Below are positions 1 through 59,268 of a DNA stretch of 59,268 bases, in pieces. Below the pieces are notes generated by a model. It did no database searches, was not told the DNA's origin, and saw only the letters and a list, made by a program, of their open reading frames with translations. Positions within the stretch are counted from its first letter, which is position 1. Each line of letters begins with the position of its first letter. The DNA comes from a virus. The DNA lies in IMG/VR virus record IMGVR_UViG_3300033407_000013; one strand, given 5' to 3'. Both the position numbers and the translations under genes were made by a program.

Positions 1-9
1 TCCTCGTCG

Positions 10-863
<854 letters not shown>

Positions 864-867
<4 letters not shown>

Positions 868-1328
868 CTTCGATCCTTTCTTCTAGCTTCCGCCTTCGCC
901 TCGTCCTGCAGTCGCTGCACGAGCGCGGCGAGCCGCTGCAGGTAGTCGGTCGCCTCCTTGACATGCCGCTTGTTCGTGCCCTCGATGAACAATCGGTGTC
1001 CCTTGAGCCGCGCGCCGAGCTCGCTGATCGGCGGCTGTAGGCCGAGCACGACGTAGCCCTTCGCGATCGGAGGTTCACCCCCGAAGGCACCGTAACGCTT
1101 CGCGTCTCGCCAATCGAGCACGTACGAGATCCGCCGCAGGAGACGCGCGCCGGTGTAGCGGCCGCGCGTCGCCTCGGCGATGCTCGGCGGCTCCCACTCG
1201 CGGATCTTGAGCCAGTCGCCGACCTGGTAGTCTCGGTCGTTCTTCCGCAAGTCGAACAGCCTCGCGTTGCCCTGGAACGCGGCGAACAACTCGGGCCAGC
1301 ACTTGATGCCGTGCGAGGTCATGACCAT
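864..1328 (-). CDS. ASCH/DUF3850-like domain protein
   Basis: MTSHGIKCWPELFAAFQGNARLFDLRKNDRDYQVGDWLKIREW fits the HELKxWP...ELRKNDRDFxVGD pattern I recall for DUF3850. The ORF-track start at 1364 is TTG, so I prefer the ATG at 1328 or 1322. Confidence 0.55.
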
Positions 1329-1364
1329 CCCAACAAGGGTACCACCGCGACGCCGAAAAGCCAA

Positions 1365-1679
1365 CTACCCCCCGCCCATCCGCCGCTTGAGGTCGGCCAG
1401 GTCTCGCCGCACGTCGGCCAGGCCCGCCCGCTCGACCCCAAGCTGGTGCTGCAGCCTGGCGAGCGCGGTCATGTGCTCGGTCTGCGTGATCGCCATCCTC
1501 CGGACGAGAGTTGCGAGCGCGACCTGCGCAGCCTCGAGCTCCGCGGTCTTCACGTGCAGCTCGACCCGCAGTCCGGTGTTCGCGGTCTGCGCGTTCTCGA
1601 GCTCTCGCCTCGCCTCGGCCAGATCGTCCATGCCCCCATCGTGCAGAGGGCGGGCCCGCCGCCGCAACGACGGCCCCAC
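1365..1679 (-). CDS. Coiled-coil hypothetical protein
   Basis: Heptad-like sequence DDLAEARRELENAQTANTGLRVELHVKTAELEAAQVALATL. The start is either GTG 1679 or ATG 1631. Confidence 0.45.
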   Translation of the reverse strand: MGPSLRRRARPLHDGGMDDLAEARRELENAQTANTGLRVELHVKTAELEAAQVALATLVRRMAITQTEHMTALARLQHQLGVERAGLADVRRDLADLKRRMGGG

Positions 1680-1703
1680 CTGTCGTCGGAACGAGGGGTC
1701 GAG

Positions 1704-2267
1704 CTACGCCGGCAGGGACGTGACCGTGCCGGACTCGCGGTCTCGCAGGATCAGCATCCCGTCCGCCTTCACGATCGAGGGCAGCGAGCCGATGGTATCG
1801 CCGCCGGGGGCGAACGTGTCGCCCGTCGTTGCCGGTAAGGTGCCGATCGTGCCGTCGCTGCCCTCGTCGGTACCGGGCTCCACTTCGTCTTCGCACTTCG
1901 TCTCGCTCATGTCGATCCAGTCGCCGTTGTCGTTCTTCCACTGGACCTCGCTGTCCTTGATTCGGTAGCTCTCGGAGCCGACGGACGCCGTCGAGCTCTC
2001 TGCGCAACCTCCATCGGGGTCGGGCGTGCCGGTCGCAGCGCCGGATGCATCACCCTCGGTGAACGTGACCTCTTGGTCGCCGTGGACCGTTCCACGGACG
2101 TCGACCTCGACCTCGTTCCCGCTGTTGTTCTTCCAGCACGTACCGTCCTCCACGCCGGGGGTCCCGTTCGGGGCGGACGATGCATCGGCTTCGCTCTGCG
2201 CGGCCGCAGCCGCGGTGAGCGTCACCACGAACAGCGCGACGATCGCGCTGGGGAGTAGAGACTTCAT
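1704..2267 (-). CDS. Secreted acidic protein (signal peptide) with an internal WKN(N/D)xG duplication
   Basis: MKSLLPSAIVALFVVTLTAAAAAQSE looks like a Sec signal peptide. The start forms an ATGA overlap with the upstream stop at 2264-2267. Motifs CWKNNSGNEVEV and VQWKNDNGDWIDM repeat. Confidence 0.6.
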   Translation of the reverse strand: MKSLLPSAIVALFVVTLTAAAAAQSEADASSAPNGTPGVEDGTCWKNNSGNEVEVDVRGTVHGDQEVTFTEGDASGAATGTPDPDGGCAESSTASVGSESYRIKDSEVQWKNDNGDWIDMSETKCEDEVEPGTDEGSDGTIGTLPATTGDTFAPGGDTIGSLPSIVKADGMLILRDRESGTVTSLPA

Positions 2268-3010
2268 CGGTTGGGAATCCCTGTCAGGGTTTCGACCGCG
2301 GCATCGAAGGAGGGTCGACCTGCTCGACTGAGCGCGCGCAGCAACTCCCACCTGGAGTCGACGTCGTCGCGCCGGTCGGCATCGTCGCCCTCACCGCGGA
2401 TCTGCTCGGCCACGTCCAGGTCGTAGCGCTCGACGAGCGACCACACCTCCTCGACGTCACCGACGTGCCGGTCGAGGAACGCCCTCGCCGGCTGCAACTC
2501 GGCCCACAGCGGGACAGACTGCTCTCGGTTGCGCCACCGCTCGAGCTCGCGCTCCTGGTGGCCGATCGTGAACGCGCGCAGCGCTTGGTGCTGACGGCAT
2601 AGCCCCCACAGGTAGCGCACATCCTCGTTCCACTCGACGCCGCGGCCCTCGAGCTCGGGCACGCTGGCGACCCACGCCTCGAGGCTCTCGCAGGTCGGTT
2701 CGTACTTCGCTCTTTCCTCCGGCGGGAGCAGCGCCGCAGGTGTGCCCGGTTCGGGCGACCACGCGCCCGGCTCGCTCGGCGCGGCGCACTCGGACAACTC
2801 AACGTCGGCGAGCTCGCGGCGCTGGCCTGCGTCGACGAGCTCGGCCGGCGCGACCTCGAGGTCGGAGGCAGGCGCGGCCTCGGCCGGCGGCCGCTCGAGC
2901 GGCCTCGAGTCGAACAGGATCGGGAAGGCCCCGCCGGCGAACAGGGCGAACCCTCCGCCGAGGATCAAGGCCGCGAGGACGGTCAACACGCCGATCAGCA
3001 CGTTTCGCAT
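2264..3010 (-). CDS. Membrane-anchored hypothetical protein with a Gly/Ala-rich N-terminal TMD
   Basis: MRNVLIGVLTVLAALILGGGFALFAGGAFPILF is followed by a soluble domain of about 210 aa. I chose the ATG at 3010 over the upstream extension in the ORF track. Confidence 0.55.
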   Translation of the reverse strand: MRNVLIGVLTVLAALILGGGFALFAGGAFPILFDSRPLERPPAEAAPASDLEVAPAELVDAGQRRELADVELSECAAPSEPGAWSPEPGTPAALLPPEERAKYEPTCESLEAWVASVPELEGRGVEWNEDVRYLWGLCRQHQALRAFTIGHQERELERWRNREQSVPLWAELQPARAFLDRHVGDVEEVWSLVERYDLDVAEQIRGEGDDADRRDDVDSRWELLRALSRAGRPSFDAAVETLTGIPNR

Positions 3011-3020
3011 ATCAGGAATC

Positions 3021-3899
3021 CTACCCCGGTTCGGCCAGCTTGGGGTTCCCATTCCCGTTTCCGCTGGCCCCGGGCTCCCGGCGGCCCTCATCGGCCCGCT
3101 GGGCGGCCTCGACCCACTCCGCAGGGCCGATCTCAGCCGGAGCCACCAGGACCCCAGCCCGCAGGTCGACCTCGACGTGCTGCGTCTCCCGCCAGCCCAT
3201 CCGGGCCTTCGCCCAGAAAATCGCCGCCGAGGGTACGCGCCGCGCGCCGTTGCGGCCAGTCGCCATGGCGAACAGCGACTCGGCCACCTTCCCGTTCGCC
3301 TGCGACGGCCCCATGCCGAGCTCGAGCTCGAAGTGCTTGCGGAGCGTCGACTCGTCGATCGGCGCGTTAGTCCTCGGATTCACGACCTGCAACGCGATCT
3401 CGTCGTGCCGCAGGCCGAACCCGGCGAGGGTGAGCACGCGGACCCGGTCCTCGGACGTCGGCGTGAAAGCGGGGAACGGAGCCGATTCGCGCGGCTGGCG
3501 CCTCCAATCCGGCACGCTCGGCACGGCTGCCTGCGTGCCGGATTGATTTCCCGCACGCGTGCCCTCCCTAACCGCCGCGGCCTTCGCGAGCTGGGCCTTC
3601 ACGGCTTCCTTCGCTGCGCGCTTGGCGCGGCGCCGCTCGCGCTCACGCTCGCACTTCTCGAGGCGTTTCGCCTCGCGCTGCTCGGGCGTGAGCCGGGGTC
3701 GTCCTCGCTTTTTCGGCACGGCCTGAGCATCGCCCTTCGGGTGGTAGAGCGCAACCCACGTGCAGCTCGAGGAAGCGTCAGGCACGCAGGTGCTCGAACC
3801 TGTCCGCCGGCCCCGCCGTGGTCGATCGAGGAGCGCACGGCTGCCGGACGAACCGAAGGCCGAACCCTCTCCCACGCGCGTCCCGTGCCCGTCGCTCAA
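3021..3899 (-). CDS. HTH DNA-binding protein, possible small terminase subunit (start uncertain)
   Basis: AT-hook KKRGRPR, an HTH-like segment VLTLAGFGLRHDEIALQV...STLRKHF, and AAIFWAKARMGWRE. I recall the last motif from small-terminase-like phage proteins. The 3899 start is TTG and the first ~60 codons look weakly coding. Confidence 0.4.
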   Translation of the reverse strand: MSDGHGTRVGEGSAFGSSGSRALLDRPRRGRRTGSSTCVPDASSSCTWVALYHPKGDAQAVPKKRGRPRLTPEQREAKRLEKCERERERRRAKRAAKEAVKAQLAKAAAVREGTRAGNQSGTQAAVPSVPDWRRQPRESAPFPAFTPTSEDRVRVLTLAGFGLRHDEIALQVVNPRTNAPIDESTLRKHFELELGMGPSQANGKVAESLFAMATGRNGARRVPSAAIFWAKARMGWRETQHVEVDLRAGVLVAPAEIGPAEWVEAAQRADEGRREPGASGNGNGNPKLAEPG

Positions 3900-4006
3900 G
3901 GTGCGGGCTTCACCTCACCAGCGCCCCGGCCCGACCTCGCGTGGCGGCCGGCCGATGGTCGGGGTGCAAGCTGGGTCGGATCCACCCGCGGTAGGACATC
4001 CTAACT

Positions 4007-4020
4007 GTTCCACGTGGAAC
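4007..4020. promoter_or_regulatory. Perfect 14-bp palindrome GTTCCACGTGGAAC in a 305-bp non-coding gap
   Basis: Read directly. It lies in the relatively AT-richer stretch CTAACTGTTCCACGTGGAACACG upstream of the TerS-like gene. Confidence 0.3.
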
Positions 4021-4151
4021 ACGCCAGGAGGCGGCCTGGGAAGCCTGTAGAGCGATTCGTACGCTGGGGCGTGTGGGATGGGGGGGTGCGGCGGCCGGGA
4101 CGCCGGAGGGACGGAAAGAGGCGACCCCCAGGGGTCATCCCCAGGAGGCCG

Positions 4152-4198
4152 CCACAGAAAGCCCGCAGGGGCGCGCAGGGGCGCGCCGGCTGGCGCGC
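4152..4198 (-). terminator. Stem-loop(s) after the small-gene cassette
   Basis: GCGCGCC-GGCT-GGCGCGC (4181-4198) lies immediately after the stop at 4205. On the minus strand a smaller GCCC/GGGC hairpin followed by TTTCTG comes next. Confidence 0.35.
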
Positions 4199-4204
4199 GT
4201 GGCG

Positions 4205-4471
4205 TCAGCCGTAGAACGAGCGCCCCGGCCCGCGGGCGTGCTGGGAGCGGCCGTAGGTGTCGCGGGGCTCGACCACGCGGGTACGCAGGATCGAGACCAG
4301 GCTCTCGCCGGCGGCACGGCGCCGTCGGAGGAACGCCAAGAGGGCCGCGGCGCGCCGGTCGCGCTCGAGCTGGGCCGGATCGGCCGGATCGGATGGCAGA
4401 GGCACGGGGAGCTCGAGGCCCAGCGCCTCGGCGCGGGCGGCGCGCCACTCCTCGAAGCTCGGGCGGGTCAT
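4205..4471 (-). CDS. Small hypothetical protein (88 aa), fifth gene of the coupled cassette
   Basis: Starts MTRPSFEEWRAARAEALGLELP. Its start forms an ATGA overlap with the upstream stop at 4468-4471. Confidence 0.55.
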   Translation of the reverse strand: MTRPSFEEWRAARAEALGLELPVPLPSDPADPAQLERDRRAAALLAFLRRRRAAGESLVSILRTRVVEPRDTYGRSQHARGPGRSFYG

Positions 4472-4848
4472 CTCTGGTCCTTTTGGGCCTCGCGGCCTTC
4501 GGCGGCCGCGACGAGCACGCGCGCCGCCGCGCGCGCCACGTCGGCCAGCGCGCGCTCGAGCTCGGAGAGCTGCGCCGGGAGCACCCCGGCGCGCTGGCGC
4601 TCGCGACGGAGCACGTACTCCGGGGCCACGTCCCCGGGGTCCCAGCCCGTGGCCGCGTGGAGCACGACGGCGACCGCGCGCTCCGCGGGCGCGGACCCTG
4701 CGAGGATCCACTCGCGGGCCTGGCGGACCAGTGCCCACACCGGGTCCCAGGCATCGGCCCGGTACGGCCCCGTCGGGCCCAAGACGACCCGGCCCCCCGC
4801 GAGGACGCGGGTGAGCTGCGGCGGAGGAACAACGCGGCGCGCGCTCAC
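4468..4848 (-). CDS. Small hypothetical protein (126 aa), fourth gene of the cassette
   Basis: GTG start (VSARR...) in a GTGA overlap, preceded by GGAGG within the conserved 20-bp junction 4841-4860. Confidence 0.55.
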   Translation of the reverse strand: MSARRVVPPPQLTRVLAGGRVVLGPTGPYRADAWDPVWALVRQAREWILAGSAPAERAVAVVLHAATGWDPGDVAPEYVLRRERQRAGVLPAQLSELERALADVARAAARVLVAAAEGREAQKDQR

Positions 4849-5087
4849 GGCCGCACCTCCACGATCTCCGCGATGGCGTCCTGCCCGTCGTCTCCGACGG
4901 ACTCCTCCTCCGACTGCCAGATCAGCGCCCGCTCGAGGTCCGGACCGCCAGCGGGGTCGGGGCGGTACGGCTGGAGGCCGTGATTGTAGCTGCCGGGCCA
5001 CAGGCGCTCGGCGGCGGCGGCGCACTCCACGTACATGCCGCTGGCGCGCTCGTCGCCCGTGGGGCCGCGCAGGATCCAGGCGCTCAC
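4845..5087 (-). CDS. Small hypothetical protein (80 aa), third gene of the cassette
   Basis: GTG start (VSAWILRGPTGDE...) in a GTGA overlap. The conserved junction is at 5080-5099. Confidence 0.55.
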   Translation of the reverse strand: MSAWILRGPTGDERASGMYVECAAAAERLWPGSYNHGLQPYRPDPAGGPDLERALIWQSEEESVGDDGQDAIAEIVEVRP

Positions 5088-5272
5088 GACCGCACCTCCG
5101 CGTCCTCGCCCTGGCTGTCCTCCCACTCCGCGACCAGCTCGGCCAGCTCGGCCGCCGAGATGACGTCGAGGTCGTGGCTGTGGCACACGTCCTCGTCGGG
5201 CATGGCCTGGCACTCGTCGCACTCGTCGATGATCCAGGACAGGATCTCGCGCTGCCGCTCTGTGGCGCTCAC
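5084..5272 (-). CDS. Small, highly acidic Cys-containing protein (62 aa), second gene of the cassette
   Basis: VSATERQREILSWIIDECDECQAMPDEDVCHSHDLDV...EWEDSQGEDAEVRS. GTGA overlap. The conserved junction is at 5265-5284. Confidence 0.55.
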   Translation of the reverse strand: MSATERQREILSWIIDECDECQAMPDEDVCHSHDLDVISAAELAELVAEWEDSQGEDAEVRS

Positions 5273-5460
5273 GACTGCACCTCCCGCTCGATGGTCGGCT
5301 CGCCGCCGACGACCTGCGCACACTCACGCGCGCTCGCCTCGGCGGCGGCCTCCGTGGCGTGGGGGCCACTCCAGCGGCCGAGCCCCAGCAGGGACCCGCC
5401 GTGGTAGACGGTCCATGTCGTCTCGGGCGCGCTCAGTGTCGTTCCAGTCGTCTCGGTCAT
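5269..5460 (-). CDS. Small hypothetical protein (63 aa), first gene of the cassette
   Basis: ATG at 5460 is preceded by GGAGA. The product starts MTETTGTTLSAPETTWTVYHGG. Confidence 0.5.
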   Translation of the reverse strand: MTETTGTTLSAPETTWTVYHGGSLLGLGRWSGPHATEAAAEASARECAQVVGGEPTIEREVQS

Positions 5461-5680
5461 CTCTCGTCTCCGTTTCGCGCGCCCTGTCCGCCGGGCGCCT
5501 CGCGTCGCGGGGCTCGTCCCCGCTCAAGAGTGTGATCGGCCAACCCTACCCCGGAACTTGAAGCCTCGGCGCCGCATTCCCAAGGTGGGACACAGGTCGT
5601 AGGGCTGTCCACAGCGCGGGCGGCTGCGCGCCATGAGGCGCGGGAGGAAGGGCCGTGAGGTGAAAGAGACGGGGCCGCCG

Positions 5681-5744
5681 GGTTGCGGTACCCGGCGGCC
5701 CCTGCGCGCAGGAAACTCTCGCCTCGCACGAGAGGATCCCACGG
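5681..5744 (-). terminator. Tandem stem-loops in a 341-bp non-coding gap
   Basis: A perfect 12-bp stem GGGGCCGCCGGG/CCCGGCGGCCCC (5681-5692 / 5701-5712) has an 8-nt loop and is followed on the minus strand by GTCTCTTTC. A second hairpin CTCTCG/CGAGAG (5726-5744) is followed by TTTCC. Confidence 0.5.
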
Positions 5745-5801
5745 GCGGCGGAAGACCGGAAGGAGGGAGTCCGGATTTCTTTCCACCCCCCCATCCGTGG
5801 T

Positions 5802-6071
5802 TCAAGGATCGAGGGCGTCGAGGCACGCCCGGCAGAGCCGGAAACGGTGGAAGCTCGCGCGCTCCCGGCCGAAGAAGGTCGCGCCGTTGCTCAGGCGCTC
5901 CGGATCGCACAACAGCCGCCAGGTCTGCCACGGCGCGATGAAGCGGCCGCCGCTCGATCCGCGCGCCACATGGTAGACCGCCGACCCGCCGCAGCAACCA
6001 AGCGGCTCGCTCGACACCGACAGCGAGGACACCCCCTCGATATCGATCGTCTTCCGGTCCCGGCCCGGCAT
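5802..6071 (-). CDS. Small Cys-rich hypothetical protein (89 aa)
   Basis: MPGRDRKTIDIEG...PLGCCGGSAVY...LCDPERL...FRLCRACLDALDP. The start overlaps the upstream stop (TGATG). Confidence 0.5.
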   Translation of the reverse strand: MPGRDRKTIDIEGVSSLSVSSEPLGCCGGSAVYHVARGSSGGRFIAPWQTWRLLCDPERLSNGATFFGRERASFHRFRLCRACLDALDP

Positions 6072-6805
6072 CAGCGAGCCTCCCCCGCGTAGCGAGCGGG
6101 CCGGAGCTCGTCGCCCTCGACCTGTGGCAGCGCCACGTCGAGCGGCCAACCCCAGCCGACAGCGACAGCGCGCGCCTCGCCGGCCGACAGCGGAACGTTG
6201 ATCCACTGCTCGGCTCCGTCGTCGTAGAGCATCCACGCCTCCTCGTCGACGTCGGTCCGCCGGAGCAGCCGCATGGAATGCACGCCACAGATCGCGCGCG
6301 CGGAGCGATGCGCGATCTCTGGCGCGCACTCATAGGAACACCAACGCCACGGGTCCGGGCTGTTCATCGGGCCGGCACGGTGCGTCGCCTTGCAGGTCTC
6401 GCAGATTCTTCTCACGATTCGCCCCTCTCGTCCTCTTTGATCGCCGAGCGGCGCGTTCGGCCGCCCGGCGCTGCGCGCCACAGCCTCGACGAGAACGAGC
6501 TCGTCTCGCTGAACCTCGTCCTCGAGCGCCTCCATGCGGGCGACGCCGTGCGACACCGTCGAATGATGGTGCCCTCCGACGCCCGCGCCAATCTCCTCGA
6601 GCGTGAGACAAGTCGCCTTGCGAGCGACGTACATCGCAGCGTGCCTCGCTCGGACAATCTTCGCCGAGCGACCGGCGCCGGTAACTGCCTTCACCTCCAC
6701 GCCGAAGACGCGCGCAGCAGCGGCCACAATCGCCTCGATGGTCGGTGGCCTGCCTGCCTCGAGCTCGCGTTCGCGGTCGCGCAGGTAGGCGTTCTTTCCA
6801 ATCAT
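6071..6805 (-). CDS. DnaA domain IV (DnaA C-terminal HTH)-like DNA-binding protein with a C-terminal Cys4 zinc-ribbon-like extension
   Basis: SAKIVRARHAAMYVARKATCLTLEEIGAGVGGHHHSTVSHGVARME matches the Bac_DnaA_C signature (IvxaRqiAMYLxrxlTxxSlxeIGxxFGgrdHsTVxha). Then CETCK...CSYEC follows. Confidence 0.7.
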   Translation of the reverse strand: MIGKNAYLRDRERELEAGRPPTIEAIVAAAARVFGVEVKAVTGAGRSAKIVRARHAAMYVARKATCLTLEEIGAGVGGHHHSTVSHGVARMEALEDEVQRDELVLVEAVARSAGRPNAPLGDQRGREGRIVRRICETCKATHRAGPMNSPDPWRWCSYECAPEIAHRSARAICGVHSMRLLRRTDVDEEAWMLYDDGAEQWINVPLSAGEARAVAVGWGWPLDVALPQVEGDELRPARYAGEAR

Positions 6806-7566
6806 CGGAAGAGCCCTCCAAGGGTTCTCGGTTCTTGCGGGTACTCCCGGACGATCTTCCCGTCGAGCTCGATCCCGAGCTCGGTCCGGTACCCCGCGGA
6901 CTGCTTATGGAAGAACGCCACGCCGGCGTCAGCACACGCGCGGTGCATGTCGCGCGCCCATTGCTTGTCTTCCCGGCGGAAGCCCAGACCGGACTCTCCG
7001 CCGTAGATCACCCACTCGACGCCGGAGAGGTCGATGGCGTGCGCCAGTGGACCGATCGCGGGCTCGTAGCTGACAAAATGAACGACCGCTGGGACAGCGG
7101 TCAGGTGCCGCACGCGATCGGCCACGCGCGCGTCCTCGATCGACGTGCCGAGCCAGACGTTCGGCCAGCCATCGCCCCAATCGTTAGGGAGCTCGTCGGC
7201 GTATCGCTCTGGGCGCTTCGTGAGGAGCTGCCAGTCGAGGTTCGGCGTCGCGCGGATGACGCCCCAAACGTCGGCGCGCCACTCGTTCGGTTCCGGCTGG
7301 TCCTCTAAGACGTCGCAGAGCGACGCACAGAAAACGCGGAGCGATCGACCGAGCTTGGCGGCCTCGCGGTTCCAGCGGGCCGGCTTGCGCCAGTAAGCCG
7401 CGGACGTGCGCTTGCGGGGGTTGTGGTCACCCCACACGTCCAGGCGCATCCGGACTCCGGTGAGGGTCTCGGCGTAACAGTTGGTGCAGCCGGCCGACAC
7501 CTTCGTACACCCCATCCAGGGATTCCATGTGTTGTCGGTCCAGGCGATGATCGACTCTTCGGCCAT
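6802..7566 (-). CDS. Phage Gp37/Gp68 family protein (DUF5131)
   Basis: IAWTDNTWNPWMGCTKVSAGCTNCYAE...WQLLTKRPER...VSYEPAIGPL...WVIYGGESG. This is the typical DUF5131 N-terminal Cys motif and core. AGGAGA lies upstream of the ATG. Confidence 0.8.
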   Translation of the reverse strand: MAEESIIAWTDNTWNPWMGCTKVSAGCTNCYAETLTGVRMRLDVWGDHNPRKRTSAAYWRKPARWNREAAKLGRSLRVFCASLCDVLEDQPEPNEWRADVWGVIRATPNLDWQLLTKRPERYADELPNDWGDGWPNVWLGTSIEDARVADRVRHLTAVPAVVHFVSYEPAIGPLAHAIDLSGVEWVIYGGESGLGFRREDKQWARDMHRACADAGVAFFHKQSAGYRTELGIELDGKIVREYPQEPRTLGGLFR

Positions 7567-7651
7567 GCTCGTCTCCTACTGCCAGATGCCGGCTGCCTCG
7601 TTCTCGGGGAGCGACCCCGTCTGTCTCGTCAGCGCGGGAGCGACCCGCGGA

Positions 7652-7671
7652 CGCGCGGCCGAAGCCGCGCG
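7652..7671 (-). terminator. 8-bp GC stem with a UUCG tetraloop (minus sense), 15 nt after the DUF932 stop
   Basis: Plus strand CGCGCGGC-CGAA-GCCGCGCG. The minus-strand loop reads TTCG and is not followed by a T-tract. Confidence 0.35.
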
Positions 7672-7686
7672 TTTCGACAGCCCGAT

Positions 7687-8694
7687 CTACTTCGCGATCG
7701 CCAGGACCGCGCGCAGCGCCTTGTTCTTGTCGCGGTGCGACACGCCGAACAGGTTCCCACGGGTGCGGGCGGCGCTGTCCTCGTCCGTGAAGCCGCGCTC
7801 GTGATCGTGCCACTCGGTCACGGCGTTCAAGGCGGCCCACGCCGTGCCCTTGATTCCGGCGAGCGTCTGCCGCTCGTTCTCGAAGTTGGTCTCCCACGCC
7901 TCGAGGATCAGCTGGCGACGGGCGCGCAACCTCTCGGCCATCTTGCTATCGATGTCGTTCGGGATCTTCCCGAAGGTCTTCTCGTAGATCGCCAGGAACA
8001 GGTCCTTCGCGCGCTTCACGGACAGGTTCGTACGGACCATCGCGTCGACCTGCTCGCGGAACCGCTCGGTCTCCGCACGCAGCAGGCCGAGCGCGGTCTG
8101 CGCCGCCTTGAGTCGCGCTTCCGTGGGCGTCTTGCCGTAGTGGATGAACGACAGGCCCTTCGCCGCGTCGCGTTCACTCCACCGCAGCGTGTTCGCGCAG
8201 ACGACGCGAACGCTCGTCGGATACACCGCGAAGCTGCCGGTCCCGCCGTGGCCGTTCGTCACGAGCATGTACGTCTCGACGACGTCCTGCTCGGTCGCGC
8301 GGATGACCTCGGGAGCCTTCGCCAGCGCGAACACGGTCTTCCCGTCGCGGAGGCTACCGGCCGTCTCGAGCGACGCACCGCCCTCGCCGACCAGGTCGTC
8401 GGTGAACTGAGCCAGGTCGAGGTTCTGCACAATCGGGTAGTCGTCAGCGACCACACCCAGCACCGAGCCGGTGTCGTCGCGCATGTGCGCCGCGCGGCCG
8501 GGCACCTTGATCTTCTTGCCACCGTAGTCCGCCGACAGCGGCGCGAACGACGTCTGCCAGTCGAGGCCGATGCGGCGGAAGCCCTCGACGGCACTCAGGC
8601 CGTCGGGGATCTCGATGCCGAGCCGGTGCCACGCCCGCTTGCCGTTGCTGCGGACCTCGCCGAAGCGGTCCGTACGGTTGATCTCGTGAGCCAT
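7687..8694 (-). CDS. DUF932/DUF945 phage-plasmid-like protein
   Basis: MAHEINRTDRFGEVRSNGKRAWHRLGIEIPDGLSAVEGFRRIGLDWQTSFAPL and the core ...YMLVTNGHGGTGSF...VVCANTL match the family pattern I recall (TIGR03299-like). ATG 8694 is chosen over the 8940 extension. Confidence 0.7.
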   Translation of the reverse strand: MAHEINRTDRFGEVRSNGKRAWHRLGIEIPDGLSAVEGFRRIGLDWQTSFAPLSADYGGKKIKVPGRAAHMRDDTGSVLGVVADDYPIVQNLDLAQFTDDLVGEGGASLETAGSLRDGKTVFALAKAPEVIRATEQDVVETYMLVTNGHGGTGSFAVYPTSVRVVCANTLRWSERDAAKGLSFIHYGKTPTEARLKAAQTALGLLRAETERFREQVDAMVRTNLSVKRAKDLFLAIYEKTFGKIPNDIDSKMAERLRARRQLILEAWETNFENERQTLAGIKGTAWAALNAVTEWHDHERGFTDEDSAARTRGNLFGVSHRDKNKALRAVLAIAK

Positions 8695-8851
8695 CTTGTC
8701 TCCAGGTGTCGAGTTTCGGAGTCGGGGGCGAAGTGCTCCCCGCGTACAGAGTCTATCGGCATCAGGGGATCCTTTGCTAAAAGGACGCCGCAGAAAAGCC
8801 AACTCGGCCCAAAACGAGACGCGAGGCCCCTCCGGGGGACGGAGAGACGGA

Positions 8852-9430
8852 TCAGGGGGCGGGCTCGAGCCGGAGGCCGAAGTAGCGCGCCGAAGCGCCC
8901 CGAGCGCCTTCGACCGCCTCGACGATCCGGACGCCAACAAGCTCGGCGCGCGCGATCATCTGCGGGAGCATGACGTGCGCCAGGCGCAGCCGCAGCTTGT
9001 GCGGCGTGTGCGCGTACAGCCGGCCGATCCCCAGCGCTTCGGCCTCGGCGATCGACAGCGGACGGTTCGAGCGCGCCGACTTCAATCCGATCGTGAGGTA
9101 GACCGTCGTCGGCTGCTGCACGCGCTTGAGGAGCGCGAGCCAGTGCGCCCACGGCGAACCGTATGTGTCGGCGTCGATCACGTTCTCGTCGAGGCCGGCG
9201 CGCAGGATATCGACCGAGTCGCGCGTCACACGTCCAGACCTGCGCTTCATGTCGACGCCCCAGTAGGTCGAGACCTTGAACTCCTTGCGAAGCTCCCTCC
9301 AGATGACACCCGATCCCTGGCACGCGTCGAACACCCGAATGTCGCCGTCGCGGTGGTAGCGCTTGAGCATGTACCTGCGCACGGCGAGCTTCGCCGGCAG
9401 GTTGTCGTTGTCCGTCTCGCGCACCTTCAC
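8852..9430 (-). CDS. SAM-dependent methyltransferase-like protein
   Basis: FDACQGSG resembles motif I and IDADTYGSPW resembles a catalytic motif. The GTG start overlaps the ParB-like gene stop (GTGA). Confidence 0.5.
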   Translation of the reverse strand: MKVRETDNDNLPAKLAVRRYMLKRYHRDGDIRVFDACQGSGVIWRELRKEFKVSTYWGVDMKRRSGRVTRDSVDILRAGLDENVIDADTYGSPWAHWLALLKRVQQPTTVYLTIGLKSARSNRPLSIAEAEALGIGRLYAHTPHKLRLRLAHVMLPQMIARAELVGVRIVEAVEGARGASARYFGLRLEPAP

Positions 9431-10002
9431 CGCTCCACGTAGTCGTCAGAGACTTCGACAATCGAGCCATCGATCTCTGCGACAGCGTCGATCAACGCCT
9501 GCAGCTCGCCCATGTGCTTGATCGAAACGCCGATCAGGCCCCACACGAAGTTGACGCCCTCGGGCACGTCGATCTTCGCCACGCCCTCGTCAGCGCCGGC
9601 GACCGGGCTGTCGAATCCGGTCAGCGTGACGTCGAAGCCGAGCGAGTCCAGCTCACCGAGCTCGAACGAGAGAACATCACGATCCCAGCCCGCCTCTTCG
9701 GCCAGCCGGTTGTCGGCGAGGATGTACGCGCGTTTCTGCGCCGGCGTCCAGCCGCGCGCGATGACGACCGGAACTTCCTGGATCCCGAGGCGCTGCGCAG
9801 CGAGGACGCGACCGTGCCCGGCGATGATGTCGCCGTCTTCGCCGACCAGCACGGGGTTCGTCCAGCCCCACTCCTGGATCGCCGCGGCGATCTTCGCGAC
9901 CTGCTCCTCGCTGTGCTTCCGAGCGTTGCGAGCATAGGGCACGAGCGAATCGACCTCGCGCACCTCGGGGTTCGATGCAGGCCACTGCTCGCGCTGCTTC
10001 AT
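9427..10002 (-). CDS. ParB-like nuclease domain protein
   Basis: LVPYARNARKHSEEQVAKIAAAIQEWGWTNPVLVGEDGDIIAGHGRVLAAQRLG is the ParBc pattern usually found fused to phage DNA methylases. Confidence 0.75.
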   Translation of the reverse strand: MKQREQWPASNPEVREVDSLVPYARNARKHSEEQVAKIAAAIQEWGWTNPVLVGEDGDIIAGHGRVLAAQRLGIQEVPVVIARGWTPAQKRAYILADNRLAEEAGWDRDVLSFELGELDSLGFDVTLTGFDSPVAGADEGVAKIDVPEGVNFVWGLIGVSIKHMGELQALIDAVAEIDGSIVEVSDDYVER

Positions 10003-10367
10003 GGCGTGACGATCGTCGAGTGTAGGATGTGCACGCCCTCACTCACCACGACCGGGGTCGCGTCGAGTACGCGTAGCTGGAACTGGTACTGGCCCGCGCC
10101 GATCACGGTCTGCGACTCGTCCGTGTCTGTCGAATCGAGGTTGACGTCGATCTGACCGTTCGGCAGGTCGACGTCGGTCATGTGTCCCGGCGTGCCGTTG
10201 TTCTTCACGAGCACCGGATCGCCGAAGTCGAACCCGCCGGTCTGGGGGTTGATCAGCGCGAGCGCGAGCTCGACCTCGCGTCCGGTCAGGTCGATGTTCG
10301 CGACCGTGAAGCCCCACACGTGAGCGTCGCCCTTGAAGGACGAGTCGGTCAGTCCGCGGATCGCCAT
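9999..10367 (-). CDS. Hypothetical protein (122 aa), possibly beta-rich or structural
   Basis: The ATG lies 3 nt after the upstream stop (TGACCAATGGCGA junction). No motif recognised. Confidence 0.5.
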   Translation of the reverse strand: MAIRGLTDSSFKGDAHVWGFTVANIDLTGREVELALALINPQTGGFDFGDPVLVKNNGTPGHMTDVDLPNGQIDVNLDSTDTDESQTVIGAGQYQFQLRVLDATPVVVSEGVHILHSTIVTP

Positions 10368-10370
10368 TGG

Positions 10371-12332
10371 TCAGTCCTCGAAGTCCCCCGCGAGCGGGGT
10401 GCGGGTTGAGCCGTCGCCGGCGAGCACGGTGCGGTTCTCCGCGTCGCCGGCGAGCGCGGTCCGCAGATAGTAGTCGCCCGCGTGGTCAGCACGCAAGCCG
10501 TAGTCGCCTGCGAGCGCAGTACGCAGGTCGTAGGAGCCCGGAAGCTCGGTGCGCGGCGCGACGACCGGGATCGACGCCGTGAAGGCCGGCGTCGGAGCGA
10601 GGAGCTGCACGCCGAAGGTCGCCGTGAACTCCTGCGGGACGTGCAGCGCCGTGAAGGCCGGCGTCGGAGCGAGGAGCGCGGTTCCGAACGTCGTTCGGAA
10701 CTCGAGCAACGCCGCAAGGGTCGGCGTCGGCCCGAGCATGACGACGCCGAAGCTCGCGCGGTATTCCAGCGCGGACACGAAGATCGGCGTCGGACCATCG
10801 AGCACGACGCCGAAGTCCGCGCGGAACTCGAGCGCGGCAACGAACACCGGGGTCGGTCCAACCAGTGCAACGCCGAACGTCGCTCGGAACTCGAGCAGCA
10901 CGGCGAACGCTGGAACCGGACCATCCAGCGTCACGCCGAACGACGACTCGAAGACGAGCTCGACCGCGAAGTCGGGCGTCGGTCCGTCGAGCGTGACTCC
11001 GAAGTCAGCCTCGAAGACGAGTTCCGCGGCGAACGCCGCGGTCGGCCCGTCCATCGTGACACCGAAGGTCGCTTCGTGCGGCGCCTCTTCGATGAGTAGC
11101 AGCCCGTACCTGCGCTGCACGCCCGGCAGCGTCTCCCAGCTGATCTGGATCCCGTTCGAGAGTTGCGTCTGTCCGTCGGTTGCGACGAGCTCCGTACCGC
11201 CATGGGCGAACAAGCTGCAGAAACGAGAGTCAGCGAAGCTGCCGGCGTTCGTCGTTGCGACGTTGTCCTCGTCGTGCCCGCAGACCGACACCGCTTCGGC
11301 GAAGTGCGTCGCTCCACGTCCGCCGCCGGCGCCCGCCGTGAAGCTGTTCTCGGTGGGGCGCGCAGAGAAAGCGACCGCCGCGAAACCGGGCTTGAAGCCC
11401 GCGGCTGTGATCGACTCGGGCGAAGGCGGAGACGGCGGAGTCAACCTGCCGACGTCGAGATGCGTACGCACCGATCCCGAGCCGTCGTTGCACTTCACCG
11501 CGAGGCCGATGAGCGTCGGCCCATCCGCCGGGCCGCCCGTGTCCTCGCCAGCGACGTCGAAGCCGGTCGAGGTATAGTTCTCGATCCGGCTCCACGCCTG
11601 GAAGACGTCGGGCGTCGGATCCGGGTTGATGATTATGAGCTGCGACAGCCTGTCGTTGGCCTTACCCCTTCGCGTCTCCGACGTCGAGACGTTGTCCCCG
11701 GAGTAGAGCTGCGCGAGCGACATCGTACCGTCGTCGGGAAGCAGCTGCGTGTCCACGCGCGACATGCCGAAGCTCGAGCGCTGCTGTCGAACAAAGGCGT
11801 CGTCGTTGCTCGCCTGGTGCTCGGTAACGTTGAAATCGACCGCGAATCCAGTCGTCACCGTGGTGGGCGTGGACGTGCCGGCCTGCCGCCACGCGAGGCA
11901 TTCCGCGTTCGAACCACCGAACAGCCAGACCTTGATCCGGTATAGGTCGCCAGCGCCACCCACCGTCGTGAAATTGAGGCGGATCCCGCCGAAGAGGCCC
12001 GACTGCTGGAAACTGTCGAAGGTCGCCGAGAGCGCGACTGCGCCGCTCGCCGGGTCGAGTAGGTGGACGACCTTGGTCGAGCTGCCGCCGCTGTCGGTCA
12101 CCATCGTGGTGACCGCGTCGCGCGCGTACGACCAGGCGTTCCGCTGGTTCGTGCCGTCGAGGAAACCGATCGACTTCGAGTAGCCGCCTCGCAGCGTGTC
12201 GTCCGCGATCGCCCAGGTCACCTCGACGACCGCCCCGACGCAGCTCTCCATCCCGAAGGCCAGGAAGTCCTTCGTTCCGGTGCTGGTCGGGGCGATGCCG
12301 TTTACGACCCGTGCGACCCACGGGAGAGCCAT
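10371..12332 (-). CDS. Fibre-like repeat protein (653 aa)
   Basis: AGGAGG lies 8 nt upstream of the ATG. The C-terminal third holds 21-aa repeats (FGVTLDGPTPxFAxxLEFRAx) followed by 10-aa repeats (YxLRTALAGD). Confidence 0.75.
   Translation of the reverse strand: MALPWVARVVNGIAPTSTGTKDFLAFGMESCVGAVVEVTWAIADDTLRGGYSKSIGFLDGTNQRNAWSYARDAVTTMVTDSGGSSTKVVHLLDPASGAVALSATFDSFQQSGLFGGIRLNFTTVGGAGDLYRIKVWLFGGSNAECLAWRQAGTSTPTTVTTGFAVDFNVTEHQASNDDAFVRQQRSSFGMSRVDTQLLPDDGTMSLAQLYSGDNVSTSETRRGKANDRLSQLIIINPDPTPDVFQAWSRIENYTSTGFDVAGEDTGGPADGPTLIGLAVKCNDGSGSVRTHLDVGRLTPPSPPSPESITAAGFKPGFAAVAFSARPTENSFTAGAGGGRGATHFAEAVSVCGHDEDNVATTNAGSFADSRFCSLFAHGGTELVATDGQTQLSNGIQISWETLPGVQRRYGLLLIEEAPHEATFGVTMDGPTAAFAAELVFEADFGVTLDGPTPDFAVELVFESSFGVTLDGPVPAFAVLLEFRATFGVALVGPTPVFVAALEFRADFGVVLDGPTPIFVSALEYRASFGVVMLGPTPTLAALLEFRTTFGTALLAPTPAFTALHVPQEFTATFGVQLLAPTPAFTASIPVVAPRTELPGSYDLRTALAGDYGLRADHAGDYYLRTALAGDAENRTVLAGDGSTRTPLAGDFED
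10383..10532. repeat. Five tandem 30-bp (10-aa) coding repeats
   Basis: YDLRTALAGD, YGLRADHAGD, YYLRTALAGD, AENRTVLAGD, GSTRTPLAGD (aa 601-650). Confidence 0.85.
10563..11066. repeat. About 7.5 tandem 63-bp (21-aa) coding repeats
   Basis: FGVTMDGPTAAFAAELVFEAD, FGVTLDGPTPDFAVELVFESS, FGVTLDGPVPAFAVLLEFRAT, FGVALVGPTPVFVAALEFRAD, FGVVLDGPTPIFVSALEYRAS, FGVVMLGPTPTLAALLEFRTT, plus two degenerate units (aa 423-590). Confidence 0.85.
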
Positions 12333-12385
12333 GCGGTCAGCCTCCTACGTTTCCGCGGACGCCAGCACCACCAGCGCCCGCGTCG

Positions 12386-12721
12386 TCACGCCAAGGTCAT
12401 CATCTGCGCCACGCGCAGCTTCGTGATCGTCGAGCGGTACCTCTCGCCGAGACGGAGAGCGGCTTGGATCTGACCAATGGTCCTCGTACCGGCAACCACG
12501 ACGGCCACGATCGCCTGCGCGTCCGCCAACTGCGTGTTCCCCGGATCGAACGACTGACCGACGAGACCGAACGCCGTGTTGATCTCCGCGTCCGTCGGCG
12601 CGCCGTTCCATCCTCTGCGGTTGGCCTCGAGCGCGTCGACGAACTGGTGGATGGGCAGCTTCGTCTTCCCGGCCGAGTCGTCGACCTCGTAGCCGCACAG
12701 ACGGTCGAGCAGGTGGCTCAT
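12386..12721 (-). CDS. Hypothetical protein (111 aa)
   Basis: MSHLLDRLCGYEVDDSAGKTKLPIHQFVDALEANRRGW. The ATG lies 3 nt after the upstream stop. The longer ORF-track version (to 13576) runs out of frame over neighbouring genes. Confidence 0.5.
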   Translation of the reverse strand: MSHLLDRLCGYEVDDSAGKTKLPIHQFVDALEANRRGWNGAPTDAEINTAFGLVGQSFDPGNTQLADAQAIVAVVVAGTRTIGQIQAALRLGERYRSTITKLRVAQMMTLA

Positions 12722-12723
12722 GG

Positions 12724-13173
12724 TCAGTTGCTCTCGGCCTGCGTGATCGAGCCCGCGGTGATCTTGACTGCGGCGCCCTGCTGGATGGCCAGGCTGTTGA
12801 TGTTCATCTCGCCACCCGAAGTCAGGACGGTGTCGAACTGGAAGTGCTCGACGCCGGTCGAGTCCTCGAGGCGGGCGAACAGCGTCGGCGTCGCGGTCGC
12901 GGTGTTGTCCGCCGACGAATCCTCCGGCTCCGGCGTGACGTCGAGGTCGATGCGCGCGCCGGGGCCAGCGTCGACGAAACCCGCGAACGAGGGATCGTTC
13001 AACGGGATGTCGGCGAGGAGGATCTGCGTCGTGATCGCCACCGAGAGGTCGGCGGGAATCCCGGCGCCGTTCTCGTCGTAGATTTTGCAGTGGCCGGCGG
13101 CCGGTCCGCCGTCGATCAGCGCCGTGATCTGATCCGCTTGCGCCCCCGCGAGCGCCAGGCTGATCTTCGCCAT
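12724..13173 (-). CDS. Hypothetical protein (149 aa), resembles small proteins found next to phage fibre genes
   Basis: MAKISLALAGAQADQITALIDGGPAAGHCKIYDENG... The start uses the same TGACCAATGGCGA junction as 10367. Confidence 0.5.
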   Translation of the reverse strand: MAKISLALAGAQADQITALIDGGPAAGHCKIYDENGAGIPADLSVAITTQILLADIPLNDPSFAGFVDAGPGARIDLDVTPEPEDSSADNTATATPTLFARLEDSTGVEHFQFDTVLTSGGEMNINSLAIQQGAAVKITAGSITQAESN

Positions 13174-13176
13174 TGG

Positions 13177-13497
13177 TCAACCCTCCGTACGCGGAGCAGG
13201 CCGCGCAGCCTTCTTGGGCTTCTCGGCCGCGACTGCGGCGTGCCGCGCGCGGCGCGCCTCTTCGCGGATCCCGTTCACCAGCTCGGTGACGAGCGCGTAC
13301 GCGTGCGCCACGTTGCGGTACTTCTCCGCGATGGTCTCGCAACCGTCCAGGGCCACGGCGAAGAACTGGGCCGCTGCAGCTCGGCACTTCTCGACGTCGG
13401 CCGTGAGCGGCGCAATCTCGGGTTGCGCCTCCATGCTGGCGCGTGCTACCTCGACGACGTCGCCGAGACGAGTCGGATCCTGCTCGGGTTCGGTCAT
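13177..13497 (-). CDS. Hypothetical protein (106 aa)
   Basis: ATGA overlap with the upstream gene at 13494-13497. Confidence 0.5.
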   Translation of the reverse strand: MTEPEQDPTRLGDVVEVARASMEAQPEIAPLTADVEKCRAAAAQFFAVALDGCETIAEKYRNVAHAYALVTELVNGIREEARRARHAAVAAEKPKKAARPAPRTEG

Positions 13498-13877
13498 GGC
13501 TGCTGTTCTGTGGGCGTCCCGGCTGCACCGCTGCCGTCGAAGTTGAACAGTGGCCCCGGGCCGAACCGCTGCTCATGGATCTCGTTCTCGAGGCAGTCGC
13601 ACGCGTCCCCGTACTCGGCCTTCGCCGCGCGACGCGCCCTGCTCGCAGCCTCGAGCTTGACCTTCTTATGCTCGACAGCCTTCTCGAGCTTGTAGATCGC
13701 GCCGAGCCGCTTCCGGGCCTTCTCGCGATCGAGCGTGTCCGGGTCGATCTCCTTCGGCCGCGACTCCGTGCCGGGCTTCGGCGCGGCCGAGGGGGGAGAG
13801 GCGGCCGACGTGTCGCGCTTCCTCGACACCGTCTTCTTGGCCGCCTTCTTCGCTGTCTTCTTCTTCGCCGTGGTCAC
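13494..13877 (-). CDS. Lys/Ala-rich (histone H1-like N-terminus) putative DNA-binding protein
   Basis: MTTAKKKTAKKAAKKTVSRKRD... GTG start preceded by GGGAGA. Confidence 0.5.
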   Translation of the reverse strand: MTTAKKKTAKKAAKKTVSRKRDTSAASPPSAAPKPGTESRPKEIDPDTLDREKARKRLGAIYKLEKAVEHKKVKLEAASRARRAAKAEYGDACDCLENEIHEQRFGPGPLFNFDGSGAAGTPTEQQP

Positions 13878-13901
13878 AGGCTTGTCTCCCTTGCTTCGCG
13901 G

Positions 13902-14180
13902 TCAGTCCGACGGCCAGTCCCAGCAGGGTTGCCCCGAGGCGGCCTTGCTCTTGTGGTAGATGCTCGTGAACGCGTGCGGCTTCGCCTCGGGCGTGAAGGC
14001 TGCCACGTTGAGCACGACCGCGGGGTCGCCACCGGTTCCGAACACACGCGTGACGTGGCCGACGTAGCCGTTCCGCTTCGTGTCGCCGTTCGGATAGCAC
14101 ATGACGACGTCGCCGAGCCGGGGCAGGCGAGGCGGAGTTGTCGGTTTGGCTTTCGCCTGCGGGGGGGTAGGGTCCGTCAT
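13902..14180 (-). CDS. Hypothetical protein (92 aa)
   Basis: MTDPTPPQAKAKP...RLGDVVMCYPNGDTKRNGYVGHVTRVF. AGGAG lies upstream of ATG 14180. The upstream extension in the ORF track is Arg-rich junk. Confidence 0.5.
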   Translation of the reverse strand: MTDPTPPQAKAKPTTPPRLPRLGDVVMCYPNGDTKRNGYVGHVTRVFGTGGDPAVVLNVAAFTPEAKPHAFTSIYHKSKAASGQPCWDWPSD

Positions 14181-14419
14181 CGGATGGTCTCCTGTTCGTA
14201 GTTGCGGCCTCGCCGCGGGTTGTGGATCAGGTTCTACAGGCCCGAAAAGGGCAAAGCAAGGCACCGCTCCTCCGGCGGGAACTAAGGAGAGGCCAGGGCC
14301 GCAGGGGGGCTGAGGCGCGTTCGTGGTGCGCCCAGCCCGTCGTTTGGCCTTTCGGCGGCGGCGGCGGCGGATCCGACGACGCGCCGCGATCGAGAAGCGG
14401 CCGCGCGCCACGGCACGGA

Positions 14420-15715
14420 TCAACTTCCCGGATCGGCGAGGGTCGCGCGTCCGTCCTCGATCCACACGCCCGCGCCGCTAGGGTTCGAGTCCACGACCTC
14501 GAGCCACAGCTGGAATCCACTGGACTCGGCAATCTCGGCGAGCTGCACCTTGCTCTCGTCGTCGAGCAGCGAGCCCTCCCGCGCGAACAGCACCCTGATC
14601 TTCGGCGAGCCCGCCATCGCCACAGCAGCGGCGAGCTTCAAACGCTCGGCCTGCGACGCCTGAGTGAAGGGAATCGTGCCCACCCGCAACAGGCGCTCGT
14701 CCGGATCGTAGGTCACGCCCTTCATCGGGAAGGGCGTCTCGGCGAGCAGCTTGCGGAGCTCGGCGCGCGTCTCCTCGAGCGCGACGACGGCCGCCTCGTG
14801 CTCCGACTGTGCGGTGTCCCGCTCGGCCGTCGTCGACGCGAGCAGCTCGTGCTTGCCGGCGTGCTTCGCCGCGAGCTCGTGCGCACGGATCGCCTCGCGG
14901 ATCGGCTCGGCATCGACGGGCTCGCCGGCGTCGACGACGGCTTTCGCGGTGTCCTTCCAGGCGGCGCGAACCTTCTCCTGCTCGGCCTTCAAGAGCTCAA
15001 GCTCCTTCGCCAACTCCTCGCCCCTCGTAGCGAGCGCGGCCATCTTCCGCCGACCTTCGCCGATCGCGGCGTTGGTCCGCTCGGCCTCCTGCAGCCTGGC
15101 GGCGCACTCCTCGAGCGTGCCCTCGGTAGGCGGCGAGGGGAGACCACCGAGCTCGGCCTCGAGAGCGGCGACGGCCTTCGCGAGCCGATCGGCCTCACGG
15201 CCGAGATCCCGCCGGCGGTCGTACTGCGCCTGCGCCTGCTCTTCGAGCTGCTCGACCTGGTCGCCGAGACCGATCGCGGCCAGTGCCCCCTTCACCTGCT
15301 CGTCGGCCTTCATGCCGAGGAAGGCGACGGGATCTGCGAACTCGCCCACGAGGGCGTCGAGGATCGCCTGCGGGCTGCGCAGCGACGACCCGTCGGCTGC
15401 CTGCACGGAGAGCGACGTCTCGGCCTTGTCGTCGCTCCCGCGCTTCCAGTGGCGCCGGACGACGATGGCACCCAGGTCGAGCACGACGTCGGCGCCGGCC
15501 TGTCCCTCGGCGATCGGGAGCGCCTGCGCGCCCTTCCGGCCGAGGAGCGCGGCGAGCATCGACTCGATCAGGCTCGACTTCCCGGCCGCGTTCTTCCCGC
15601 GGACAGGGATCAGGCCCGTGGGCGACGGCTGCAGGTCGCAGGCGACCAACTTCTTGAAGCTGTCGACGGTGAGGCGGACGACCGTCATCGGGCCGTCGGG
15701 GAGCTGCTCGGACAT
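14420..15715 (-). CDS. SMC/Rad50/RecF-like ATPase with a central coiled coil
   Basis: Walker A VRGKNAAGKSSLIES, a long coiled-coil middle, and a C-terminal LFAREGSLLDDESKVQL that looks like a Walker B / D-loop region. AGGAGG lies 5 nt upstream of the ATG. Confidence 0.7.
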   Translation of the reverse strand: MSEQLPDGPMTVVRLTVDSFKKLVACDLQPSPTGLIPVRGKNAAGKSSLIESMLAALLGRKGAQALPIAEGQAGADVVLDLGAIVVRRHWKRGSDDKAETSLSVQAADGSSLRSPQAILDALVGEFADPVAFLGMKADEQVKGALAAIGLGDQVEQLEEQAQAQYDRRRDLGREADRLAKAVAALEAELGGLPSPPTEGTLEECAARLQEAERTNAAIGEGRRKMAALATRGEELAKELELLKAEQEKVRAAWKDTAKAVVDAGEPVDAEPIREAIRAHELAAKHAGKHELLASTTAERDTAQSEHEAAVVALEETRAELRKLLAETPFPMKGVTYDPDERLLRVGTIPFTQASQAERLKLAAAVAMAGSPKIRVLFAREGSLLDDESKVQLAEIAESSGFQLWLEVVDSNPSGAGVWIEDGRATLADPGS

Positions 15716-15850
15716 TCGGACCTCCTAGGGTTTCCTGGTCGGCAGGGCGTAGGACGACCCAAGTCTACCCCCCTCCCGGGGAGCACGTCGGCGGGCCCCT
15801 GGTGAGCTTCGGCAGAGTACCTGGCGTAAAAGATGCGTAGGCCGCGAAGA

Positions 15851-15860
15851 GGGGGGGGGG
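15851..15860. repeat. G10 homopolymer in an intergenic region
   Basis: Read directly: AGA-GGGGGGGGGG-AAATC. Confidence 0.9.
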
Positions 15861-15976
15861 AAATCGACCCTGTAGTAGAAAAAAGGGGAGTAGTGTACGC
15901 GCGTGCGCAGGGGCGCGCGCGCCTGCGCCCGCGCGCCTGCGGCTCATTTCATTTTTTAGGCGCTGGACATTTCCCC

Positions 15977-16010
15977 CTCCCCTCCCCTGCGGGCTCCCCT
16001 CCCCTGCGGG
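15977..16010. repeat. Tandem 2 x 17-bp direct repeat CTCCCCTCCCCTGCGGG just downstream of the primase-helicase stop
   Basis: Read directly. The minus sense is CCCGCAGGGGAGGGGAG twice. Confidence 0.9.
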
Positions 16011-16018
16011 AGTCCTCC

Positions 16019-19000
16019 CTACGCCGGCGACCATGTCTCCCAGGTCTGCTGGTCGACCGCGGGCCTGACGGGCTGCCGCTGCAGCGGCCGCGAGAACGTC
16101 CAGCGCAGCCGGCCCTTCGACGTCGACGCGCACTCGACCGTGAAGCCGGCGGCCTGGACGTACGCCTGGCCGTCCAGGAGCCGCTCCTCGAGCTGCCCGG
16201 TGCGCAGGCCGTAGGTCACAGCCTCAGGAGCGTTGAGCGCCTTCCCGGCCGTCCTGGCGAGCCTGGCGAGGTGGGCCGTCCGGAGGGATCCCAGGTACTC
16301 GATCCCGCCGGTGGGGTCCTCGACGTACTTGCCGCCGAACGCCTTGCGGAAGTCGGGCTCGGCCACGTCCTTCTCGGCCACCTCGGAGCCGTGGGCGAAG
16401 ACGTAGCGGAGCACCTGCACGCAGAGCTCCTCAGCGATCAGCGAGTCGAGGGCCTTCCCGCTGATGATCTCGAACGCGTGGGTCCACACGCCGGCGATGG
16501 CCTCGAGCGCGCGCGCTCGGTGCGGGTCGGGGAGAGCGGCGACCCACGCCAGGTACATCATCCGCAGGTAGGCCGACATCCGCCCGATCCGCGTCGCGCC
16601 GAAGAGCCCTTCGATCTCCTGGCCGAGACGCTCGCCATGCTCGCGATCGAGCTCGAGGGCGCCGGCGCACATCCGTGTGGCCTCGCTCCAGAAAGCATCC
16701 CGGCACGCACCGATCGCCTGCATGAACGTTGAGGTGTCGCGCGGCGAGTCGCTGCGCACGAACCCGGTCTCGCAGCGCAGCGGAAGGATGCGACTGGCGA
16801 GCTCTGGCCGTCCGTCATGGATCGGCTCGATGCCGTTCATGACGAGCGCGCCGCATACCCGCTCGAGGATCGTCTCTGTGTCCGAGTGCTGCTTGCGCTT
16901 CTCGCGCGCGCCCAGGTGCGTCGCCTGCAGGAGCGTGTCGTGCAGCATCGGCGTCACGCCGACGGTCTCGCGGTTGTCGTCGATCGTCAGCATCTCTCGC
17001 GCGAGCCGCGAAGCCATCGCCGCCGCCGTCGGCACGCTCGAGCCCTTGCGACCGTTGACCAACTGACCAATGCCCTCGACGGCGCGCGTCTTTCCGGAGC
17101 TCGAGCCACCCTCGATGCGCACGATCGGAATCTGTCCGATCTTCCGGAGGATCGGCAGGCACACGAGCCAGTAGATCAGCACGAGCCGGTGTTCGTCGGA
17201 GAGCGACGTCCACCGGAACACGTCGTAGGCCCGACGAATGCCACCGCCCTCTTCGGTGTAGCTGAACGGGCGGAACTCCGCGCCGGCGACGGCGGGGACG
17301 CGCGCCTCGCTCATGCGGATGATGGAGACGTGGCCCGGAGCGATCCGGATCAGCCGGCCTTGCGCGTCGCCGGTCGGGAAGAACACGCTTCCGTTCTCGG
17401 TGACGTGCGACCACGAGACATCTTCGACGCGTCGTGCACCGCGCGCCAAGTGGAACTCGACCGCTGCGATGTAGCCCCCGTGCGAGGACTTCCGAGGCGA
17501 GAGACCCGACACCATGTAGAGCACTTCGCGGAAGACCGAACCGCGGTCAGTCGTCACGGGCACGCGCTCGTTCATCCGGACGAGGATCACCCCCTCGCGG
17601 GTCACGAAGGGCATGAACCCCATCGTCCGCTTGAGCACCTCGGCCACGTACCGACCTACGTGCTCGTCGGGCAACCTCGCCTCGACCGCCTTCGCCACGT
17701 TGGCGCGCGTCTGCTCGAAGACGTCGTCGGCGGTCCGCGTCGTTTTCAGCGCGGGCGCCGGCGGCGCGCTGGGCTGCGGCGGAACCGAGGGAGACGACGG
17801 AGCGCTGGGCTGCACGGCCGAGTGCTCGACCGGAGGAGGGACGACTAGCGCCTGTCGGATCTCGTCCTTCGTCTCACGCTCGCGCTTCTCTGTCTGCTTC
17901 GCACGCTTCGGTCCCACGACAGACCGACGGGCCTCGGCGATCGCGGGCTCGACGTCGGCCTTCTTGGTCACGCCCCTGCCGGCAAGCTCGGCAATCAAGG
18001 CGGCCGCGTCGGCGCGGTGCTGCCGCACGTCGAGATGCGCGACCAGCTCGACGAGCTCGGCGAAGGAGGCTAGACGTACGAACGGCTCGTCGGCCGGATC
18101 GAGGCCGCGGGCGATCCGCTCGGCCTCGAGGCGCACGACCGACTTCGCGGTGGGCTTGAGCTTGCGCCACTCTTCCATCGCGGAAGCACCATGCATCGCG
18201 ACCCACTCCGCGCCGTCGATCTTCGCGGCAGCGAACTGCTCGACGAGCCAAGCGTGCTCGGCTGGATCAGGCACCAGCCCGTCGAGCTTCCGCTTCCGCT
18301 CAACAGGCTCGCACTCCTCGAGCTCTCGGAGCTTCCCTTTGCCGATGCGCTTTTCGATCTCTTCGCGCGCCGCGATCTGCGAAGGTCCCGGAGGAAGGGT
18401 GATCACGCGGACGTCTAGACCACCCTCGATCAGCTGTTTCCCCGCGCGGATTGCAGCGAAGTAGCCTGCGCCGGAGAGTTCGGTGTCGAAGAGGATCCAG
18501 ACCATCGAAATGCCGTGCTCGTGGCACCGTTCGATGAAGCGCTCGAGGTCGGGACCGTTGAAGTTGATCGTGACCGGTGAGACGACGTCGACGCCGATGT
18601 GCGAGAAGGCCACCGCGTCGGCCACACCCTCGAGGATGCCGACCTCGTGGCCACACGTGCGCAGCACCGGCTCATTGAACAGGTGGTGGTTGGTGATCGA
18701 CGGGCTGACGTAGGGCCGGGTGTCCGAGTGCACAGACAGCTTGTGGTACTTCGGTGCAGGGATCGGATCGCGTCCTTCGACTTCGATCGGCGGCGTCCAG
18801 GGCGTCGCGCGACCGATCAGGTAGACCGGGCGGCCGTGCTCGAGGTAGGGGAACAGCACGCGACCCTCGAAGCGCGTGCGGAAGCGGCCGTTCTCGTACC
18901 AGCCGAGCCCGGCCTTGCGGTACCTCGCCTTGTTCTTCGCGGCGTCCTGTGCGATCTCCGGCAGGATCGGCGACGGCATGAACCCGATTCGGTAGGCGTC

Positions 19001-19486
19001 GACGGTGTCGCGGTCGAAGCCCCACTTCTGTTCGACCCACGCGAGTAGGTCCTCGCGCTCGAGCAGGTGCACCGCGGCCGCGAGCACGAACGTCTCGAGC
19101 CCGATCATGGCCTCGTCGAACTCGACCCCGCGACCTTCGTCGAAAGGTTCACCGAACTGCTCGCAGAGCCAGCGCAACGCATCCATGCGTTGCGTACCCG
19201 AGCCGCCACCCTTCTCTGGTGCCCGCCCGCCCGTCAGCGCGTACTCGACCAGGTGGAACAGGTCGCCGCGCATCCCGCTCGACTGGCACGCCTTGCAGTT
19301 CCACGCCCCGGTGTGGAGGTTGATCTGTAGCGATTGGCCCGAGGCACTTTTGTGGCAGAGCGGGTTCAGATATGCCTCGCTGCCTTGCCGCCGAACGACC
19401 TCGAGGCCGAGTCGCGCGCAGAGGTCGAGAGGGTCCAGGTGCCTCCGCAGGCGATCGTGGATCGAAGGGCGATCGGGTAGGCTCAT
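16019..19486 (-). CDS. DnaG-type primase (CHC2 zinc finger + Toprim) fused to a C-terminal P-loop helicase-like domain
   Basis: CHKSASGQSLQINLHTGAWNCKACQSSG is a CHC2 finger. GILEGVADAVAFSHIG...DTELSGAGY is Toprim-like. Walker A IEGGSSSGKTRAVEG and Walker B LTIDDN lie in the C-terminal half. 1155 aa. Confidence 0.8.
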   Translation of the reverse strand: MSLPDRPSIHDRLRRHLDPLDLCARLGLEVVRRQGSEAYLNPLCHKSASGQSLQINLHTGAWNCKACQSSGMRGDLFHLVEYALTGGRAPEKGGGSGTQRMDALRWLCEQFGEPFDEGRGVEFDEAMIGLETFVLAAAVHLLEREDLLAWVEQKWGFDRDTVDAYRIGFMPSPILPEIAQDAAKNKARYRKAGLGWYENGRFRTRFEGRVLFPYLEHGRPVYLIGRATPWTPPIEVEGRDPIPAPKYHKLSVHSDTRPYVSPSITNHHLFNEPVLRTCGHEVGILEGVADAVAFSHIGVDVVSPVTINFNGPDLERFIERCHEHGISMVWILFDTELSGAGYFAAIRAGKQLIEGGLDVRVITLPPGPSQIAAREEIEKRIGKGKLRELEECEPVERKRKLDGLVPDPAEHAWLVEQFAAAKIDGAEWVAMHGASAMEEWRKLKPTAKSVVRLEAERIARGLDPADEPFVRLASFAELVELVAHLDVRQHRADAAALIAELAGRGVTKKADVEPAIAEARRSVVGPKRAKQTEKRERETKDEIRQALVVPPPVEHSAVQPSAPSSPSVPPQPSAPPAPALKTTRTADDVFEQTRANVAKAVEARLPDEHVGRYVAEVLKRTMGFMPFVTREGVILVRMNERVPVTTDRGSVFREVLYMVSGLSPRKSSHGGYIAAVEFHLARGARRVEDVSWSHVTENGSVFFPTGDAQGRLIRIAPGHVSIIRMSEARVPAVAGAEFRPFSYTEEGGGIRRAYDVFRWTSLSDEHRLVLIYWLVCLPILRKIGQIPIVRIEGGSSSGKTRAVEGIGQLVNGRKGSSVPTAAAMASRLAREMLTIDDNRETVGVTPMLHDTLLQATHLGAREKRKQHSDTETILERVCGALVMNGIEPIHDGRPELASRILPLRCETGFVRSDSPRDTSTFMQAIGACRDAFWSEATRMCAGALELDREHGERLGQEIEGLFGATRIGRMSAYLRMMYLAWVAALPDPHRARALEAIAGVWTHAFEIISGKALDSLIAEELCVQVLRYVFAHGSEVAEKDVAEPDFRKAFGGKYVEDPTGGIEYLGSLRTAHLARLARTAGKALNAPEAVTYGLRTGQLEERLLDGQAYVQAAGFTVECASTSKGRLRWTFSRPLQRQPVRPAVDQQTWETWSPA

Positions 19487-19649
19487 CGCGCGCTCGTGGC
19501 CCGCTGGGCACCGGCGCCCGGAACGTCTCCACGGGCCACGGAGACGAACAGGCGCGCGTCGACAGCAACTCGGCGCGCGCCGCCCTCTCTACTCCTATGC
19601 GCCGCGAGAATCCACGCGCGCGCCGCCGCTGGAGCCCTCGCGTTGTGTT

Positions 19650-21911
19650 CTACTCGAGCGCCTCTACCACCGCTTGTGGAAGTCGCATCGCGGGCTCCCA
19701 GCCGTGCATCAGGAACGCCCCGAACGTTTGCCGCGCTTCGCTCTTGCGCTCCGCGGCGAAGTGGGCTAGGCCCGGCCGGTCGCCGAGGATCATCAGCGAC
19801 TCGGAGGCGCGCGACGCGCCAGTGTAGAGCAGGTTCCGGTCGTGCATGTGCCAGTGGGCCGAGCTCGCGACGAGCAGGACGAACGGCCACTCGCTGCCCT
19901 GCGACTTGTGGATCGTCATCGCGTAGGAGACTTCCGCATGGATTCGCTTCGCGGCAGGGATCGTCACCTCTCGCCCGTCCTCCGTGAACAGCTCCATCGC
20001 ACCGCCCTTGGCGAACCCGAGCACGATCGCCTGCGTACCGTTGTAGAGGTCGAGCTCGTAGTCGTTCTTCGTCCAGATGACTCGATCGCCGACGAGCGGC
20101 CTGGGCGGCTTGTTCTCTTCGGTCGGATCTGGGTCAGGGTTCCCGAGCAGCCGCACGCGAAGCCGCTGCAGGTGGACGTTCAGCGCGTAGGTGCCCATCG
20201 GGCCTTTCCGCATCGGCGCGAGCACCTGCACGTCCCAGTCGAACGAGAGCTCGCGTCCGAACGGCTGCAGCGGCTCGGGCGCGGTCACGATCATGTCGAC
20301 GATCGTCGCGGCAAGTGCCGCGCATCCGTCCTCGTGTCCGCGCTCGACGTGGTGGAGCTGCCACGTCACGGAGCCTGGAGACGGGGTTGCGACGAGCCCC
20401 TGCAGGATAGCCGTCGTGTTCCGCGCGAGCTCGCCGGCTTGCCGAACGATTTCGGTCAGCACGTGGATCGCCTGCGGGTAACGCGCTCGAGCAGACAGCA
20501 GGTCGCGCAGGATCGCGCCTGCCCCCACCGGCGGGATCTGGTTGTGGTCGCCGACCAGCAAGAGCCGGCAGTCGTCCGGGATTGCCGAGAGCAGCGCGCG
20601 CATGAGCTTCACGTCGCACATCGACACCTCGTCGACGACGACGAGCTCGAGCTCGACCGGGTTGTTCGGGCCACGCAGGAAGTAGAAGCGCCCGCTTCGC
20701 TCGTCGAACTTCGGCTCGAGTAGACGGTGAATCGTACAAGCCTCTCGACGCGTCGCGTGTCCGAGCTTTCGCGCTGCCTTCCCGGTGGGGGCGCAAAGGC
20801 CGACACGGAGTCCGTTCTCCTCGGCCGCCTCGCAGATGCTCCGCATCGTGAAGGTCTTCCCCACGCCGCCGGCCCCCGAGATGACCGACGCGTAGAACGA
20901 GAGCGCGGCCGTGAGACCGGCATGCTGACCTTCGTTCAGGGTCGCGGTCGCCTCCCGCGCGCGCGGACCGTCGACGGAGAGCGCGGGCGCGCGAGAACCG
21001 AGCCGACTGCGCAGGCGGTCGAACACTTCGAACTCGGTCGCCGCCATGTAAGCGTCGGCGACGAGCTCCTTGCCGGTAGGGCTCGTGTCAGCGTGCACGA
21101 AACCGAGTCGGATCAGCTCGTCGAGCGCGGCGAAGATCAGGTCTTCCGCCGACAGCGTGTCGGGCCGGAGCTCCTGCGTCGCGTGGTCGAGCAAGCCATC
21201 GCGGGTCGTCCACGTGTCGCCCTGGTTCGCGATCTGGTCGAGGCAGTAGGCGACACCAGCCTGCATCCGCGCCGGGTCGATCTTCGACACGCCCATCTTG
21301 AGCGCGACGGCGTCGACCGTTCGGAACCCGAACCGCGGGATCTTGCCGATGAGCCCGTATGGATCGCGGCGAACCTGCATCGGCGCCAGGTCGCCGAGGT
21401 GGTGCACGATCGCCGACGCTTGGCCGTTGGTCCACCCCATGTCGACGAGAGCGGCCAAGGTCTCGTAGTGCGTACGCTTCTCGAGCCATACGCGGGCCGC
21501 GTTCTCCACCAGCTCGGCCGCGACACCTGCGCGCTGCGCGATCTTCGCAGCATGGTGCTCGAGCGCGGTCCCGAGCTCGCCGTCCTCGGAGAGCTCGAGC
21601 GCGACCTCGGCCACGCGCCGCGCACGAACCCGGCCGAGCCCGCGGAACTCTCTGCCCTTCGCGAGCAGCTCGGCGAGAGCGTCGGCGCTCTCGTCCATCT
21701 TAGTGATGCCGCCGGCGACGTCGAACTGGCGACCCCACTTCGGGTCGTCCTTCCACTCGCCGCTGAGCTCGACCAGGTCGCCCTCTGCCGCGACGATCTT
21801 CCCGGCGAAGTTCTTCTCGCCGGCGTCGGTCTTCACGACGCCGACCGTGAACGGGGACTCGGGGTTGCAGTACCGGACGCGGGTCACGCGCCCACGGAGC
21901 GTCTCGGGCAT
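19650..21911 (-). CDS. RecD/RecD2-like SF1 helicase
   Basis: ISGAGGVGKTFTMRSI...LCAPTGKAARKL...LVVVDEVSMCD...SYAMTIHKSQGSEWPFVLLV. AGGAGG lies 5 nt upstream of ATG 21911. Confidence 0.85.
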   Translation of the reverse strand: MPETLRGRVTRVRYCNPESPFTVGVVKTDAGEKNFAGKIVAAEGDLVELSGEWKDDPKWGRQFDVAGGITKMDESADALAELLAKGREFRGLGRVRARRVAEVALELSEDGELGTALEHHAAKIAQRAGVAAELVENAARVWLEKRTHYETLAALVDMGWTNGQASAIVHHLGDLAPMQVRRDPYGLIGKIPRFGFRTVDAVALKMGVSKIDPARMQAGVAYCLDQIANQGDTWTTRDGLLDHATQELRPDTLSAEDLIFAALDELIRLGFVHADTSPTGKELVADAYMAATEFEVFDRLRSRLGSRAPALSVDGPRAREATATLNEGQHAGLTAALSFYASVISGAGGVGKTFTMRSICEAAEENGLRVGLCAPTGKAARKLGHATRREACTIHRLLEPKFDERSGRFYFLRGPNNPVELELVVVDEVSMCDVKLMRALLSAIPDDCRLLLVGDHNQIPPVGAGAILRDLLSARARYPQAIHVLTEIVRQAGELARNTTAILQGLVATPSPGSVTWQLHHVERGHEDGCAALAATIVDMIVTAPEPLQPFGRELSFDWDVQVLAPMRKGPMGTYALNVHLQRLRVRLLGNPDPDPTEENKPPRPLVGDRVIWTKNDYELDLYNGTQAIVLGFAKGGAMELFTEDGREVTIPAAKRIHAEVSYAMTIHKSQGSEWPFVLLVASSAHWHMHDRNLLYTGASRASESLMILGDRPGLAHFAAERKSEARQTFGAFLMHGWEPAMRLPQAVVEALE

Positions 21912-21969
21912 GTTGTCCTCCTGTGGGCACACCTTGCTCGTGTCGACGAGCGGCCCTTAGGCGGTGGGG

Positions 21970-22395
21970 TTATCGAGCGAGCTTCTTGGAAGCCATCTTG
22001 AGGAACGCCCCGGCGAGGATCTGCGACTCGGCGCGGGAGCCTCCGAGGTAGACAGGGACGGATTGCGCGACCGCGATCTCGGCGATGAAGCCGAGGATCG
22101 CAGCAGGCGAAGCCTGGCTCTTGTAGCTGCCCGACATGATCTCCCGCACGCCGCCCTCGATGATCACGCACCGGAAAGCGTACGCGCGCAGCCGCTCGAG
22201 CTCGCGGTAGAAGCGGCCGCGCGAACGCATGACCGTGCCCGTCCAGTCGTCGAGCGACTTCCGCTCGATGGCGACGCGCTGCTCGAGCCCCGGCAGCGAG
22301 TAGTCGCCGGTCTCGAGGCTCGCGCGCTCGACGACGATCCCTTGATCGTCGAACGTCCACGGGGTCTGCTCGCGCGTGTCGGCCAGAACGATCAT
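21970..22395 (-). CDS. ERCC4/Mus81-Hef-type nuclease (putative junction resolvase)
   Basis: IVLADTREQ...ETGDYSL...VAIERKSLDD are the ERCC4 motifs (GDxn ERKxxxD). Confidence 0.75.
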   Translation of the reverse strand: MIVLADTREQTPWTFDDQGIVVERASLETGDYSLPGLEQRVAIERKSLDDWTGTVMRSRGRFYRELERLRAYAFRCVIIEGGVREIMSGSYKSQASPAAILGFIAEIAVAQSVPVYLGGSRAESQILAGAFLKMASKKLAR

Positions 22396-22487
22396 TCGGA
22401 CATCCTACGAGTGCGGCCGCGCCGGTGCGAGACCGACGCAGCCGCGGCTTCGTTTCCCACGCGAGATCCGCGTGGGCTCCTTCCGAC

Positions 22488-23357
22488 CTAGAACGGCACC
22501 TTGTCGGGATCGAACTCTTCTCCCGCATCGTCGGGCGGGGACTCCTCTCCCGGCGCTGCCGGAGGCAGACTGGGATGGCCCGAGGGCGTTCCGGAGCCCC
22601 ACTGCGGGGGTTGGGGGGGGGCGCCAGGCGCGGCGGCAGAGGGGCGCGGAGGGGCGGCCTGGGGAGCAGGCGGCGCGACCGGGGCCGGCGGTCCGCCCGT
22701 AGGGGGCCCGGAGGCCGCCGGAGGGGCCCCAGGTTGCGCGGGCGGGGCCTGCGCGGGGGAGGGGGGGGTGGACGCTCCGGCGGGCGTAGGGGGCGCGGAG
22801 GGAGCCCCGGTCGGGGACGGCGCGCCCCCCCCACCGATGGCCCGGGTCTTCGCCTGGTGCTTCGCCCGGAGGGAGTGCAGGAGGTCCCGGTCGACCGGCG
22901 CGAATGCGCCTCTCGGCTTCGGCTCGTCGGCATCCGGGTTGATCCAGTTGACCCGGTGCCGGGTCACGCCCTGGTACTCCTCGCCCTCGATCTCGATGAG
23001 CACGTAGATGCTCGGCGGCGGCCCAGCGAACGCGTCGAAGTCGCCGTGCCACAAGCCGCACGCGGCCAGGTTCTTGATCGCGCCCTCGGAGAGCGACCCG
23101 TCCTGCCCGCGTTTCGCCTGCTCCTCAGTCGGCTTCTTCACGATCCAGGTTCTCCCTTCGCTGTACCAGCCGAGCGGGTAGTCCTGCGACCAGCCCGTCT
23201 CCTTGCCGTGCCAGCGCCGCACGATCGCGAAGCGGATCGCGATCGCGATCGCGCCGCTGTCGGCCTTCTCGAGCGTCCACGTGACCGGGAACGCCCGGTA
23301 CGTCCCGTCTTCCTCGATCGGCTGCTTGGTGTAATCTTCGATGGTCGGTTGGCTCAT
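22488..23357 (-). CDS. Putative ssDNA-binding protein with a Pro-rich linker and an acidic SSB-like C-terminal tip
   Basis: The C-terminus ...ESPPDDAGEEFDPDKVPF resembles the SSB D-D-D-I-P-F tip. A Pro/Ala/Gly linker of about 110 aa contains G/C homopolymer runs. The gene lies between the Sak4-like ATPase and the nuclease. Confidence 0.5.
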   Translation of the reverse strand: MSQPTIEDYTKQPIEEDGTYRAFPVTWTLEKADSGAIAIAIRFAIVRRWHGKETGWSQDYPLGWYSEGRTWIVKKPTEEQAKRGQDGSLSEGAIKNLAACGLWHGDFDAFAGPPPSIYVLIEIEGEEYQGVTRHRVNWINPDADEPKPRGAFAPVDRDLLHSLRAKHQAKTRAIGGGGAPSPTGAPSAPPTPAGASTPPSPAQAPPAQPGAPPAASGPPTGGPPAPVAPPAPQAAPPRPSAAAPGAPPQPPQWGSGTPSGHPSLPPAAPGEESPPDDAGEEFDPDKVPF

Positions 23358-23376
23358 GGCGTCTTGATGGCAGGGA

Positions 23377-24222
23377 TCAGACGATGCCGAGCGCCTGCCA
23401 CACCGCGCCCGGGTTCTCGATCGTGAAGGGTTCGGCGATCTGCGCGGTGCGCGACTTCGCCATGTGGGTCGGAAGCTCGATCGTGTAAACGCTGCGGGTC
23501 GACGACCCCTGCGCCTTGCCTTCTTCGACGTGCACGTCGTACCCGAAGTAGACGAGGTGCTCGCACCAGTTCTTCAACAGCGCGCGCACGTTGTAGCGCC
23601 CGCGCTTGTCACCGGCGTGAAGCAGGGGCTCCCACCGCGGGTAGTCTTCACCGGCGGGGTTGGGAAAGACCGTCGAGACGTCGTGCGCGATCAGGCAGAC
23701 GTTGAAACCGCTGTCCGCGACGCGATCGAGGTCGGCGAGCAACGCCACGAACTCGTCGTAGACGTACTGCCACCCTTTCTGCCAGCCGAAGCCCTCGACC
23801 GAGTCGACGCGCTTGCCTTTGTCGGTGCGGCGCGTCGCGACGACGTGATCGACGGCGAGCTGCTCGGCGGACGTCACCGTGTCGATCACGAGACTGCGCG
23901 CGCCGGCCGGAGGCGAAGCGGCGAACCCTGCGACCTTCGACCGCAGCATCGGCCACGATGCGTCGCGGTAGAGGTCCATGTCCTTGCGGACTTGCAGCTT
24001 CTTGGTCGAGCGCTCGATGTCGAAGAACACCGGCGCCGGCATCCATGCCGCGGCGGTGCTCTTGCCGATTCCGCCGGTGCCGTAGGCGACGATCCGGTCA
24101 CTACCGGAAATCGTCACCGGCTCGGACAGGTCGAGCTCGAACGGCTCGGGGATCGTCGCCTTCGGACTCTGCACCGTTGCAGGCGCAGCGGGCGCGGGAG
24201 GAGGGGCGGGTCTAGTTGCCAT
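23377..24222 (-). CDS. AAA_24 / Sak4-like RecA-fold ATPase
   Basis: Walker A VAYGTGGIGKSTAAA, Walker B LVIDTVTS, and the pattern ...FNVCLIAHD... are typical of phage AAA_24 proteins. Confidence 0.7.
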   Translation of the reverse strand: MATRPAPPPAPAAPATVQSPKATIPEPFELDLSEPVTISGSDRIVAYGTGGIGKSTAAAWMPAPVFFDIERSTKKLQVRKDMDLYRDASWPMLRSKVAGFAASPPAGARSLVIDTVTSAEQLAVDHVVATRRTDKGKRVDSVEGFGWQKGWQYVYDEFVALLADLDRVADSGFNVCLIAHDVSTVFPNPAGEDYPRWEPLLHAGDKRGRYNVRALLKNWCEHLVYFGYDVHVEEGKAQGSSTRSVYTIELPTHMAKSRTAQIAEPFTIENPGAVWQALGIV

Positions 24223-25222
24223 CGGTGTGAAGCTCCGGGTGAAGATGCTCGCGGCGCGCGAAGCCGCCGGGCACGGTGTCGTGGTCGGGGTAGTCGTTGT
24301 TCGAACAGAGCCCGAAGAAGTCGCACAGGCCGAAGCGTGCGCAGGATTCTGGGTTTCTCGGGAAGAACGGCGCGCCGCTCTCGAGGTGACGGATCATGCC
24401 GACCGTGTGCGCGACGTCGGCTCGCGCCGCACGCATGTCGAGCTCCGTGCGTGGCACGAACCGGCGCTGGTAGTAGAAGTCCGGTCGATCGCCGATGTCG
24501 GCTGTGAGTCGCGCGCCGTACAGCGCCGTCGTTTCGGTGCCGCCATGCAACGCGGCCTCAACGACGTCGGCGGAGAACTGCTGGCCGTAGTACGTGCCGA
24601 CGCCCTTGCTCCGCAACTCCATCCGCAGGCGCTGCATGTCCTTCTTGACGAGGTTCTTTGGTCTGATCGTGGGCTTCCGGACGACGTCGTAGAGGATGAA
24701 GGCCGGCGGCTCGCCGACCAGTTCGCGGAAGGCAGCGGCGTAGAACGAGAGCTGCGAGTCCATGCGCAGCCGGTCCCAGTAGGGTGCCCCAGGCGCGAGG
24801 TCCTCGCCGCTCGTCTTCCGCTCGACGAGCCCGAGACGTCCGTCGATGCGCGCCACGGCGTCGATCTGGCCCTCCCCGATGAAGCCGTCGAGCTCCACAC
24901 GGAAGACGCGCTCGGCTTGGACGATCTCCAGCGGCTCTCGCGACCAGCGCCATAAGTAGCCGGCGAAGAGGCGGGAGAGCTTCTCTTTCCAAGCGTCGCC
25001 GGGAGCATGCCGCTGGATCGCCTCGTAGGCCGCCGGCTGCGCATGAGCGGGATCAACAGCCTTCTCGAATGCGTCGTGCGCCTTGTGCCACGCGCGCCCG
25101 ACCTGCAGCACCTCGCGGTCTTCGCCGTGCGGCGAAAGCCGCCGACGGTACCGCAGGTCGTACTCCCGCGGGCAGCGCCGGAAGCAACTCGTCGAGCTGT
25201 TCGTGTAGGTGATCTCGGTCAT
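24212..25222 (-). CDS. PD-(D/E)XK Cas4/RecB-family exonuclease with a Cys cluster
   Basis: N-terminal SCFRRCPREYDLRY, core GQIDAV...LVERKTSG, and C-terminal CARFGLCDFFGLC (Cas4/AddB-like Fe-S cysteines). ATG 25222 is chosen. Confidence 0.7.
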   Translation of the reverse strand: MTEITYTNSSTSCFRRCPREYDLRYRRRLSPHGEDREVLQVGRAWHKAHDAFEKAVDPAHAQPAAYEAIQRHAPGDAWKEKLSRLFAGYLWRWSREPLEIVQAERVFRVELDGFIGEGQIDAVARIDGRLGLVERKTSGEDLAPGAPYWDRLRMDSQLSFYAAAFRELVGEPPAFILYDVVRKPTIRPKNLVKKDMQRLRMELRSKGVGTYYGQQFSADVVEAALHGGTETTALYGARLTADIGDRPDFYYQRRFVPRTELDMRAARADVAHTVGMIRHLESGAPFFPRNPESCARFGLCDFFGLCSNNDYPDHDTVPGGFARREHLHPELHTDGN

Positions 25223-25722
25223 GTTGTCTTTCTGCACTCGGGTCCAATGCCGAGCCGAATCGACTCGGGGTTCGTCAGTCGTCGGTTGCAGATCACGCAC
25301 CTGCCCTCGAGCAGCAGCGTGTAGCCTTGGCCGATCCAGTAGGACGTTCCGTCCTCGCGCGGCTTGAGCCCGTCTTCGGCGAACAGGTAGGCTCGCCGCA
25401 CGAGGTCGAGCCAGATGGCGAGCTTCTTCTCGGTCGCCGTCCACTTCTCGCCCCAGGTGTAGCCGTCGATCGCTTGCTTGCGATCGTCCGACGAGTAGCG
25501 CCCCCACACGCGCGCGCGCCACTGCTCGTCATCCCAGAAGGCTACACCCCGCCAGTCGCGCTCATTGTTCGGGCCGCAGAGCAGAGCGAGGATGCGGCGT
25601 CCGGTGAGCTCGCTCGCGCCGCCGACGGTGTAGAGCTTCACCGTGAAGTGACCGGCACTCGCGTGCTCTACGGTGTACGCGCCGTTGTGAACGCGGGGGC
25701 CTTCGGCTGTCTTGCTCGTCAT
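25219..25722 (-). CDS. DUF6011-type protein (C-terminal CxxC...GIGPxC motif)
   Basis: The C-terminus is CVICNRRLTNPESIRLGIGPECRKTT. ATG 25722 is chosen over the Arg/Pro-rich extension. Confidence 0.6.
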   Translation of the reverse strand: MTSKTAEGPRVHNGAYTVEHASAGHFTVKLYTVGGASELTGRRILALLCGPNNERDWRGVAFWDDEQWRARVWGRYSSDDRKQAIDGYTWGEKWTATEKKLAIWLDLVRRAYLFAEDGLKPREDGTSYWIGQGYTLLLEGRCVICNRRLTNPESIRLGIGPECRKTT

Positions 25723-25820
25723 CCTGATCCCTCTCGAACGGGTTTCGAGGGTGGGGGCCGGTGCTGACCCCGTCGAGGAGAAGCCTACCACGGGATGCCG
25801 TCCCAAGTTGGGATTTCGGC

Positions 25821-25857
25821 GAAAGAGCCCCCCCGGGCGGTGCACCCGGAGGGGCTC
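25821..25857 (-). terminator. Stem-loop with a short T-tract after the accessory block
   Basis: GAGCCCC-c-CCGGG / CCCGG-a-GGGGCTC gives 12 bp with one mismatch and a 7-nt loop. It is followed on the minus strand by TTTCGCC. Confidence 0.45.
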
Positions 25858-25901
25858 TCGGAGCTTCTCCCGATGTCGTGGCGGGGCGAAGCTGGCTCGG
25901 A

Positions 25902-26219
25902 TCAGCCGCCGCGGCCGGCCTGCGCCAGCACGAGGGCGCCCATGCGGAGCGCGCCGAGGAGGAGGCCGCGCCACTCGATGCCGGCCGCGTCTGCGCCCTC
26001 CCCGATCACGAGGCCGGCCTTCAAGGCCATGTTGTCGCGCGCGGCGATGAGGAACTCGTCGAAGCCGGGCTCGCCGTTCTCCAGGATGGCCGCGGCGCGG
26101 CTGCTGCGCTCGGCCGCGTAGGTCGCGAGCTCCTCGCGCTTCTCTTCGGCCAACCCACCAAGGCGGCCGGCCGCCTCGTCGAGCATCTTGCCGAACTCGT
26201 CGCGGATGTCGATCCTCAT
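25902..26219 (-). CDS. Hypothetical protein (105 aa) with a hydrophobic C-terminus
   Basis: MRIDIRDEFGKMLDEAAGRLGG...GLLLGALRMGALVLAQAG. The start overlaps the upstream stop region. Confidence 0.45.
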   Translation of the reverse strand: MRIDIRDEFGKMLDEAAGRLGGLAEEKREELATYAAERSSRAAAILENGEPGFDEFLIAARDNMALKAGLVIGEGADAAGIEWRGLLLGALRMGALVLAQAGRGG

Positions 26220-26662
26220 AGGTCGGTCCCCTGCAGCGACACGATCGTCGCGGTGAAGTTGATGGCCCGCTCGGTGAGCTCGTCGGCGACGGTCGGGCCG
26301 ATCATCCCTTCGCCGAGCTTGGTCTGGATTCCTCGGTCGGCCCACGGGCGCATGACCGTCGACCACGGAACTCCGCGCAGCGCAGCCGAATCCTTCGCCG
26401 CGAGCGCTGCGCCGAGTGCATCGCCTTGGGCGCGCAGGCTGTTGGCGGCTCCGGGCAGGAGGTCACCCTCGCTCTCGCCGTCCACGATGCCGTGCAGGTA
26501 GTCGCCGCGCACGCCGGGCCATGCGAGCTCGGCCGCGGGAAACTGCGCGGCCTGCTTGACGCCGTCGACCTTCTCCTGTGATCGGCACGCGACGTTGCTG
26601 CCGGCCATTCCGAGAAGCCCGACCACCAGGCCGAGCGAGAGTAGGGACTGGAGGAGTCTCAT
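26216..26662 (-). CDS. Exported protein (signal peptide, possible lipobox)
   Basis: MRLLQSLLSLGLVVGLLGMAGSNVAC... The start is preceded by CGAAGAAAGCAACCG, a 1-mismatch copy of the conserved initiation motif. Confidence 0.55.
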   Translation of the reverse strand: MRLLQSLLSLGLVVGLLGMAGSNVACRSQEKVDGVKQAAQFPAAELAWPGVRGDYLHGIVDGESEGDLLPGAANSLRAQGDALGAALAAKDSAALRGVPWSTVMRPWADRGIQTKLGEGMIGPTVADELTERAINFTATIVSLQGTDL

Positions 26663-26904
26663 CGGTTGCTTTCTTCGGGTGAAGCCGGCGGCGCCGGCGG
26701 GGGGGCGGCGCGTTCGATCTTGGCCCGCTCCTTGCCCACGTCGGCGAGCGCCTGCCCCCCGACGTACGCGAGCAGCGGCCCGACCACGAACGCGATCTGC
26801 CCGTAGTCCATGCCCCGCTCGAGGCCGAGGAACGCGACGACGGACGCGAGGGCCGCCGCCAGGAACTTCTTCGACTCTAGGATCGGCAGGACCGGGATCT
26901 GCAT
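26659..26904 (-). CDS. Holin-like small membrane protein (2 TMD, charged C-terminus)
   Basis: 81 aa: ...FLAAALASVVAFLGL...IAFVVGPLLAYVGGQAL...KERAKIERAAPPP. GGAG lies upstream of the ATG. Confidence 0.45.
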   Translation of the reverse strand: MQIPVLPILESKKFLAAALASVVAFLGLERGMDYGQIAFVVGPLLAYVGGQALADVGKERAKIERAAPPPAPPASPEESNR

Positions 26905-27128
26905 CGCCTCTCCATACCGAACACCACGGCGGCAAACAAGCCCACACCGGCCGAGAGCTCGACCAGAGCCCACCGCCAGTGCACCAGCAGCAGAAGCGCC
27001 CAGAAACCAACCGCGAAGGCCAGGACGGCGGCAGCCACCAGGACCCCCCACAGGGTCACGCGCTGGACTACGCCAGGCGTCGGCGTCGGCCGACGTCCGA
27101 ATCCCAGGTCAGTGCCGTTGAGTCGCAT
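26877..27128 (-). CDS. Holin/antiholin-like small membrane protein
   Basis: 83 aa with hydrophobic spans LWGVLVAAAVLAFAVGFWALLLLV and LSAGVGLFAAVVFG and a basic tail. The start overlaps the GGDEF gene stop (TGATG). Confidence 0.4.
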   Translation of the reverse strand: MRLNGTDLGFGRRPTPTPGVVQRVTLWGVLVAAAVLAFAVGFWALLLLVHWRWALVELSAGVGLFAAVVFGMERRCRSRSCRS

Positions 27129-27682
27129 CAGAGCTTTGCCAGGGTTGCGGCTCTCTCGGTCGGAACACCGAGCTCGATCTTACGCGCGTGCTTCCGCTCG
27201 GTCACTCCTCGATCGGCCGCGCGGAAGCGGCGGACGAAGTCGCATCCAGGACTCCACACCCCCACGCCGCCCGAGATGAACACGGGCGCCGAGGGACCCA
27301 GGTAGCGCAGGCCGACGGCCATCTCGATTCGATCTCGAACGGCTCGCGCGTCTCCAAGTGTAGCGCCGGGCAGGAGCACGACGAACTCGTCGCCCCCGAT
27401 GCGGTAGACCGAGTCGGCCTCCTCGCGCACGAGACCCGAGACGACGACCAGGAGCTCATCGGCCCCCTGCATTCCGAGCACGACGTTCGCCGCCTTGAGG
27501 TTGGCGACATCGAGCACAACGAAGCCGAACCGACGGCGGCGGCGGCGCAGGCGCCCGGTGACTTCCAGCCAGCGCAGGCGGTTCCAGCATCCGGTCAGCA
27601 CGTCGGTCTGCGCCTCGCGTTGGAGCCTGCGGATCGCGAAGAGGGCACCCCACAGGGTCCACAGCAGGAAGGCTTCGAACAT
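27128..27682 (-). CDS. Membrane-anchored GGDEF-domain diguanylate cyclase
   Basis: N-terminal TMD FEAFLLWTLWGALFAI. Then DVLTGCWNR, VVLDVANLKAANVVLGMQGADELL, YRIGGDEFVVLLPG, FISGGVGV and AADRGVTERKHARK align position by position with the PF00990 / PleD catalytic residues. Confidence 0.85.
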   Translation of the reverse strand: MFEAFLLWTLWGALFAIRRLQREAQTDVLTGCWNRLRWLEVTGRLRRRRRRFGFVVLDVANLKAANVVLGMQGADELLVVVSGLVREEADSVYRIGGDEFVVLLPGATLGDARAVRDRIEMAVGLRYLGPSAPVFISGGVGVWSPGCDFVRRFRAADRGVTERKHARKIELGVPTERAATLAKL

Positions 27683-27710
27683 GTCCCCACTGATCGGCAG
27701 GCGGAGCGGC

Positions 27711-28139
27711 CTAGCTTGAGCCTCGGACCTCGAGCTCGTACGCGTCCGGCGGCGCTGGCGGGAAGTCGATCACGTGGCACTCGCCCACGCGAGACGTGCG
27801 ACGCACGGCCCCCTCGTGGATCTGCGGTCTCGGAATCCTCCTGGTGATCTCGATTAGATACGACTGCGCCGGCGCGAAAACGAGCGGCTCGACGCCAGGC
27901 ACAGCGCGCTCCGAGAGTTTGTGTTTCTGCGCGAGCCGGCCAAAGCCGTAGTTTCCGAAGATCCGCTGCATGGCGGCTGCTGGACTCAGCTCGGGCTCGC
28001 TCCTGCCTTGCGGGATCCAGAGCACGAGCTCGGGCGGCTCGACGTCGTCGAAGCACACGAAACCTTCGGAGATCACGAGGATGGGATCGCGATAGAACGC
28101 CGCATCGCGGCACCGCACGTAGACCGGGACCATGCTCAT
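27711..28139 (-). CDS. Hypothetical protein (142 aa)
   Basis: GAGG lies 7 nt upstream of the ATG. No family recognised. Confidence 0.5.
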   Translation of the reverse strand: MSMVPVYVRCRDAAFYRDPILVISEGFVCFDDVEPPELVLWIPQGRSEPELSPAAAMQRIFGNYGFGRLAQKHKLSERAVPGVEPLVFAPAQSYLIEITRRIPRPQIHEGAVRRTSRVGECHVIDFPPAPPDAYELEVRGSS

Positions 28140-28148
28140 ACCGTAACC

Positions 28149-28445
28149 TCACGCATCACCGGCAGCTCCGTCGTCGTCGTAGGAATCGAGTGCGCCCTCT
28201 TCCACGACGACCTGAACATGTGGGATTGTCCTCAGCAGCAGGCGGCCCAGTGGATGGCCCGGCACCAGTTGGCCGCCGAACCGATGCTCGTTCCCCCACC
28301 AGACGCACTCCCAGTGCGTCCCGCCGCAGCCTACCCCCATCGCGCGGATCAGGTCGGCCTTCACGCCGCAACAATCGTCGCCGAGCTCGAACGGGCAGGG
28401 CGTGTAGCCGTGCTGTCGCTCGAAGTCAGTCAGCGGGCGGGGCAT
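28149..28445 (-). CDS. Cys-rich hypothetical protein (98 aa)
   Basis: ...YTPCPFELGDDCCGVKADLIRAMGVGCGGTHWECVWWG... with an acidic tail. Confidence 0.45.
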   Translation of the reverse strand: MPRPLTDFERQHGYTPCPFELGDDCCGVKADLIRAMGVGCGGTHWECVWWGNEHRFGGQLVPGHPLGRLLLRTIPHVQVVVEEGALDSYDDDGAAGDA

Positions 28446-28749
28446 GGGTTCGGCGCGCTCGCGCGTTCGGGTGCATCGTGCGGTCGATTCGCTCGGTGAG
28501 CACGTCGACCGACTTCTCGATCGCCTCGAGCCGCACGCGGTAGGTCGACTGGATCGCGCCGGCTTCGGCCGCGTTGTCGAGCCTCGCGCTGCGGGTCGCG
28601 ACGTACACGGCGAGGACAGCGGCCCACGCCGGCGCGCCGTTCCACTCGAGCAGGACGAGCGTCACGAGCAGCACGACCGCGTCGACGACCAGGCGCAGCT
28701 TCCACGCTTGCAGCCGTTGCTTGAGCTCCCATAGCCTCGGGCCCGTCAT
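28426..28749 (-). CDS. Membrane protein (2 TMD, 107 aa)
   Basis: LRLVVDAVVLLVTLVLLEW and APAWAAVLAVYVATRS. ATGA overlap with the upstream gene. Confidence 0.5.
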   Translation of the reverse strand: MTGPRLWELKQRLQAWKLRLVVDAVVLLVTLVLLEWNGAPAWAAVLAVYVATRSARLDNAAEAGAIQSTYRVRLEAIEKSVDVLTERIDRTMHPNARARRTHAPPAD

Positions 28750-29294
28750 CCGCCGCGCTCCTTCCGCGCACGGCCTTCCGCGACGAGCTGCTGCTCGACC
28801 TCGAGGATGCGCCGGTAGAACTGCGCCTGCAGCTCGGCGTCAACGACGCGCACGTCCGGCCCGCCCTCGTCCTTCGAGAACGAGGCCGTGTAATGCTCGA
28901 TCGCCTTCGTCTTATCCCCGTCGAACATGGGCGGCATCTCGACGCCGCCTTGCGGGCTGTCCCAGTAGCGCTCGACGAATCCGACGGCGAGTTCGTGCGC
29001 GCGTTCCTTGGTCATGTCGACGAAGATACGATCCCCGATGTTCGGCACGTGCCAGAGCGCCGGAATGTCGGACCCCCAGTGCGCGTGCTGCAACGGAATC
29101 GACTCGGCTTCGGCGATCTCGTCATCGCCATCGACGCGCGCGCCGACTATGAACGGCGCCACGCCGTCCCGGCTGGTCTCGACGGTCTTGCCGTTGTTCG
29201 AGACGTACTTCATCAGCATGAACGCCTCGGGATGCCGGAACGGACGACGCTCATCCTGGATGGGCCTCGACTCTTTCGTGGGGCGGATCTTCAT
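28746..29294 (-). CDS. Hypothetical protein (about 182 aa, start uncertain)
   Basis: Third-position GC rises sharply only downstream of ATG 29294. The 28 codons from ATG 29378 overlap a terminator and look non-coding. Confidence 0.45.
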   Translation of the reverse strand: MKIRPTKESRPIQDERRPFRHPEAFMLMKYVSNNGKTVETSRDGVAPFIVGARVDGDDEIAEAESIPLQHAHWGSDIPALWHVPNIGDRIFVDMTKERAHELAVGFVERYWDSPQGGVEMPPMFDGDKTKAIEHYTASFSKDEGGPDVRVVDAELQAQFYRRILEVEQQLVAEGRARKERGG

Positions 29295-29320
29295 GCCGGA
29301 AGGATACCCTGGGTTCGCCG

Positions 29321-29363
29321 AAAAAGCAAATCGCGGGCCGCCCTCATGGCTTGGACGGCCCGC
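29321..29363 (-). terminator. Intrinsic terminator after the beta-helix gene
   Basis: Minus strand GCGGGCCG-(15 nt)-CGGCCCGC is followed directly by GATTTGCTTTTTCGG. This is the best canonical hairpin plus T-tract in the window. Confidence 0.65.
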
Positions 29364-29387
29364 GACGCGGTGCGGCATTCCCTCCGA

Positions 29388-31100
29388 TCACTGGAAGACC
29401 GGAACATGATCCCGCCGCACCGCACACGCCGTCTCGGTCTTCGGTGCACCGGACAGCCTGCTCTTGTCGTAGGGCAGCGCCTTGTTCGGACTGCCCGGAT
29501 CCCACGTGAGCAAGTCGAGCTCGCGCAGGTAGTCCTCGGTCTCCTGACCGTAGATCACGAGCTCGCCGAGCAAGATCCCGTTCACGCCCATGTTCCACGG
29601 GTCGTCGATCGACACCTCGGCGTTGTTCGACGCGATCTCGTTCCCCGGGTAGAAGTGCACCACTTCGGCAGCCGAGAGCGAGACCGCTCCGCGCTTCGCC
29701 GCGCGGCCCGCGCCCACGTTGGTGAACGTGTTCCCGTACACGTGGACGTTCCGGATCGGATGCCCCCCCGCATTCAGCCAGTTACGCGCGGCCCCCTGCC
29801 CGCTGATCGTGAGGCAGGCGTACCGCGCATCGGTGATTCGGTTCCCGAACACGTAGACGTCGGACTCGGGGCCCACCCAGGACGTGAGGCAGCCTCCACC
29901 GTCCTCGGTCTCGCCGCCGCTCCCGTGCGTCCACCCGTAGCCGTCGGCGAAGTTGTAGGCGATGACGATCGGGCCGCGCGGCCGCGGGTTGTCACCGGCC
30001 TGCGGGCGGACCTGGAAGCCGGTTCGGTTCCCGCCCAGCAGGTTGTTCTCGACGATCCACGTGCCGCCGCCGTTCTCCGGATCGCCGACGCAGCTCTTGA
30101 GGTAGCCGGAATGCTCGCGCACGAGCGTGCCTGGGTCGCCGGGCTTCTCGCCGCGGAACTGGTGCCGACGCCACACGAGCGTGTGCCACTGGTCGATGTG
30201 CATCCCGCTCGCGTGGAGGATCGTCGGCCCGAAGCTCTTGCTCGGGAGCCACCAGCACCCATCGATGATCAGCGTCCCAACGCCGCTGTTCGCACGGATG
30301 ATGAACGAGTCCTCCGGCCCGCGCAGCCCGACGTTGAACGCGGCAACGTAGGAGCCGTAGCCCCACTGCGTCCCCCACCCGAGGCCAACTTCGCACTCGT
30401 CGTCGAGGCCGACGATCTCCACCTGCAAGTCGAGCGACCACGTGTCGCCGACGCGGCGCGTTATCGAGTGGCCCGAGTCGGGGTTCCACATGCCGCCGAT
30501 CGCGAAGCGCCCGCCGTCGTCCCACACGCCGAACGTGATCGGCTTCACGTGACCCGCTTCGATCGAGGCGAGGTACGCGTCGTGCGGGTTCGCTTCGGCC
30601 GGAAGCCCGCGCGTCGACGTGAACACGCCGCCGGCGATCGTCCACTCGCAGTCGGCCAGGTCGGGGACATCGTACTCGGGGATCGGAGGCGCGTCGAAGG
30701 GCAGCGGATCGGGCCACGCGCCGCGGCGCGACGGATCATCGTCCGGAGGTTCGCGGTCAGGGGGATCTCGGTCCGGCGGATCATCGTCCGGCGGATCATC
30801 GTCCGGCGGTTCGCGGTCGGGCGGGTCGTCCGGTGGATCGACGGGACGATGACCGAGCACCAGCTCGAGCAGCTCGCGCTCGGCACGCGCGACGGCCTGA
30901 CGCGCCTCCTGCAGGGCGGCCATGACCGAACGGATGCGCTGCACTTCGGCATCCGTCCACACGCGCTCCGGCGCGTCGTTAGGCGGCAGGATGGGGCGCG
31001 CCCTCTCGTCGACCGGGGAACGCTCTCGGATGCGCTCCTGCGCGACGGTCAGCGCGGGGACGCACAGCATCGCGAGCACGAGCAACAGCAGTCGGTGCAT
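29388..31100 (-). CDS. Secreted right-handed beta-helix (pectate-lyase-fold-like) protein with an Asp/Pro repeat linker
   Basis: Signal peptide MHRLLLLVLAMLCVPALTVAQE with AAGGAG 5 nt upstream of the ATG. The linker PPDDPPDREPPDDDPPDDDPPDRDPPDREPPDDDP follows. PbH1-like turns include NNLLGGNRTGFQV, VFGNRITDARYACLTISG and VHVYGNTFTNVG. Confidence 0.65.
   Translation of the reverse strand: MHRLLLLVLAMLCVPALTVAQERIRERSPVDERARPILPPNDAPERVWTDAEVQRIRSVMAALQEARQAVARAERELLELVLGHRPVDPPDDPPDREPPDDDPPDDDPPDRDPPDREPPDDDPSRRGAWPDPLPFDAPPIPEYDVPDLADCEWTIAGGVFTSTRGLPAEANPHDAYLASIEAGHVKPITFGVWDDGGRFAIGGMWNPDSGHSITRRVGDTWSLDLQVEIVGLDDECEVGLGWGTQWGYGSYVAAFNVGLRGPEDSFIIRANSGVGTLIIDGCWWLPSKSFGPTILHASGMHIDQWHTLVWRRHQFRGEKPGDPGTLVREHSGYLKSCVGDPENGGGTWIVENNLLGGNRTGFQVRPQAGDNPRPRGPIVIAYNFADGYGWTHGSGGETEDGGGCLTSWVGPESDVYVFGNRITDARYACLTISGQGAARNWLNAGGHPIRNVHVYGNTFTNVGAGRAAKRGAVSLSAAEVVHFYPGNEIASNNAEVSIDDPWNMGVNGILLGELVIYGQETEDYLRELDLLTWDPGSPNKALPYDKSRLSGAPKTETACAVRRDHVPVFQ
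30729..30845. repeat. Imperfect 15-bp-type tandem repeats encoding the (PPDDx) Asp/Pro linker
   Basis: Plus strand ...GGCGGATCATCGTCCGGCGGATCATCGTCCGGCGGTTCGCGGTC... Confidence 0.8.
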
Positions 31101-31163
31101 GGCAACTCCTTCGGAGGGGTGCCGGGGGGTCACCCTCAGCCTGCCAAAGCCCGGGCCGCCTCG

Positions 31164-31535
31164 CTACCCGGATCGGTCGCGGCGCAGCGCGACGTTCTCC
31201 AGGCCCATCTCCCGGAGCCTCTGGGCGTCCTTGCGCAGCCCCAACACCTGCGCCTTCGAGACGACCGACTTCACCGACCGGCCGAGCTCGCCGGCGATGG
31301 CTCGCGCGGATCGAGTCGGGTAGGCCGCGCGCAGCCTCTCGATCTCCTGCTCGGTCCACCGCGGCATCCGCTGGCCGGGGAACCGTCGCTTGTCCTTCGC
31401 GAGCGCGAGCTCGCCGGCCCTCGACGCAACGTCAAACGCCGAGCACCCGAGACGCTCGGCAATCCAGTCGTCGGCCCGCGACCCGTAGGTCCGCCGGAGA
31501 AGAGCCAGGTCGTCCAGCGACCACCGATGCAGCAT
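31164..31535 (-). CDS. DNA-binding protein with two repeated HTH-like units
   Basis: WSLDDLALLRRTYGSRADDWIAERLGCSAFDVASRAGELAL and WTEQEIERLRAAYPTRSARAIAGELGRSVKSVVSKAQVLGL are two copies of one motif. Confidence 0.55.
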   Translation of the reverse strand: MLHRWSLDDLALLRRTYGSRADDWIAERLGCSAFDVASRAGELALAKDKRRFPGQRMPRWTEQEIERLRAAYPTRSARAIAGELGRSVKSVVSKAQVLGLRKDAQRLREMGLENVALRRDRSG

Positions 31536-31541
31536 GGGGGC

Positions 31542-31676
31542 CTAGGCGGCGCCCAGCCCCAGCTCCCGCAGCATCGCGTACAGCCTGCCGAGGCCCCAGG
31601 CCACGGCCGAGCAGAAACCGAGCAGGACGAGGAGGTAGGGCGGGCAGTTACGGAGGAAATTGGCGGCTTGCTTCAT
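31542..31676 (-). CDS. Unlisted 44-aa single-TMD ORF
   Basis: My translation is MKQAANFLRNCPPYLLVLLGFCSAVAWGLGRLYAMLRELGLGAA. The ATG forms an ATGA overlap with the XRE gene stop. It falls below the ORF-track size cut-off. Confidence 0.35.
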   Translation of the reverse strand: MKQAANFLRNCPPYLLVLLGFCSAVAWGLGRLYAMLRELGLGAA

Positions 31677-32215
31677 GGCACCCCCTGTATCGGCCACGCC
31701 CGGCACGTAGCCGTAGGGGTTTTGGGGGATCCTGCCCAGACCGTACCCCAGTTCGAGACGCCCCGCAAGCAGCAGGGCCTCCCCGCCTGTAGACCGCCTG
31801 AGAGGCCCCTGTGACGCACGCGGCGGTCAGGATGGGGGATCAAGGCGCGCCGGCGGGCCTGCGCGCGAGAGGGCCGCAGAGAGCCCGCGGAGCGGGCTGA
31901 TTCCCAGTAGGACCGTAGGCGGTCGTCCGAAGCCTCGCCCGACTCCATCTGCCGGAGCCACCAGGCCGTCACCCCGAGCAAGCGGGCGAAGTCGGCAGCC
32001 GAGGCGCCGGCGCGCCGGCGCAGAATGAACGACACCTCGCGGAAGGCGAGGCGGCCGACGGCGACTCGCGGCCCCTCCTCCTCGTCGCGCTCCCAGCGGT
32101 TGTAGCGGTACAGAGTGACGCCGCAGGCCGCGGCCGCACCCTCGAGCGTCAGCCCTTCGCGCCGGCGCTGCATCAGCAGCCGCTCTCCGTTCGTGAGCTC
32201 CTTCGCAGTGATCAT
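31673..32215 (-). CDS. XRE-family regulator with two HTH units (C-terminal ~90 aa doubtful)
   Basis: LTNGERLLMQRRREGLTLEGAAAACGVTLYRYNRWERDEE and FILRRRAGASAADFARLLGVTAWWLRQMESGE. The tail is Arg/Gly/Pro-rich and overlaps short direct repeats. Confidence 0.55.
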   Translation of the reverse strand: MITAKELTNGERLLMQRRREGLTLEGAAAACGVTLYRYNRWERDEEEGPRVAVGRLAFREVSFILRRRAGASAADFARLLGVTAWWLRQMESGEASDDRLRSYWESARSAGSLRPSRAQARRRALIPHPDRRVRHRGLSGGLQAGRPCCLRGVSNWGTVWAGSPKTPTATCRAWPIQGVP

Positions 32216-32237
32216 GCTCGCCCATCCTAGGACAAGT

Positions 32238-32270
32238 GCGGGCTCTCGACCACGACGACCGAGAGCCCGC
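32238..32270 (-). terminator. Perfect 11-bp stem-loop between the tail operon and the XRE gene
   Basis: GCGGGCTCTCG-(11 nt)-CGAGAGCCCGC, followed on the minus strand by ACTTGTCC. Confidence 0.45.
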
Positions 32271-32314
32271 GGGGAGACGACGGGGGCCGAAGGAAGCGGC
32301 ACCCCCGCGCCTGC

Positions 32315-32581
32315 TCAACGCGGCGGCACCTGCAGCTCGGGATTGAGGTCCTGGAGCCGCTGAATGAATCGGTCGAACTCCGACCGGCGAAGCAGCTCAG
32401 TCCGGATCGTCTCGTCAAGCCGCTGGACGGCGACGGTGTTGTTGTTGATCGCCGCCTGGGTGGAGGACGTGATCTGCGCGACGCGCCAGACGGAGGCGGC
32501 GACGAAGGTGACGGCTACCACGACGGCAGAGACCGGGATTAACATCCGGCGGATGTCAACGACCGAAGGGGTGTTGTTCAC
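32315..32581 (-). CDS. Type-II membrane protein with a coiled-coil ectodomain (88 aa)
   Basis: The GTG start is in a GTGA overlap with the gpJ-like stop. TMD LIPVSAVVVAVTFVAASVW is followed by ...VQRLDETIRTELLRRSEFDRFIQRLQDL. Confidence 0.45.
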   Translation of the reverse strand: MNNTPSVVDIRRMLIPVSAVVVAVTFVAASVWRVAQITSSTQAAINNNTVAVQRLDETIRTELLRRSEFDRFIQRLQDLNPELQVPPR

Positions 32582-35500
32582 GTGAACAGGACGGCGTAGC
32601 CGCGCGTGGAAGCGCCGACCGTCATCGTGAGTAACTTCTGAGCCCCCGAGTCGGACGACAGGTGACGGATCTCGATGTCGGTGCCGACCGACAGCGAGGC
32701 GTTGGGGATGCTCCCGGTGGTCATGCCAGCAGCGATCAGCTGGAGCCACGCCCCGCCGTCGAGTCGGTACTCGACGTCGCCAGCGGTGAACGCGGTCGAG
32801 AGCGTGAAGTCGTGGTCGGTGTTCTCGTCGCCTGCCTGGACCTCGTAGACCGGCGTCGAGCTGTTGCTGACGTCGTTCGTGTCGAGTGCGCCGAACGCGT
32901 GCGTCCCCACGAGCGGACTCGCGATCGTCGAGACCACCTGGCAGTCGGCCAAGTTGTCGTAGGCCGTCGACATGAAGGTGTGCCGCGCGCGCACCGCGAA
33001 CGTGAGCGAGCTCGGAAGGCTCACCTCGTCTAGCCCCTGCAGAATGTCGAGCTGCCGCAGCGTTCCCGTCACGGCCGTGCCGATGTCCTCCACGTGCAGG
33101 TCGGTCGATCCGTTCTTCGCTACGAGCGAGTGCGCCGAGCTATGCTCGGCCGGGTAGTCGGCGAACAGGGTCGCGGCATCGTTCGTCAGCGCGAGGATCT
33201 CGTCCGTCGTCCGGAAGTCGCGGCGGTTGATGTTCTCGAATAGCACGCCGACGTCCTCGCCCGAGCCGCTGCCGTCCAGGTCGACGTTCGTCTTGTCGAG
33301 CCGCGTGCCGTTCAGGTCGAACTCGCTCGGGCAGTACGGCCGGAGCGATCGGCTGTCGAGCTGCACCTGGATCGTCGCCGCGTCGGCCTCGGCGACCTCA
33401 TCGGAGGTCGATCGCGGCGTCAGCTTGACGTCGACCGTATCGCCGTGCACGAACGCGTCGTCGCCCATCCCGGAACCGGCAAAGAGGAGCCACACCGCGG
33501 TCCCCGAAGCGTGCACACGCTGGCCGGTGTCGAGGATGCTCCGATACACCCCGTCGAGGTCGACGTTCCCTCCGTTCGGACTGGCCCCGGTCACCAGCAT
33601 GAACTCGCCGCCGCTCGAGTCGCCGACGAAGATCAGCGACAGGAGCTCGGTCCCGAGCTCCGGGATGTTGTTCACGACCGGGAATGCGTTCAGGATGTCG
33701 CCTTGCGTGTCCGGCGCCGGCACGACTACGATCGGCGTCGCCCGCGGATAGACGTCGGCATCGTCGATCTGCGACTGCAGCTCGCCGATGAACGCGAACT
33801 GGAACGTCTGGCCGAAGACCGTGAAGGCGCCGCTCGGAGCGGTAGGCGGCGTCGCGTGACGCTCGCGCAGTCGGTAGGTGACCTCAACGCCCTGCCGGCG
33901 CGCCGAAGCGAAGACCTTCGCCACGTTGGGGTCGGTCGTGAGCGGGTCACGAAGGTTGAGCCCTCGAGGCGCCTCGATCGCGAGCTGCTCGTCGGACGGG
34001 AAAGGCACCAGGTCGTCGGCCGGCGGATCCCAACCACTGCCCGGCGGATCGCCGAAGGAGCCAGCCGAAGCGCGGAACACGTCCTGCACGAGCTGCATCC
34101 GGATCTCGCCGTCGAGCAACTCGCCGTAGTCGATCGCCTGGACGCGCACCGGTAGCTTCACCGCGTTGTAGTCCGGGTCCGTGAAGGCGAGCACGTCACC
34201 CGGCAGCACGCCGAACAGCGAGCGATCGGTGATCGCGGTCATCGCGATGAGCGGCTGCGAGAGCGTGCGCAGTGCGCGCCAGGCGAGAGCGTTCGCGAGC
34301 GCGGCGTCCTTCACGCCGGGGTGACGCACCTCGGTCGGCGTCTTCTTGCCGACCACGCGGATGTTCGCGCCGTCCTGCGCGAAGCCGTACGAGCCCTTGT
34401 AGCTGTCGTTCCTCTGATTGAAGGGCGTCGTGACCTGGTTCTTGGTGTCCTCCCACGTACTCTGCGTGTAGCTCGTAACCTCTTTCACGTTGTCGACCGT
34501 GAGCTGCGGCACCAGGTCGATGTCGTAGTCGTCGCGCGCGAGCTTCGCCTGCCACTTGCCCGTGAACGGGTTCTGGAAAATGACCATGTCCGCCTGCTGC
34601 TCGAGGCGGCGAATCAGGTCGCCGACGTCCTCCTCGCGGTCGACGATCATCGAGAAGCCGTTGCCTTCGTCGAACAGCGTCGTCGCCACCGTCGTGAAGC
34701 TGGTCGAGTCGATGTCGGCCGCCGGGATCCCCTGCCCCCAGTCGGTGTTCGTCATCGCCTCGAAAACCACGTTCATAATGTTCGCGTCATACGTGTTGAC
34801 GCGGTGCTTCCCTCCAGTGAGCCCCAGCGGGTTCGGCGTACGTCGAACCTCCCACTTCCAAGGTTTGATAGACGTACTGTTGCCGAGGTACACACGCTTG
34901 GTGTGCGGCGCGGTGTAGCAGTAGCCTCGGTACGCTGGCGTGTCGCCAGTAACCGGGGGGAATTTTTGATGCTGCGACAGGTAGCCTGAAACGTTCTGCA
35001 GCTGAGTGCCCGCCCAAAACTGCAGCCGTCCCTCGACGCCGCCAGAACCGAACTCCTCTCCTCCGAACAGATCCGGCTCGTCGATGGTGAACGTACCCTC
35101 GTGCACGACGGATCCACTCTCGAACGTGATCGACGCACCGGATCCAGACCCACCAGACAGCGACGCGGGCGAACCAGGAAACGTAGTGTAGTTGCCGGGC
35201 GACTTGAGCTTGATGCTCTCGATCCGACCAATAAGCGAGGTCTTCTTGACCTTCACCCTGGCAGCCGTCCCCACGCCGCCGACGACATCGAGGATGTCGC
35301 CCTCCGCGTAGAGCGTTCCGGCCGCCGAGATGTTCGGCGCGCGAATGCCGGTATCCGAGAGAACCTGATCCTCCTCGATCCAGACACCGACAAGTTCATC
35401 CACGGGGAGCTCGCCGCCCTCGCAGAGCGCTTGCTGAATCCCTAAGTGGTAGCGGAATCCCCTGGTGACCGTCTCCGACGAGAACAGCCCCGTCTTCACC

Positions 35501-35727
35501 TCTTCTTCGATCGCCTCTTGCTGCAGGTCGCCCCACCACACGACGTTCGGGCCGGCGATCCGCACGGTGCCCCACAGCAGCGGCACCTTGCGCTGCTCGG
35601 TCGCGGTCGGGAAGCTGAAGTCGCCGATGCCTGCCGGCTTCGCGTTCTCGAGCTCGGGCTTCGGCGAGAGCAAGTCCGACAGGACGAACAACACCGCGTA
35701 GATCAGGAGCGTGACGAAGAAGCTCAT
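32578..35727 (-). CDS. Lambda gpJ / GTA g15-like central tail fibre (host-specificity) protein
   Basis: The N-terminus MSFFVTLLIYAVLFVLSDLLSPKPELENAKPAGIGDFSFPTATEQRKVPLLWGTVRIAGPNVVWWGD is typical of gpJ-like proteins. 1049 aa. ATGA overlap with the upstream gene. Confidence 0.7.
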   Translation of the reverse strand: MSFFVTLLIYAVLFVLSDLLSPKPELENAKPAGIGDFSFPTATEQRKVPLLWGTVRIAGPNVVWWGDLQQEAIEEEVKTGLFSSETVTRGFRYHLGIQQALCEGGELPVDELVGVWIEEDQVLSDTGIRAPNISAAGTLYAEGDILDVVGGVGTAARVKVKKTSLIGRIESIKLKSPGNYTTFPGSPASLSGGSGSGASITFESGSVVHEGTFTIDEPDLFGGEEFGSGGVEGRLQFWAGTQLQNVSGYLSQHQKFPPVTGDTPAYRGYCYTAPHTKRVYLGNSTSIKPWKWEVRRTPNPLGLTGGKHRVNTYDANIMNVVFEAMTNTDWGQGIPAADIDSTSFTTVATTLFDEGNGFSMIVDREEDVGDLIRRLEQQADMVIFQNPFTGKWQAKLARDDYDIDLVPQLTVDNVKEVTSYTQSTWEDTKNQVTTPFNQRNDSYKGSYGFAQDGANIRVVGKKTPTEVRHPGVKDAALANALAWRALRTLSQPLIAMTAITDRSLFGVLPGDVLAFTDPDYNAVKLPVRVQAIDYGELLDGEIRMQLVQDVFRASAGSFGDPPGSGWDPPADDLVPFPSDEQLAIEAPRGLNLRDPLTTDPNVAKVFASARRQGVEVTYRLRERHATPPTAPSGAFTVFGQTFQFAFIGELQSQIDDADVYPRATPIVVVPAPDTQGDILNAFPVVNNIPELGTELLSLIFVGDSSGGEFMLVTGASPNGGNVDLDGVYRSILDTGQRVHASGTAVWLLFAGSGMGDDAFVHGDTVDVKLTPRSTSDEVAEADAATIQVQLDSRSLRPYCPSEFDLNGTRLDKTNVDLDGSGSGEDVGVLFENINRRDFRTTDEILALTNDAATLFADYPAEHSSAHSLVAKNGSTDLHVEDIGTAVTGTLRQLDILQGLDEVSLPSSLTFAVRARHTFMSTAYDNLADCQVVSTIASPLVGTHAFGALDTNDVSNSSTPVYEVQAGDENTDHDFTLSTAFTAGDVEYRLDGGAWLQLIAAGMTTGSIPNASLSVGTDIEIRHLSSDSGAQKLLTMTVGASTRGYAVLFT

Positions 35728-36551
35728 ACGATCGACCCCACGAACGGATTGCGGGTGGGGACGAAGGCGAACCCGCCGAAGTTGATCACGTTGTCGAAGT
35801 CGTCGTGACATGCTTCGATCGTGTGCTTGCAGCCGCGGAAGATGTTCACGGCCGCAGGGGTCGTGGTGAACGGCGTCAGCAGCGTCAGCACGTTTCCGAC
35901 CTGCTCGAGAATCAGACGGAAGTCGCTCGTACCCACGGCCTCGACGAAGCCGCTGTCGAAGTCGCCGTCGTTGAAGCCTCCCGAGACGATGCTCGTCACG
36001 GTGAGGATGTTCCCGACCTGGCTCACCACCGGATCGTTCGAGATCCGGTTCTCCGGGGCGGTGTCGTCGACGCGACAGGTGTCCGGCTCGTAGTGGATGT
36101 GCGAGCACGTGCTCGCGTAGGATCGCGACGGGATGAGGCGGCCGAGCGATGCGAGGGCCTGCCGCGCGGTGAGCTTGCAGAGCCGGCCCTGCTTGGTGAA
36201 GTTGGCCGAGAGGACGAAACCCTGGAAGGTCGTGATCACCTCAGGCCCTCCACCGTCGCCGCGGTGGTAACGCTTTACGACCACGGGCACACGCACGCCT
36301 GGCAACACGCCGAGGAACTTCTGCGCGAGCTCGTCGCTCGTCGGCAACTCGATCGTGAAGTTGGCGTTCCTCTTCTCCGGGCCGTCTTCGCGCTTGCCAC
36401 GCTTGATGGCGCGGGGGTCGTAGGTGTTCGCTTGCACCAGGATCGTGTCCGGCGACGACGTGTAGAGGAACGTCTCGGTGCCGAGGGTGAACTCGAACAG
36501 CTCGACGGGACGCCCGCTCTCGACGCTCGTTTCCTCGTCGGAGAAAGTCAC
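35724..36551 (-). CDS. DUF2163 / phage BR0599-family tail protein (GTA g13-like)
   Basis: N-terminal VELFEFTLGTETFLYTSS... and C-terminal ...CKHTIEACHDDFDNVINFGGFAFVPTRNPF match the family pattern I recall. Confidence 0.7.
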   Translation of the reverse strand: MTFSDEETSVESGRPVELFEFTLGTETFLYTSSPDTILVQANTYDPRAIKRGKREDGPEKRNANFTIELPTSDELAQKFLGVLPGVRVPVVVKRYHRGDGGGPEVITTFQGFVLSANFTKQGRLCKLTARQALASLGRLIPSRSYASTCSHIHYEPDTCRVDDTAPENRISNDPVVSQVGNILTVTSIVSGGFNDGDFDSGFVEAVGTSDFRLILEQVGNVLTLLTPFTTTPAAVNIFRGCKHTIEACHDDFDNVINFGGFAFVPTRNPFVGSIV

Positions 36552-38272
36552 TCGAACACCGCCTTGACGGGTGCCGTCAGGTGGACCGTGCGCCGATCGA
36601 GGTTGTACTCGAGCGTCAGTCGATCCGAATCGAACCGCAGCTTCTCGACGTAGTCGACGCGTACGATGTCGGCGACTGGGATCGTCGACGGCCAGACCGT
36701 ATCCACCGTCAGGCCCTCGATCGTCGGATCGCCGCTCACGACACTGTTCAGGATCTCGCGCAACAGGACCGTGCCGTCGACGAGCTCGATTCGGATGTCA
36801 CTCTTCGGCTGTCGCTGCCGCACGTACTGCGCGTACCCGTCGTTCCGCACGTCCATCTGCGCTGTGCCGCTCTGCAGGTCCGCGACCACGTGCAGGTCGT
36901 CGAAGTCGCGCACGACGTAGAACGACACCTGTTCGCCTCGCAGCCCGCACACGAGCTGCCGCAAGTTCCAGGCTTCCTCGAGGCCCTGCGCCCGCAACGT
37001 GAGCCGGAACCCGCGCTTGTGTCGATCCCACGGCGAGGTCTGCTCGATCACGCCGGCGAGACCGTCCACGACGTTGAACCGCTGCGAGAAGGTCTCTTGC
37101 ACGAGCCGCGAGCGAACCACGTTCCCGCTGTCGATCAGCACCTTGCCCTTGTAGGTCGGGAATGCACTCACGTCGGCGATGGTAGCCACGGTGTCGACGG
37201 CTGCGAGCCGCAAGCGCAACTCGGAAAGACCGAACGTGTAGCGGCCGCCGCTGATGGTCGAGGGCACGCGCAACACCGCGAGCGGATAGACCTCGGCCCC
37301 GGCAGGGAAGCTGTTCAGCAGCGGCGACTCGAGCTCGATGGTCGTCGAGGTGAACGAGGCGATCACGATCGCGTCGAACACGTCCTCGTCGTCGGGGTCG
37401 AAGATGACCACGAGCCCGCCCACACGGAAGTCCCGGAAGTCGGTCGATTCCACCTGAATCGTCGTGTCGGTCGCAGTGGCCGCAGCGCTCAGCCTCGTGA
37501 CGAAGAACCACGTCGGCATACCGAAGCCGAGCGACTGGAAGTCGAACAGCCGGTTCTCGAAGAACGGCCGCTCGTCGTCGTCCATGCGGTACAAGAAGTC
37601 GAACGTCTGGCGCGGGTACTCGCGCACCGCCTGCCGCTTCTCCTTTCCGCTCTTGGCCACGATCACGTCGGTGTAGAACTGGAGCTCCTCGCTGTACCTG
37701 GACTCCGGGCGGATGTCCCACAGGATCAACCGTGTGATCGTGATCGGCACCTCGATCGTGCCAACGTCGAACACGAAGTCGAGCGTCGAATCGACGAACA
37801 CCTCGCCGATCGTGCTCACCTCGAGCGCGAACTCGTAGCCCTGCTGCGCCGCGATCGCGATCGGAAGCGTTGGCAGGCCGGAGAAGGTCACGCCTGCGCC
37901 TGCTCCGTTGATCACGTCCGTCCAGGTGTGCGATTCGCGCCGGAAAGCCGAGTAGGCCACCATCGGAATCGACTGGTCCGCCAGCAGGTTCGGGAACTCG
38001 AACGAGCGCGGAACGACGTGCACCGTCTCGAAGAAGTCGTCGCAGCAGTGCAGGAACGACACTTCGTTGTTCTCGCCGGTGGTGATCGGACCAAGCTTGT
38101 TGTCGTCGCCGGCGCTGATCGTCTGCGCCTCGTCGAACGGCGCCCACGACGCGGGATCGTCCACCACGCCGACGACCTGCGGTGGAACCTGCGCGTAGAT
38201 CAGGTTCCCGATCGCGTGGATGACGGCCAGGCCGCCATTCAGGCCGAGCAGCTCATTGTTCGTGCCCGGCAT
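36548..38272 (-). CDS. Distal tail protein-like structural protein (574 aa)
   Basis: It lies directly upstream of the DUF2163 protein with a GTGA overlap. No motif named with confidence. Confidence 0.45.
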   Translation of the reverse strand: MPGTNNELLGLNGGLAVIHAIGNLIYAQVPPQVVGVVDDPASWAPFDEAQTISAGDDNKLGPITTGENNEVSFLHCCDDFFETVHVVPRSFEFPNLLADQSIPMVAYSAFRRESHTWTDVINGAGAGVTFSGLPTLPIAIAAQQGYEFALEVSTIGEVFVDSTLDFVFDVGTIEVPITITRLILWDIRPESRYSEELQFYTDVIVAKSGKEKRQAVREYPRQTFDFLYRMDDDERPFFENRLFDFQSLGFGMPTWFFVTRLSAAATATDTTIQVESTDFRDFRVGGLVVIFDPDDEDVFDAIVIASFTSTTIELESPLLNSFPAGAEVYPLAVLRVPSTISGGRYTFGLSELRLRLAAVDTVATIADVSAFPTYKGKVLIDSGNVVRSRLVQETFSQRFNVVDGLAGVIEQTSPWDRHKRGFRLTLRAQGLEEAWNLRQLVCGLRGEQVSFYVVRDFDDLHVVADLQSGTAQMDVRNDGYAQYVRQRQPKSDIRIELVDGTVLLREILNSVVSGDPTIEGLTVDTVWPSTIPVADIVRVDYVEKLRFDSDRLTLEYNLDRRTVHLTAPVKAVFE

Positions 38273-38275
38273 CGC

Positions 38276-39298
38276 TCACGCGTCCACTCGCTTGTAGGCG
38301 ATTCCCGAAAAGCCGGTCGTGCCGGAAGCCGCCCCCGAGTCGCGTCGGTGCGCCGGGAACAGGTACCACGTGTCGGTGCCGATCGCGATCGTCTGGCCGC
38401 CGGCGAAGTGACGCATCCCGACGCCGCGCACGTCGGCCATGCGGCCCATCTGGTAGCCGAAGCCCGCCTCGCTCGTCGAGCCGAGGTTGCCGTGCCCGTA
38501 GAAGATCACGATCGGGTAGAGCGGCACGAGCCCGGTCTGCGCCGAGCCTGAGAAGTTGCCCATCGACTCGGCGATCGGTCCGGCACGGTACCCGCCCGAG
38601 AAGAACTTGCGGCCGTTGCCGGCGGTGTCGAGACCCTGCAAGGTCTGGCCGGCGTTCCCCCACACGACGGCCCATACGCTGCTCGCTGGCTCGGAAGGCA
38701 GACCCGAAGCGCGCATCGTCGCCGAGCGAAGCTCGTCGGTACCGGACGAGCTGTTCATGAACCCGTCCAGGACGAATGTCGAGGAAGCCGTGAACAACGT
38801 CGAAGTCGAGGCGTGGAAGAAGCCGTAGCAGTATTCGCCGCCGGTCCACTGGCCGTTCTTGCTGATCTCGCCGAAACCGAAGTGCACGTAGCTGCCGGTC
38901 GCAACCTCCACGACCACGTGCACGTACGCCGGGCTCGAGTCGTTCTCGAAGAACCAGTAGCCCGGGTACGGGCCGTTGCTCTCGAGGTCGACGTGCCGTT
39001 CGTTGTCCAGGTTGGTGATCAGGTGCGAACCGTCGGTGTTGTAGCCGTTGCCGCTGTCGCCGGTGTGGTCGCCTGGAAGAGTGCCCGTGCCGTCGAACGC
39101 CGTCGCCTGGTACAAGGAGAACAGCGACGGGCTCGCCGTGTCCCACCGACCCGAGACGAAAATCCCACCTTTCGAAAACGCGAAGTCGCCACCGACCGTG
39201 TCAAGCTCATCCTCGGTCCATCCGTTCGCCTGGATGAACGTCGAGAGCTTGGCAAGCAGGTCTTCCAGGTCCGTTGCCGTGCCGGTCTCGAAGGCCAT
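38276..39298 (-). CDS. Tail-associated protein, shorter paralogue (340 aa)
   Basis: The N-terminus MAFETGTATDLEDLLAKLSTFI parallels MGWNAGTATDYLDMLQQLVELM of the upstream gene. Confidence 0.5.
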   Translation of the reverse strand: MAFETGTATDLEDLLAKLSTFIQANGWTEDELDTVGGDFAFSKGGIFVSGRWDTASPSLFSLYQATAFDGTGTLPGDHTGDSGNGYNTDGSHLITNLDNERHVDLESNGPYPGYWFFENDSSPAYVHVVVEVATGSYVHFGFGEISKNGQWTGGEYCYGFFHASTSTLFTASSTFVLDGFMNSSSGTDELRSATMRASGLPSEPASSVWAVVWGNAGQTLQGLDTAGNGRKFFSGGYRAGPIAESMGNFSGSAQTGLVPLYPIVIFYGHGNLGSTSEAGFGYQMGRMADVRGVGMRHFAGGQTIAIGTDTWYLFPAHRRDSGAASGTTGFSGIAYKRVDA

Positions 39299-39301
39299 CG
39301 C

Positions 39302-40951
39302 TCAGTCCTCCCGGATGCACATGAAGCTGTTGTCGGAGAGCTCGGTCCCGTTCGGGAAGATCCGGTAGCGATCGGCCCCGATGAGGAACGTCGACTCTGC
39401 GTTGAACGTCGGCGTGCCCGCACGCGGAATCCAAAAGACACCGTTCACCTCGCCCTCGGGCTCGTAGAAGATCACCGGCGTCTCGTTCCTCGTGGTCAGG
39501 AACGTTGCGGGCCAAAGCTGCCGCGCGTCGTCTCCACCGGAATGCGGCGTCGGGAAGAGGATCCAGAACTTCCCCACCGTGTCGGCGTTGCCGCCGATCG
39601 GCAAGAAGTCGCCCTTCGTCATCCCCAACGCCGCATCGTTCACGATGTCGTCGTTACCCTCTGGGGTTTTCCCCGGCGTGCCGACGGGCCACACGCAGAA
39701 ATCGATGTTCGCAGACGCGCGCGTTCCCGTGGTGTCGCTGATGTGGCTGTTGTGGTAGCTCTGCCAGTCGGTCCCTGGCGACTCGGGGAAGTAGAACACC
39801 GGCCCCTCGGTGTCGCCGGTTCGCTTGTAGCAGTCGGTCAGTCCAGTGATCCGTCCGGTACCGTCGAGGTACCAGACGTTGTTCATGGTCGACGCGCCCA
39901 TGACATACATCGGATACGGCTTCTCGACGCTCGTCCCCGCGCGGTTCAAGAAACCGAAGCTCATCTGCGGGTAGTGGACGTTCGACGCGTCTTCGACGCG
40001 GAAGATCGCCGCAACTCTGTTCGGGGTGACGCTGACCCACCACTGGATGTCGAACGCGGTCGACGGCTTCAGCGGGACGAAAGCACCGCCGTTCGTTCCC
40101 TCCTCGATCGTTCCGTCGAGCGGCGTGGTGTCGAAGCCGGGAGAGATCACGCTCTGCTCGAACAGCCGCAGGTTGTCGTTCCACGTGCGCAGTCCGAACA
40201 GCGCCCAGTTGCGCACGGTGTTGAAGCCGGTCGCGTTGAGACGGTCGTAGGTCTTGACCGCGGCGAGGATCTCGTCCGTGCCAGAGAAGCCCTCGCCCTG
40301 CAAGACGACGACTTGCCGGTCCTGCGACGCGGCGTCCTGGTACGTGACGTTCAGTGTGCAGCCCGTACCCGTTCCGCCCGACGTCGCGGCTGGGTTGGTC
40401 GGCACCTTCTCGTAGTTACCGGCGGTGACGAGCGAGACGGCGGTCACCACTCCGCCTGACACGGTGTCGACGTTGAACACCGCGTCGACGCCGTCAACGT
40501 CCTGCAACGTTCCCGAGTCGTCGACGATCGTCAGCTGATCGCCCACGGTGTAGCCGGTCCCGCCGTTGGCGACCGTCGCGCTCACGGCTTCCTGCGTCCG
40601 CCGGAGCGTGATCCAGCCCGCCGCCTCGAACGTGAGATCGAAGGTCGCTCCGGTACCAGTCCCTCCGCTCGCCGCGTTGCCGGTCAGCGTCGACGGGTTA
40701 ACCGTGTACGCACCGGCCCGCCAGATGCGCGCGGCCGTGATCTCGCCAGAGCCGCCGACGGTCAGCACCTCGATCTGCGCGTCGTGCGTGCGCGTCGAGC
40801 CCGTGTTGTCGATGTCGAGGGTGTCGCCGACGACGTACCCCGTGCCGGCCGCGTTGATCACCGCGCCCGTCATGTGGTTGGACGTCATGAGCTCGACGAG
40901 CTGCTGCAGCATGTCGAGGTAGTCCGTCGCGGTTCCTGCGTTCCATCCCAT
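39302..40951 (-). CDS. Tail-associated protein, longer paralogue with two ~75-aa GTGYxVGD...GGTGTGAT repeats (549 aa)
   Basis: AAGTGYVVGDTLDI...GEITAARIWRAGAYTVNPS...ASGGTGTGATFDLTF and NGGTGYTVGDQLTI...GVVTAVSLVTAGNYEKVPT...TSGGTGTGCTLNVTY. Confidence 0.5.
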   Translation of the reverse strand: MGWNAGTATDYLDMLQQLVELMTSNHMTGAVINAAGTGYVVGDTLDIDNTGSTRTHDAQIEVLTVGGSGEITAARIWRAGAYTVNPSTLTGNAASGGTGTGATFDLTFEAAGWITLRRTQEAVSATVANGGTGYTVGDQLTIVDDSGTLQDVDGVDAVFNVDTVSGGVVTAVSLVTAGNYEKVPTNPAATSGGTGTGCTLNVTYQDAASQDRQVVVLQGEGFSGTDEILAAVKTYDRLNATGFNTVRNWALFGLRTWNDNLRLFEQSVISPGFDTTPLDGTIEEGTNGGAFVPLKPSTAFDIQWWVSVTPNRVAAIFRVEDASNVHYPQMSFGFLNRAGTSVEKPYPMYVMGASTMNNVWYLDGTGRITGLTDCYKRTGDTEGPVFYFPESPGTDWQSYHNSHISDTTGTRASANIDFCVWPVGTPGKTPEGNDDIVNDAALGMTKGDFLPIGGNADTVGKFWILFPTPHSGGDDARQLWPATFLTTRNETPVIFYEPEGEVNGVFWIPRAGTPTFNAESTFLIGADRYRIFPNGTELSDNSFMCIRED

Positions 40952-40955
40952 CGGG

Positions 40956-43727
40956 CTACCTCGATGCCTGCTGCACGCGCCGCGGGTTGCGCGCGATGAT
41001 GTTCAGGACGGCCTCTTCGCCCTCGGGCGTCTCCAGCGCCGCGGATACCTCGTTCGGATCGCTCACGTTCGTGATGTTCACAATTGGCGGCGACGTCGTC
41101 ACGTTGACGACCGGCTGCATCATGCCGCGCGTCTCGGGCCCGGAGGCGATCCGCCCGGCGCCGGGCGGAATGAACAACTCGGGCTCCTGCTCGCCCACGA
41201 GGAACGCCTGATTCGGATTCACGTCGCCGCCGCGTTGGCGACCACCACCGAAGGCTGCGGAGCCGCCCGCAGCGGCCGGACCGCCAAGCAGCGCGAGCAA
41301 CGCTTGCCGCACGAGCAGCCGCGCCAGGTCGTCGAGAATCGAGTCCACGAGCTTTGAGAAGTCGGCTTCGCCGGTGCGCACGAACTCCACGAGCGCGTCC
41401 TCGGCCGCGCCGAAGCCGTTCACGAGCGTCTGCTCGACCGCGCCGCCGACGTCGAGCAGCTGGTTCTCGATGCGCGAGAGCCCACGTTGCATCCCCGACG
41501 CGGCATCGATGCCGACGCCGCTCATCGCGATTTCGGCTTCGTTCAAGGCGAAGGCGTACTCCTGCGCACTGATCGCGCCCAGCGACAGGAGCTCGTTCAG
41601 CGCAGCCTGCGTCTCGGCGAACCGCTCCTGCGGACCTTGGATCCGCTCGAGCAGGTCGGCAGCCTCCGGCGAGAGCACCTGTCCACCGAACTCGGGCGGT
41701 TCCTGCACGGCGAGCCGCTCCATCTCGGCGTTGAACAGCTGCATCGAGATCAGGTTGGCGTCAAGCAGCGTCTTCAAGTCCTCGAGCCGTTGCTGACGCT
41801 CTTGCTCCGGCCCGGTAAGCTCCTCGAGCAGCTCGCGCCGACGCTCCTCGGCCGCAGCGACAGGATCGAGCGCGGCCTCGACCTCGCGCAGCGCCTCGGC
41901 GAGCGCCTCCTGATTCACCGTCTCGTCGCCGAGCAGGGAGAGCAGGATTTCTTTCCGCGCCTGGGCCTCTTCCTCCTCTGTCCGGAGGGAATCGAGCACA
42001 CGGCGGCGCTGGGACTCGGCTTCGGCGACCTGGCGCTGCGCCTCGATCAGCTGGCGAAACTGCTCCAGGCTCGCGGTGAGGTCGACGCTCTCGGGTAGCT
42101 GCAGGTTGGACAGATCGACGTCCTTGGCGTCGTCCGCGAGCTCGCCAACGGCGCGCGTGAACTCTTCTTGCGTGATTCGGCCCTGCTCCAGCAACGCGTT
42201 CAGCGCCGCGACCTGCGCCTCGAACTCCTGTGCCGGACCGCGGATCGCGTCGAAGGCTTCGGCCTGATCCCGGAGCGCCTGCGCCTGCGCTGCGGCCACC
42301 TCGAGCGCCTCCCGCTGCGCCGGAGTCACCTCCTGGCCAGTCTCCTTCTCGATGCGCGCGACCGCCTTGAGGACGTCCTCGCGGCGCTCGAGCTCGCGCG
42401 ATGTAGCGATCAGCGCCTCGCTCTCGGAGACGAGCGACTCGGCCGCCTTCGTCACGGCCTGCTCGAGCTCCCGCACCGCGGCGGACTGCGCGCGGATCTG
42501 CGAGAGACTCCGGCCGGTACCGTCCGTGAGCGCCTCCTGCTCCATTCGCAGATCGGCGAGCTTCTCCTCGAGCGCCGCGATGCGCTCGGCCGATCCATCC
42601 TCGGGGATCACGCCGCGCTCGGCCGCGTCCTGCAGCTTGCGCAGGTTCCTCTCGACGTTCGCGATCGTCGTCGTGACGAGCTCCTCGTCCGTGAGCAGGA
42701 ACCCGTCGAGTTCCTTCTTGGTCTCGCGCGCGGCCTCGTTCACGTCCACGAAACGGTCGATCAGGAACAGGATCCCGGCGCCCGCAGCGGCCGTACCGAT
42801 GATGATCGGGTTGAACAGCGCGCCCGTGGCGATCCCCTTGAAGATCGCCGACTGCACGATGAACGCCTTGAAGGCGACGATCGCGGCCGGAAGCGCGGAG
42901 AGCGCGAGCACCAGCACACCGGTCGCGAGTAGGTCGACGTTGTTCGACAAGAAGATGATCGTCTGACTCAGGATCGCCGACGTGCCCGTGGCCTGATCGA
43001 GCGAGCCGATCGCCTCCACGATGTTGTTTCGCAGGACCGTGAACGACTGTCCAAGCGTCGGCACCGCCTTGCCGAAGCGCTCATCGAGCTCCTCGCGCGC
43101 CTCCTCGAACGCCGTCAGGATGATCTCCGACGTGATCTTGCCCTCGGCGCCGAGCTCGCGCAGTCGACCGCGCGTCACGCCGAGCGACTTCGCGATCACG
43201 TCGGCGACGGCGGGGAGCTGCTCGAGCACGGACCGAAGCTCGTCTCCCCGCAGTGCCCCCGACGCAAGGCCCTGCGAGAGCTGGATCAAGCCGGCGCGCG
43301 CCTCTTCAGCGGCCGCGCCGGACAGGGTCACTGCCTGGTTCAGCGACTCCGTGAACCGGAGCGTCTGCTCCTGCGAGATCCCCAAGTCCTTCGCCGCGAG
43401 CGCCGTGCGGGCGTACACCTCGGCCGTCGCGTCGAACGCCAACCGCGTACGGTTGGCAATGTCGAACAGCTCAGAGGTGACCTCAGCGAGCGCAGCCTCA
43501 CCCTCCACGACCGTACGGATGCGGTTCTGCACGTTCGTGAAGGCGTCGGCCGCCTGGCCGAGCTCGCGCACGAGCAGACCGACGCCGATCACGGCAAAAG
43601 CGTTACGGATCGTCTTCCGCAGCTTGTCGGCTGCGTTCTCCGTCTTGTCGATCTCGGCGCGGACTTTCTTGGTCTCAGGGACCGCCCGCTTCGGGTCGAT
43701 GATGACTTCGATCCGGACCTGGACCAT
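40956..43727 (-). CDS. Tape measure protein
   Basis: 923 aa, highly helical and coiled-coil with a central hydrophobic segment (LATGVLVLALSALPAAIVAFKAFIV...). It lies immediately downstream of the G/GT chaperone genes. Confidence 0.8.
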   Translation of the reverse strand: MVQVRIEVIIDPKRAVPETKKVRAEIDKTENAADKLRKTIRNAFAVIGVGLLVRELGQAADAFTNVQNRIRTVVEGEAALAEVTSELFDIANRTRLAFDATAEVYARTALAAKDLGISQEQTLRFTESLNQAVTLSGAAAEEARAGLIQLSQGLASGALRGDELRSVLEQLPAVADVIAKSLGVTRGRLRELGAEGKITSEIILTAFEEAREELDERFGKAVPTLGQSFTVLRNNIVEAIGSLDQATGTSAILSQTIIFLSNNVDLLATGVLVLALSALPAAIVAFKAFIVQSAIFKGIATGALFNPIIIGTAAAGAGILFLIDRFVDVNEAARETKKELDGFLLTDEELVTTTIANVERNLRKLQDAAERGVIPEDGSAERIAALEEKLADLRMEQEALTDGTGRSLSQIRAQSAAVRELEQAVTKAAESLVSESEALIATSRELERREDVLKAVARIEKETGQEVTPAQREALEVAAAQAQALRDQAEAFDAIRGPAQEFEAQVAALNALLEQGRITQEEFTRAVGELADDAKDVDLSNLQLPESVDLTASLEQFRQLIEAQRQVAEAESQRRRVLDSLRTEEEEAQARKEILLSLLGDETVNQEALAEALREVEAALDPVAAAEERRRELLEELTGPEQERQQRLEDLKTLLDANLISMQLFNAEMERLAVQEPPEFGGQVLSPEAADLLERIQGPQERFAETQAALNELLSLGAISAQEYAFALNEAEIAMSGVGIDAASGMQRGLSRIENQLLDVGGAVEQTLVNGFGAAEDALVEFVRTGEADFSKLVDSILDDLARLLVRQALLALLGGPAAAGGSAAFGGGRQRGGDVNPNQAFLVGEQEPELFIPPGAGRIASGPETRGMMQPVVNVTTSPPIVNITNVSDPNEVSAALETPEGEEAVLNIIARNPRRVQQASR

Positions 43728-43730
43728 GAC

Positions 43731-44707
43731 CTATCGCCTACGCCGCACTCCCTTCCGGCCACTCGCTCCGCGCCCGAACTTGCCGCGCGCCGCCGCTCGC
43801 TGCGCCGCGCCGCGTTGCCGCCTGGTCTCCCGCTCGTACTCCTTGTTCATCCACTCCCTGTAGACGCCGTCGAGCGCCGATATCAGCAGCCACATGACGT
43901 CGACCACGTCGCGCTCGTAGCCGAGGCGTTCGTAGTAGTCGACGCACTTCGACCACGGAATCCGCCCGAGACCGTTTGCTCCCGGCCCGCGCTCCGTGTC
44001 GAGAATCCAGAATCCCCGGAGCACGGCGGAGTCGCCGGGCATGAGTTCGGGCTTCTCGGCGATCCATGACGGATCCTCGCGACCCTTGACGCGGCCCTCG
44101 TTCACTGACCACCCGTCGCGGCGCCAGCGAAGCTCCCACGAGAGCCGCTCGGTCAGTTTCCCGCTTGGCGCTCGACATCCTCGTCATCCGGGATTGCATC
44201 GAGCGCGTCGTCGTCATCGTCGACGAAGTTGCCCGGGTTCTTGAAGAACGTCCGCACGCGGTCGAACAGCCACGCCGGCAGGTCGCTGCACACCTGCCGA
44301 CACGCGGCACGAGAGAAGGGCACCTCGGCGCGATCGGGGCCACCTGGCATCCCCTCCCATCCGGTCAGCACGTGATCCGCAAACAACTTCCGGTCCTGAT
44401 CGCGGTCCTCGACCGTGCTGTCGATGATGCGTTGCGGCGTGACGTTGCGGCGGCCGATGTTGCGCACCGCCTTGGTCGTCATGCGCGCGACGCCGTTCAT
44501 GTAGGGCCGGTTCGTGTCGCCGGCGTGGTACCCGATCAGTACGGGTTGCTTCTCGACCATCAGCGGATCGCCCTCGCCCTTGAAGTCGGAGTCGGGCACA
44601 AGGGCCCCACGGATGGGGAGGTTGAATCTGGCCGTCTTCCCGGTGGGATCGTACGCCGAGAAGTCGATCGAGAGGTCGACGGGCGCCGGCTTCGGGTCCT
44701 GGGTCAT
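43731..44707 (-). CDS. Tail assembly chaperone GT-like fusion made by a -1 frameshift at 44156-44162
   Basis: The -1 frame is open from upstream of the G stop (my translation ...APSGKLTERLSWELRWRRDGWSVNEGRVKG...) through to the stop at 43731. Confidence 0.55.
44153..44707 (-). CDS. Tail assembly chaperone G-like protein
   Basis: 184 aa with an acidic C-terminus. It sits between the tube and tape measure genes and ends ...GCG GGA AAC TGA. The start is preceded by CGAAGGAAGCAACCG. Confidence 0.65.
   Translation of the reverse strand: MTQDPKPAPVDLSIDFSAYDPTGKTARFNLPIRGALVPDSDFKGEGDPLMVEKQPVLIGYHAGDTNRPYMNGVARMTTKAVRNIGRRNVTPQRIIDSTVEDRDQDRKLFADHVLTGWEGMPGGPDRAEVPFSRAACRQVCSDLPAWLFDRVRTFFKNPGNFVDDDDDALDAIPDDEDVERQAGN
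44156..44162 (-). other. Slippery heptamer G GGA AAC for a -1 programmed ribosomal frameshift
   Basis: It has the X XXY YYZ form in the G frame, immediately 5' of the TGA stop. Lambda G/GT uses the very similar GGGAAAG. Confidence 0.6.
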
Positions 44708-44741
44708 CGGTTGCTTCCTTCGTTCCCGTCTACGGATTGGA

Positions 44742-44772
44742 GGGCGCGCGCCGACGGGCGAAGCGCGCGCCC
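44742..44772 (-). terminator. 9-bp GC stem-loop after the tail tube gene (attenuator or RNA-stability element)
   Basis: GGGCGCGCG-(13 nt)-CGCGCGCCC with no T-tract. Confidence 0.35.
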
Positions 44773-44784
44773 CCCTCAGCTCGC

Positions 44785-46428
44785 TCAGATGACGTTGTTC
44801 TCGTCCGCCGGATAGACGGGGAACAGCGACACGGCGATCTGGTAGCCGAAGACGTTGTCGGAGTCGGCCTCGAAAGTGAGCGCCTGCCGCACCGAAGCGT
44901 TCTCCTCGAAGTTCTTGCCCTCGCTACCGAGCGTGCCCGACGGCAGGTCGGTGTCGATCGCACCGTCGTCGTTCCGCACGAGCCAGCCGAGCGTCACCGG
45001 GGTGTTCGCGCTGATCGCGGCCGTCACGAGCGGCGAAGTGAACAGCACCTCGCTCGACACGCCGACGAGCAGGTTCCCGATGTTGAGGAACTTCGCGCCG
45101 CGTCGGCCGAGCACCTTCTCCGGGGTGACCTGGTTGTCGATCGTCACCGTCATGTCCTTGAAGTCGGTCGTGAGCCCGTCTTCGTCGAGCTCGGTCAGTC
45201 CGAGACGAGCGAAGTCGGTCGACGTGTTCAAGGCTCCGGTGAACAGCGGCTCACGCGGCGTGTCCGCGTTGGTCTTCCGCGATGCGTTGTCCACCGGATC
45301 GTCGGCGTCGATCGCGACGAAGGCGAAGGTCGCCGTCGCCTTGTCGGTCAGCGCGAGGTTCCAGGTGAGCAGGTTCGCGAACGAGCCCTTGACGTACTCG
45401 AAGCCGTCGGGATTGGCCACCGGCGTCGGCGGGTCGGTCTCGAACAGGTTGGAGTACGCACCCTCGAACTGGAGCGGCTGCTCGAGGTGGTCGGCGTGGT
45501 CCACCGGCACGTCGCGGATGAATCGACCGAACAGCAGGTCGACCGGGATCAGCGTGCCGCCGTTGCCGTCGTCGCTACCGTCGGAGGGGACGAGCAGCGT
45601 ATCCAGCTTGTCGAAGGTGCACGTGTCCGCGCTGATCGTGCGCAGGCGTGCCCCACCGAACGAGCGCGTGCCGTCCGCCGCGGCCGTCGAGCCGAAGCGG
45701 TTCGCGTCGGTCAGCCCGCCGATGTGGATTCGCTGGCCGACGGTCCACCCCAGCGTCGTGAAGTCGAGCTGCGCGGCGCCCGTCACGAGGTTGTTCCCCG
45801 ACGTGAGCGTGCCGATCACGCCCGACACGGCGAAGGCGAGGTCGCCCGCGGTCGCACGGATGCCGCCGACGCTCACCTCGGCGTTGCTCGGCGGCGTCTC
45901 GACGACGAGCCCCGACACGGTGAGCTCGGTCCCGGAGAGCACGAGGTCCGCCTCGATCGGCTTCACCGTCTGCGGGCTGTTGTTCGCGCCGTTGACGTAG
46001 CCGGCGGCGTGCAGGAGGGTGATCGGGCCGCCGGCGTTGAACTGGATCTTGTCCGCCTGGTCCTGCGTCGCGGCCGGAATCGTGTACCCGGTCCCTGTCG
46101 CCGGCGGCGCACGGAAGGTCAGATCGGCGTTCACCGCGACCGAGAACAGGAACGCCTCGATGAAGTCGACGAACGAGTCGATCGTGATGTCGCCGTCGTA
46201 CTCGGTCGCCGCGTCGACGTCGACGATCGTTCCGCGCCGGCGCGAGCGCCGCTTGCTGATCGGATCGCGCGACACCTTCGTGAAGCTCGCCCCGAAACTG
46301 CCGATGCTGTCGGGCTCGAGCGTCTTCCACTCGGGCGTGCCCGGTTGCCCTTGCTCCCCCGGCAGGATCCCGAGGGCGGCCTCACGAGCGTAGGCGATCG
46401 TCGTTGCGTTGGTAAGGACTCGTCCCAT
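44785..46428 (-). CDS. Major tail tube protein (large, 547 aa)
   Basis: It lies directly upstream of the G/GT chaperones. AAGGAG is 6 nt upstream of the ATG. No sheath gene is present. Confidence 0.55.
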   Translation of the reverse strand: MGRVLTNATTIAYAREAALGILPGEQGQPGTPEWKTLEPDSIGSFGASFTKVSRDPISKRRSRRRGTIVDVDAATEYDGDITIDSFVDFIEAFLFSVAVNADLTFRAPPATGTGYTIPAATQDQADKIQFNAGGPITLLHAAGYVNGANNSPQTVKPIEADLVLSGTELTVSGLVVETPPSNAEVSVGGIRATAGDLAFAVSGVIGTLTSGNNLVTGAAQLDFTTLGWTVGQRIHIGGLTDANRFGSTAAADGTRSFGGARLRTISADTCTFDKLDTLLVPSDGSDDGNGGTLIPVDLLFGRFIRDVPVDHADHLEQPLQFEGAYSNLFETDPPTPVANPDGFEYVKGSFANLLTWNLALTDKATATFAFVAIDADDPVDNASRKTNADTPREPLFTGALNTSTDFARLGLTELDEDGLTTDFKDMTVTIDNQVTPEKVLGRRGAKFLNIGNLLVGVSSEVLFTSPLVTAAISANTPVTLGWLVRNDDGAIDTDLPSGTLGSEGKNFEENASVRQALTFEADSDNVFGYQIAVSLFPVYPADENNVI

Positions 46429-46467
46429 TGGAGTCTCCTTCGAGGGGTCAGTGACAGACGGTGGAGC

Positions 46468-46893
46468 TCAACCGCTCCTCCGTGGACGGAAGTTGCGGAG
46501 TGACACCGCAGCCTGCTCCACCGCGCGCTCGACGAACATCGCCGGCGCCTGCGCGGATGAACCACCGTTCAGGAACACGATGTAGGACGCGGGGTTCGTG
46601 ATGAACGCCGCCCCCTGCCCGATGCGGTAGGTGTCCTGGATCTTCTTGGAGCGCCCTCGGTTCTCGGCCAGCTGCTTCGCGGCCGCCTGCCGCGCTGCCG
46701 CGTCCAACGACGGCTTCTCGATCGGCTGCGTCAGCGGAGAGCCGAGGGTCGGGAACCACGACGAGCGCGCGAAGCCCGTGTAGACCGGAGTCGCGGACAC
46801 GAGCGCCTGCCAAGCGCGCGCCTGCAGGAAGCCGACCACCTCGCCGGCAATCCCGAGCAGCACTCGCTCGACCTTGCGTCCTTCTTTCGCCAC
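46468..46893 (-). CDS. HK97 gp10-like neck / tail-completion protein
   Basis: Assigned from position and size (141 aa) and the segment TGFARSSWFPTLG. GTG start. Confidence 0.4.
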   Translation of the reverse strand: MAKEGRKVERVLLGIAGEVVGFLQARAWQALVSATPVYTGFARSSWFPTLGSPLTQPIEKPSLDAAARQAAAKQLAENRGRSKKIQDTYRIGQGAAFITNPASYIVFLNGGSSAQAPAMFVERAVEQAAVSLRNFRPRRSG

Positions 46894-47342
46894 TACGCCC
46901 TCCCCTCGTAGGCGAACGTGCCGGTGACGTTGGTCTGCGTCAGACCGTTGGAACCGATGCCCACCTCGACAGCCTGTGCGTCGCCGAGGTTCCAGACGCC
47001 AGCGGGGTCGCGCAGCTGGCGCAGGATCTTGACCGCGATCTCGCCGACCAGGTCGGCCAGCGCACCCCCGTCGCCCGGCGCCGTGAAAAGGTTCCCGGTA
47101 AAGCCGAGCACGTTGCGGAAGCGGCGCCCTCCGATTGGCCCCTGCGTCTCGGATTCTCCGACCAGGTGCGCGGCGGTCACGCGCATGTAGGGCGGCGGGT
47201 TGGTCTGTGCATCGGCCTGCGCGCTCGTGTCCTGGCGCACGTCGGCGAAGTGCAGCGGGATCGGCGACGTCGTCCCGTCGGCGAGCCAGGCCGTACGGAA
47301 CGCGCCGATCAGCGCGTCGCGCGCCTCAGTGCGCGTCGTCAT
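46893..47342 (-). CDS. Head-tail joining / tail terminator-like protein (149 aa)
   Basis: Assigned by position. ATGA overlap at 47339-47342. Confidence 0.35.
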   Translation of the reverse strand: MTTRTEARDALIGAFRTAWLADGTTSPIPLHFADVRQDTSAQADAQTNPPPYMRVTAAHLVGESETQGPIGGRRFRNVLGFTGNLFTAPGDGGALADLVGEIAVKILRQLRDPAGVWNLGDAQAVEVGIGSNGLTQTNVTGTFAYEGRA

Positions 47343-47752
47343 CGCTTCAGCCCCAAGAACCACAGGAGCGATTTCGACCCCGGCTTGAGCTCGCCGCGAA
47401 CCTCGATCTTCCAGGACGTCCCGTCCTCGTCGATCACGCGGTCGTAGGTCGACAAGTCGGCATCTGCGATCGAACCCGAGGCGACGAGCCCGATCTGCTC
47501 GAAGGCCACGGCGAGGGTGCCCGCCGTCTGCTGAAACAGGCGGCCAAGACCGGAGCCCGACGCCGGCACGAAGCACGCGATCGCGTCGAGGCCAGGGTCG
47601 CCGCCGGCGCCCGTCGTCGGCGTTGCGACGTTGCCGCGCCACGGCTTCGTCGGATCCGCGGCTGTCCGGTTGTGCCGGATCAGCTGCATCGCGCGCCCGT
47701 TCTTCTCGACGAGCCTCTGCGCGGTCGCCGCGAGCTTCTCGAAGTCGGCCAT
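47339..47752 (-). CDS. Head-tail adaptor-like protein (137 aa)
   Basis: Assigned by position in the neck cluster. Confidence 0.35.
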   Translation of the reverse strand: MADFEKLAATAQRLVEKNGRAMQLIRHNRTAADPTKPWRGNVATPTTGAGGDPGLDAIACFVPASGSGLGRLFQQTAGTLAVAFEQIGLVASGSIADADLSTYDRVIDEDGTSWKIEVRGELKPGSKSLLWFLGLKR

Positions 47753-48670
47753 CTATCGGAACGTCCTCCCGCCCGGCAGGACGTAGTCCGAGAGCAGCGC
47801 ATCCGCGGCCGGATACGCCGCGAACACGCGGGGCATGGCGCCCTGCACGTAGTCGGTCCGCTCCTCGATCGGACCGACCTTCTCGGAGAAGCTCTGCACG
47901 GCGACGCCGCGCGCGTCGTGCGTCGGATCGGCGACAAGCGCCGCCTCGAGCGCCCGAACCGCGTACTCGGCCGTCGCCTGCTTGAGCTTGAGCGGGATAC
48001 CCACGATGGGCTCGCCCTTCGGACCGAACAGGTTGGCCTTCGGGAACGCGAGGGGCTGCGCGCCGGTGTCGAGGCCCTTCTCGAGCGTGCCCGAACCGCT
48101 GATCGTGGCGCCGGTGATCGTCGTCGTGAACACGATCGCGTTGCCGTTCTCGCCGGCCATGCGCGCGGTCACGTTGAGGATGGTCGGGTCGTCCCCGTCG
48201 ATACCGGCGCTGGCCTCGAAGTTGAGCCGAGTGTCCTGGTGGTACTTCTCGTCACGCCCCTCGCCGCCGACCACGGCATTCGCCAGGTTCACGAGCGTGT
48301 CCTCGACCGTCACCTCGATCAGCACGTCGTTCTCCTGCGCGATTGCAGCGACGAGCCGGTAGGCGATCTGCCCGAGCGTGAACAGCTCGGTGTCGAGCGG
48401 CAGTCCACCGAGCTGCAGCGTCCCCTTCGCCGCGCGCCCGTTGATCACGGTCGCGATCGGCGTCCCTTTGAAGCTCGGACCCCACCGCTTGTCGATGTAG
48501 TCCGTCGCGGCGACGCACGCTGCCTCCTGCAAGTCCAGCGACGTGGACAGCCAGTCGTTCTCGGCCTCGCGCCCGCGGTCCTGTAAGTACCTCGTCACGA
48601 AGGCCACGGTCACGTAGCTGTTCGCGTTCGGCGTTCCTGCGCCGGTCTCGACGACGAGGGTCGACGTCAC
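47753..48670 (-). CDS. Head-tail connector protein (gp6 / DnaT-like N-terminus) with a C-terminal extension
   Basis: GTG start in a GTGA overlap. ANSYVTVAFVTRYLQDRGRE...EAACVAATDYIDKRW is typical of gp6-like connectors. Confidence 0.5.
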   Translation of the reverse strand: MTSTLVVETGAGTPNANSYVTVAFVTRYLQDRGREAENDWLSTSLDLQEAACVAATDYIDKRWGPSFKGTPIATVINGRAAKGTLQLGGLPLDTELFTLGQIAYRLVAAIAQENDVLIEVTVEDTLVNLANAVVGGEGRDEKYHQDTRLNFEASAGIDGDDPTILNVTARMAGENGNAIVFTTTITGATISGSGTLEKGLDTGAQPLAFPKANLFGPKGEPIVGIPLKLKQATAEYAVRALEAALVADPTHDARGVAVQSFSEKVGPIEERTDYVQGAMPRVFAAYPAADALLSDYVLPGGRTFR

Positions 48671-49305
48671 GTGATCTGCCTCGGCCGCTGCTTGAAGTAG
48701 GCCCGCACCGAGCGCGTGACCTCGGCGTCGGTGAGCGCGACTGCTTGACCGACGGGGATACGGGAGATCACCGTTCCGGCCACGTCCTCGATCGCGCCAT
48801 CGCCATCGTCGGACCACCCACCGTTGAAGTTGCCGGCGACTGCGAGCTCGCGGCCGACGAGCTGCCCGTCGACCCAGGCCGCGATCAGGCCCGTCCCCGG
48901 AATCGCCGTGACGACGACCAGGTGTCGCAGGTCTTCGCGCGGCAGGGCGTCCACGGCCGTGATCGTAACGCCGTCGTCCGCAACGCTCGATCCGGCACCC
49001 ACGATCAGGTCGTCACCGTCGATCGCGGCCGCGATGCCGCGCGACGAGCTGCCGAACTCGAACAGGAGGCCGTTGGACGCCGGGTCGGTACGGACGAGCT
49101 CGAGCGCGAACGTGATCGGCTCGAGCAACGTGCCGGGAAACACAACGTCGGTGTCGATCGGGTTGTCGGCCGACGTGAAGACGTGCGTGCCGTGCAACTC
49201 GAACGACGGGTCGAGGTGCGAGCGCCGGCGTTCGCGGCTGTGGAACGAGGCCGCCTGTTCGCGCGCGCCGCGAACTCCGTGCCGCGCTGTCAGCAGGCGC
49301 CCCAC
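48667..49305 (-). CDS. Possible LamG/concanavalin-like jelly-roll protein (head or neck decoration?)
   Basis: The provisional GTG start at 49305 lies 3 nt after the upstream stop. ...LLFEFGSSSRGIAAAIDGDDLIVGAG...LVVVTAIPGTGLIAAWVDGQLVG... resembles Laminin_G_3-type strands. Confidence 0.35.
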   Translation of the reverse strand: MGRLLTARHGVRGAREQAASFHSRERRRSHLDPSFELHGTHVFTSADNPIDTDVVFPGTLLEPITFALELVRTDPASNGLLFEFGSSSRGIAAAIDGDDLIVGAGSSVADDGVTITAVDALPREDLRHLVVVTAIPGTGLIAAWVDGQLVGRELAVAGNFNGGWSDDGDGAIEDVAGTVISRIPVGQAVALTDAEVTRSVRAYFKQRPRQIT

Positions 49306-49307
49306 GG

Positions 49308-50195
49308 TCAGCTCCCCATCGTCGGGCGGTTCGGACTCATGCCCGCGATCGGCCGAGGATCCGGACGCTTCAAGCCGCGATCGGTGCGCCGCCTCATGGC
49401 GAGATCGAGCCGCGACGCGCCGCGCAACTCCTTCGCCACGTCCTCGGGGCTCACGCCGGCCTCGATGAAGCGGCGGGTGCGGGTGATGCGAGCCTCGCGG
49501 TTCCGCTGCTGGCCTTGCAGGAACGCGCGGATGACGTCCGCCGGACGCTCCGGAGGGGCAACCAGCTGCAGCGCGCGTCCGCACAGCTGCGCCTTCGCCG
49601 AGAGGGCGCGCAACTCCTCCTCGATCCGCTGCTTCTCGCGGATGAGCCCCTGCGAGCGGATCTCGATCTCCTCGACGGCGCGTTGCAGCAGCTGGGGGTC
49701 ACGCAGGAGCTTCGCCATCGGCACGTCGAGCGCCGAGAGCGCAGCGCCCGGAGGCGCTCCGAGAGCCCCGGAGACAGCTCCGGACGCTTGCCCTTGAGGG
49801 GCGGGAGGAACGGACGGCTGCGCGCCAGAAGGGACCTCGGGGCGCGGCTTGGAGGGCACGGCCGGGGATGCCGGAGCAGGCGGGCTTGAGGCGTCCGCCA
49901 GGATGGTCGGCTCGTCGTGCTCGAGCTTCCCCCCGGCCGTGGTCTCACCCGCCGCTGCGGCGATCGCTGAGTCCCGCAGCCGCTGATACTCCGTGATCCA
50001 GGTCGGAGCGGTCTCGCGGGTGAACGTCGGCGCCTGGTCGATGATGTCCTGGCGCTGCACGGGCGGATCGTTCCCTTCGTCCAGTGCGGCGTTCACGACA
50101 TCGACGCGCACCTGTCCGTCGGTCGTCCAGTGGTCATCGTTCTTGGGATCGGCCGTCACGAGGGCGGCCGCCAGGGCGGCGGTGAGCTGCGGCAT
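49308..50195 (-). CDS. Hypothetical head-module protein: small N-domain, Pro-rich linker, coiled coil (295 aa)
   Basis: MPQLTAALAAALVTADPKNDDHWTTDGQVRVDVV... The start is preceded by the exact 18-mer CGAAGGAAGCAACCGATG. The 1031-aa ORF-track version is an out-of-frame extension. Confidence 0.6.
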   Translation of the reverse strand: MPQLTAALAAALVTADPKNDDHWTTDGQVRVDVVNAALDEGNDPPVQRQDIIDQAPTFTRETAPTWITEYQRLRDSAIAAAAGETTAGGKLEHDEPTILADASSPPAPASPAVPSKPRPEVPSGAQPSVPPAPQGQASGAVSGALGAPPGAALSALDVPMAKLLRDPQLLQRAVEEIEIRSQGLIREKQRIEEELRALSAKAQLCGRALQLVAPPERPADVIRAFLQGQQRNREARITRTRRFIEAGVSPEDVAKELRGASRLDLAMRRRTDRGLKRPDPRPIAGMSPNRPTMGS

Positions 50196-50209
50196 CGGTT
50201 GCTTCCTTC

Positions 50210-50241
50210 GCGGCGCTTCGAGGGTTGGGGGCAAGCGCCGC
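50210..50241 (-). terminator. 9-bp stem-loop immediately upstream of the 50195 initiation region
   Basis: GCGGCGCTT-(14 nt)-AAGCGCCGC. Confidence 0.3.
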
Positions 50242-50272
50242 GCGCCGTTGCGGCTCACGCCCCGCCGGTCGA

Positions 50273-50797
50273 TCAGTCGTCGCCGAGCACGATGTAGGCG
50301 ATGTAGAGCTCGCCGACGAGCGTCGCCGTGACTCCGTCCGCGCTGATGTCGGCATCGTCCACGAGCACGTTCGCGTTCAGCTCGAGCGAGCCGTCGGTGT
50401 TGTCGAGGATCGCCGCGTTCGTAGCCGTCGCTCCGGCGCCGCGCGTTCGCGGCGACGCCTCGGCCGTGGCCGCGGCCAGCGGCGTCGAGTCGACCAGGTC
50501 GATGTCCCCAGCCGACAGCGTCCCGTCGCTCGCCGGCGTCGTGCCGATGCCGAAGTCCCCGGCCCACGTGTCGACGAGACCGGCCTGCCCGCCCGTGCCG
50601 ACGACCTGCAGGTACGCGACTGCGCCGAGCAGGAGGATGTTCCCCTCCGGCAAGTCGCCGATCACCGCGGACCCGAACCCGACGCCGGTCGCGCCGTCGA
50701 TGATGATCGGCACGCTGTCGATCACGAACGTCTGCTTGATGATCTCCTGCTGCTGCGGAGCGCCGCGCGACAGGGAACGGGGAAGTCCCTTGCTCAT
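50273..50797 (-). CDS. Hypothetical head protein (174 aa), possible decoration protein
   Basis: It lies directly downstream of the major capsid gene. Gly/Ala/Thr/Asp-rich. Confidence 0.45.
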   Translation of the reverse strand: MSKGLPRSLSRGAPQQQEIIKQTFVIDSVPIIIDGATGVGFGSAVIGDLPEGNILLLGAVAYLQVVGTGGQAGLVDTWAGDFGIGTTPASDGTLSAGDIDLVDSTPLAAATAEASPRTRGAGATATNAAILDNTDGSLELNANVLVDDADISADGVTATLVGELYIAYIVLGDD

Positions 50798-50835
50798 GGT
50801 CGTGGTTCTTCGTGGTCGGTTGTGATCGGTGCGGG

Positions 50836-50869
50836 GCGCCGCGCCCCTCGAAGCTCAGAGGCGCGGCGC
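50836..50869 (-). terminator. Perfect 10-bp stem-loop after the major capsid gene
   Basis: GCGCCGCGCC-(14 nt)-GGCGCGGCGC. Confidence 0.4.
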
Positions 50870-50878
50870 TCGTGCGTC

Positions 50879-52003
50879 CTAGAACTCGCGGGTGACGAGA
50901 CGCGCGAACTTGACCTGCTTCCGCTCGGGGCGGCGGCGGTCCCAGCTCGTCGCGATGTTGAGGTTGTTCGTCGTCGCGTCGTTCGACGGTCCGCCACTCG
51001 CCGGCGTGCCGATGTAGGCGTGCCCAGTCGGGTGGATCGTCCACTCGGTGCGGGTGTGCAGGATGTCCTGCCCGCCACCGTTGCCGGCGCTCGCCTTGCG
51101 CTCGATCTCGGTCGCGTCCTCGCGGCTCATGACGCCGAGCGCGGCAGCGCCAGCGCCGAACAGCCACGTCTCGAAGATGCCGGCGGCGCCTGCCGTGCCG
51201 TCGCCGCGAACCGCGGCCGTGCTGCTCGGCACGCCGTCGTCGATGATCACCTCGCGACCGAGGAAGGTCGGGATCATGATCTCGCCGCGCGCGTCCGGGA
51301 TGAAGTCGATCAGGTTGTTCTTCTGCATCCGGTTGAACACGACGCTGTGGACCATCACGGCGACCAAGTCCTCCATCGAGTCGCCCATCGTCAGGGTCGC
51401 ATCGAGGAACGCCTCGGCCGAGAAGTTGGTCACGCCGTCGACGAAGCCGGCGCCCGCGATATCCTCCGCGTAGTCGCCGGAGTCGTTCACGCCGTTGTCC
51501 TTCGACACGCCCTGCATGGTCGCGATGAACGCGGCCTGCAAACGGCGCATCCAGTAGAAGCCGACGCGGCCTCCGATCGCCGCCATCGGGTCGGAGCCAG
51601 CGAGCGCGCGCACGAGCCGCGCCGAGCTCCACGCCTTGTGCCGCTTGAGGCGCACGGCGATCTCGGTGTCCGTCTCGATCTTCGCGGGGATCGAGTCGTT
51701 CAGGGTCGTGGCGCCGGGGATGTCGGCGAACGTACCGCCCGCGCCTTGGCCACCGCTCGACATCGCGATGATGTCCGCCGGGTCGTCGGTCACGACGTCC
51801 TCGGCTTCGTTGTCGAGGTCGCGCCACGACGGCACGTTGAAGGTCAGGCCACCGCCGGCGAGCAGGCTGTCGAGGAAGGGGTCGCGCTGCAGCACGCCGG
51901 CTTGCACGATGCGAGCCTTCTCCTCTGTGATCTGCTGGATGTAGGGGCTGAAAACCTCGGGAACGATGACGTCCGAGACTTGCGTGATCGGTCCGGCTGC
52001 CAT
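50879..52003 (-). CDS. Major capsid protein
   Basis: 374 aa, directly after the scaffold gene and flanked by strong hairpins. The composition is typical of HK97-fold capsid proteins. Confidence 0.75.
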   Translation of the reverse strand: MAAGPITQVSDVIVPEVFSPYIQQITEEKARIVQAGVLQRDPFLDSLLAGGGLTFNVPSWRDLDNEAEDVVTDDPADIIAMSSGGQGAGGTFADIPGATTLNDSIPAKIETDTEIAVRLKRHKAWSSARLVRALAGSDPMAAIGGRVGFYWMRRLQAAFIATMQGVSKDNGVNDSGDYAEDIAGAGFVDGVTNFSAEAFLDATLTMGDSMEDLVAVMVHSVVFNRMQKNNLIDFIPDARGEIMIPTFLGREVIIDDGVPSSTAAVRGDGTAGAAGIFETWLFGAGAAALGVMSREDATEIERKASAGNGGGQDILHTRTEWTIHPTGHAYIGTPASGGPSNDATTNNLNIATSWDRRRPERKQVKFARLVTREF

Positions 52004-52122
52004 AGATGGCCCTCGTCGGGATGGTGCTTCGTGGGTCTTCCCTCGAAGCCGTCGACCATGCGGCAGCTCGCCGGGGCGCGCCCGTCTGCGGCGACCACGC
52101 GCCGCTCAGGTCCCTACGCTGC

Positions 52123-52159
52123 GGGAGCCGCGGGGGAGCGTCACGCGCCCGCGGCTCCC
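52123..52159 (-). terminator. Perfect 12-bp stem-loop between the scaffold and capsid genes
   Basis: GGGAGCCGCGGG-(13 nt)-CCCGCGGCTCCC inside a 206-bp gap. Confidence 0.4.
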
Positions 52160-52209
52160 GAAACCTGAGGCTCTGCGAGGGCCGTGTCAAGCCCCCGCTT
52201 TGGGTGCTC

Positions 52210-53058
52210 CTAACCTTTCGGCTTGGGCGGCTCGATCGCGTGCAGGCTCGATCCAGCGGACCGCGCCGCCTGTTCGGCCTTCTCCTTGCCGTGCTCGCGG
52301 ACGAACTGGGCCTGCTTGGTCTTGTTCCAGTGGTCGGCCCCCCACGGGTTGTCGCCCGAGATTCCGCCGCCCAGAGGACCGGAACCGGGCCGACCCGGGC
52401 CACCGCGCGAGCCCGGGAGCCAGCCGGGTCGCTTCGCCGCGAGCTCGGTCAGCCAGTCCTTCGGCGTGGCGCCGGGCGTCAGCCCGTTGAGCCCGTCCCG
52501 CACGCTGTACGACCCGTCGTCGCCGCGCTGCAGGTGACGCTCGGCGTAGAGCAACACGTCGTCTTCGTGTTCAGGCACGATCTTCAGCTCGCGCATGACC
52601 GGGCGAACGACGTCCTCGCGCTCGCGTCGGTGGACGACCTCGGTCAGCGAGCCGTTCGACTCCTTGAGCTCGTCACGCTCCTTCTCCAGCCCGCGGATCT
52701 GCCGCTCGAGCGGGGCCACCTTGGTCTTCGAGATGCCCTCGGCGCGCTTGTTCGCGAGCTCGTCGATCTTCGCCTCGTCGAGCTTGCCAGCCGCGGCGGC
52801 CTCGAGCTCTTCGATGCGGTCGAGCTTGCCTTGCACCTCCTCCTTGTTCCAGCCGTCCCACTCGGCGAGCTTGGCCTTCGCGTCCTTGTGGTCCTTCCGC
52901 TCCTTGTCGAGCGACGCCTGCACTCGGGCCACGTCCTGCGGCGTCTTCACGCCCTCGATCCCGGTCAGCTCCCACTTCCCGTCCTTCTCGGTGTAGAGCT
53001 CGCGGTACGTCTCGGGGATCTCCTCCTGCTTATCGTGGATCGCTTTCAGTCCACTCAT
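52210..53058 (-). CDS. Scaffolding protein
   Basis: 282 aa, Lys/Glu-rich coiled coil (KERKDHKDAKAKLAEWDGWNKEEVQGKLDRIEELEAAAAGKLDE...). It lies between the MuF-like and capsid genes. Confidence 0.7.
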   Translation of the reverse strand: MSGLKAIHDKQEEIPETYRELYTEKDGKWELTGIEGVKTPQDVARVQASLDKERKDHKDAKAKLAEWDGWNKEEVQGKLDRIEELEAAAAGKLDEAKIDELANKRAEGISKTKVAPLERQIRGLEKERDELKESNGSLTEVVHRREREDVVRPVMRELKIVPEHEDDVLLYAERHLQRGDDGSYSVRDGLNGLTPGATPKDWLTELAAKRPGWLPGSRGGPGRPGSGPLGGGISGDNPWGADHWNKTKQAQFVREHGKEKAEQAARSAGSSLHAIEPPKPKG

Positions 53059-53134
53059 GGTCAGTTGCTTCCTTCGTTCATGGTTGCGCGCTGCGCTGCA
53101 GCGACTTGGCTTCTACTCGTCTCGGCCGACACGA

Positions 53135-54364
53135 TCAAGCGGCCGTGCTCAGGAAGTCGGCAGGGTCGAGACCTGCGGCGCGGAAGGCATCGGCCTCGAA
53201 ACGCGCCAGGTCGGACAGAGGGAGCTCGTTCCCGGCCGCATCGACGAAGCGATCGAGCGAGAGACCGCCCTCGCGAAACAGCCTCGCCTTGGTGACGCCG
53301 AGCACGTCCTCCTGGAACTTGCGCGACTGCCGGCGCAAGAACTGGCCGTACGTCGTCTTCGCCGGCACCGTGCCGGTGAGCTCTCGCATCCGCTGTCTGG
53401 CCCACGCGTCGAACGAGCCCTTGTGACCGAGCGGCAGGTTCGCGCGCTTGGAGCCCTTGACCGGACCGAGTCCGTTCGCCTCAGCGTACTCGCGCACGAG
53501 GCCCTGCTGCGTGAACTCGCGCACCGGGCGATCGCCGATCACCTCGTCGTCGAAGACCATCACGAGCAGCGAGCGCTCGCCGAAGTGCAGCGGCAGGATC
53601 GGGATCGTCGGGTCGTCGACCTCCCACGTCTTCCCGTCTAGCGCGCGGCAGATGGGCGTCGTCCTCGAGTCGAGCGTCGCGACGAAGAGCTGCCGGCCGC
53701 CCATCTCCTGGTTCGCCAACGCCAGCTCGCGCCGCGCCTGCGCGCCGACGCCGTTCACCATCGTGCGCGTGATCGTTTCGGCCTGGCGGCGCGTAACCTC
53801 GGTCACGCCGTCGCGGCCCTTGAGCTTGAGGGTGCCGACGACGCGCCGGGCGATCTGCCGCGGGTGCTCTCCTTGCACCATGCCAATGCGGACCTGGCTC
53901 ACGATGCGGTCGAGGTCGGCGCGCTGGACGCTCTCGGCCCACTCCGAGAGCGTCTTCCCGTGGAACGGCTGCGCCGTCACGATCGCGCGCAGCACGGCCG
54001 GGTCCGGCAGTACCATGCCGAGCTCGACCGGGAACACGGTGCCGGCGATGCCGGCCACGAAGCCCGGCTCGGCGAGCGCGAACGCGCGCAGCTCGGTGCG
54101 CCACAGGTCGGTGACCTCGGACCAGGCCTTGATCCGCGTCTCGCGCAGCCCCTTGAGCACGCGCTCCATGCGCCGCAGGTTCGCCGGCGTAAGCTCACCG
54201 GGCAGACCACGCCGAAGCCGATCGGCGATCTCCCGCCGCATGTCGGCCTCGGTCGCGTCGAGAATCCGCCAGATGCGGTTCCGCAGGTGGCCCGAGAAGC
54301 GCAGCAACCCGATCTGGTGGCGGATCATCGCGTCGAGGAGCTCTTCGTTGAAGGTGTCGGCCAT
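53135..54364 (-). CDS. Head morphogenesis protein (SPP1 gp7 / Mu F-like)
   Basis: RQAETITRTMVNGVGAQARRE...ATLDSRTTPICRALDGKTWE are motifs typical of Phage_Mu_F. Confidence 0.75.
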   Translation of the reverse strand: MADTFNEELLDAMIRHQIGLLRFSGHLRNRIWRILDATEADMRREIADRLRRGLPGELTPANLRRMERVLKGLRETRIKAWSEVTDLWRTELRAFALAEPGFVAGIAGTVFPVELGMVLPDPAVLRAIVTAQPFHGKTLSEWAESVQRADLDRIVSQVRIGMVQGEHPRQIARRVVGTLKLKGRDGVTEVTRRQAETITRTMVNGVGAQARRELALANQEMGGRQLFVATLDSRTTPICRALDGKTWEVDDPTIPILPLHFGERSLLVMVFDDEVIGDRPVREFTQQGLVREYAEANGLGPVKGSKRANLPLGHKGSFDAWARQRMRELTGTVPAKTTYGQFLRRQSRKFQEDVLGVTKARLFREGGLSLDRFVDAAGNELPLSDLARFEADAFRAAGLDPADFLSTAA

Positions 54365-54367
54365 GCG

Positions 54368-54601
54368 CTACTCGAGTTCGCACTCCTCGACCCACTCGAC
54401 GTGACGTTGGCTATCCAACGTCCACACGATCTCGTAGATGATTCGCGGACCGCATTGGACCTGGATGGCGATCACGCGGACGCCCAGGTCGCCGCCGAGG
54501 CGGGCGCGCGATCCAATCGGCCGAAGCGACAGGCCATCGACGTAGACCTGCGTCTCGACGTGCTGCGCCATCTTCCTCGTGCCCATCGAGGTCACTTCCA
54601 C
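54368..54601 (-). CDS. Small hypothetical protein (up to 77 aa)
   Basis: It sits between the portal and MuF-like genes. The start is GTG 54601 or ATG 54586. Confidence 0.4.
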   Translation of the reverse strand: MEVTSMGTRKMAQHVETQVYVDGLSLRPIGSRARLGGDLGVRVIAIQVQCGPRIIYEIVWTLDSQRHVEWVEECELE

Positions 54602-54607
54602 CGCGGC

Positions 54608-56194
54608 TTAGGATTCTTCTTCCCCTTCTTCGGCATCTTCGCCTTCCTCGTCGTCGGTCTCCGCTTCTTCGGGTTCCTCGTCGTCTTCGGGGCCGTCCTC
54701 GCTCGTCGATCCCGCGGTGCCCCGCAGCACCTCGATCTCCTCCTCCTTCTCGATCAGCTCGAGCTCCTCCTCGAAGGTGAGGCTGGACATCCCGCGGTCC
54801 TCCATGATCCTGTGAATTGTCTCGTGGGCGATCGGCGCACCGAGCATCTTCGCGCCCATGAGCTCGGCCAGCTCCTTGCCCGTGATCTCGTCGTCGGTGA
54901 AGTCGAGGTTCGGCGTGACGATCACCTCGTCGGGATCCGCGCCGATCCAGCGCGCGATCTTGCGGAGGAGCTCCTGCAAGCCGAACGCGCCGGCCAGCGC
55001 AATCTGGTTCAGCGTCGCCGTACGCGCAGCGACGCGCACCTTGAGCGCGCCCTCGCTCTCGCGCTGCCGGGAGGTCTCGTCGATCATCTCGCCGGCCTTG
55101 CGCGACGCCTGCGTACGGTCGTTCTCGAGTGCCATGCGCATCTCGGGGAGTCCGCCGGAGTCCGCCCCGATGAACTTCGCGTCGCCGCCGATCGGCAGGT
55201 CGATCGAGGCGCCCGCACCGATGCGGTGCTGCGTCTGCCCGGGCGTCTCCGAGATGTGTCCGATCGTCACGAGCGTGTCCTGGCCCTGCATGAACAGCGC
55301 TTGCCGGTAATCGGCCTCGGTGCGATAGATCGTCAACGCCATGTTGGACAGGCCGAGCAGCACCGGCTCCTCGGGATCCGCGACGACGTCCTTGCTGTTG
55401 ATGAACTCGAACGGGATCTCGTTCGCCACGTTGCCGGCAACCATCGGCGTGACGAGGCCGGACTCGCGGAACTCGAGCCCGCTGTTCTCGCCTGGCGAGA
55501 GCTGGCTCTCGACGCCGGTCGTCTCCCGGAAGATGCCGACGCGGTAGACGCCCTCACCCGCCGGCTCGTTCACGTCGGGATCTCCGAGCACGAGCACGCG
55601 GTACTTCCGCCGCCGCTCCCAGTCGAAGGTCCCCGAGCTCGCGGTGAAGCTACGCTCGAACTCAGTCTCGTCGAGCACGACCAAGTTCAGGTTCTCGAGC
55701 TCGATCCCGGTGCGCCGACCCTCGTCCCAGTTGATGATGTCCTCGGCGCGGTAGAACGCGATGAACGGAAGCTGCAACCCGGGGCCGTCCACCGGCTCGG
55801 CCAGCAGCCCGCACCGCGACGTCGTAAGCTGCTCTTCGTTGATCCTCCGCAAGAGCATCTCGAGCGACTCGTTCTTGAGCGTTGCCCGCTCGAGCAGCGG
55901 AGCCATCGACTCGGGGAGCTCGATCACCGGCGGCTTGCGGTGCATGACCCCGAGCATCGCCTCGACGGCTTGGCGCACGACGTCGGGGAAGACCGCGCGG
56001 CTCAGGTAGGCCATGTACGCCTTGAAGCCCTCGGCCTGCGTGTTCTCGATGCCGTCGGTGATCATCCCCGCGGTCGGCGGCAGGTACCTCCCTCGGGCCG
56101 CCTTCACGACCCGCTGTCCGCGGTAGGTGTCGCGCATCTGTCGCCAGTCCAGCTCGAACTCGGTGTAGAGGGGGTGCTTCGCGTCGACGCCCAT
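54608..56194 (-). CDS. Portal protein
   Basis: 528 aa, directly downstream of the large terminase. AGGAG lies upstream of ATG 56194. The C-terminal tail is strongly acidic (EDGPEDDEEPEEAETDDEEGEDAEEGEEES). Confidence 0.75.
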   Translation of the reverse strand: MGVDAKHPLYTEFELDWRQMRDTYRGQRVVKAARGRYLPPTAGMITDGIENTQAEGFKAYMAYLSRAVFPDVVRQAVEAMLGVMHRKPPVIELPESMAPLLERATLKNESLEMLLRRINEEQLTTSRCGLLAEPVDGPGLQLPFIAFYRAEDIINWDEGRRTGIELENLNLVVLDETEFERSFTASSGTFDWERRRKYRVLVLGDPDVNEPAGEGVYRVGIFRETTGVESQLSPGENSGLEFRESGLVTPMVAGNVANEIPFEFINSKDVVADPEEPVLLGLSNMALTIYRTEADYRQALFMQGQDTLVTIGHISETPGQTQHRIGAGASIDLPIGGDAKFIGADSGGLPEMRMALENDRTQASRKAGEMIDETSRQRESEGALKVRVAARTATLNQIALAGAFGLQELLRKIARWIGADPDEVIVTPNLDFTDDEITGKELAELMGAKMLGAPIAHETIHRIMEDRGMSSLTFEEELELIEKEEEIEVLRGTAGSTSEDGPEDDEEPEEAETDDEEGEDAEEGEEES

Positions 56195-56250
56195 TGGGAA
56201 CTCCTGCGGCCCGGGGACGCGCAGAACGTACAGACCGCGAGCGCGCGGTG

Positions 56251-57888
56251 CTAGTAGTGGCCCGAAACGCGGCCCGACTTCGCGTGCATCCCGCGGAACC
56301 GAACCCGGTAGCGCGTCTCGTCGCCAGCGTGGTCCTCCGAGTCGGTGTCGACGTCGTCCATGTCTCGCTCGTCGCGCGGGAGAGAGAGCACCGTGCGGAT
56401 CCACTGCGAGCACTCGTCGACGACGACGAAGAGGCCCGGCTGCTCGCGCGGAAGCCCGTCCCTCGGCTGCGCAGCCTTCATCATCTTCCGCATGAGCTCC
56501 CAACCGTTCTTCCGCGAACCCGGACCCTTGTCGCTAGGTAGCCAGGTGATCCCCGGGTACACGCGGCCGTCGATCCGCACCGGCGCTTGCATGTCGGTCG
56601 CGATGCACATCCCGTTCTCGACGTTGAAGATCGAGGAGTCGGCCGGACCTGGCTTCACGCGGCAACCGGCCGAGTCGCGCCAGCCCCACATGAGCTCGCG
56701 CTCGACGATGCCCCTTGTAACGTCGGCCGCCACCGACATGCCCTCCCTGCCACTGGCCAAGATACCTTCGTTCGCGCGACCCGTCCAGCCGTACCACTCG
56801 CGAACGCGGATCAGGTCACCGCGCACGGTCGAGTAGGCGCGACCGTCGGGCATGATCAGGTCGGAACCGTCCGACGTCGCCCACCATCCGACCGAGAAGG
56901 GCCTCGAGCTGCCCCAGTCGAACGCGCGGTCGATCCGCCAGCCGTACGGCACGACGAAGCGCGGCAAGCCGTTGTGGTCCATCGACCAGACGTCCGAGAA
57001 CATGCCGCCGGCGATCAGCTTCCACGAACCGTGCAGCCACGCATCGGCCATCGCACTGTTCGCCGCGGCCGCGCTGACGTTGGCCTTGTAGTGCGGATCG
57101 GCGTCGAGCAGCACGCGGTTCTCGTCGATGTGTCCATGGATCGCGACGCGCGCCGGCTCGGGGTGGCCGCGCTCGTCCTTCGCGTCGGTGATCACGATCG
57201 TCTTCCACCACTCGCCGTGCAGTCGGAACCGCTCCTTCACCCAGCCGTGCCCGACGCCGTACGGGTTCGTCGTGGCCCTCACCTTGCGCGGCGCGTCCGG
57301 CGGCAGCGAGCTCGAGCGGTTGCACGAGAACATCGACCTGTAGCAGCGGTCGTCGGGCCAGTTGGTGAGCTCCTCCCAGCCGATCCATGGGTACTCGTGG
57401 CCGTGGTAGCTCCAGTAATCATCGGGCCGGCGCATGTGCCGGAAGAACAGCACCTCGCCCGACGGCCACTCCCACGCCATCCTCTGCCGGTTGAAGGTCG
57501 CGTTCGGGAAAATCTGCCGGAACCACCGCTCGGACTTCGCGACGACGTCGGCGAGCTGTGGGTACGTCTCGCGGAAAAGAATCCCACGCCAAGCCGCGCC
57601 GTAGCCTCGGCGCTCACCAGGCCGCTGCGCCGGACCAGTGTGCTGCGCGAAGTCCATCAACAGCGCGTCGGTCTTGCCCGGCCCCCTCGTTCCGTGAAAC
57701 AGGCACTCCGGAAACGGGCAGCACATGAATCGCTCCTGCGAACCCGGCTGCGGGCACCAGGTCACGAGCTTGCCATCGACGTAGCGCTCGGTCGGAGGGC
57801 CTTTCGCGGCAGCGATGCGCGCCTCCTCGAGCGCGGCTTCGAACTCAGCGCGTTCTTCTTCGGTCGGCGTTAGGGCGGCGTCGGCCAC
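56251..57888 (-). CDS. terL: Terminase large subunit
   Basis: Walker A LFHGTRGPGKTDALL and a C-terminal nuclease-like region (..FVVVDECSQW...DDVDTDSEDHAGDETRY). 545 aa. GTG start. Confidence 0.85.
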   Translation of the reverse strand: MADAALTPTEEERAEFEAALEEARIAAAKGPPTERYVDGKLVTWCPQPGSQERFMCCPFPECLFHGTRGPGKTDALLMDFAQHTGPAQRPGERRGYGAAWRGILFRETYPQLADVVAKSERWFRQIFPNATFNRQRMAWEWPSGEVLFFRHMRRPDDYWSYHGHEYPWIGWEELTNWPDDRCYRSMFSCNRSSSLPPDAPRKVRATTNPYGVGHGWVKERFRLHGEWWKTIVITDAKDERGHPEPARVAIHGHIDENRVLLDADPHYKANVSAAAANSAMADAWLHGSWKLIAGGMFSDVWSMDHNGLPRFVVPYGWRIDRAFDWGSSRPFSVGWWATSDGSDLIMPDGRAYSTVRGDLIRVREWYGWTGRANEGILASGREGMSVAADVTRGIVERELMWGWRDSAGCRVKPGPADSSIFNVENGMCIATDMQAPVRIDGRVYPGITWLPSDKGPGSRKNGWELMRKMMKAAQPRDGLPREQPGLFVVVDECSQWIRTVLSLPRDERDMDDVDTDSEDHAGDETRYRVRFRGMHAKSGRVSGHY

Positions 57889-57916
57889 GACAAGAGCGTA
57901 GTTCGACCCGCGTCAG

Positions 57917-58147
57917 TCAGTCGTGCTCGAATCCTAGTGCGCTCGCGACGATCTGCGTCCACAGCGCAAGATTGACGCAGTTCCACGTCGGACGGTCCTC
58001 GATATCGAGCAGCTCGCGGATCGTGTGCCAGTCGTCGCCCGCCTGGCCGCCGGTCTCGTAGCCGCAGCGCAGGCACGGTCGCTGCGAATGCTTCCGCAGC
58101 CGCGCGCCGCACGCCGGACAGTAGGCCGCGTCAAGCCGGTACTTCAC
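57917..58147 (-). CDS. Zinc-ribbon protein (76 aa)
   Basis: CPACGARLRKHSQRPCLRCG gives CxxC...CxxC. The GTG start is in a GTGA overlap with the upstream stop. Confidence 0.5.
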   Translation of the reverse strand: MKYRLDAAYCPACGARLRKHSQRPCLRCGYETGGQAGDDWHTIRELLDIEDRPTWNCVNLALWTQIVASALGFEHD

Positions 58148-59154
58148 AGGTCGCCATTGGTCATGCCCACCGCGTTGCCGCGGACCGTCACGAGGTACGT
58201 ATCCCAGTCAATCCGACTGTCGTACGTGTAGTGGCGCACCTCGACCGTCGTGGGGTCCAGGTCGTCGATCTCGGTCGCGAGGATCTCGATCAAGCGCTGC
58301 CGCGTCGGACAAGGGCGGGCCGTCGTCATCGACTCCTGCAAGTTGCCGCGCTGCCATCGGAACAGTAGGTCGCCCTCGGCGTCCTCGGGCGGCTCATCGA
58401 CCGCGACTTTCGCCATCGAGTGCCGCGCACTCGGGCGGTGCAGGTCGGGCCGGTCCTCGCCGATCCGGCCGTCCGGCTGCAACTCGATCGTCGCCGCCTG
58501 CTTGCGCCTGATGCCCTGCGCGAGCAGATCCCACCGGCGGCGCACGAAGTCGGCCACCTCTTCGTCGGTGCCCTCGGCGTTGGTCCCGTAGTTGGTGATC
58601 ACGTCGCCGCCGTGCGTCGTGATCGTGAAGAACCGCACGGTGCCGAGCGCGGTCTTCACGAACTCGTCGTGGCCGGCCTGCGCCGGCGCAACCGGTGGCT
58701 CGGGTTCGTCAACCGCCTTCGGGTCCTTGCCACCCCAGTTCGGACGTGTACCGCCGAAGCCCCCGGGCACGACGTGCTCCTCGCTGCACGGCGCGGCGCA
58801 CGCATCCTCGAGCGCATTGAGCAAGCCGTCTACGTTCTCGACACCGCCAGCGCGCAGCCCAGGGGTGCCATCGCCAGGCACGGGCAACGTGATCTCCTTC
58901 GGAGCACCCATCTGTTCCGTCCACTCATTCACAGCGGCCTGCGGGCCACGGCGGTCTTCGTCAGTCGTGTGCTCGTCGATGCGCACACGCTTGACCTTCT
59001 CGGCCTTGGCCGCCGCGAACAACTCATCGCTCAGGAAGCCCAGGATCGCGAGCATCTTCCCCTCGCCCACGCTCTCGGCCGAAACCGACACCTCCTCGAG
59101 AGGCACCCACGCCTTCCCATTCCACACGCCGACCTTCCAAGTCCTCGTCGTCAC
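58144..59154 (-). CDS. Hypothetical protein (336 aa), starts inside the terminal repeat
   Basis: GTG at 59154 overlaps (GTGA) the stop of CDS 10..867 when the contig is circularised. I prefer it to the ORF-track start at 59217. Confidence 0.55.
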   Translation of the reverse strand: MTTRTWKVGVWNGKAWVPLEEVSVSAESVGEGKMLAILGFLSDELFAAAKAEKVKRVRIDEHTTDEDRRGPQAAVNEWTEQMGAPKEITLPVPGDGTPGLRAGGVENVDGLLNALEDACAAPCSEEHVVPGGFGGTRPNWGGKDPKAVDEPEPPVAPAQAGHDEFVKTALGTVRFFTITTHGGDVITNYGTNAEGTDEEVADFVRRRWDLLAQGIRRKQAATIELQPDGRIGEDRPDLHRPSARHSMAKVAVDEPPEDAEGDLLFRWQRGNLQESMTTARPCPTRQRLIEILATEIDDLDPTTVEVRHYTYDSRIDWDTYLVTVRGNAVGMTNGDL

Positions 59155-59268
59155 GCGACCTTCTCTGCGGGCAGCCTCTCCAACTCCTCCAATACGATCG
59201 CGCGGATGCGCTCCCACGCATGGCTTTTGGCGCCGTCGGCGGCGGCGGAGGCGGCGGAGGCGGCGGCG
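59142..59268. repeat. Terminal direct repeat, right copy (identical to 1..127)
   Basis: Read directly, with no mismatch seen. Confidence 0.95.

Follow-up and report, generated by a model that had tools for sequence, protein, structure and literature searches.

The window, i.e., the whole stretch of DNA that was analysed (59,268 bp), represents the complete ~59-kb siphovirus-like genome of an uncultured high-GC phage, the host of which is probably a proteobacterium and not Mycobacterium. It carries five co-directional small ORFs on the minus strand, g1 to g5, which are chained via 4-nt overlaps. Acidic products are encoded by g1 (5269..5460, ATG start, 63 aa, pI 4.7), g2 (5084..5272, GTG start, 62 aa, very acidic with pI 4.05 and a net charge of -16) and g3 (4845..5087, GTG start, 80 aa, pI 4.25), and basic ones by g4 (4468..4848, GTG start, 126 aa, pI 10.6, predicted to be helical) and g5 (4205..4471, ATG start, 88 aa, pI 11.2). 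All five look like genuine coding sequences; their GC3 is 0.88-0.97, the GC2 minimum falls in the minus-strand frames, and the independent gene caller of the source collection draws identical boundaries.

The cassette is located between two terminator-like hairpins on the minus strand, in agreement with the original prediction that non-coding, hairpin-bearing gaps bound the array. The hairpin at 5702-5671, with a 13-bp stem of 12 G-C pairs followed by a T-rich tail, sits in the 341-nt gap upstream of g1 and separates the cassette from the DnaA_C/g0 genes. A weaker hairpin at 4179-4162 lies directly past the g5 stop codon, in a downstream gap that spans 3786-4204 according to the independent gene call or 3900-4204 according to the longest ORF. 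The nearest relatives, L035 and L036, are syntenic with the window as far as DUF5131 and consist of unrelated DNA beyond it, thus the cassette sits in a hypervariable accessory region. The GC content of the cassette genes ranks 1, 2, 4, 7 and 22 among the 68 genes, and the g1-g5 operon is a terminator-bounded, unusually GC-rich accessory unit. It is known from just two contigs, which are 100% identical, with no variants in public data. Searches of public data found no diverged relatives with the cassette, deposited phages gave no DNA or protein match, and the DnaA_C anchor retrieved no relatives from viral contigs and only 33-41% relatives from metagenomes, all without the cassette and without the junction module described below. 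Because no diverged relative carries the cassette, an exchange or linker role is not demonstrable in the lineage of the window itself.

The products of g1-g5 have no match in Pfam, PHROG, NCBIfam, PADLOC or PDB, as expected from the earlier claim that none belongs to a recognisable family, and the cassette has no match in Rfam. Paralogy among the five is absent, the best E value being 0.011 without composition correction, and their lengths vary from 62 to 126 aa. No relatives of g3 were found in metagenome contigs, and g4 is an ORFan with no relative among 5.8 billion protein clusters. The description of g2 as a strongly acidic 62-aa CxxC...C.H protein was correct; its CxxC-x8-C-x2-H motif probably binds zinc, and these residues are kept in the single homologue found (P0008, 51% identity). 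In L169, which carries this homologue, the junction sequence differs and the neighbours are different genes, unrelated to g1 and g3. The g2 protein defines a tiny acidic CCCH family with two members known and no relatives found in bacterial genomes. The proposal that these are early anti-defence or host-takeover genes gained no support from the blank family searches or from the low-confidence structural models: Foldseek of the g2 model (2-sequence alignment, pLDDT 66) against PDB gave a best E value of only 8, and the single-sequence model of g4 reached a pLDDT of 52.

Three successive junctions of the cassette share one 20-mer, GGAGGTGC(A/G)G(T/C)CGTGAGCGC, which occurs at three places in the window and no others, each time on the minus strand. 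They lie at j1, where the g1 stop meets the g2 start (5265..5284, GGAGGTGCAGTCGTGAGCGC), at j2 between g2 and g3 (5080..5099, GGAGGTGCGGTCGTGAGCGC), and at j3 between g3 and g4 (4841..4860, GGAGGTGCGGCCGTGAGCGC). The original prediction of three copies at these coordinates was confirmed, and none of 100 dinucleotide-preserving shuffles gave three copies even when 3 mismatches were allowed. Each module consists of GGAGG, a 7-nt spacer and a GTG that overlaps the TGA stop codon, with the resulting GTGA at 5269-5272, 5084-5087 and 4845-4848. All 7 nt of GGAGGTG are complementary to the 16S rRNA tail, and the stretch ends 5 nt before the GTG in j1-j3. The proteins upstream of j1-j3 terminate in EVQS, EVRS and EVRP, and the downstream proteins start with VSA, so that the anatomy claimed for each copy (terminal codons, SD, GTGA and VSA) holds at all three junctions. 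Seven of the 20 bases form the SD and four the stop/start overlap, conservation breaks off sharply beyond 20-21 nt, and the four ORFs joined by the three modules are unrelated in sequence. The fifth gene joins via an ATGA overlap (4468-4471), again as predicted; this junction, j4 (4466..4479, minus strand), has a weak SD, AAAGGA, and its context GACCAGAGATGACC matches the g1 start context GACGAGAGATGACC at 5455-5468.

The similarity of j1-j3 is exceptional within this genome. When the -12..+8 windows of the 68 called genes were compared in 2,278 pairwise comparisons, the three module pairs scored 19, 19 and 18 of 20 and formed the top of a distribution with a mode of ~8; the neighbouring modules are alike at 19 of 20 positions and the outer pair at 18. 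There is no further occurrence of GGAGGTG-N5-GTGA anywhere in the window, and the SDs of j1-j3 exceed in length all other properly placed anti-SD complements of the 68 genes, bar one AGAAAGGA. RTGA overlaps are found at 20 of the 67 junctions of the genome, only three of which contain the module, and it is not used by the highly expressed structural genes of the phage. Look-alike families also exist among unlinked initiation regions, e.g., CGAAGGAAGCAACCGATG at 50195 and 44707, and such unlinked regions are alike at 16-18 of 20 positions; similarity is therefore possible without adjacency.

The exact 20-mer matches 32 IMG/VR contigs, where it adjoins unrelated genes. We rejected the explanation that these matches are a shared mobile element, since the flanking proteins are unrelated and the spacer CRGYC occurs in just 3 of the 120 skeleton matches listed; the 32 exact matches amount to only ~2.5% of the skeleton. 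The skeleton GGAGGTG-N5-GTGAGCGC is very common, with at least 120 matches in viral contigs, and its spacers are diverse between genomes. Two or more GGAGGTG-N5-RTGA sites are present in 34 of 114 comparator viral loci, which were picked regardless of spacer. Same-locus pairs lie on one strand in 84 of 85 cases with a median spacing of 533 bp. At least four of the five spacer bases are common to 67% of same-locus pairs vs 8.7% of pairs between loci, pair-weighted values that are inflated because the loci were ascertained by module presence and some are mutually related; with one vote per locus, the per-position spacer identity is 0.54-0.67 within and 0.30-0.51 between loci. In 102 of 113 same-genome module pairs of other loci the flanks are at background identity. 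Different ORFs between copies, for which the original prediction proposed to look, were seen in L151 vs L138, where the modules are identical and the ORFs in between are not. L029 and L015, which form a group of module-bearing comparators with L032, have in common a 328-nt block with one mismatch and unrelated flanks, the block beginning at the first base of one module and ending at the final base of the following one, and the sole common sequence of L016 and L026 is a 44-nt island around the module. Deposited phages contain no match to the comparator arrays, most proteins of which fall in unknown PHROGs. Clusters of near-identical junctions with genome-specific spacers between unrelated ORFs are a recurrent pattern in other phages.

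We tentatively favour the explanation, to which we give a little under an even chance, that the module is a stereotyped translational-coupling junction, the near-identity of which arose because the junctions were copied from one another. Observed are the anatomy of the junctions, how unusually alike they are, the absence of paralogy and the recurrence of the pattern in other phages; from these we infer both the coupling itself and its recombinational origin. The strong SD and ideal spacing at three junctions are textbook features of translational coupling. A ribosome completing the upstream ORF would halt at UGA, where GGAGGUG would pair with the 16S rRNA tail CACCUCC, and the 7-nt duplex ending 5 nt upstream of the start would hold the ribosome until it restarts at the GUG overlapping the UGA stop. 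Together, the three GTGA modules and the ATGA junction would make g1-g5 one translationally chained unit. Since the junctions are near-identical even though the ORFs they join are unrelated, they are likeliest copies of each other. Whenever an ORF was gained or replaced in the array, a junction already present would have been used again, the simplest route being recombination in the short shared sequence, and each incoming ORF would thereby be supplied with an SD, a start codon and a stop overlap.

Experiments on overlapping stop/start pairs with an SD ahead of them demonstrated coupling in 13 of 14 tested cases, and the SD was usually important (PMC6728339). The junctions resemble termination-reinitiation (TeRe) coupling (Huber et al. 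2019, PMC6728339), and are best read as such, in the co-directional genes, the 4-nt RTGA overlap and the SD placed inside the upstream gene, at its 3' end, and the expected outcome of such coupling is tight, roughly stoichiometric co-translation (PMC6728339). The overlap is present at four junctions and an SD at functional spacing at j1-j3, while g4/g5 has only AAAGGA. Unlike in TeRe pairs, three consecutive junctions here have nearly one 20-nt sequence, including bases outside the SD, start and stop roles, whereas ordinary coupled pairs, including the other 17 of this genome, each have an individual sequence. There is no support for a local structure at the junctions that would prevent de novo initiation, the hairpins being no better than those of shuffles. 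We rejected a conserved mini-hairpin enforcing coupling (GGUGC:GCGCC with the start codon in the loop), which was predicted at j1 and j2 and was not better than shuffles. Programmed frameshifting at an SD upstream of the stop was also rejected, with the slippery sequence absent and every downstream frame having its own start.

The same near-identity could have been reached without copying or recombination, if each junction independently converged on one optimum for coupling, made up of the SD, its spacing, the GUG/UGA overlap and Ser-Ala preferred as codons two and three, with extreme GC3 bias limiting synonymous choice. This would fit the very common skeleton (at least 120 matches) and the exact 20-mer beside unrelated genes in 32 contigs, and seven of the 20 bases belong to the SD and four to the overlap, in a cassette with GC3 of 0.88-0.97 and in a genome where unlinked initiation regions are also alike at 16-18 of 20 positions. 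However, a universal optimum predicts otherwise than spacers that are shared within and diverse between genomes (CRGYC in 3 of the 120 matches listed), and the module is absent from the other 17 RTGA junctions and from the highly expressed structural genes. Moreover, given the skeleton, the chance that three independent junctions share positions 8, 10 and 12 with only transitions at 9 and 11 is ~1e-3, as a post hoc estimate from positional frequencies of the skeleton matches listed; we regard convergence as somewhat unlikely. Tandem duplication of one ancestral small gene, after which the bodies diverged beyond recognition and only the constrained junction was retained, has a precedent in the module arrays of L029 and L032, which hold 5-6 clear paralogues from one family, with a conserved C-terminus ...GKWEEVQP that includes the module. 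Adjacent modules in the window also match better (19/20) than the outermost two (18/20), and identity in the 90 nt preceding j2 and j3 reaches 47%, which exceeds the 99th percentile for pairs between loci, with both stretches encoding acidic tails; this raised identity is accounted for by the acidic composition and 74% GC. Nevertheless, g1-g5 are without detectable similarity (best E 0.011) and range from 62 to 126 aa, the neighbours of the g2 homologue are unrelated to g1 and g3, and 102 of 113 same-genome module pairs elsewhere have both flanks at background, which makes duplication improbable in our view.

The module could also be recognised by a trans-acting factor specific to its sequence (a protein of the phage or host, or an RNA) that controls translation, as was proposed for start-associated sequences (SAS), or else transcription or elongation, in the manner of stoperators; co-evolution of the factor with its site would then make spacers the same within a genome and different between genomes. 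The genome-specific spacers, the single orientation of all copies and the conservation of positions 8-12 and 17-20, which are unable to pair with 16S rRNA, are in line with this, and the argument from non-pairing bases was also made for the SAS of Cluster K phages (PMC3203893). Like SAS/ESAS of Cluster K mycobacteriophages (Pope et al. 2011, PMC3203893), the module is short, asymmetric and repeated, and overlaps the ribosome-binding site just upstream of the starts of unrelated non-structural genes, in one orientation; SAS sometimes include the upstream stop and likewise have some conserved bases that cannot pair with 16S rRNA. Position, orientation and non-structural location thus match, but SAS lie mostly before ATG in 11-19 copies, whereas the module has a GTG fused to the stop, is present in 3 copies and lacks the extended inverted-repeat component. 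The 13-bp SAS consensus GGGATAGGAGCCC with at most 2 deviations has two matches in the window, each with 2 mismatches and both outside the cassette; chance alone would give 1.28. The stoperator consensus from the L5 literature, GGTGGMTGTCAAG, is likewise absent beyond chance. In L5 and the other mycobacteriophages of Cluster A, stoperators are asymmetric 13-14-bp repeats near gene ends and starts that keep one orientation relative to transcription, and they are repressor-binding DNA sites dispersed genome-wide (cited in PMC3203893). In contrast, the module has three copies in one operon in a fixed register with the start codon, against 11-19 SAS or ~30 stoperators per genome, no candidate regulator was identified, and the local hairpins do not exceed shuffles in stability (z -0.07 to -0.6), with no Rfam match; a trans-acting factor therefore appears very doubtful to us.

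If the junctions were copied from one another, as we prefer, the question is whether the module also acts as a recombination linker, as the original prediction suggested. This is plausible but unproven. The different ORFs between copies in L151/L138 and the exact two-copy cassette in L029/L015 speak for it, but breakpoints are not enriched at modules. Compared with other SD-bearing, coding-like RTGA junctions, breakpoints fell at 4/40 vs 8/88 and 3/36 vs 6/72 junctions (OR ~1), in a small sample of 22-64 module junctions ascertained on the module; an initial OR of 7.9 fell to ~1 against these proper control junctions and the enrichment was discarded. The sharp breakpoints may reflect nothing beyond selection for intact genes. 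The module sometimes marks swap sites of small genes, with no sign that it drives swapping. For homologous recombination, twenty bases are a short stretch. Among the genes of the phage are those for an AAA_24 (Sak4-type) protein and a PDDEXK nuclease, and phage recombinases of this type act on short or diverged homology (PMC2327257, PMC5499656).

A precedent for repeated conserved elements that end in an SD and a start codon is known from T4-type phages, in the form of PeSL (promoter-early stem-loop) cassettes (Arbiol et al. 2010, PMC2839356; PMC4122927). PeSLs flank ORFans in hyperplastic regions, where recombination between copies inserts, deletes or swaps ORFans, and mini-circles have been demonstrated; they are intergenic, ~100 bp long, and carry a strong sigma-70 promoter and a terminator stem-loop, which renders the cassettes transcriptionally autonomous (PMC2839356; PMC4122927). 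The L029/L015 cassette, bounded exactly by two module copies, is alike in this respect. On the other hand, the module has 20 nt, lies inside coding sequence and is without a promoter or significant hairpin, thus it would confer a translational and not a transcriptional plug-in. No promoter-like site was found in 3700-6200, and the module hairpins reach -8 to -11 kcal/mol with z of -0.07 to -0.6 vs shuffles. The ORFan and hypervariable context is present in the window, while module-bounded exchange was seen in other phages only and was unenriched over controls. In the modular theory of phage evolution, short conserved linker sequences are described at gene boundaries of lambdoid phages (summarised in PMC2327257 and PMC3974807). 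The module likewise is a short conserved boundary sequence between non-homologous genes, as seen in L016/L026, L029/L015/L032 and L151/L138, but classical linkers are conserved between related genomes, whereas the module repeats within one genome at successive junctions. We speculate, while considering it unlikely, that the module could be a translation-level counterpart of PeSLs and integron attachment sites, i.e., a ~20-nt adaptor used by many high-GC phages that would target short-homology recombination to the junctions of ORFan arrays and chain promoterless ORFs, with lineage-specific spacers corresponding to exchange communities.

Whether small phage ORFans are shuffled by random illegitimate recombination followed by selection, or by targeted exchange at short conserved linkers, has long been debated. 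The window and the comparator loci provide a concrete, searchable sequence class, i.e., clusters of near-identical SD/stop/start junctions between unrelated ORFs, with genome-specific spacers and at least one cassette that two copies delimit exactly, and this opens the linker hypothesis to direct testing in high-GC phages. Should the module be no more than an optimised coupling signal, it would still be a compact natural part for translational gene chaining in high-GC hosts. If the adaptor reading is true, the linker version of the modular theory would be revived for accessory-gene arrays.

The five small minus-strand ORFs of the cassette, g1 (5460..5269, 63 aa), g2 (5272..5084, 62 aa), g3 (5087..4845, 80 aa), g4 (4848..4468, 126 aa) and g5 (4471..4205, 88 aa), were called identically by the gene caller of the source collection; in all five, GC3 is 0.88-0.97 and GC2 is at its lowest in the minus-strand frames. 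The pattern GGAGGTGCRGYCGTGAGCGC matches the window three times, always on the minus strand (5265-5284, 5080-5099 and 4841-4860, i.e., at the g1/g2, g2/g3 and g3/g4 junctions), a count reached by no shuffle. Each copy of this module encodes the final four residues of the upstream product (EV[QR][SP]), places a GGAGG 7 nt before a GTG, forms a GTGA overlap and opens the next gene with the codons for V-S-A; g4 and g5 meet at an ATGA overlap; GAC[G/C]AGAGATGACC is common to both ATG starts inside the cassette. The original prediction of this junction array thus proved accurate in every checkable detail, from the ORFs and the three copies to the overlaps and coordinates.

The three junctions stand out within their own genome. 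When the -12..+8 windows of all starts were compared using independent gene calls (68 genes, 2,278 pairs), the cassette junction pairs scored 19, 19 and 18 of 20, at the top of a distribution with a mode of about 8. RTGA overlaps occur at 20 of the 67 window junctions, and GGAGGTG-N5-GTGA, where N5 is the spacer, is confined in the whole window to the three cassette junctions. Over its full 7 nt, GGAGGTG is complementary to the conserved 3' tail of 16S rRNA (...CACCUCC...), and at these junctions it ends 5 nt from the start and ranks among the strongest Shine-Dalgarno (SD) sequences in the genome. Conservation stops abruptly beyond a block of 20-21 nt. Other look-alike initiation regions, weaker than those of the cassette, are found at unlinked genes: CGAAGGAAGCAACCGATG precedes 50195 and 44707, with variants at 26662 and 53058, and the look-alike group of GAGGACTGACCAATGGCG comprises 13173, 10367 and 39298. 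The four minus-strand starts at 50195, 44707, 26662 and 53058 form a near-identical, sharply bounded CGAAGGAAGCAAC(C/T)G..ATG family before unrelated genes, the first two each preceded by a 77-nt intergenic gap; a further group carries TAGGAGGTCCGAATG at 15715 and 22395.

In essence the window spans an entire phage genome; it corresponds to ENA contig ERZ27256991:k141_4721225 (59,282 bp). The two contig ends share a 127-bp overlap, which fits a complete genome, circular or terminally redundant, assembled with k=141. The stretch 14722-14848 of contig L033 maps to both window ends (1-127 / 59142-59268 region), and a 10-kb piece 100% identical to the window was assembled independently from SRR10376053. 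Nearly all genes lie on the minus strand; they encode, among others, terminase, portal, tape measure and tail proteins, a primase, a RecD-like helicase, ParB_N, DUF932 and DUF5131, a DnaA_C-domain protein, and an AAA_24 (Sak4-type) protein with a PDDEXK nuclease. A 184-aa protein at 27128-27682 (minus) has a precomputed Pfam hit to the GGDEF (diguanylate cyclase) domain. The terminase is 53-56% identical to those of Proteobacteria siphoviruses of roughly 58-62 kb, e.g., Roseobacter RDJL3, Pseudomonas PaMx74/Ab18 and Xanthomonas Mallos. The gene that follows the cassette (3021-3785, minus) has 38-43% relatives, probably prophage regions, in Methylosinus and Methylocystis genomes and a Bryobacteraceae MAG, and the former two give a weak hint of an alphaproteobacterial host.

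Non-coding gaps bound the cassette on both sides: the upstream one, 341 nt long, contains a strong terminator-like hairpin (5702-5671), and the downstream one, at least 305 nt long, a weaker hairpin of this type (4179-4162). A search of this region revealed no sigma-70 consensus promoter. The cassette genes rank 1, 2, 4, 7 and 22 in GC among the 68 window genes. Synteny with the nearest metagenomic relatives (L035 and L036, 60-71% aa identity) spans ParB to DUF5131, with unrelated DNA beyond. This terminator-bounded, GC-rich cassette is therefore a lineage-specific accessory operon in a variable region. Just upstream of its terminator sits g0 (5802-6071, minus), an 89-aa Cys-rich protein (5 Cys) ending in ...FRLCRACLDALDP, with no family hit, whose ATG shares one base with the stop of the DnaA_C gene (TGATG, gap -1). 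The 13-mer GGATGGGGGGGTG occurs exactly twice in the window (4076-4088, plus; 5784-5796, minus; expectation about 0.05 matches window-wide), as a perfect inverted pair with one copy in each non-coding gap bracketing the cassette; its similarity ends at 13 nt, and none of the other loci examined contains it. Alone, the pair lacks significance, because about 0.5-0.7 perfect 13-nt inverted pairs are estimated by chance (2.5 kb, 74% GC). In the downstream gap, the perfect 14-nt palindrome GTTCCACGTGGAAC (4007-4020) looks like an operator, lying just upstream of a -10-like TAGGAT and the next gene (start 3785 or 3899); its sole other near-match is at 57980-57993 (2 mismatches).

The products of g1-g3 are acidic and those of g4-g5 basic. 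With a net charge of -16 and a CxxC-x8-C-x2-H motif conserved in its single homologue, g2 may reasonably be guessed to be a small zinc-binding protein; the remaining database hits of g2, long acidic repeat proteins, appear to reflect composition. An anti-defence role had also been suggested for the cassette. It is unsupported: structure modelling of g2 and g4 gave low confidence (pLDDT 66 and 52), a fold search with the g2 model found nothing, and no result speaks for or against such a role.

Judging from the junction anatomy and from published experiments on overlapping stop/start junctions (PMC6728339), the best-supported function is termination-reinitiation (TeRe) coupling, a well-founded reading. 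The strong SD would retain the terminating ribosome, which would restart at the overlapping GUG, so that g1-g4, plus g5 via its ATGA, would be made as a fixed chain from one transcript. Local RNA structure enforcing the dependence of downstream translation was unsupported by our analysis of the junctions. The module would thus work like an ordinary TeRe junction. It resembles start-associated sequences (SAS), both being RBS-overlapping repeats before unrelated genes, and promoter-early stem-loop (PeSL) cassettes or linkers, in which a repeated unit flanks ORFans in plastic regions (PMC2839356). However, the SAS consensus is absent from the window, the module has no PeSL-type promoter or stem-loop, and it has neither the consensus nor the genome-wide distribution of stoperators, so that it lacks the defining features of all three. 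Recognition of the module by a trans-acting factor, a role proposed for the SAS of Cluster K phages (PMC3203893), seems very unlikely.

IMG/VR has 32 contigs (54-74% GC) with the exact 20-mer, almost always at GTGA junctions between unrelated proteins. A control scan with a free spacer, GGAGGTGNNNNNGTGAGCGC, gave at least 120 matches with diverse spacers; among the matches listed, the CRGYC spacer of the window cassette accounted for 3/120 and the commonest, AAGCC, for 12/120. The exact 20-mer thus makes up a small share of a common junction skeleton, and its candidacy as a mobile sequence was rejected. Among 114 loci picked regardless of spacer, 34 had at least two GGAGGTG-N5-RTGA sites, with same-locus pairs on the same strand in 84/85 cases at a median spacing of 533 bp. 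At least four of five spacer bases were shared by 67% of same-locus pairs versus 8.7% between loci; when each of 45 loci was given a single vote, this excess shrank but persisted (identity per position 0.54-0.67 within versus 0.30-0.51 between), the flanks being near background. The window's junction pattern is not unique, and its architecture recurs in other viral loci, with three consecutive copies in each of L025 and L020, eight within 2.2 kb in L029, and an AAGCC group (L138, L151, L161 and L132).

How three near-identical junctions came to lie in one cassette admits several explanations. Given the high GC3 of g1-g5, independent convergence under strong codon bias might yield similar junctions; set beside the within-locus spacer excess, it appears rather doubtful to us. 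Both 90-nt flanks were at background identity in 102/113 matching pairs (23 loci), so recent gene duplication is not the general cause. Duplication does contribute in L029 and L032, since many genes in their arrays belong to a single paralogous family, with the module lying within its C-terminus. These arrays (L029, reverse complement, -700..+1500 around the module; L032 likewise) hold 5-6 paralogues of an uncharacterised ~100-aa family with the motif MTNDQINAAIAQACGW..NDLNAMHEAE..ARQRAEAFLR..GKWEEVQP and no PHROG match, interspersed with unrelated ORFs and all joined by GGAGGTGCA[G/A]CC[G/A]TGA. The five cassette proteins show no paralogy (best E 0.011), and we consider it improbable that their junctions are relics of tandem gene duplication.

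The explanation we tentatively favour is that the junctions are copies of one another, multiplied when new ORFs entered the array, or replaced others, at a junction already in place. A 328-nt block common to L029 and L015, with a single mismatch, runs from base 1 of one module to the last base of the next between unrelated flanks; in L032 the upstream gene of L029 is joined via the same 20-mer to a different downstream gene, and L151 and L138 share flanking genes with different ORFs between identical modules. The module region of L016 and L026 has only a 44-nt island in common, with further short islands at gene ends and starts and unrelated gene interiors. In these two contigs and L023, the first and last ~10 codons of neighbouring small genes plus the junction are 95-100% identical in nucleotides (MNAHNEQHD... 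with ...DAEV[RQ]P; VSARI... with ...QANSHGAGVS; MADLMQQARE...), around unrelated interiors of differing lengths.

The proposed role of the module as a recombination linker is plausible but unproven: different ORFs and an exact cassette do lie between modules elsewhere, whereas the breakpoints do not single the module out. Breakpoints fell at modules more often than at random positions, at loosely defined RTGA sites (10/63 vs 18/768, OR 7.9) and at SD-bearing junctions (10/64 vs 12/174, OR 2.5, p 0.046), and the OR dropped to about 1 against SD-bearing, coding-like junctions (4/40 vs 8/88; 3/36 vs 6/72), in a small sample ascertained on the module. These data agree with the general rule placing phage mosaic joints at gene boundaries; they do not show the module attracting recombination. 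Within the cassette, g4 is an ORFan, g1, g2, g3 and g5 are confined to the same two identical contigs, with their order unchanged, and searches with g3 and the flanking genes retrieved no cassette-bearing relative. P0008, the 51%-identical homologue of g2, has unrelated neighbours and lies at cgggagggtctATGA, so the module does not travel with the gene. Its contig, L169, has a repeated initiation module of its own, ATGGAGGGACGACAGATGACC, identical at two starts 470 bp apart (8546 and 9015; also in L170) in a different small-gene array.

As biochemistry, the junction itself is ordinary. Its recurrent, genome-specific clustering between unrelated ORFs provides a testable handle on the old question of phage mosaicism.

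Follow-up and report, generated by a model that had tools for sequence, protein, structure and literature searches.

We consider it likely that the virulent-looking siphophage analyzed here encodes a minimal, probably constitutively active diguanylate cyclase (DGC) with which it would reprogram its host via c-di-GMP. The gene lies within the window, i.e., the whole stretch of 59,268 nucleotides that was analyzed, and codes for a 184-aa protein with the following features:

27128-27682, minus strand: GGDEF gene, 184 aa, predicted stand-alone DGC (ORF, Pfam, TIGR00254, AF2, Foldseek)
27611-27682, minus strand: N-terminal helix, aa 1-24, hydrophobic at aa 4-17 and then RRLQRE, a putative signal-anchor or dimerization stalk (AF2 helix 2-24, Kyte-Doolittle)
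27185-27613, minus strand: GGDEF catalytic domain, aa 24-166, including D58, K63, N66, D75, R94, K164 and K168 (Pfam envelope, WspR alignment, conserved columns)
27383-27397, minus strand: GGDEF signature motif (G96-F100), preceded by R86-E-E-A-D90 with no canonical RxxD (sequence, alignments)

The window comprises the complete circular genome of a siphophage, ~59.1 kb in size; an exact 127-bp terminal repeat shows that it is closed, and it holds terminase, portal, major capsid, tape measure and tail genes. Its GC content is 68%, and nearly all genes are on the minus strand. No integrase was detected in the ~60 window ORFs scanned with Pfam, PHROGs and NCBIfam, and on this basis the phage looks lytic, as a first-pass annotation made from the sequence had described it. 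Megablast gave no match of the window to a close cultured relative. The nearest capsid belongs to the Alphaproteobacteria phage PhiJL001 (68% identity), and this match is the only clue to the host. Beyond the capsid, the two genomes resemble each other only in the N-terminal portion of the tape measure protein and at two further places with weak local similarity, and the GGDEF gene is absent from PhiJL001. A scan of bacterial-genome contigs for prophage copies gave only generic GGDEFs with at most 36% identity. The window contains no c-di-GMP riboswitch or any other Rfam family, and no phage-encoded c-di-GMP effector or phosphodiesterase that might reveal a target was found in it, which counts against the reading as a host-reprogramming cyclase.

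The GGDEF ORF starts with ATG, stops with TGA, has a GC3 of 0.82, and an identical protein is called on the source contig. Pfam PF00990 matches the protein with E=1.6e-14 and 54.5 bits (cutoff 23.8) over nearly the whole profile (positions 1-157 of 161), and TIGR00254 scores 56.1 bits (cutoff 37.4). The AlphaFold (AF2) model has a pLDDT of 96.1 and shows a helix at residues 2-24 followed by the palm-like GGDEF fold. When this model was compared with the PDB by Foldseek, the best 50 matches listed were all GGDEF-domain proteins, nearly all of them DGCs, with E down to 2e-12 and with WspR, GCN4-WspR, SadC, SiaD and PleD among the top matches. The highest query TM-score, 0.77, was obtained for a coiled-coil and GGDEF fragment of Caulobacter DgcB (PDB 6TTR), while the top PDB sequence match was 3I5C (GCN4-WspR). 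Profiles and model agree in predicting a complete GGDEF domain.

The functional residues were checked in the HMMER alignment to WspR and in a 20-member family alignment. D58, N66, D75, R94, G96-G-D-E-F100, K164 and K168 are invariant in the family, and K63, present in the window protein, is kept in at least 90% of the members. D58 and K63, at the positions of the metal-binding Asp and the catalytic Lys of PleD (D327 and K332), align with the D and K of DVDYFK in WspR. N66 and D75 take the positions of the guanine-specifying PleD residues N335 and D344, with D75 aligning with the Asp of GHVAGDE in WspR, and the conserved Arg precedes the signature motif as R94-I-G96-G-D-E-F100. Of the C-terminal phosphate-binding pair, K164 (PleD K442 position) aligns with the AK Lys of WspR, and K168 is a Lys in place of Arg at the PleD R446 position, invariant in the clade. 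As the 20 aligned members share only 37-55% identity, the invariance of the catalytic residues indicates that catalysis is under selection in the clade. An Asp as the guanine-specifying residue favors c-di-GMP over cGAMP as the predicted product. A reading as a Hypr cGAMP synthase was rejected, as D75 is invariant and Ser is not found at that position.

The inhibitory I-site is missing in its canonical form, the RxxD that product-inhibited DGCs carry five residues before GG(D/E)EF. The window protein has RxxxD (R86...D90), HMMER places a four-residue gap at the I-site Arg of WspR (RSSD), and D90 is variable in the family. The first-pass annotation had read much of this by eye, and the alignments and profiles bear it out: the ORF is present exactly as described, the PF00990 search it proposed is significant, the domain is compact but complete, the key PleD-equivalent residues are in place with an Asp instead of the Hypr Ser, and the I-site is not canonical.

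The same annotation described one N-terminal transmembrane domain, of which the helix stands but the membrane-spanning character is marginal. The hydrophobic stretch comprises only 14 uncharged residues (AFLLWTLWGALFAI), where about 18-20 would span the bilayer, and its Kyte-Doolittle mean is 1.62 over 15 residues (KD15) but 1.15 over 19 residues (KD19), under the usual 1.6. The transmembrane segment is stronger in family members P0002-5 (18 residues, KD19 1.7-2.0) and P0011 (KD19 2.74) and absent in P0006-8, P0010 and P0013-21; most members have an amphipathic or coiled-coil helix instead of a membrane anchor. Membrane anchoring of the window protein is therefore plausible but marginal. Dimerization via helix 2-24 is suggested by its likeness to the helices of DgcB and GCN4-WspR. 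With its 24 residues, the helix is rather short to form a stable coiled coil, and dimerization is an assumption.

The GGDEF gene is part of a unit of small genes, whose other features are listed here in the direction of transcription:

29318-29365, minus strand: terminator-like hairpin (13-bp arms) and TTTGCTTTTT, after a 581-aa gene (repeat finder)
28746-29219, minus strand: 157-aa gene of the unit (ORF)
28426-28749, minus strand: 107-aa gene with one TM (ORF; conserved in L002 and L004)
28149-28445, minus strand: 98-aa Cys-rich gene (ORF)
27711-28139, minus strand: conserved protein of 142 aa, encoded just upstream of the GGDEF gene (homologs in relatives)
26877-27128, minus strand: 83-aa 2-TM protein, its ATG overlapping the GGDEF stop (TGATG), no Shine-Dalgarno of its own (ORF, topology)
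26659-26904, minus strand: 81-aa 2-TM protein with charged C-terminus, the only holin-like candidate (PHROG matches, topology)
26216-26662, minus strand: 148-aa exported lipoprotein-like protein, ATGA overlap with the upstream gene (signal peptide, then invariant Cys at about position 26)
25902-26219, minus strand: last gene of the unit, coding for a 105-aa helical protein that is hydrophobic at its C-terminal end, ATGA overlap with the preceding gene (ORF, topology)
25824-25858, minus strand: GC-rich hairpin (14-bp arms) with a weak T tail, after the last gene (repeat finder)

The position of the GGDEF gene is conserved across related phage contigs (the window, L002/L003, L004, L007, L169 and L172), and on the short contig L170 the gene has the same upstream and downstream neighbors. 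As stated in the first-pass annotation, the GGDEF stop overlaps the start of a small membrane-protein gene, and the arrangement recurs in the close relatives: positional and topological equivalents of the 83-aa gene overlap the GGDEF stop in L002 (10588-10866), L007 (3358-3651) and L170 (1404-1613). The overlap is TGATG in the window, ATGA in L002 and L007, and 35 nt long in L170. Translational coupling of the two genes is supported and conserved in the relatives. Farther downstream, the 81-aa gene has its own Shine-Dalgarno sequence (GGAGAGG) and homologs in L002, L007, L170 and L169. The 148-aa protein has homologs with the conserved Cys in L002, L004, L007, L170 and L172, and the 105-aa protein has homologs in L002, L004, L007, L169 and L172. 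A homolog search with the 81-aa protein gave six unannotated proteins, and in tblastn neither this protein nor the 148-aa one matched any of 50,697 phage records. Searches of Pfam, PHROGs and NCBIfam returned no family match for the 148-aa protein and no informative matches for the 157-, 107- and 98-aa proteins. Homologs of the 142-aa protein lie upstream of the GGDEF gene in L002, L004 and L170, and L007 has a truncated 55-aa ORF there. Attempts to read this protein as a possible endolysin or c-di-GMP effector led nowhere: it has only eight homologs, no Pfam domain and no PDB-sequence profile match. Its AF2 model is poor (pLDDT 64), and Foldseek gave no match below E=0.29.

The description of the unit as terminator-bounded (29294 to 25902) holds in part. 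Hairpins flank the unit, the upstream one itself at 29365-29331 and followed by TTTGCTTTTT, after which comes a sub-threshold promoter-like TTGCTT-17-TATCCT at 29329-29301. However, the downstream T tail is poor, and the strict promoter and terminator scan reports nothing on the minus strand; the hairpins were seen only with the repeat finder.

Given these neighbors, the cyclase might be a functional part of a lysis or membrane cassette, i.e., anchored in the inner membrane, co-translated with its 2-TM partner and controlling, as a protein or via its c-di-GMP, either holin triggering and thereby lysis timing or a superinfection-exclusion complex in the membrane, with host reprogramming not as its main role. 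Several observations speak for this. The overlap with an ORF lacking a Shine-Dalgarno sequence and coding for a 2-TM protein is found in the window, L002, L007 and L170; the contigs whose GGDEF protein has a hydrophobic N-terminus (the window, L002/L003, L007 and L170) all have the 2-TM partner, and those with a non-hydrophobic N-terminus (L004 and L172) are without it. Additionally, the unit directly follows the tail genes, where PhiJL001 has its endolysin, and the 81-aa protein has a class-II-holin-like topology along with PHROG holin matches. These matches are marginal, however (phrog_9987, E=0.007; phrog_4712, E=0.011). In the 81-aa and the 83-aa protein alike, two hydrophobic segments occur together with a basic or charged C-terminus; the 83-aa protein matches no holin family, and Pfam and NCBIfam give nothing for either. 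The assignment as a holin-like gene pair is weak, resting on topology and the marginal matches of the second gene, and scans of the unit and of the ~60 genome ORFs (Pfam, PHROGs, NCBIfam) detected no endolysin, muralytic or spanin family. The window helix is also sub-threshold for a TM segment, and the co-occurrence of N-terminus and partner rests on only about two independent lineages. Furthermore, the link between the GGDEF gene and membrane genes is confined to the phage group of the window; members in other phages have no membrane genes as neighbors and instead lie beside replication or MazG-like genes, or they form part of giant proteins. Overall, we regard the cassette role as unlikely, and a link of the GGDEF gene to cell lysis is unproven, while the gene itself is a solid member of an already known kind of gene.

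In place of DxDxFKxxND, the clade has D-x-[AT]-N-L-[KH]-x-[AL]-N, departing at three highly conserved positions: the second Asp is replaced by Ala or Thr, the Phe by Leu, and the Asp after the Asn is variable. These beta1 changes count against the reading as an active minimal cyclase. The motif D.[AT]NL[KH].[AL]N was found in 21/21 top matches and in 0/93 other GGDEF matches. It occurs in 19 of the loci examined, all of them viral or phage-sized contigs. The 80 bacterial-genome loci are all without it and reach at most 36% identity. Among everything searched here, the clade is restricted to viral or phage-sized contigs. An exhaustive profile search added 23 representatives at 50% identity, 16 stand-alone (152-218 aa) and seven embedded in larger proteins (1,414-2,122 aa); the motif scan found GGDEF intact in 22 of the 23 and GADEF in P0142. 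Hence, the clade comprises stand-alone genes of 150-220 aa in several unrelated phage groups as well as a module in proteins of 1,400-2,100 aa (relatives in L011, L012 and L015; P0144, P0147, P0153-155 and P0189), one of which carries an LPD38 polyvalent-protein domain. The 184-aa window protein is of the stand-alone kind and not a module of a giant multi-domain protein. Distant members sit among early or replication genes in unrelated phage groups, and a gene for a MazG-like (PRA-PH) nucleotide pyrophosphohydrolase adjoins the GGDEF gene in L171 and lies three genes away in L005. The independent occurrence in unrelated phages and in giant proteins fits a host-takeover effector.

Earlier computational work had already pointed out GGDEF genes of phages and viruses, namely in the polyvalent proteins of phages and plasmids (Iyer et al. 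2017, PMC5512222) and, as DGC genes, among marine viral contigs (PMC7785012); Bacillus phage SP-15 has an annotated one as well. The first-pass annotation was not aware of a characterization of the arrangement, and our full-text literature search turned up no biochemical work on any GGDEF enzyme encoded by a phage, although such genes had not gone unnoticed. The earlier reports defined neither the GGDEF clade nor its motif.

The same distribution could point to counter-defense, where c-di-GMP, or a non-canonical cyclic (di)nucleotide made with the divergent beta1 motif, interferes with nucleotide-based immunity of the host or drains GTP instead of acting on motility and biofilm signaling. The proposal for polyvalent proteins is that they are delivered with infection to counter host responses and that their GGDEF modules interfere with host nucleotide signaling (PMC5512222), and members of the clade are embedded in giant phage proteins, of which one has a polyvalent-protein domain. 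In addition, the MazG-like gene lies within three genes in two unrelated phages, and the clade motif deviates from the canonical GGDEF motif. Nevertheless, the guanine-specifying Asn and Asp as well as the phosphate and metal ligands are all canonical, which predicts ordinary c-di-GMP, and no defense or anti-defense family was detected beside the window GGDEF gene. We know of no defense system that is blocked by c-di-GMP, and we find this role very unlikely. That the domain has lost its catalysis in vivo, or nearly so, and acts as a scaffold or receptor binding GTP or c-di-GMP, as some degenerate GGDEFs do, is hardly credible: across the clade other residues stand in for the second Asp of DxD and for the Phe of FK, and P0142 shows GADEF, but degenerate receptor GGDEFs typically lose catalytic residues, all of which are kept here, and the one missing element is the I-site that receptor-type GGDEFs use to bind c-di-GMP.

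We therefore return to the minimal cyclase that reprograms the host, whose GGDEF enzymology is expected to be ordinary. The N-terminal helix would pair two GGDEF domains, each binding one GTP, and the pair would make c-di-GMP. In the window protein the helix may be sufficiently hydrophobic to lie within the inner membrane or at its surface, while in most relatives it would form an amphipathic coiled-coil stalk. Since the protein has neither a sensor domain nor an RxxD product-inhibition site, c-di-GMP is predicted to flood the infected cell as soon as the protein is made. In bacteria, c-di-GMP controls motility, pili, adhesion and matrix and, in alphaproteobacteria, the cell cycle, and many of the structures involved are phage receptors. 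The flood could thus switch the host to a "sessile" program with reduced motility and reduced display of pilus or flagellar receptors, and could alter functions of the envelope or the matrix as well as the cell cycle of some bacteria. The benefit would be phage replication, the exclusion of superinfecting phages, or both. The first-pass annotation had likewise proposed deliberate manipulation of host c-di-GMP; its complete, guanine-specific GGDEF domain lacking the canonical I-site in a phage is supported, but the membrane anchor, the holin assignment and a general link to the membrane-gene cassette were unsupported or overstated.

A broader version of this reading is more tentative, and we would rather bet against it. 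Here, the protein would represent a phage-exclusive clade of feedback-insensitive, sensor-less DGCs that serve as a general host-takeover weapon, either stand-alone or built into giant polyvalent proteins that are possibly injected. In the lineage of the window phage, the enzyme would have become membrane-tethered and be gated or localized by its co-translated 2-TM partner. The c-di-GMP burst would thereby be physically tied to a cassette for holin function or exclusion, and through it to the timing of lysis or the shutdown of receptors. If an unregulated cyclase in a lytic phage is confirmed, it would be a direct viral rewriting of the c-di-GMP decision of the host. A clade with a recognizable motif, found in unrelated phages and in giant proteins, would also be a tractable entry to what phages gain from a c-di-GMP burst, and the minimal, I-site-free helix-plus-GGDEF enzyme could serve as a compact tool for raising c-di-GMP.

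Compared with known systems, the window protein has the fold and active-site residues of PleD from Caulobacter and WspR from Pseudomonas. However, it has no receiver or sensor domain and no RxxD, measures only 184 aa and carries the clade motif. It resembles the DgcB fragment (6TTR) and the engineered fusion GCN4-WspR (3I5C) in having a single N-terminal helix directly before the GGDEF domain. In both of these, the helix dimerizes the catalytic domains, and DgcB and WspR retain their I-sites. The window helix is shorter (~24 residues) and, in the subclade of the window, hydrophobic. Hypr cGAMP synthases of the GacA type have the GGDEF fold in common with the window protein but carry Ser at the PleD D344 position, where the clade has the invariant D75. 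Among lysis proteins, class II holins likewise have two TM helices and a charged C-terminus, although the HMM support for the 81-aa protein is marginal (E about 0.01). The 148-aa lipoprotein next to it differs from canonical spanin pairs, as the hydrophobic segment of its partner is C-terminal and not N-terminal.

The GGDEF modules of polyvalent proteins (PMC5512222) and the marine viral DGCs (PMC7785012) are also virus-borne and have likewise been inferred only computationally. The window gene differs from these in being stand-alone, minimal and placed in a unit of small genes beside membrane-protein genes. The only studied precedent that we found works indirectly: the YIP peptides of the lytic Pbunavirus phages 14-1 and LBL3 activate YfiN, a cyclase of the host, so that c-di-GMP rises in the infected cell (PMC8085984). 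YIP acts via the TM helices of this membrane cyclase, and the proposed gains are loss of motility, superinfection exclusion and cell-cycle effects (PMC8085984). It is tempting to speculate, by analogy, that the coupled 83-aa 2-TM protein has a YIP-like partner role. While YIP is a small peptide that hijacks an enzyme of the host, the window phage carries the enzyme itself.

On the minus strand, the reading frame at 27128-27682 starts with ATG, stops with TGA and encodes 184 aa, precisely as the first-pass annotation placed it; gene calls on the source contig, an ENA metagenome contig of 59,282 bp, include an identical protein. Its GC3 is 0.82, in a window of 68% GC where the minus strand holds nearly all high-GC3 genes. 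The GGDEF domain claimed for it is complete, with a Pfam match (PF00990) at E=1.6e-14 and 54.5 bits (gathering cutoff 23.8 bits) over profile positions 1-157 of 161. TIGR00254 matches at 56.1 bits (cutoff 37.4 bits), as do three PHROG families of unknown function. An AlphaFold2 model built from 20 family members has a mean pLDDT of 96.1 and shows a helix at residues 2-24, then the GGDEF fold. Every one of the 50 PDB matches listed by Foldseek is a GGDEF-domain protein, and almost all are diguanylate cyclases, including WspR, GCN4-WspR, SadC, SiaD, PleD and DgcZ. The top query TM-score among them (0.77) belongs to a coiled-coil and GGDEF fragment of Caulobacter DgcB.

Residues were checked in a HMMER alignment to WspR and in the family alignment A1 (20 proteins), and both agree with the earlier by-eye alignment to known cyclases. 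The Asp and Lys of WspR DVDYFK correspond to D58 and K63, the guanine-specifying Asn and Asp to N66 and D75, and the signature motif is R94 plus G96-G-D-E-F100. K164 aligns with the conserved Lys of the "AK" motif, and K168 takes the place of the "GRN" Arg. While the 20 family proteins are only 37-55% identical to the window protein, D58, N66, D75, R94, GGDEF, K164 and K168 are invariant across them, and K63 is kept in at least 90% of them. A Hypr/cGAMP-type enzyme is ruled out since D75 is Asp and not Ser, as had been noted. The canonical RxxD I-site is absent from the protein, in line with the earlier description of this site as non-canonical: the sequence there is R86-E-E-A-D90, a 4-residue gap in the HMMER alignment falls exactly at the I-site Arg of WspR, and D90 is not conserved within the family. 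The protein passes as a GGDEF diguanylate cyclase on every testable defining feature, lacking only the optional I-site and the Hypr feature.

The N-terminus had been described as one transmembrane (TM) domain. A helix with a hydrophobic stretch is present (AFLLWTLWGALFAI), but it has only 14 uncharged residues and a 19-residue Kyte-Doolittle mean (KD19) of 1.15, where the usual TM threshold is about 1.6. RRLQRE follows directly, so that the catalytic domain would lie in the cytoplasm. Among the related GGDEF proteins, the closest (P0002-P0005) have 18 uncharged residues and KD19 of 1.7-2.0, and P0011 has a strong TM segment (KD19 2.74). P0006-8, P0010 and P0013-21 have no hydrophobic segment and carry an amphipathic helix rich in Arg, Glu and Ala. 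Because the hydrophobic segment varies among members, the conserved element is the short N-terminal helix. Like DgcB and GCN4-WspR, the window protein has such a helix before the GGDEF domain, and by this analogy it would most simply be a dimerisation stalk. Membrane insertion appears to be lineage-specific, and for the window protein it is marginal.

Canonical GGDEF domains carry DxDxFKxxND where the window protein and its relatives have D-x-[AT]-N-L-[KH]-x-[AL]-N. This motif is found in 21/21 top matches and in 0/93 of the other GGDEF matches, and the canonical string is found in 67 of the 114. The 80 loci from 185,579 species genomes did not contain the motif, and the best identity there was 36%. 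All 19 loci with the motif among those compared are viral or phage-sized contigs, and across the data searched the clade is seen on no other kind. When 1.84 billion cluster representatives were searched exhaustively with an HMM, 517 matched below 1e-30, and the best 150 of these include 23 further representatives that carry the motif in its strict form. Of these 23, 16 stand alone as proteins of 152-218 aa, and seven have the domain inside a protein of 1,414-2,122 aa, at about residues 500-800. Embedded members include P0144, P0147, P0153-P0155 and P0189 and the viral ORFs L011:4177-8748, L012:4507-8829 and L015:3958-10026 (L numbers denote other contigs or loci with relatives). The giant ORFs in these three contigs share D-x-A-N-L-K-x-A-N; Pfam detects only GGDEF in L011 and L012, and GGDEF with LPD38, a "large polyvalent protein associated domain", in L015.

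In the window, the gene lies within a nine-gene block on the minus strand.

Nine-gene unit, in order of transcription
28746-29219, minus strand: 157-aa protein
28426-28749, minus strand: 107-aa protein with one TM segment
28149-28445, minus strand: 98-aa Cys-rich protein
27711-28139, minus strand: 142-aa protein
27128-27682, minus strand: GGDEF protein, 184 aa
26877-27128, minus strand: 83-aa protein with two TM segments; TGATG overlap with the GGDEF gene, without its own SD
26659-26904, minus strand: 81-aa protein with two TM segments; own SD GGAGAGG
26216-26662, minus strand: 148-aa protein with signal peptide and Cys; ATGA overlap
25902-26219, minus strand: 105-aa protein with C-terminal hydrophobic tail; ATGA overlap

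The description of this unit as terminator-bounded is plausible, but not firm. Hairpins stand at both ends, one upstream at 29365-29331 (13-bp arms, then TTTGCTTTTT) and one downstream at 25858-25824 (14-bp arms, weak T tail), but a strict terminator scan returned nothing on the minus strand of the window. A promoter-like TTGCTT-17-TATCCT at 29301-29329 (minus strand; 8/12 matches, slightly under the cutoff of the scan) overlaps the T-tract of the upstream hairpin and could be the start of the unit. The last gene before this hairpin (29388-31133, minus strand; stop at 29388) encodes a 581-aa protein that combines a signal peptide with an acidic proline-rich repeat linker, PPDDPPDREPPDDDPPDDDPPDRDPPDREPPDDD. 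No family matches this protein, which could be an enzyme that is secreted or associated with the tail.

A word-indexed search returned the exact protein and 20 relatives with 39-59% identity, all of 126-222 aa, mostly on contigs of 42-67 kb, with Tara Oceans scaffolds among them. Within this phage group, the order GGDEF, TM protein(s), 148-aa-like lipoprotein, 105-aa-like protein, DUF6011, PD-(D/E)XK, AAA_24 and ERCC4 holds for the window, L002/L003, L004, L007, L169 and L172, and the short contig L170 has the same neighbours on both sides of the GGDEF gene. L002, L004 and L170 have a homolog of the 142-aa protein upstream of the GGDEF gene, and L007 has a truncated one. Domain and profile searches and a low-confidence AlphaFold2 model (pLDDT 64) gave no assignment for this protein. 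The TGATG stop/start overlap reported at 27128 is present, and an overlap at this stop is conserved: in every case of a hydrophobic N-terminus on the GGDEF protein (window, L002/L003, L007, L170), a small two-TM ORF, called or uncalled, overlaps the GGDEF stop codon. In L004 and L172, with N-termini that are clearly not hydrophobic, a 41-44-nt gap is followed by an unrelated one-TM protein of 130-153 aa. L169 has a marginal hydrophobic stretch and lacks the two-TM ORF. This association, in about two independent lineages, is suggestive of the ORF being a membrane partner of the hydrophobic-N-terminus GGDEFs. Distant members occur in unrelated phage genomes, of which L005 encodes DNA polymerase A and L006 encodes SSB and a Mu-type portal. 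The GGDEF genes of L005, L006 and L171 all have early or replication genes around them. Two unrelated phage contigs have a MazG-like PRA-PH pyrophosphohydrolase gene near a stand-alone GGDEF gene, directly downstream with overlapping ends in L171 (5001-6040) and three genes downstream in L005 (10001-11340).

The window ends in an exact 127-bp direct repeat (1-127 and 59142-59268), which shows that the contig is closed and that the genome, at about 59,141 bp, is complete. Pfam and PHROG assign head genes (large terminase, portal, head morphogenesis, scaffold, major head protein, adaptor, neck), tail genes (tail tube, chaperones, tape measure, tail assembly, Phage-tail_3) and a replication/recombination module with DUF6011, PD-(D/E)XK nuclease, ERCC4 nuclease, RecD2-like helicase, a primase-like protein and proteins with DUF932, ParB_N, DUF5131 and DnaA_C domains. 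The Bac_DnaA_C (E=2e-18), DUF5131 and ParB_N proteins (6071-6805, 6802-7566 and 9427-10002, minus strand) hint at phage interference with host replication or segregation. The capsid protein of the window shares 68% identity with its counterpart in Alphaproteobacteria phage PhiJL001 (Mesyanzhinovviridae) and about 55% with those in Pseudomonas NP1/PaMx25-like siphophages. Apart from the capsid, PhiJL001 and the window have in common only the N-terminal region of the tape measure protein and two weak local matches. A diderm, high-GC and possibly alphaproteobacterial host is weakly inferred. "Lytic-looking" is a fair description: scans of about 60 window ORFs with Pfam, PHROGs and NCBIfam detected no integrase or excisionase family, and Mesyanzhinovviridae lacked integrases in a recent survey (PMC11946847). 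Endolysin and spanin families were likewise not detected in these scans.

A lysis role for the unit fits its position, since the annotated endolysin of PhiJL001 directly follows the tail genes. No muralytic enzyme is recognisable in the unit, however, and the lysis enzyme of this phage group may be novel. The proposed holin-like gene pair retains its two-TM topology, but family support concerns the 81-aa gene only. The case for a holin consists of the topology of its product and two marginal PHROG matches (phrog_9987, E=0.007; phrog_4712, E=0.011); Pfam, NCBIfam, tblastn against phages and the homolog search gave no such support, and no annotated relatives of the 148-, 105-, 83- or 81-aa proteins. 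The only hydrophobic segment of the 105-aa protein is C-terminal, and together with the preceding lipoprotein-like 148-aa protein it resembles a unimolecular spanin (with its N-terminal lipobox and C-terminal TM segment) divided over two proteins. The pair is kept as two ORFs in L002, L004, L007 and L172. In L169 (5638-6441), homologs of the 81-aa and 148-aa proteins are fused in one 267-aa ORF, which suggests that these two act together.

A surface-remodelling or exclusion role fits at least as well as a lysis role, as the GGDEF gene of this phage group sits in a block of envelope-directed small proteins. The occurrence of the family among early genes elsewhere and in giant phage proteins argues for host takeover, not lysis, as the common function. 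The best-supported prediction is that the window protein is an unregulated cyclase, which would combine a dimerising helix and a complete active site without sensor or product inhibition. Expression alone should therefore be enough to increase c-di-GMP during infection. If flagellar or pilus receptors and motility were then lost, this might provide superinfection exclusion and keep the host in place; envelope or matrix changes, or cell-cycle effects in alphaproteobacteria, are other candidate pay-offs. The window contains no detectable phage-encoded c-di-GMP effector, phosphodiesterase or c-di-GMP riboswitch.

Earlier computational work has described GGDEF genes in viruses (PMC5512222; PMC7785012; PMC11295528), and Bacillus phage SP-15 has one annotated GGDEF gene. 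Specialists would hardly be surprised by such an enzyme. A full-text literature search found no biochemical or genetic study of a viral GGDEF gene. What is new is a signature that marks the clade, the occurrence of the clade on viral contigs only in the data covered, the minimal architecture of the protein and its conserved coupling to a two-TM ORF, and the clade makes the question of why a lytic phage would make c-di-GMP directly testable. Iyer et al. described GGDEF modules in phage polyvalent proteins and suggested that these, once delivered, disturb nucleotide signalling in the host (PMC5512222). The giant viral ORFs found here share the clade motif with the window gene, which is stand-alone. 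In Pbunavirus, YIP peptides activate host YfiN and thereby increase c-di-GMP, and the pay-offs named above for the window protein have been proposed for these peptides (PMC8085984). While that system raises c-di-GMP through a host enzyme, the window phage encodes a predicted cyclase of its own.
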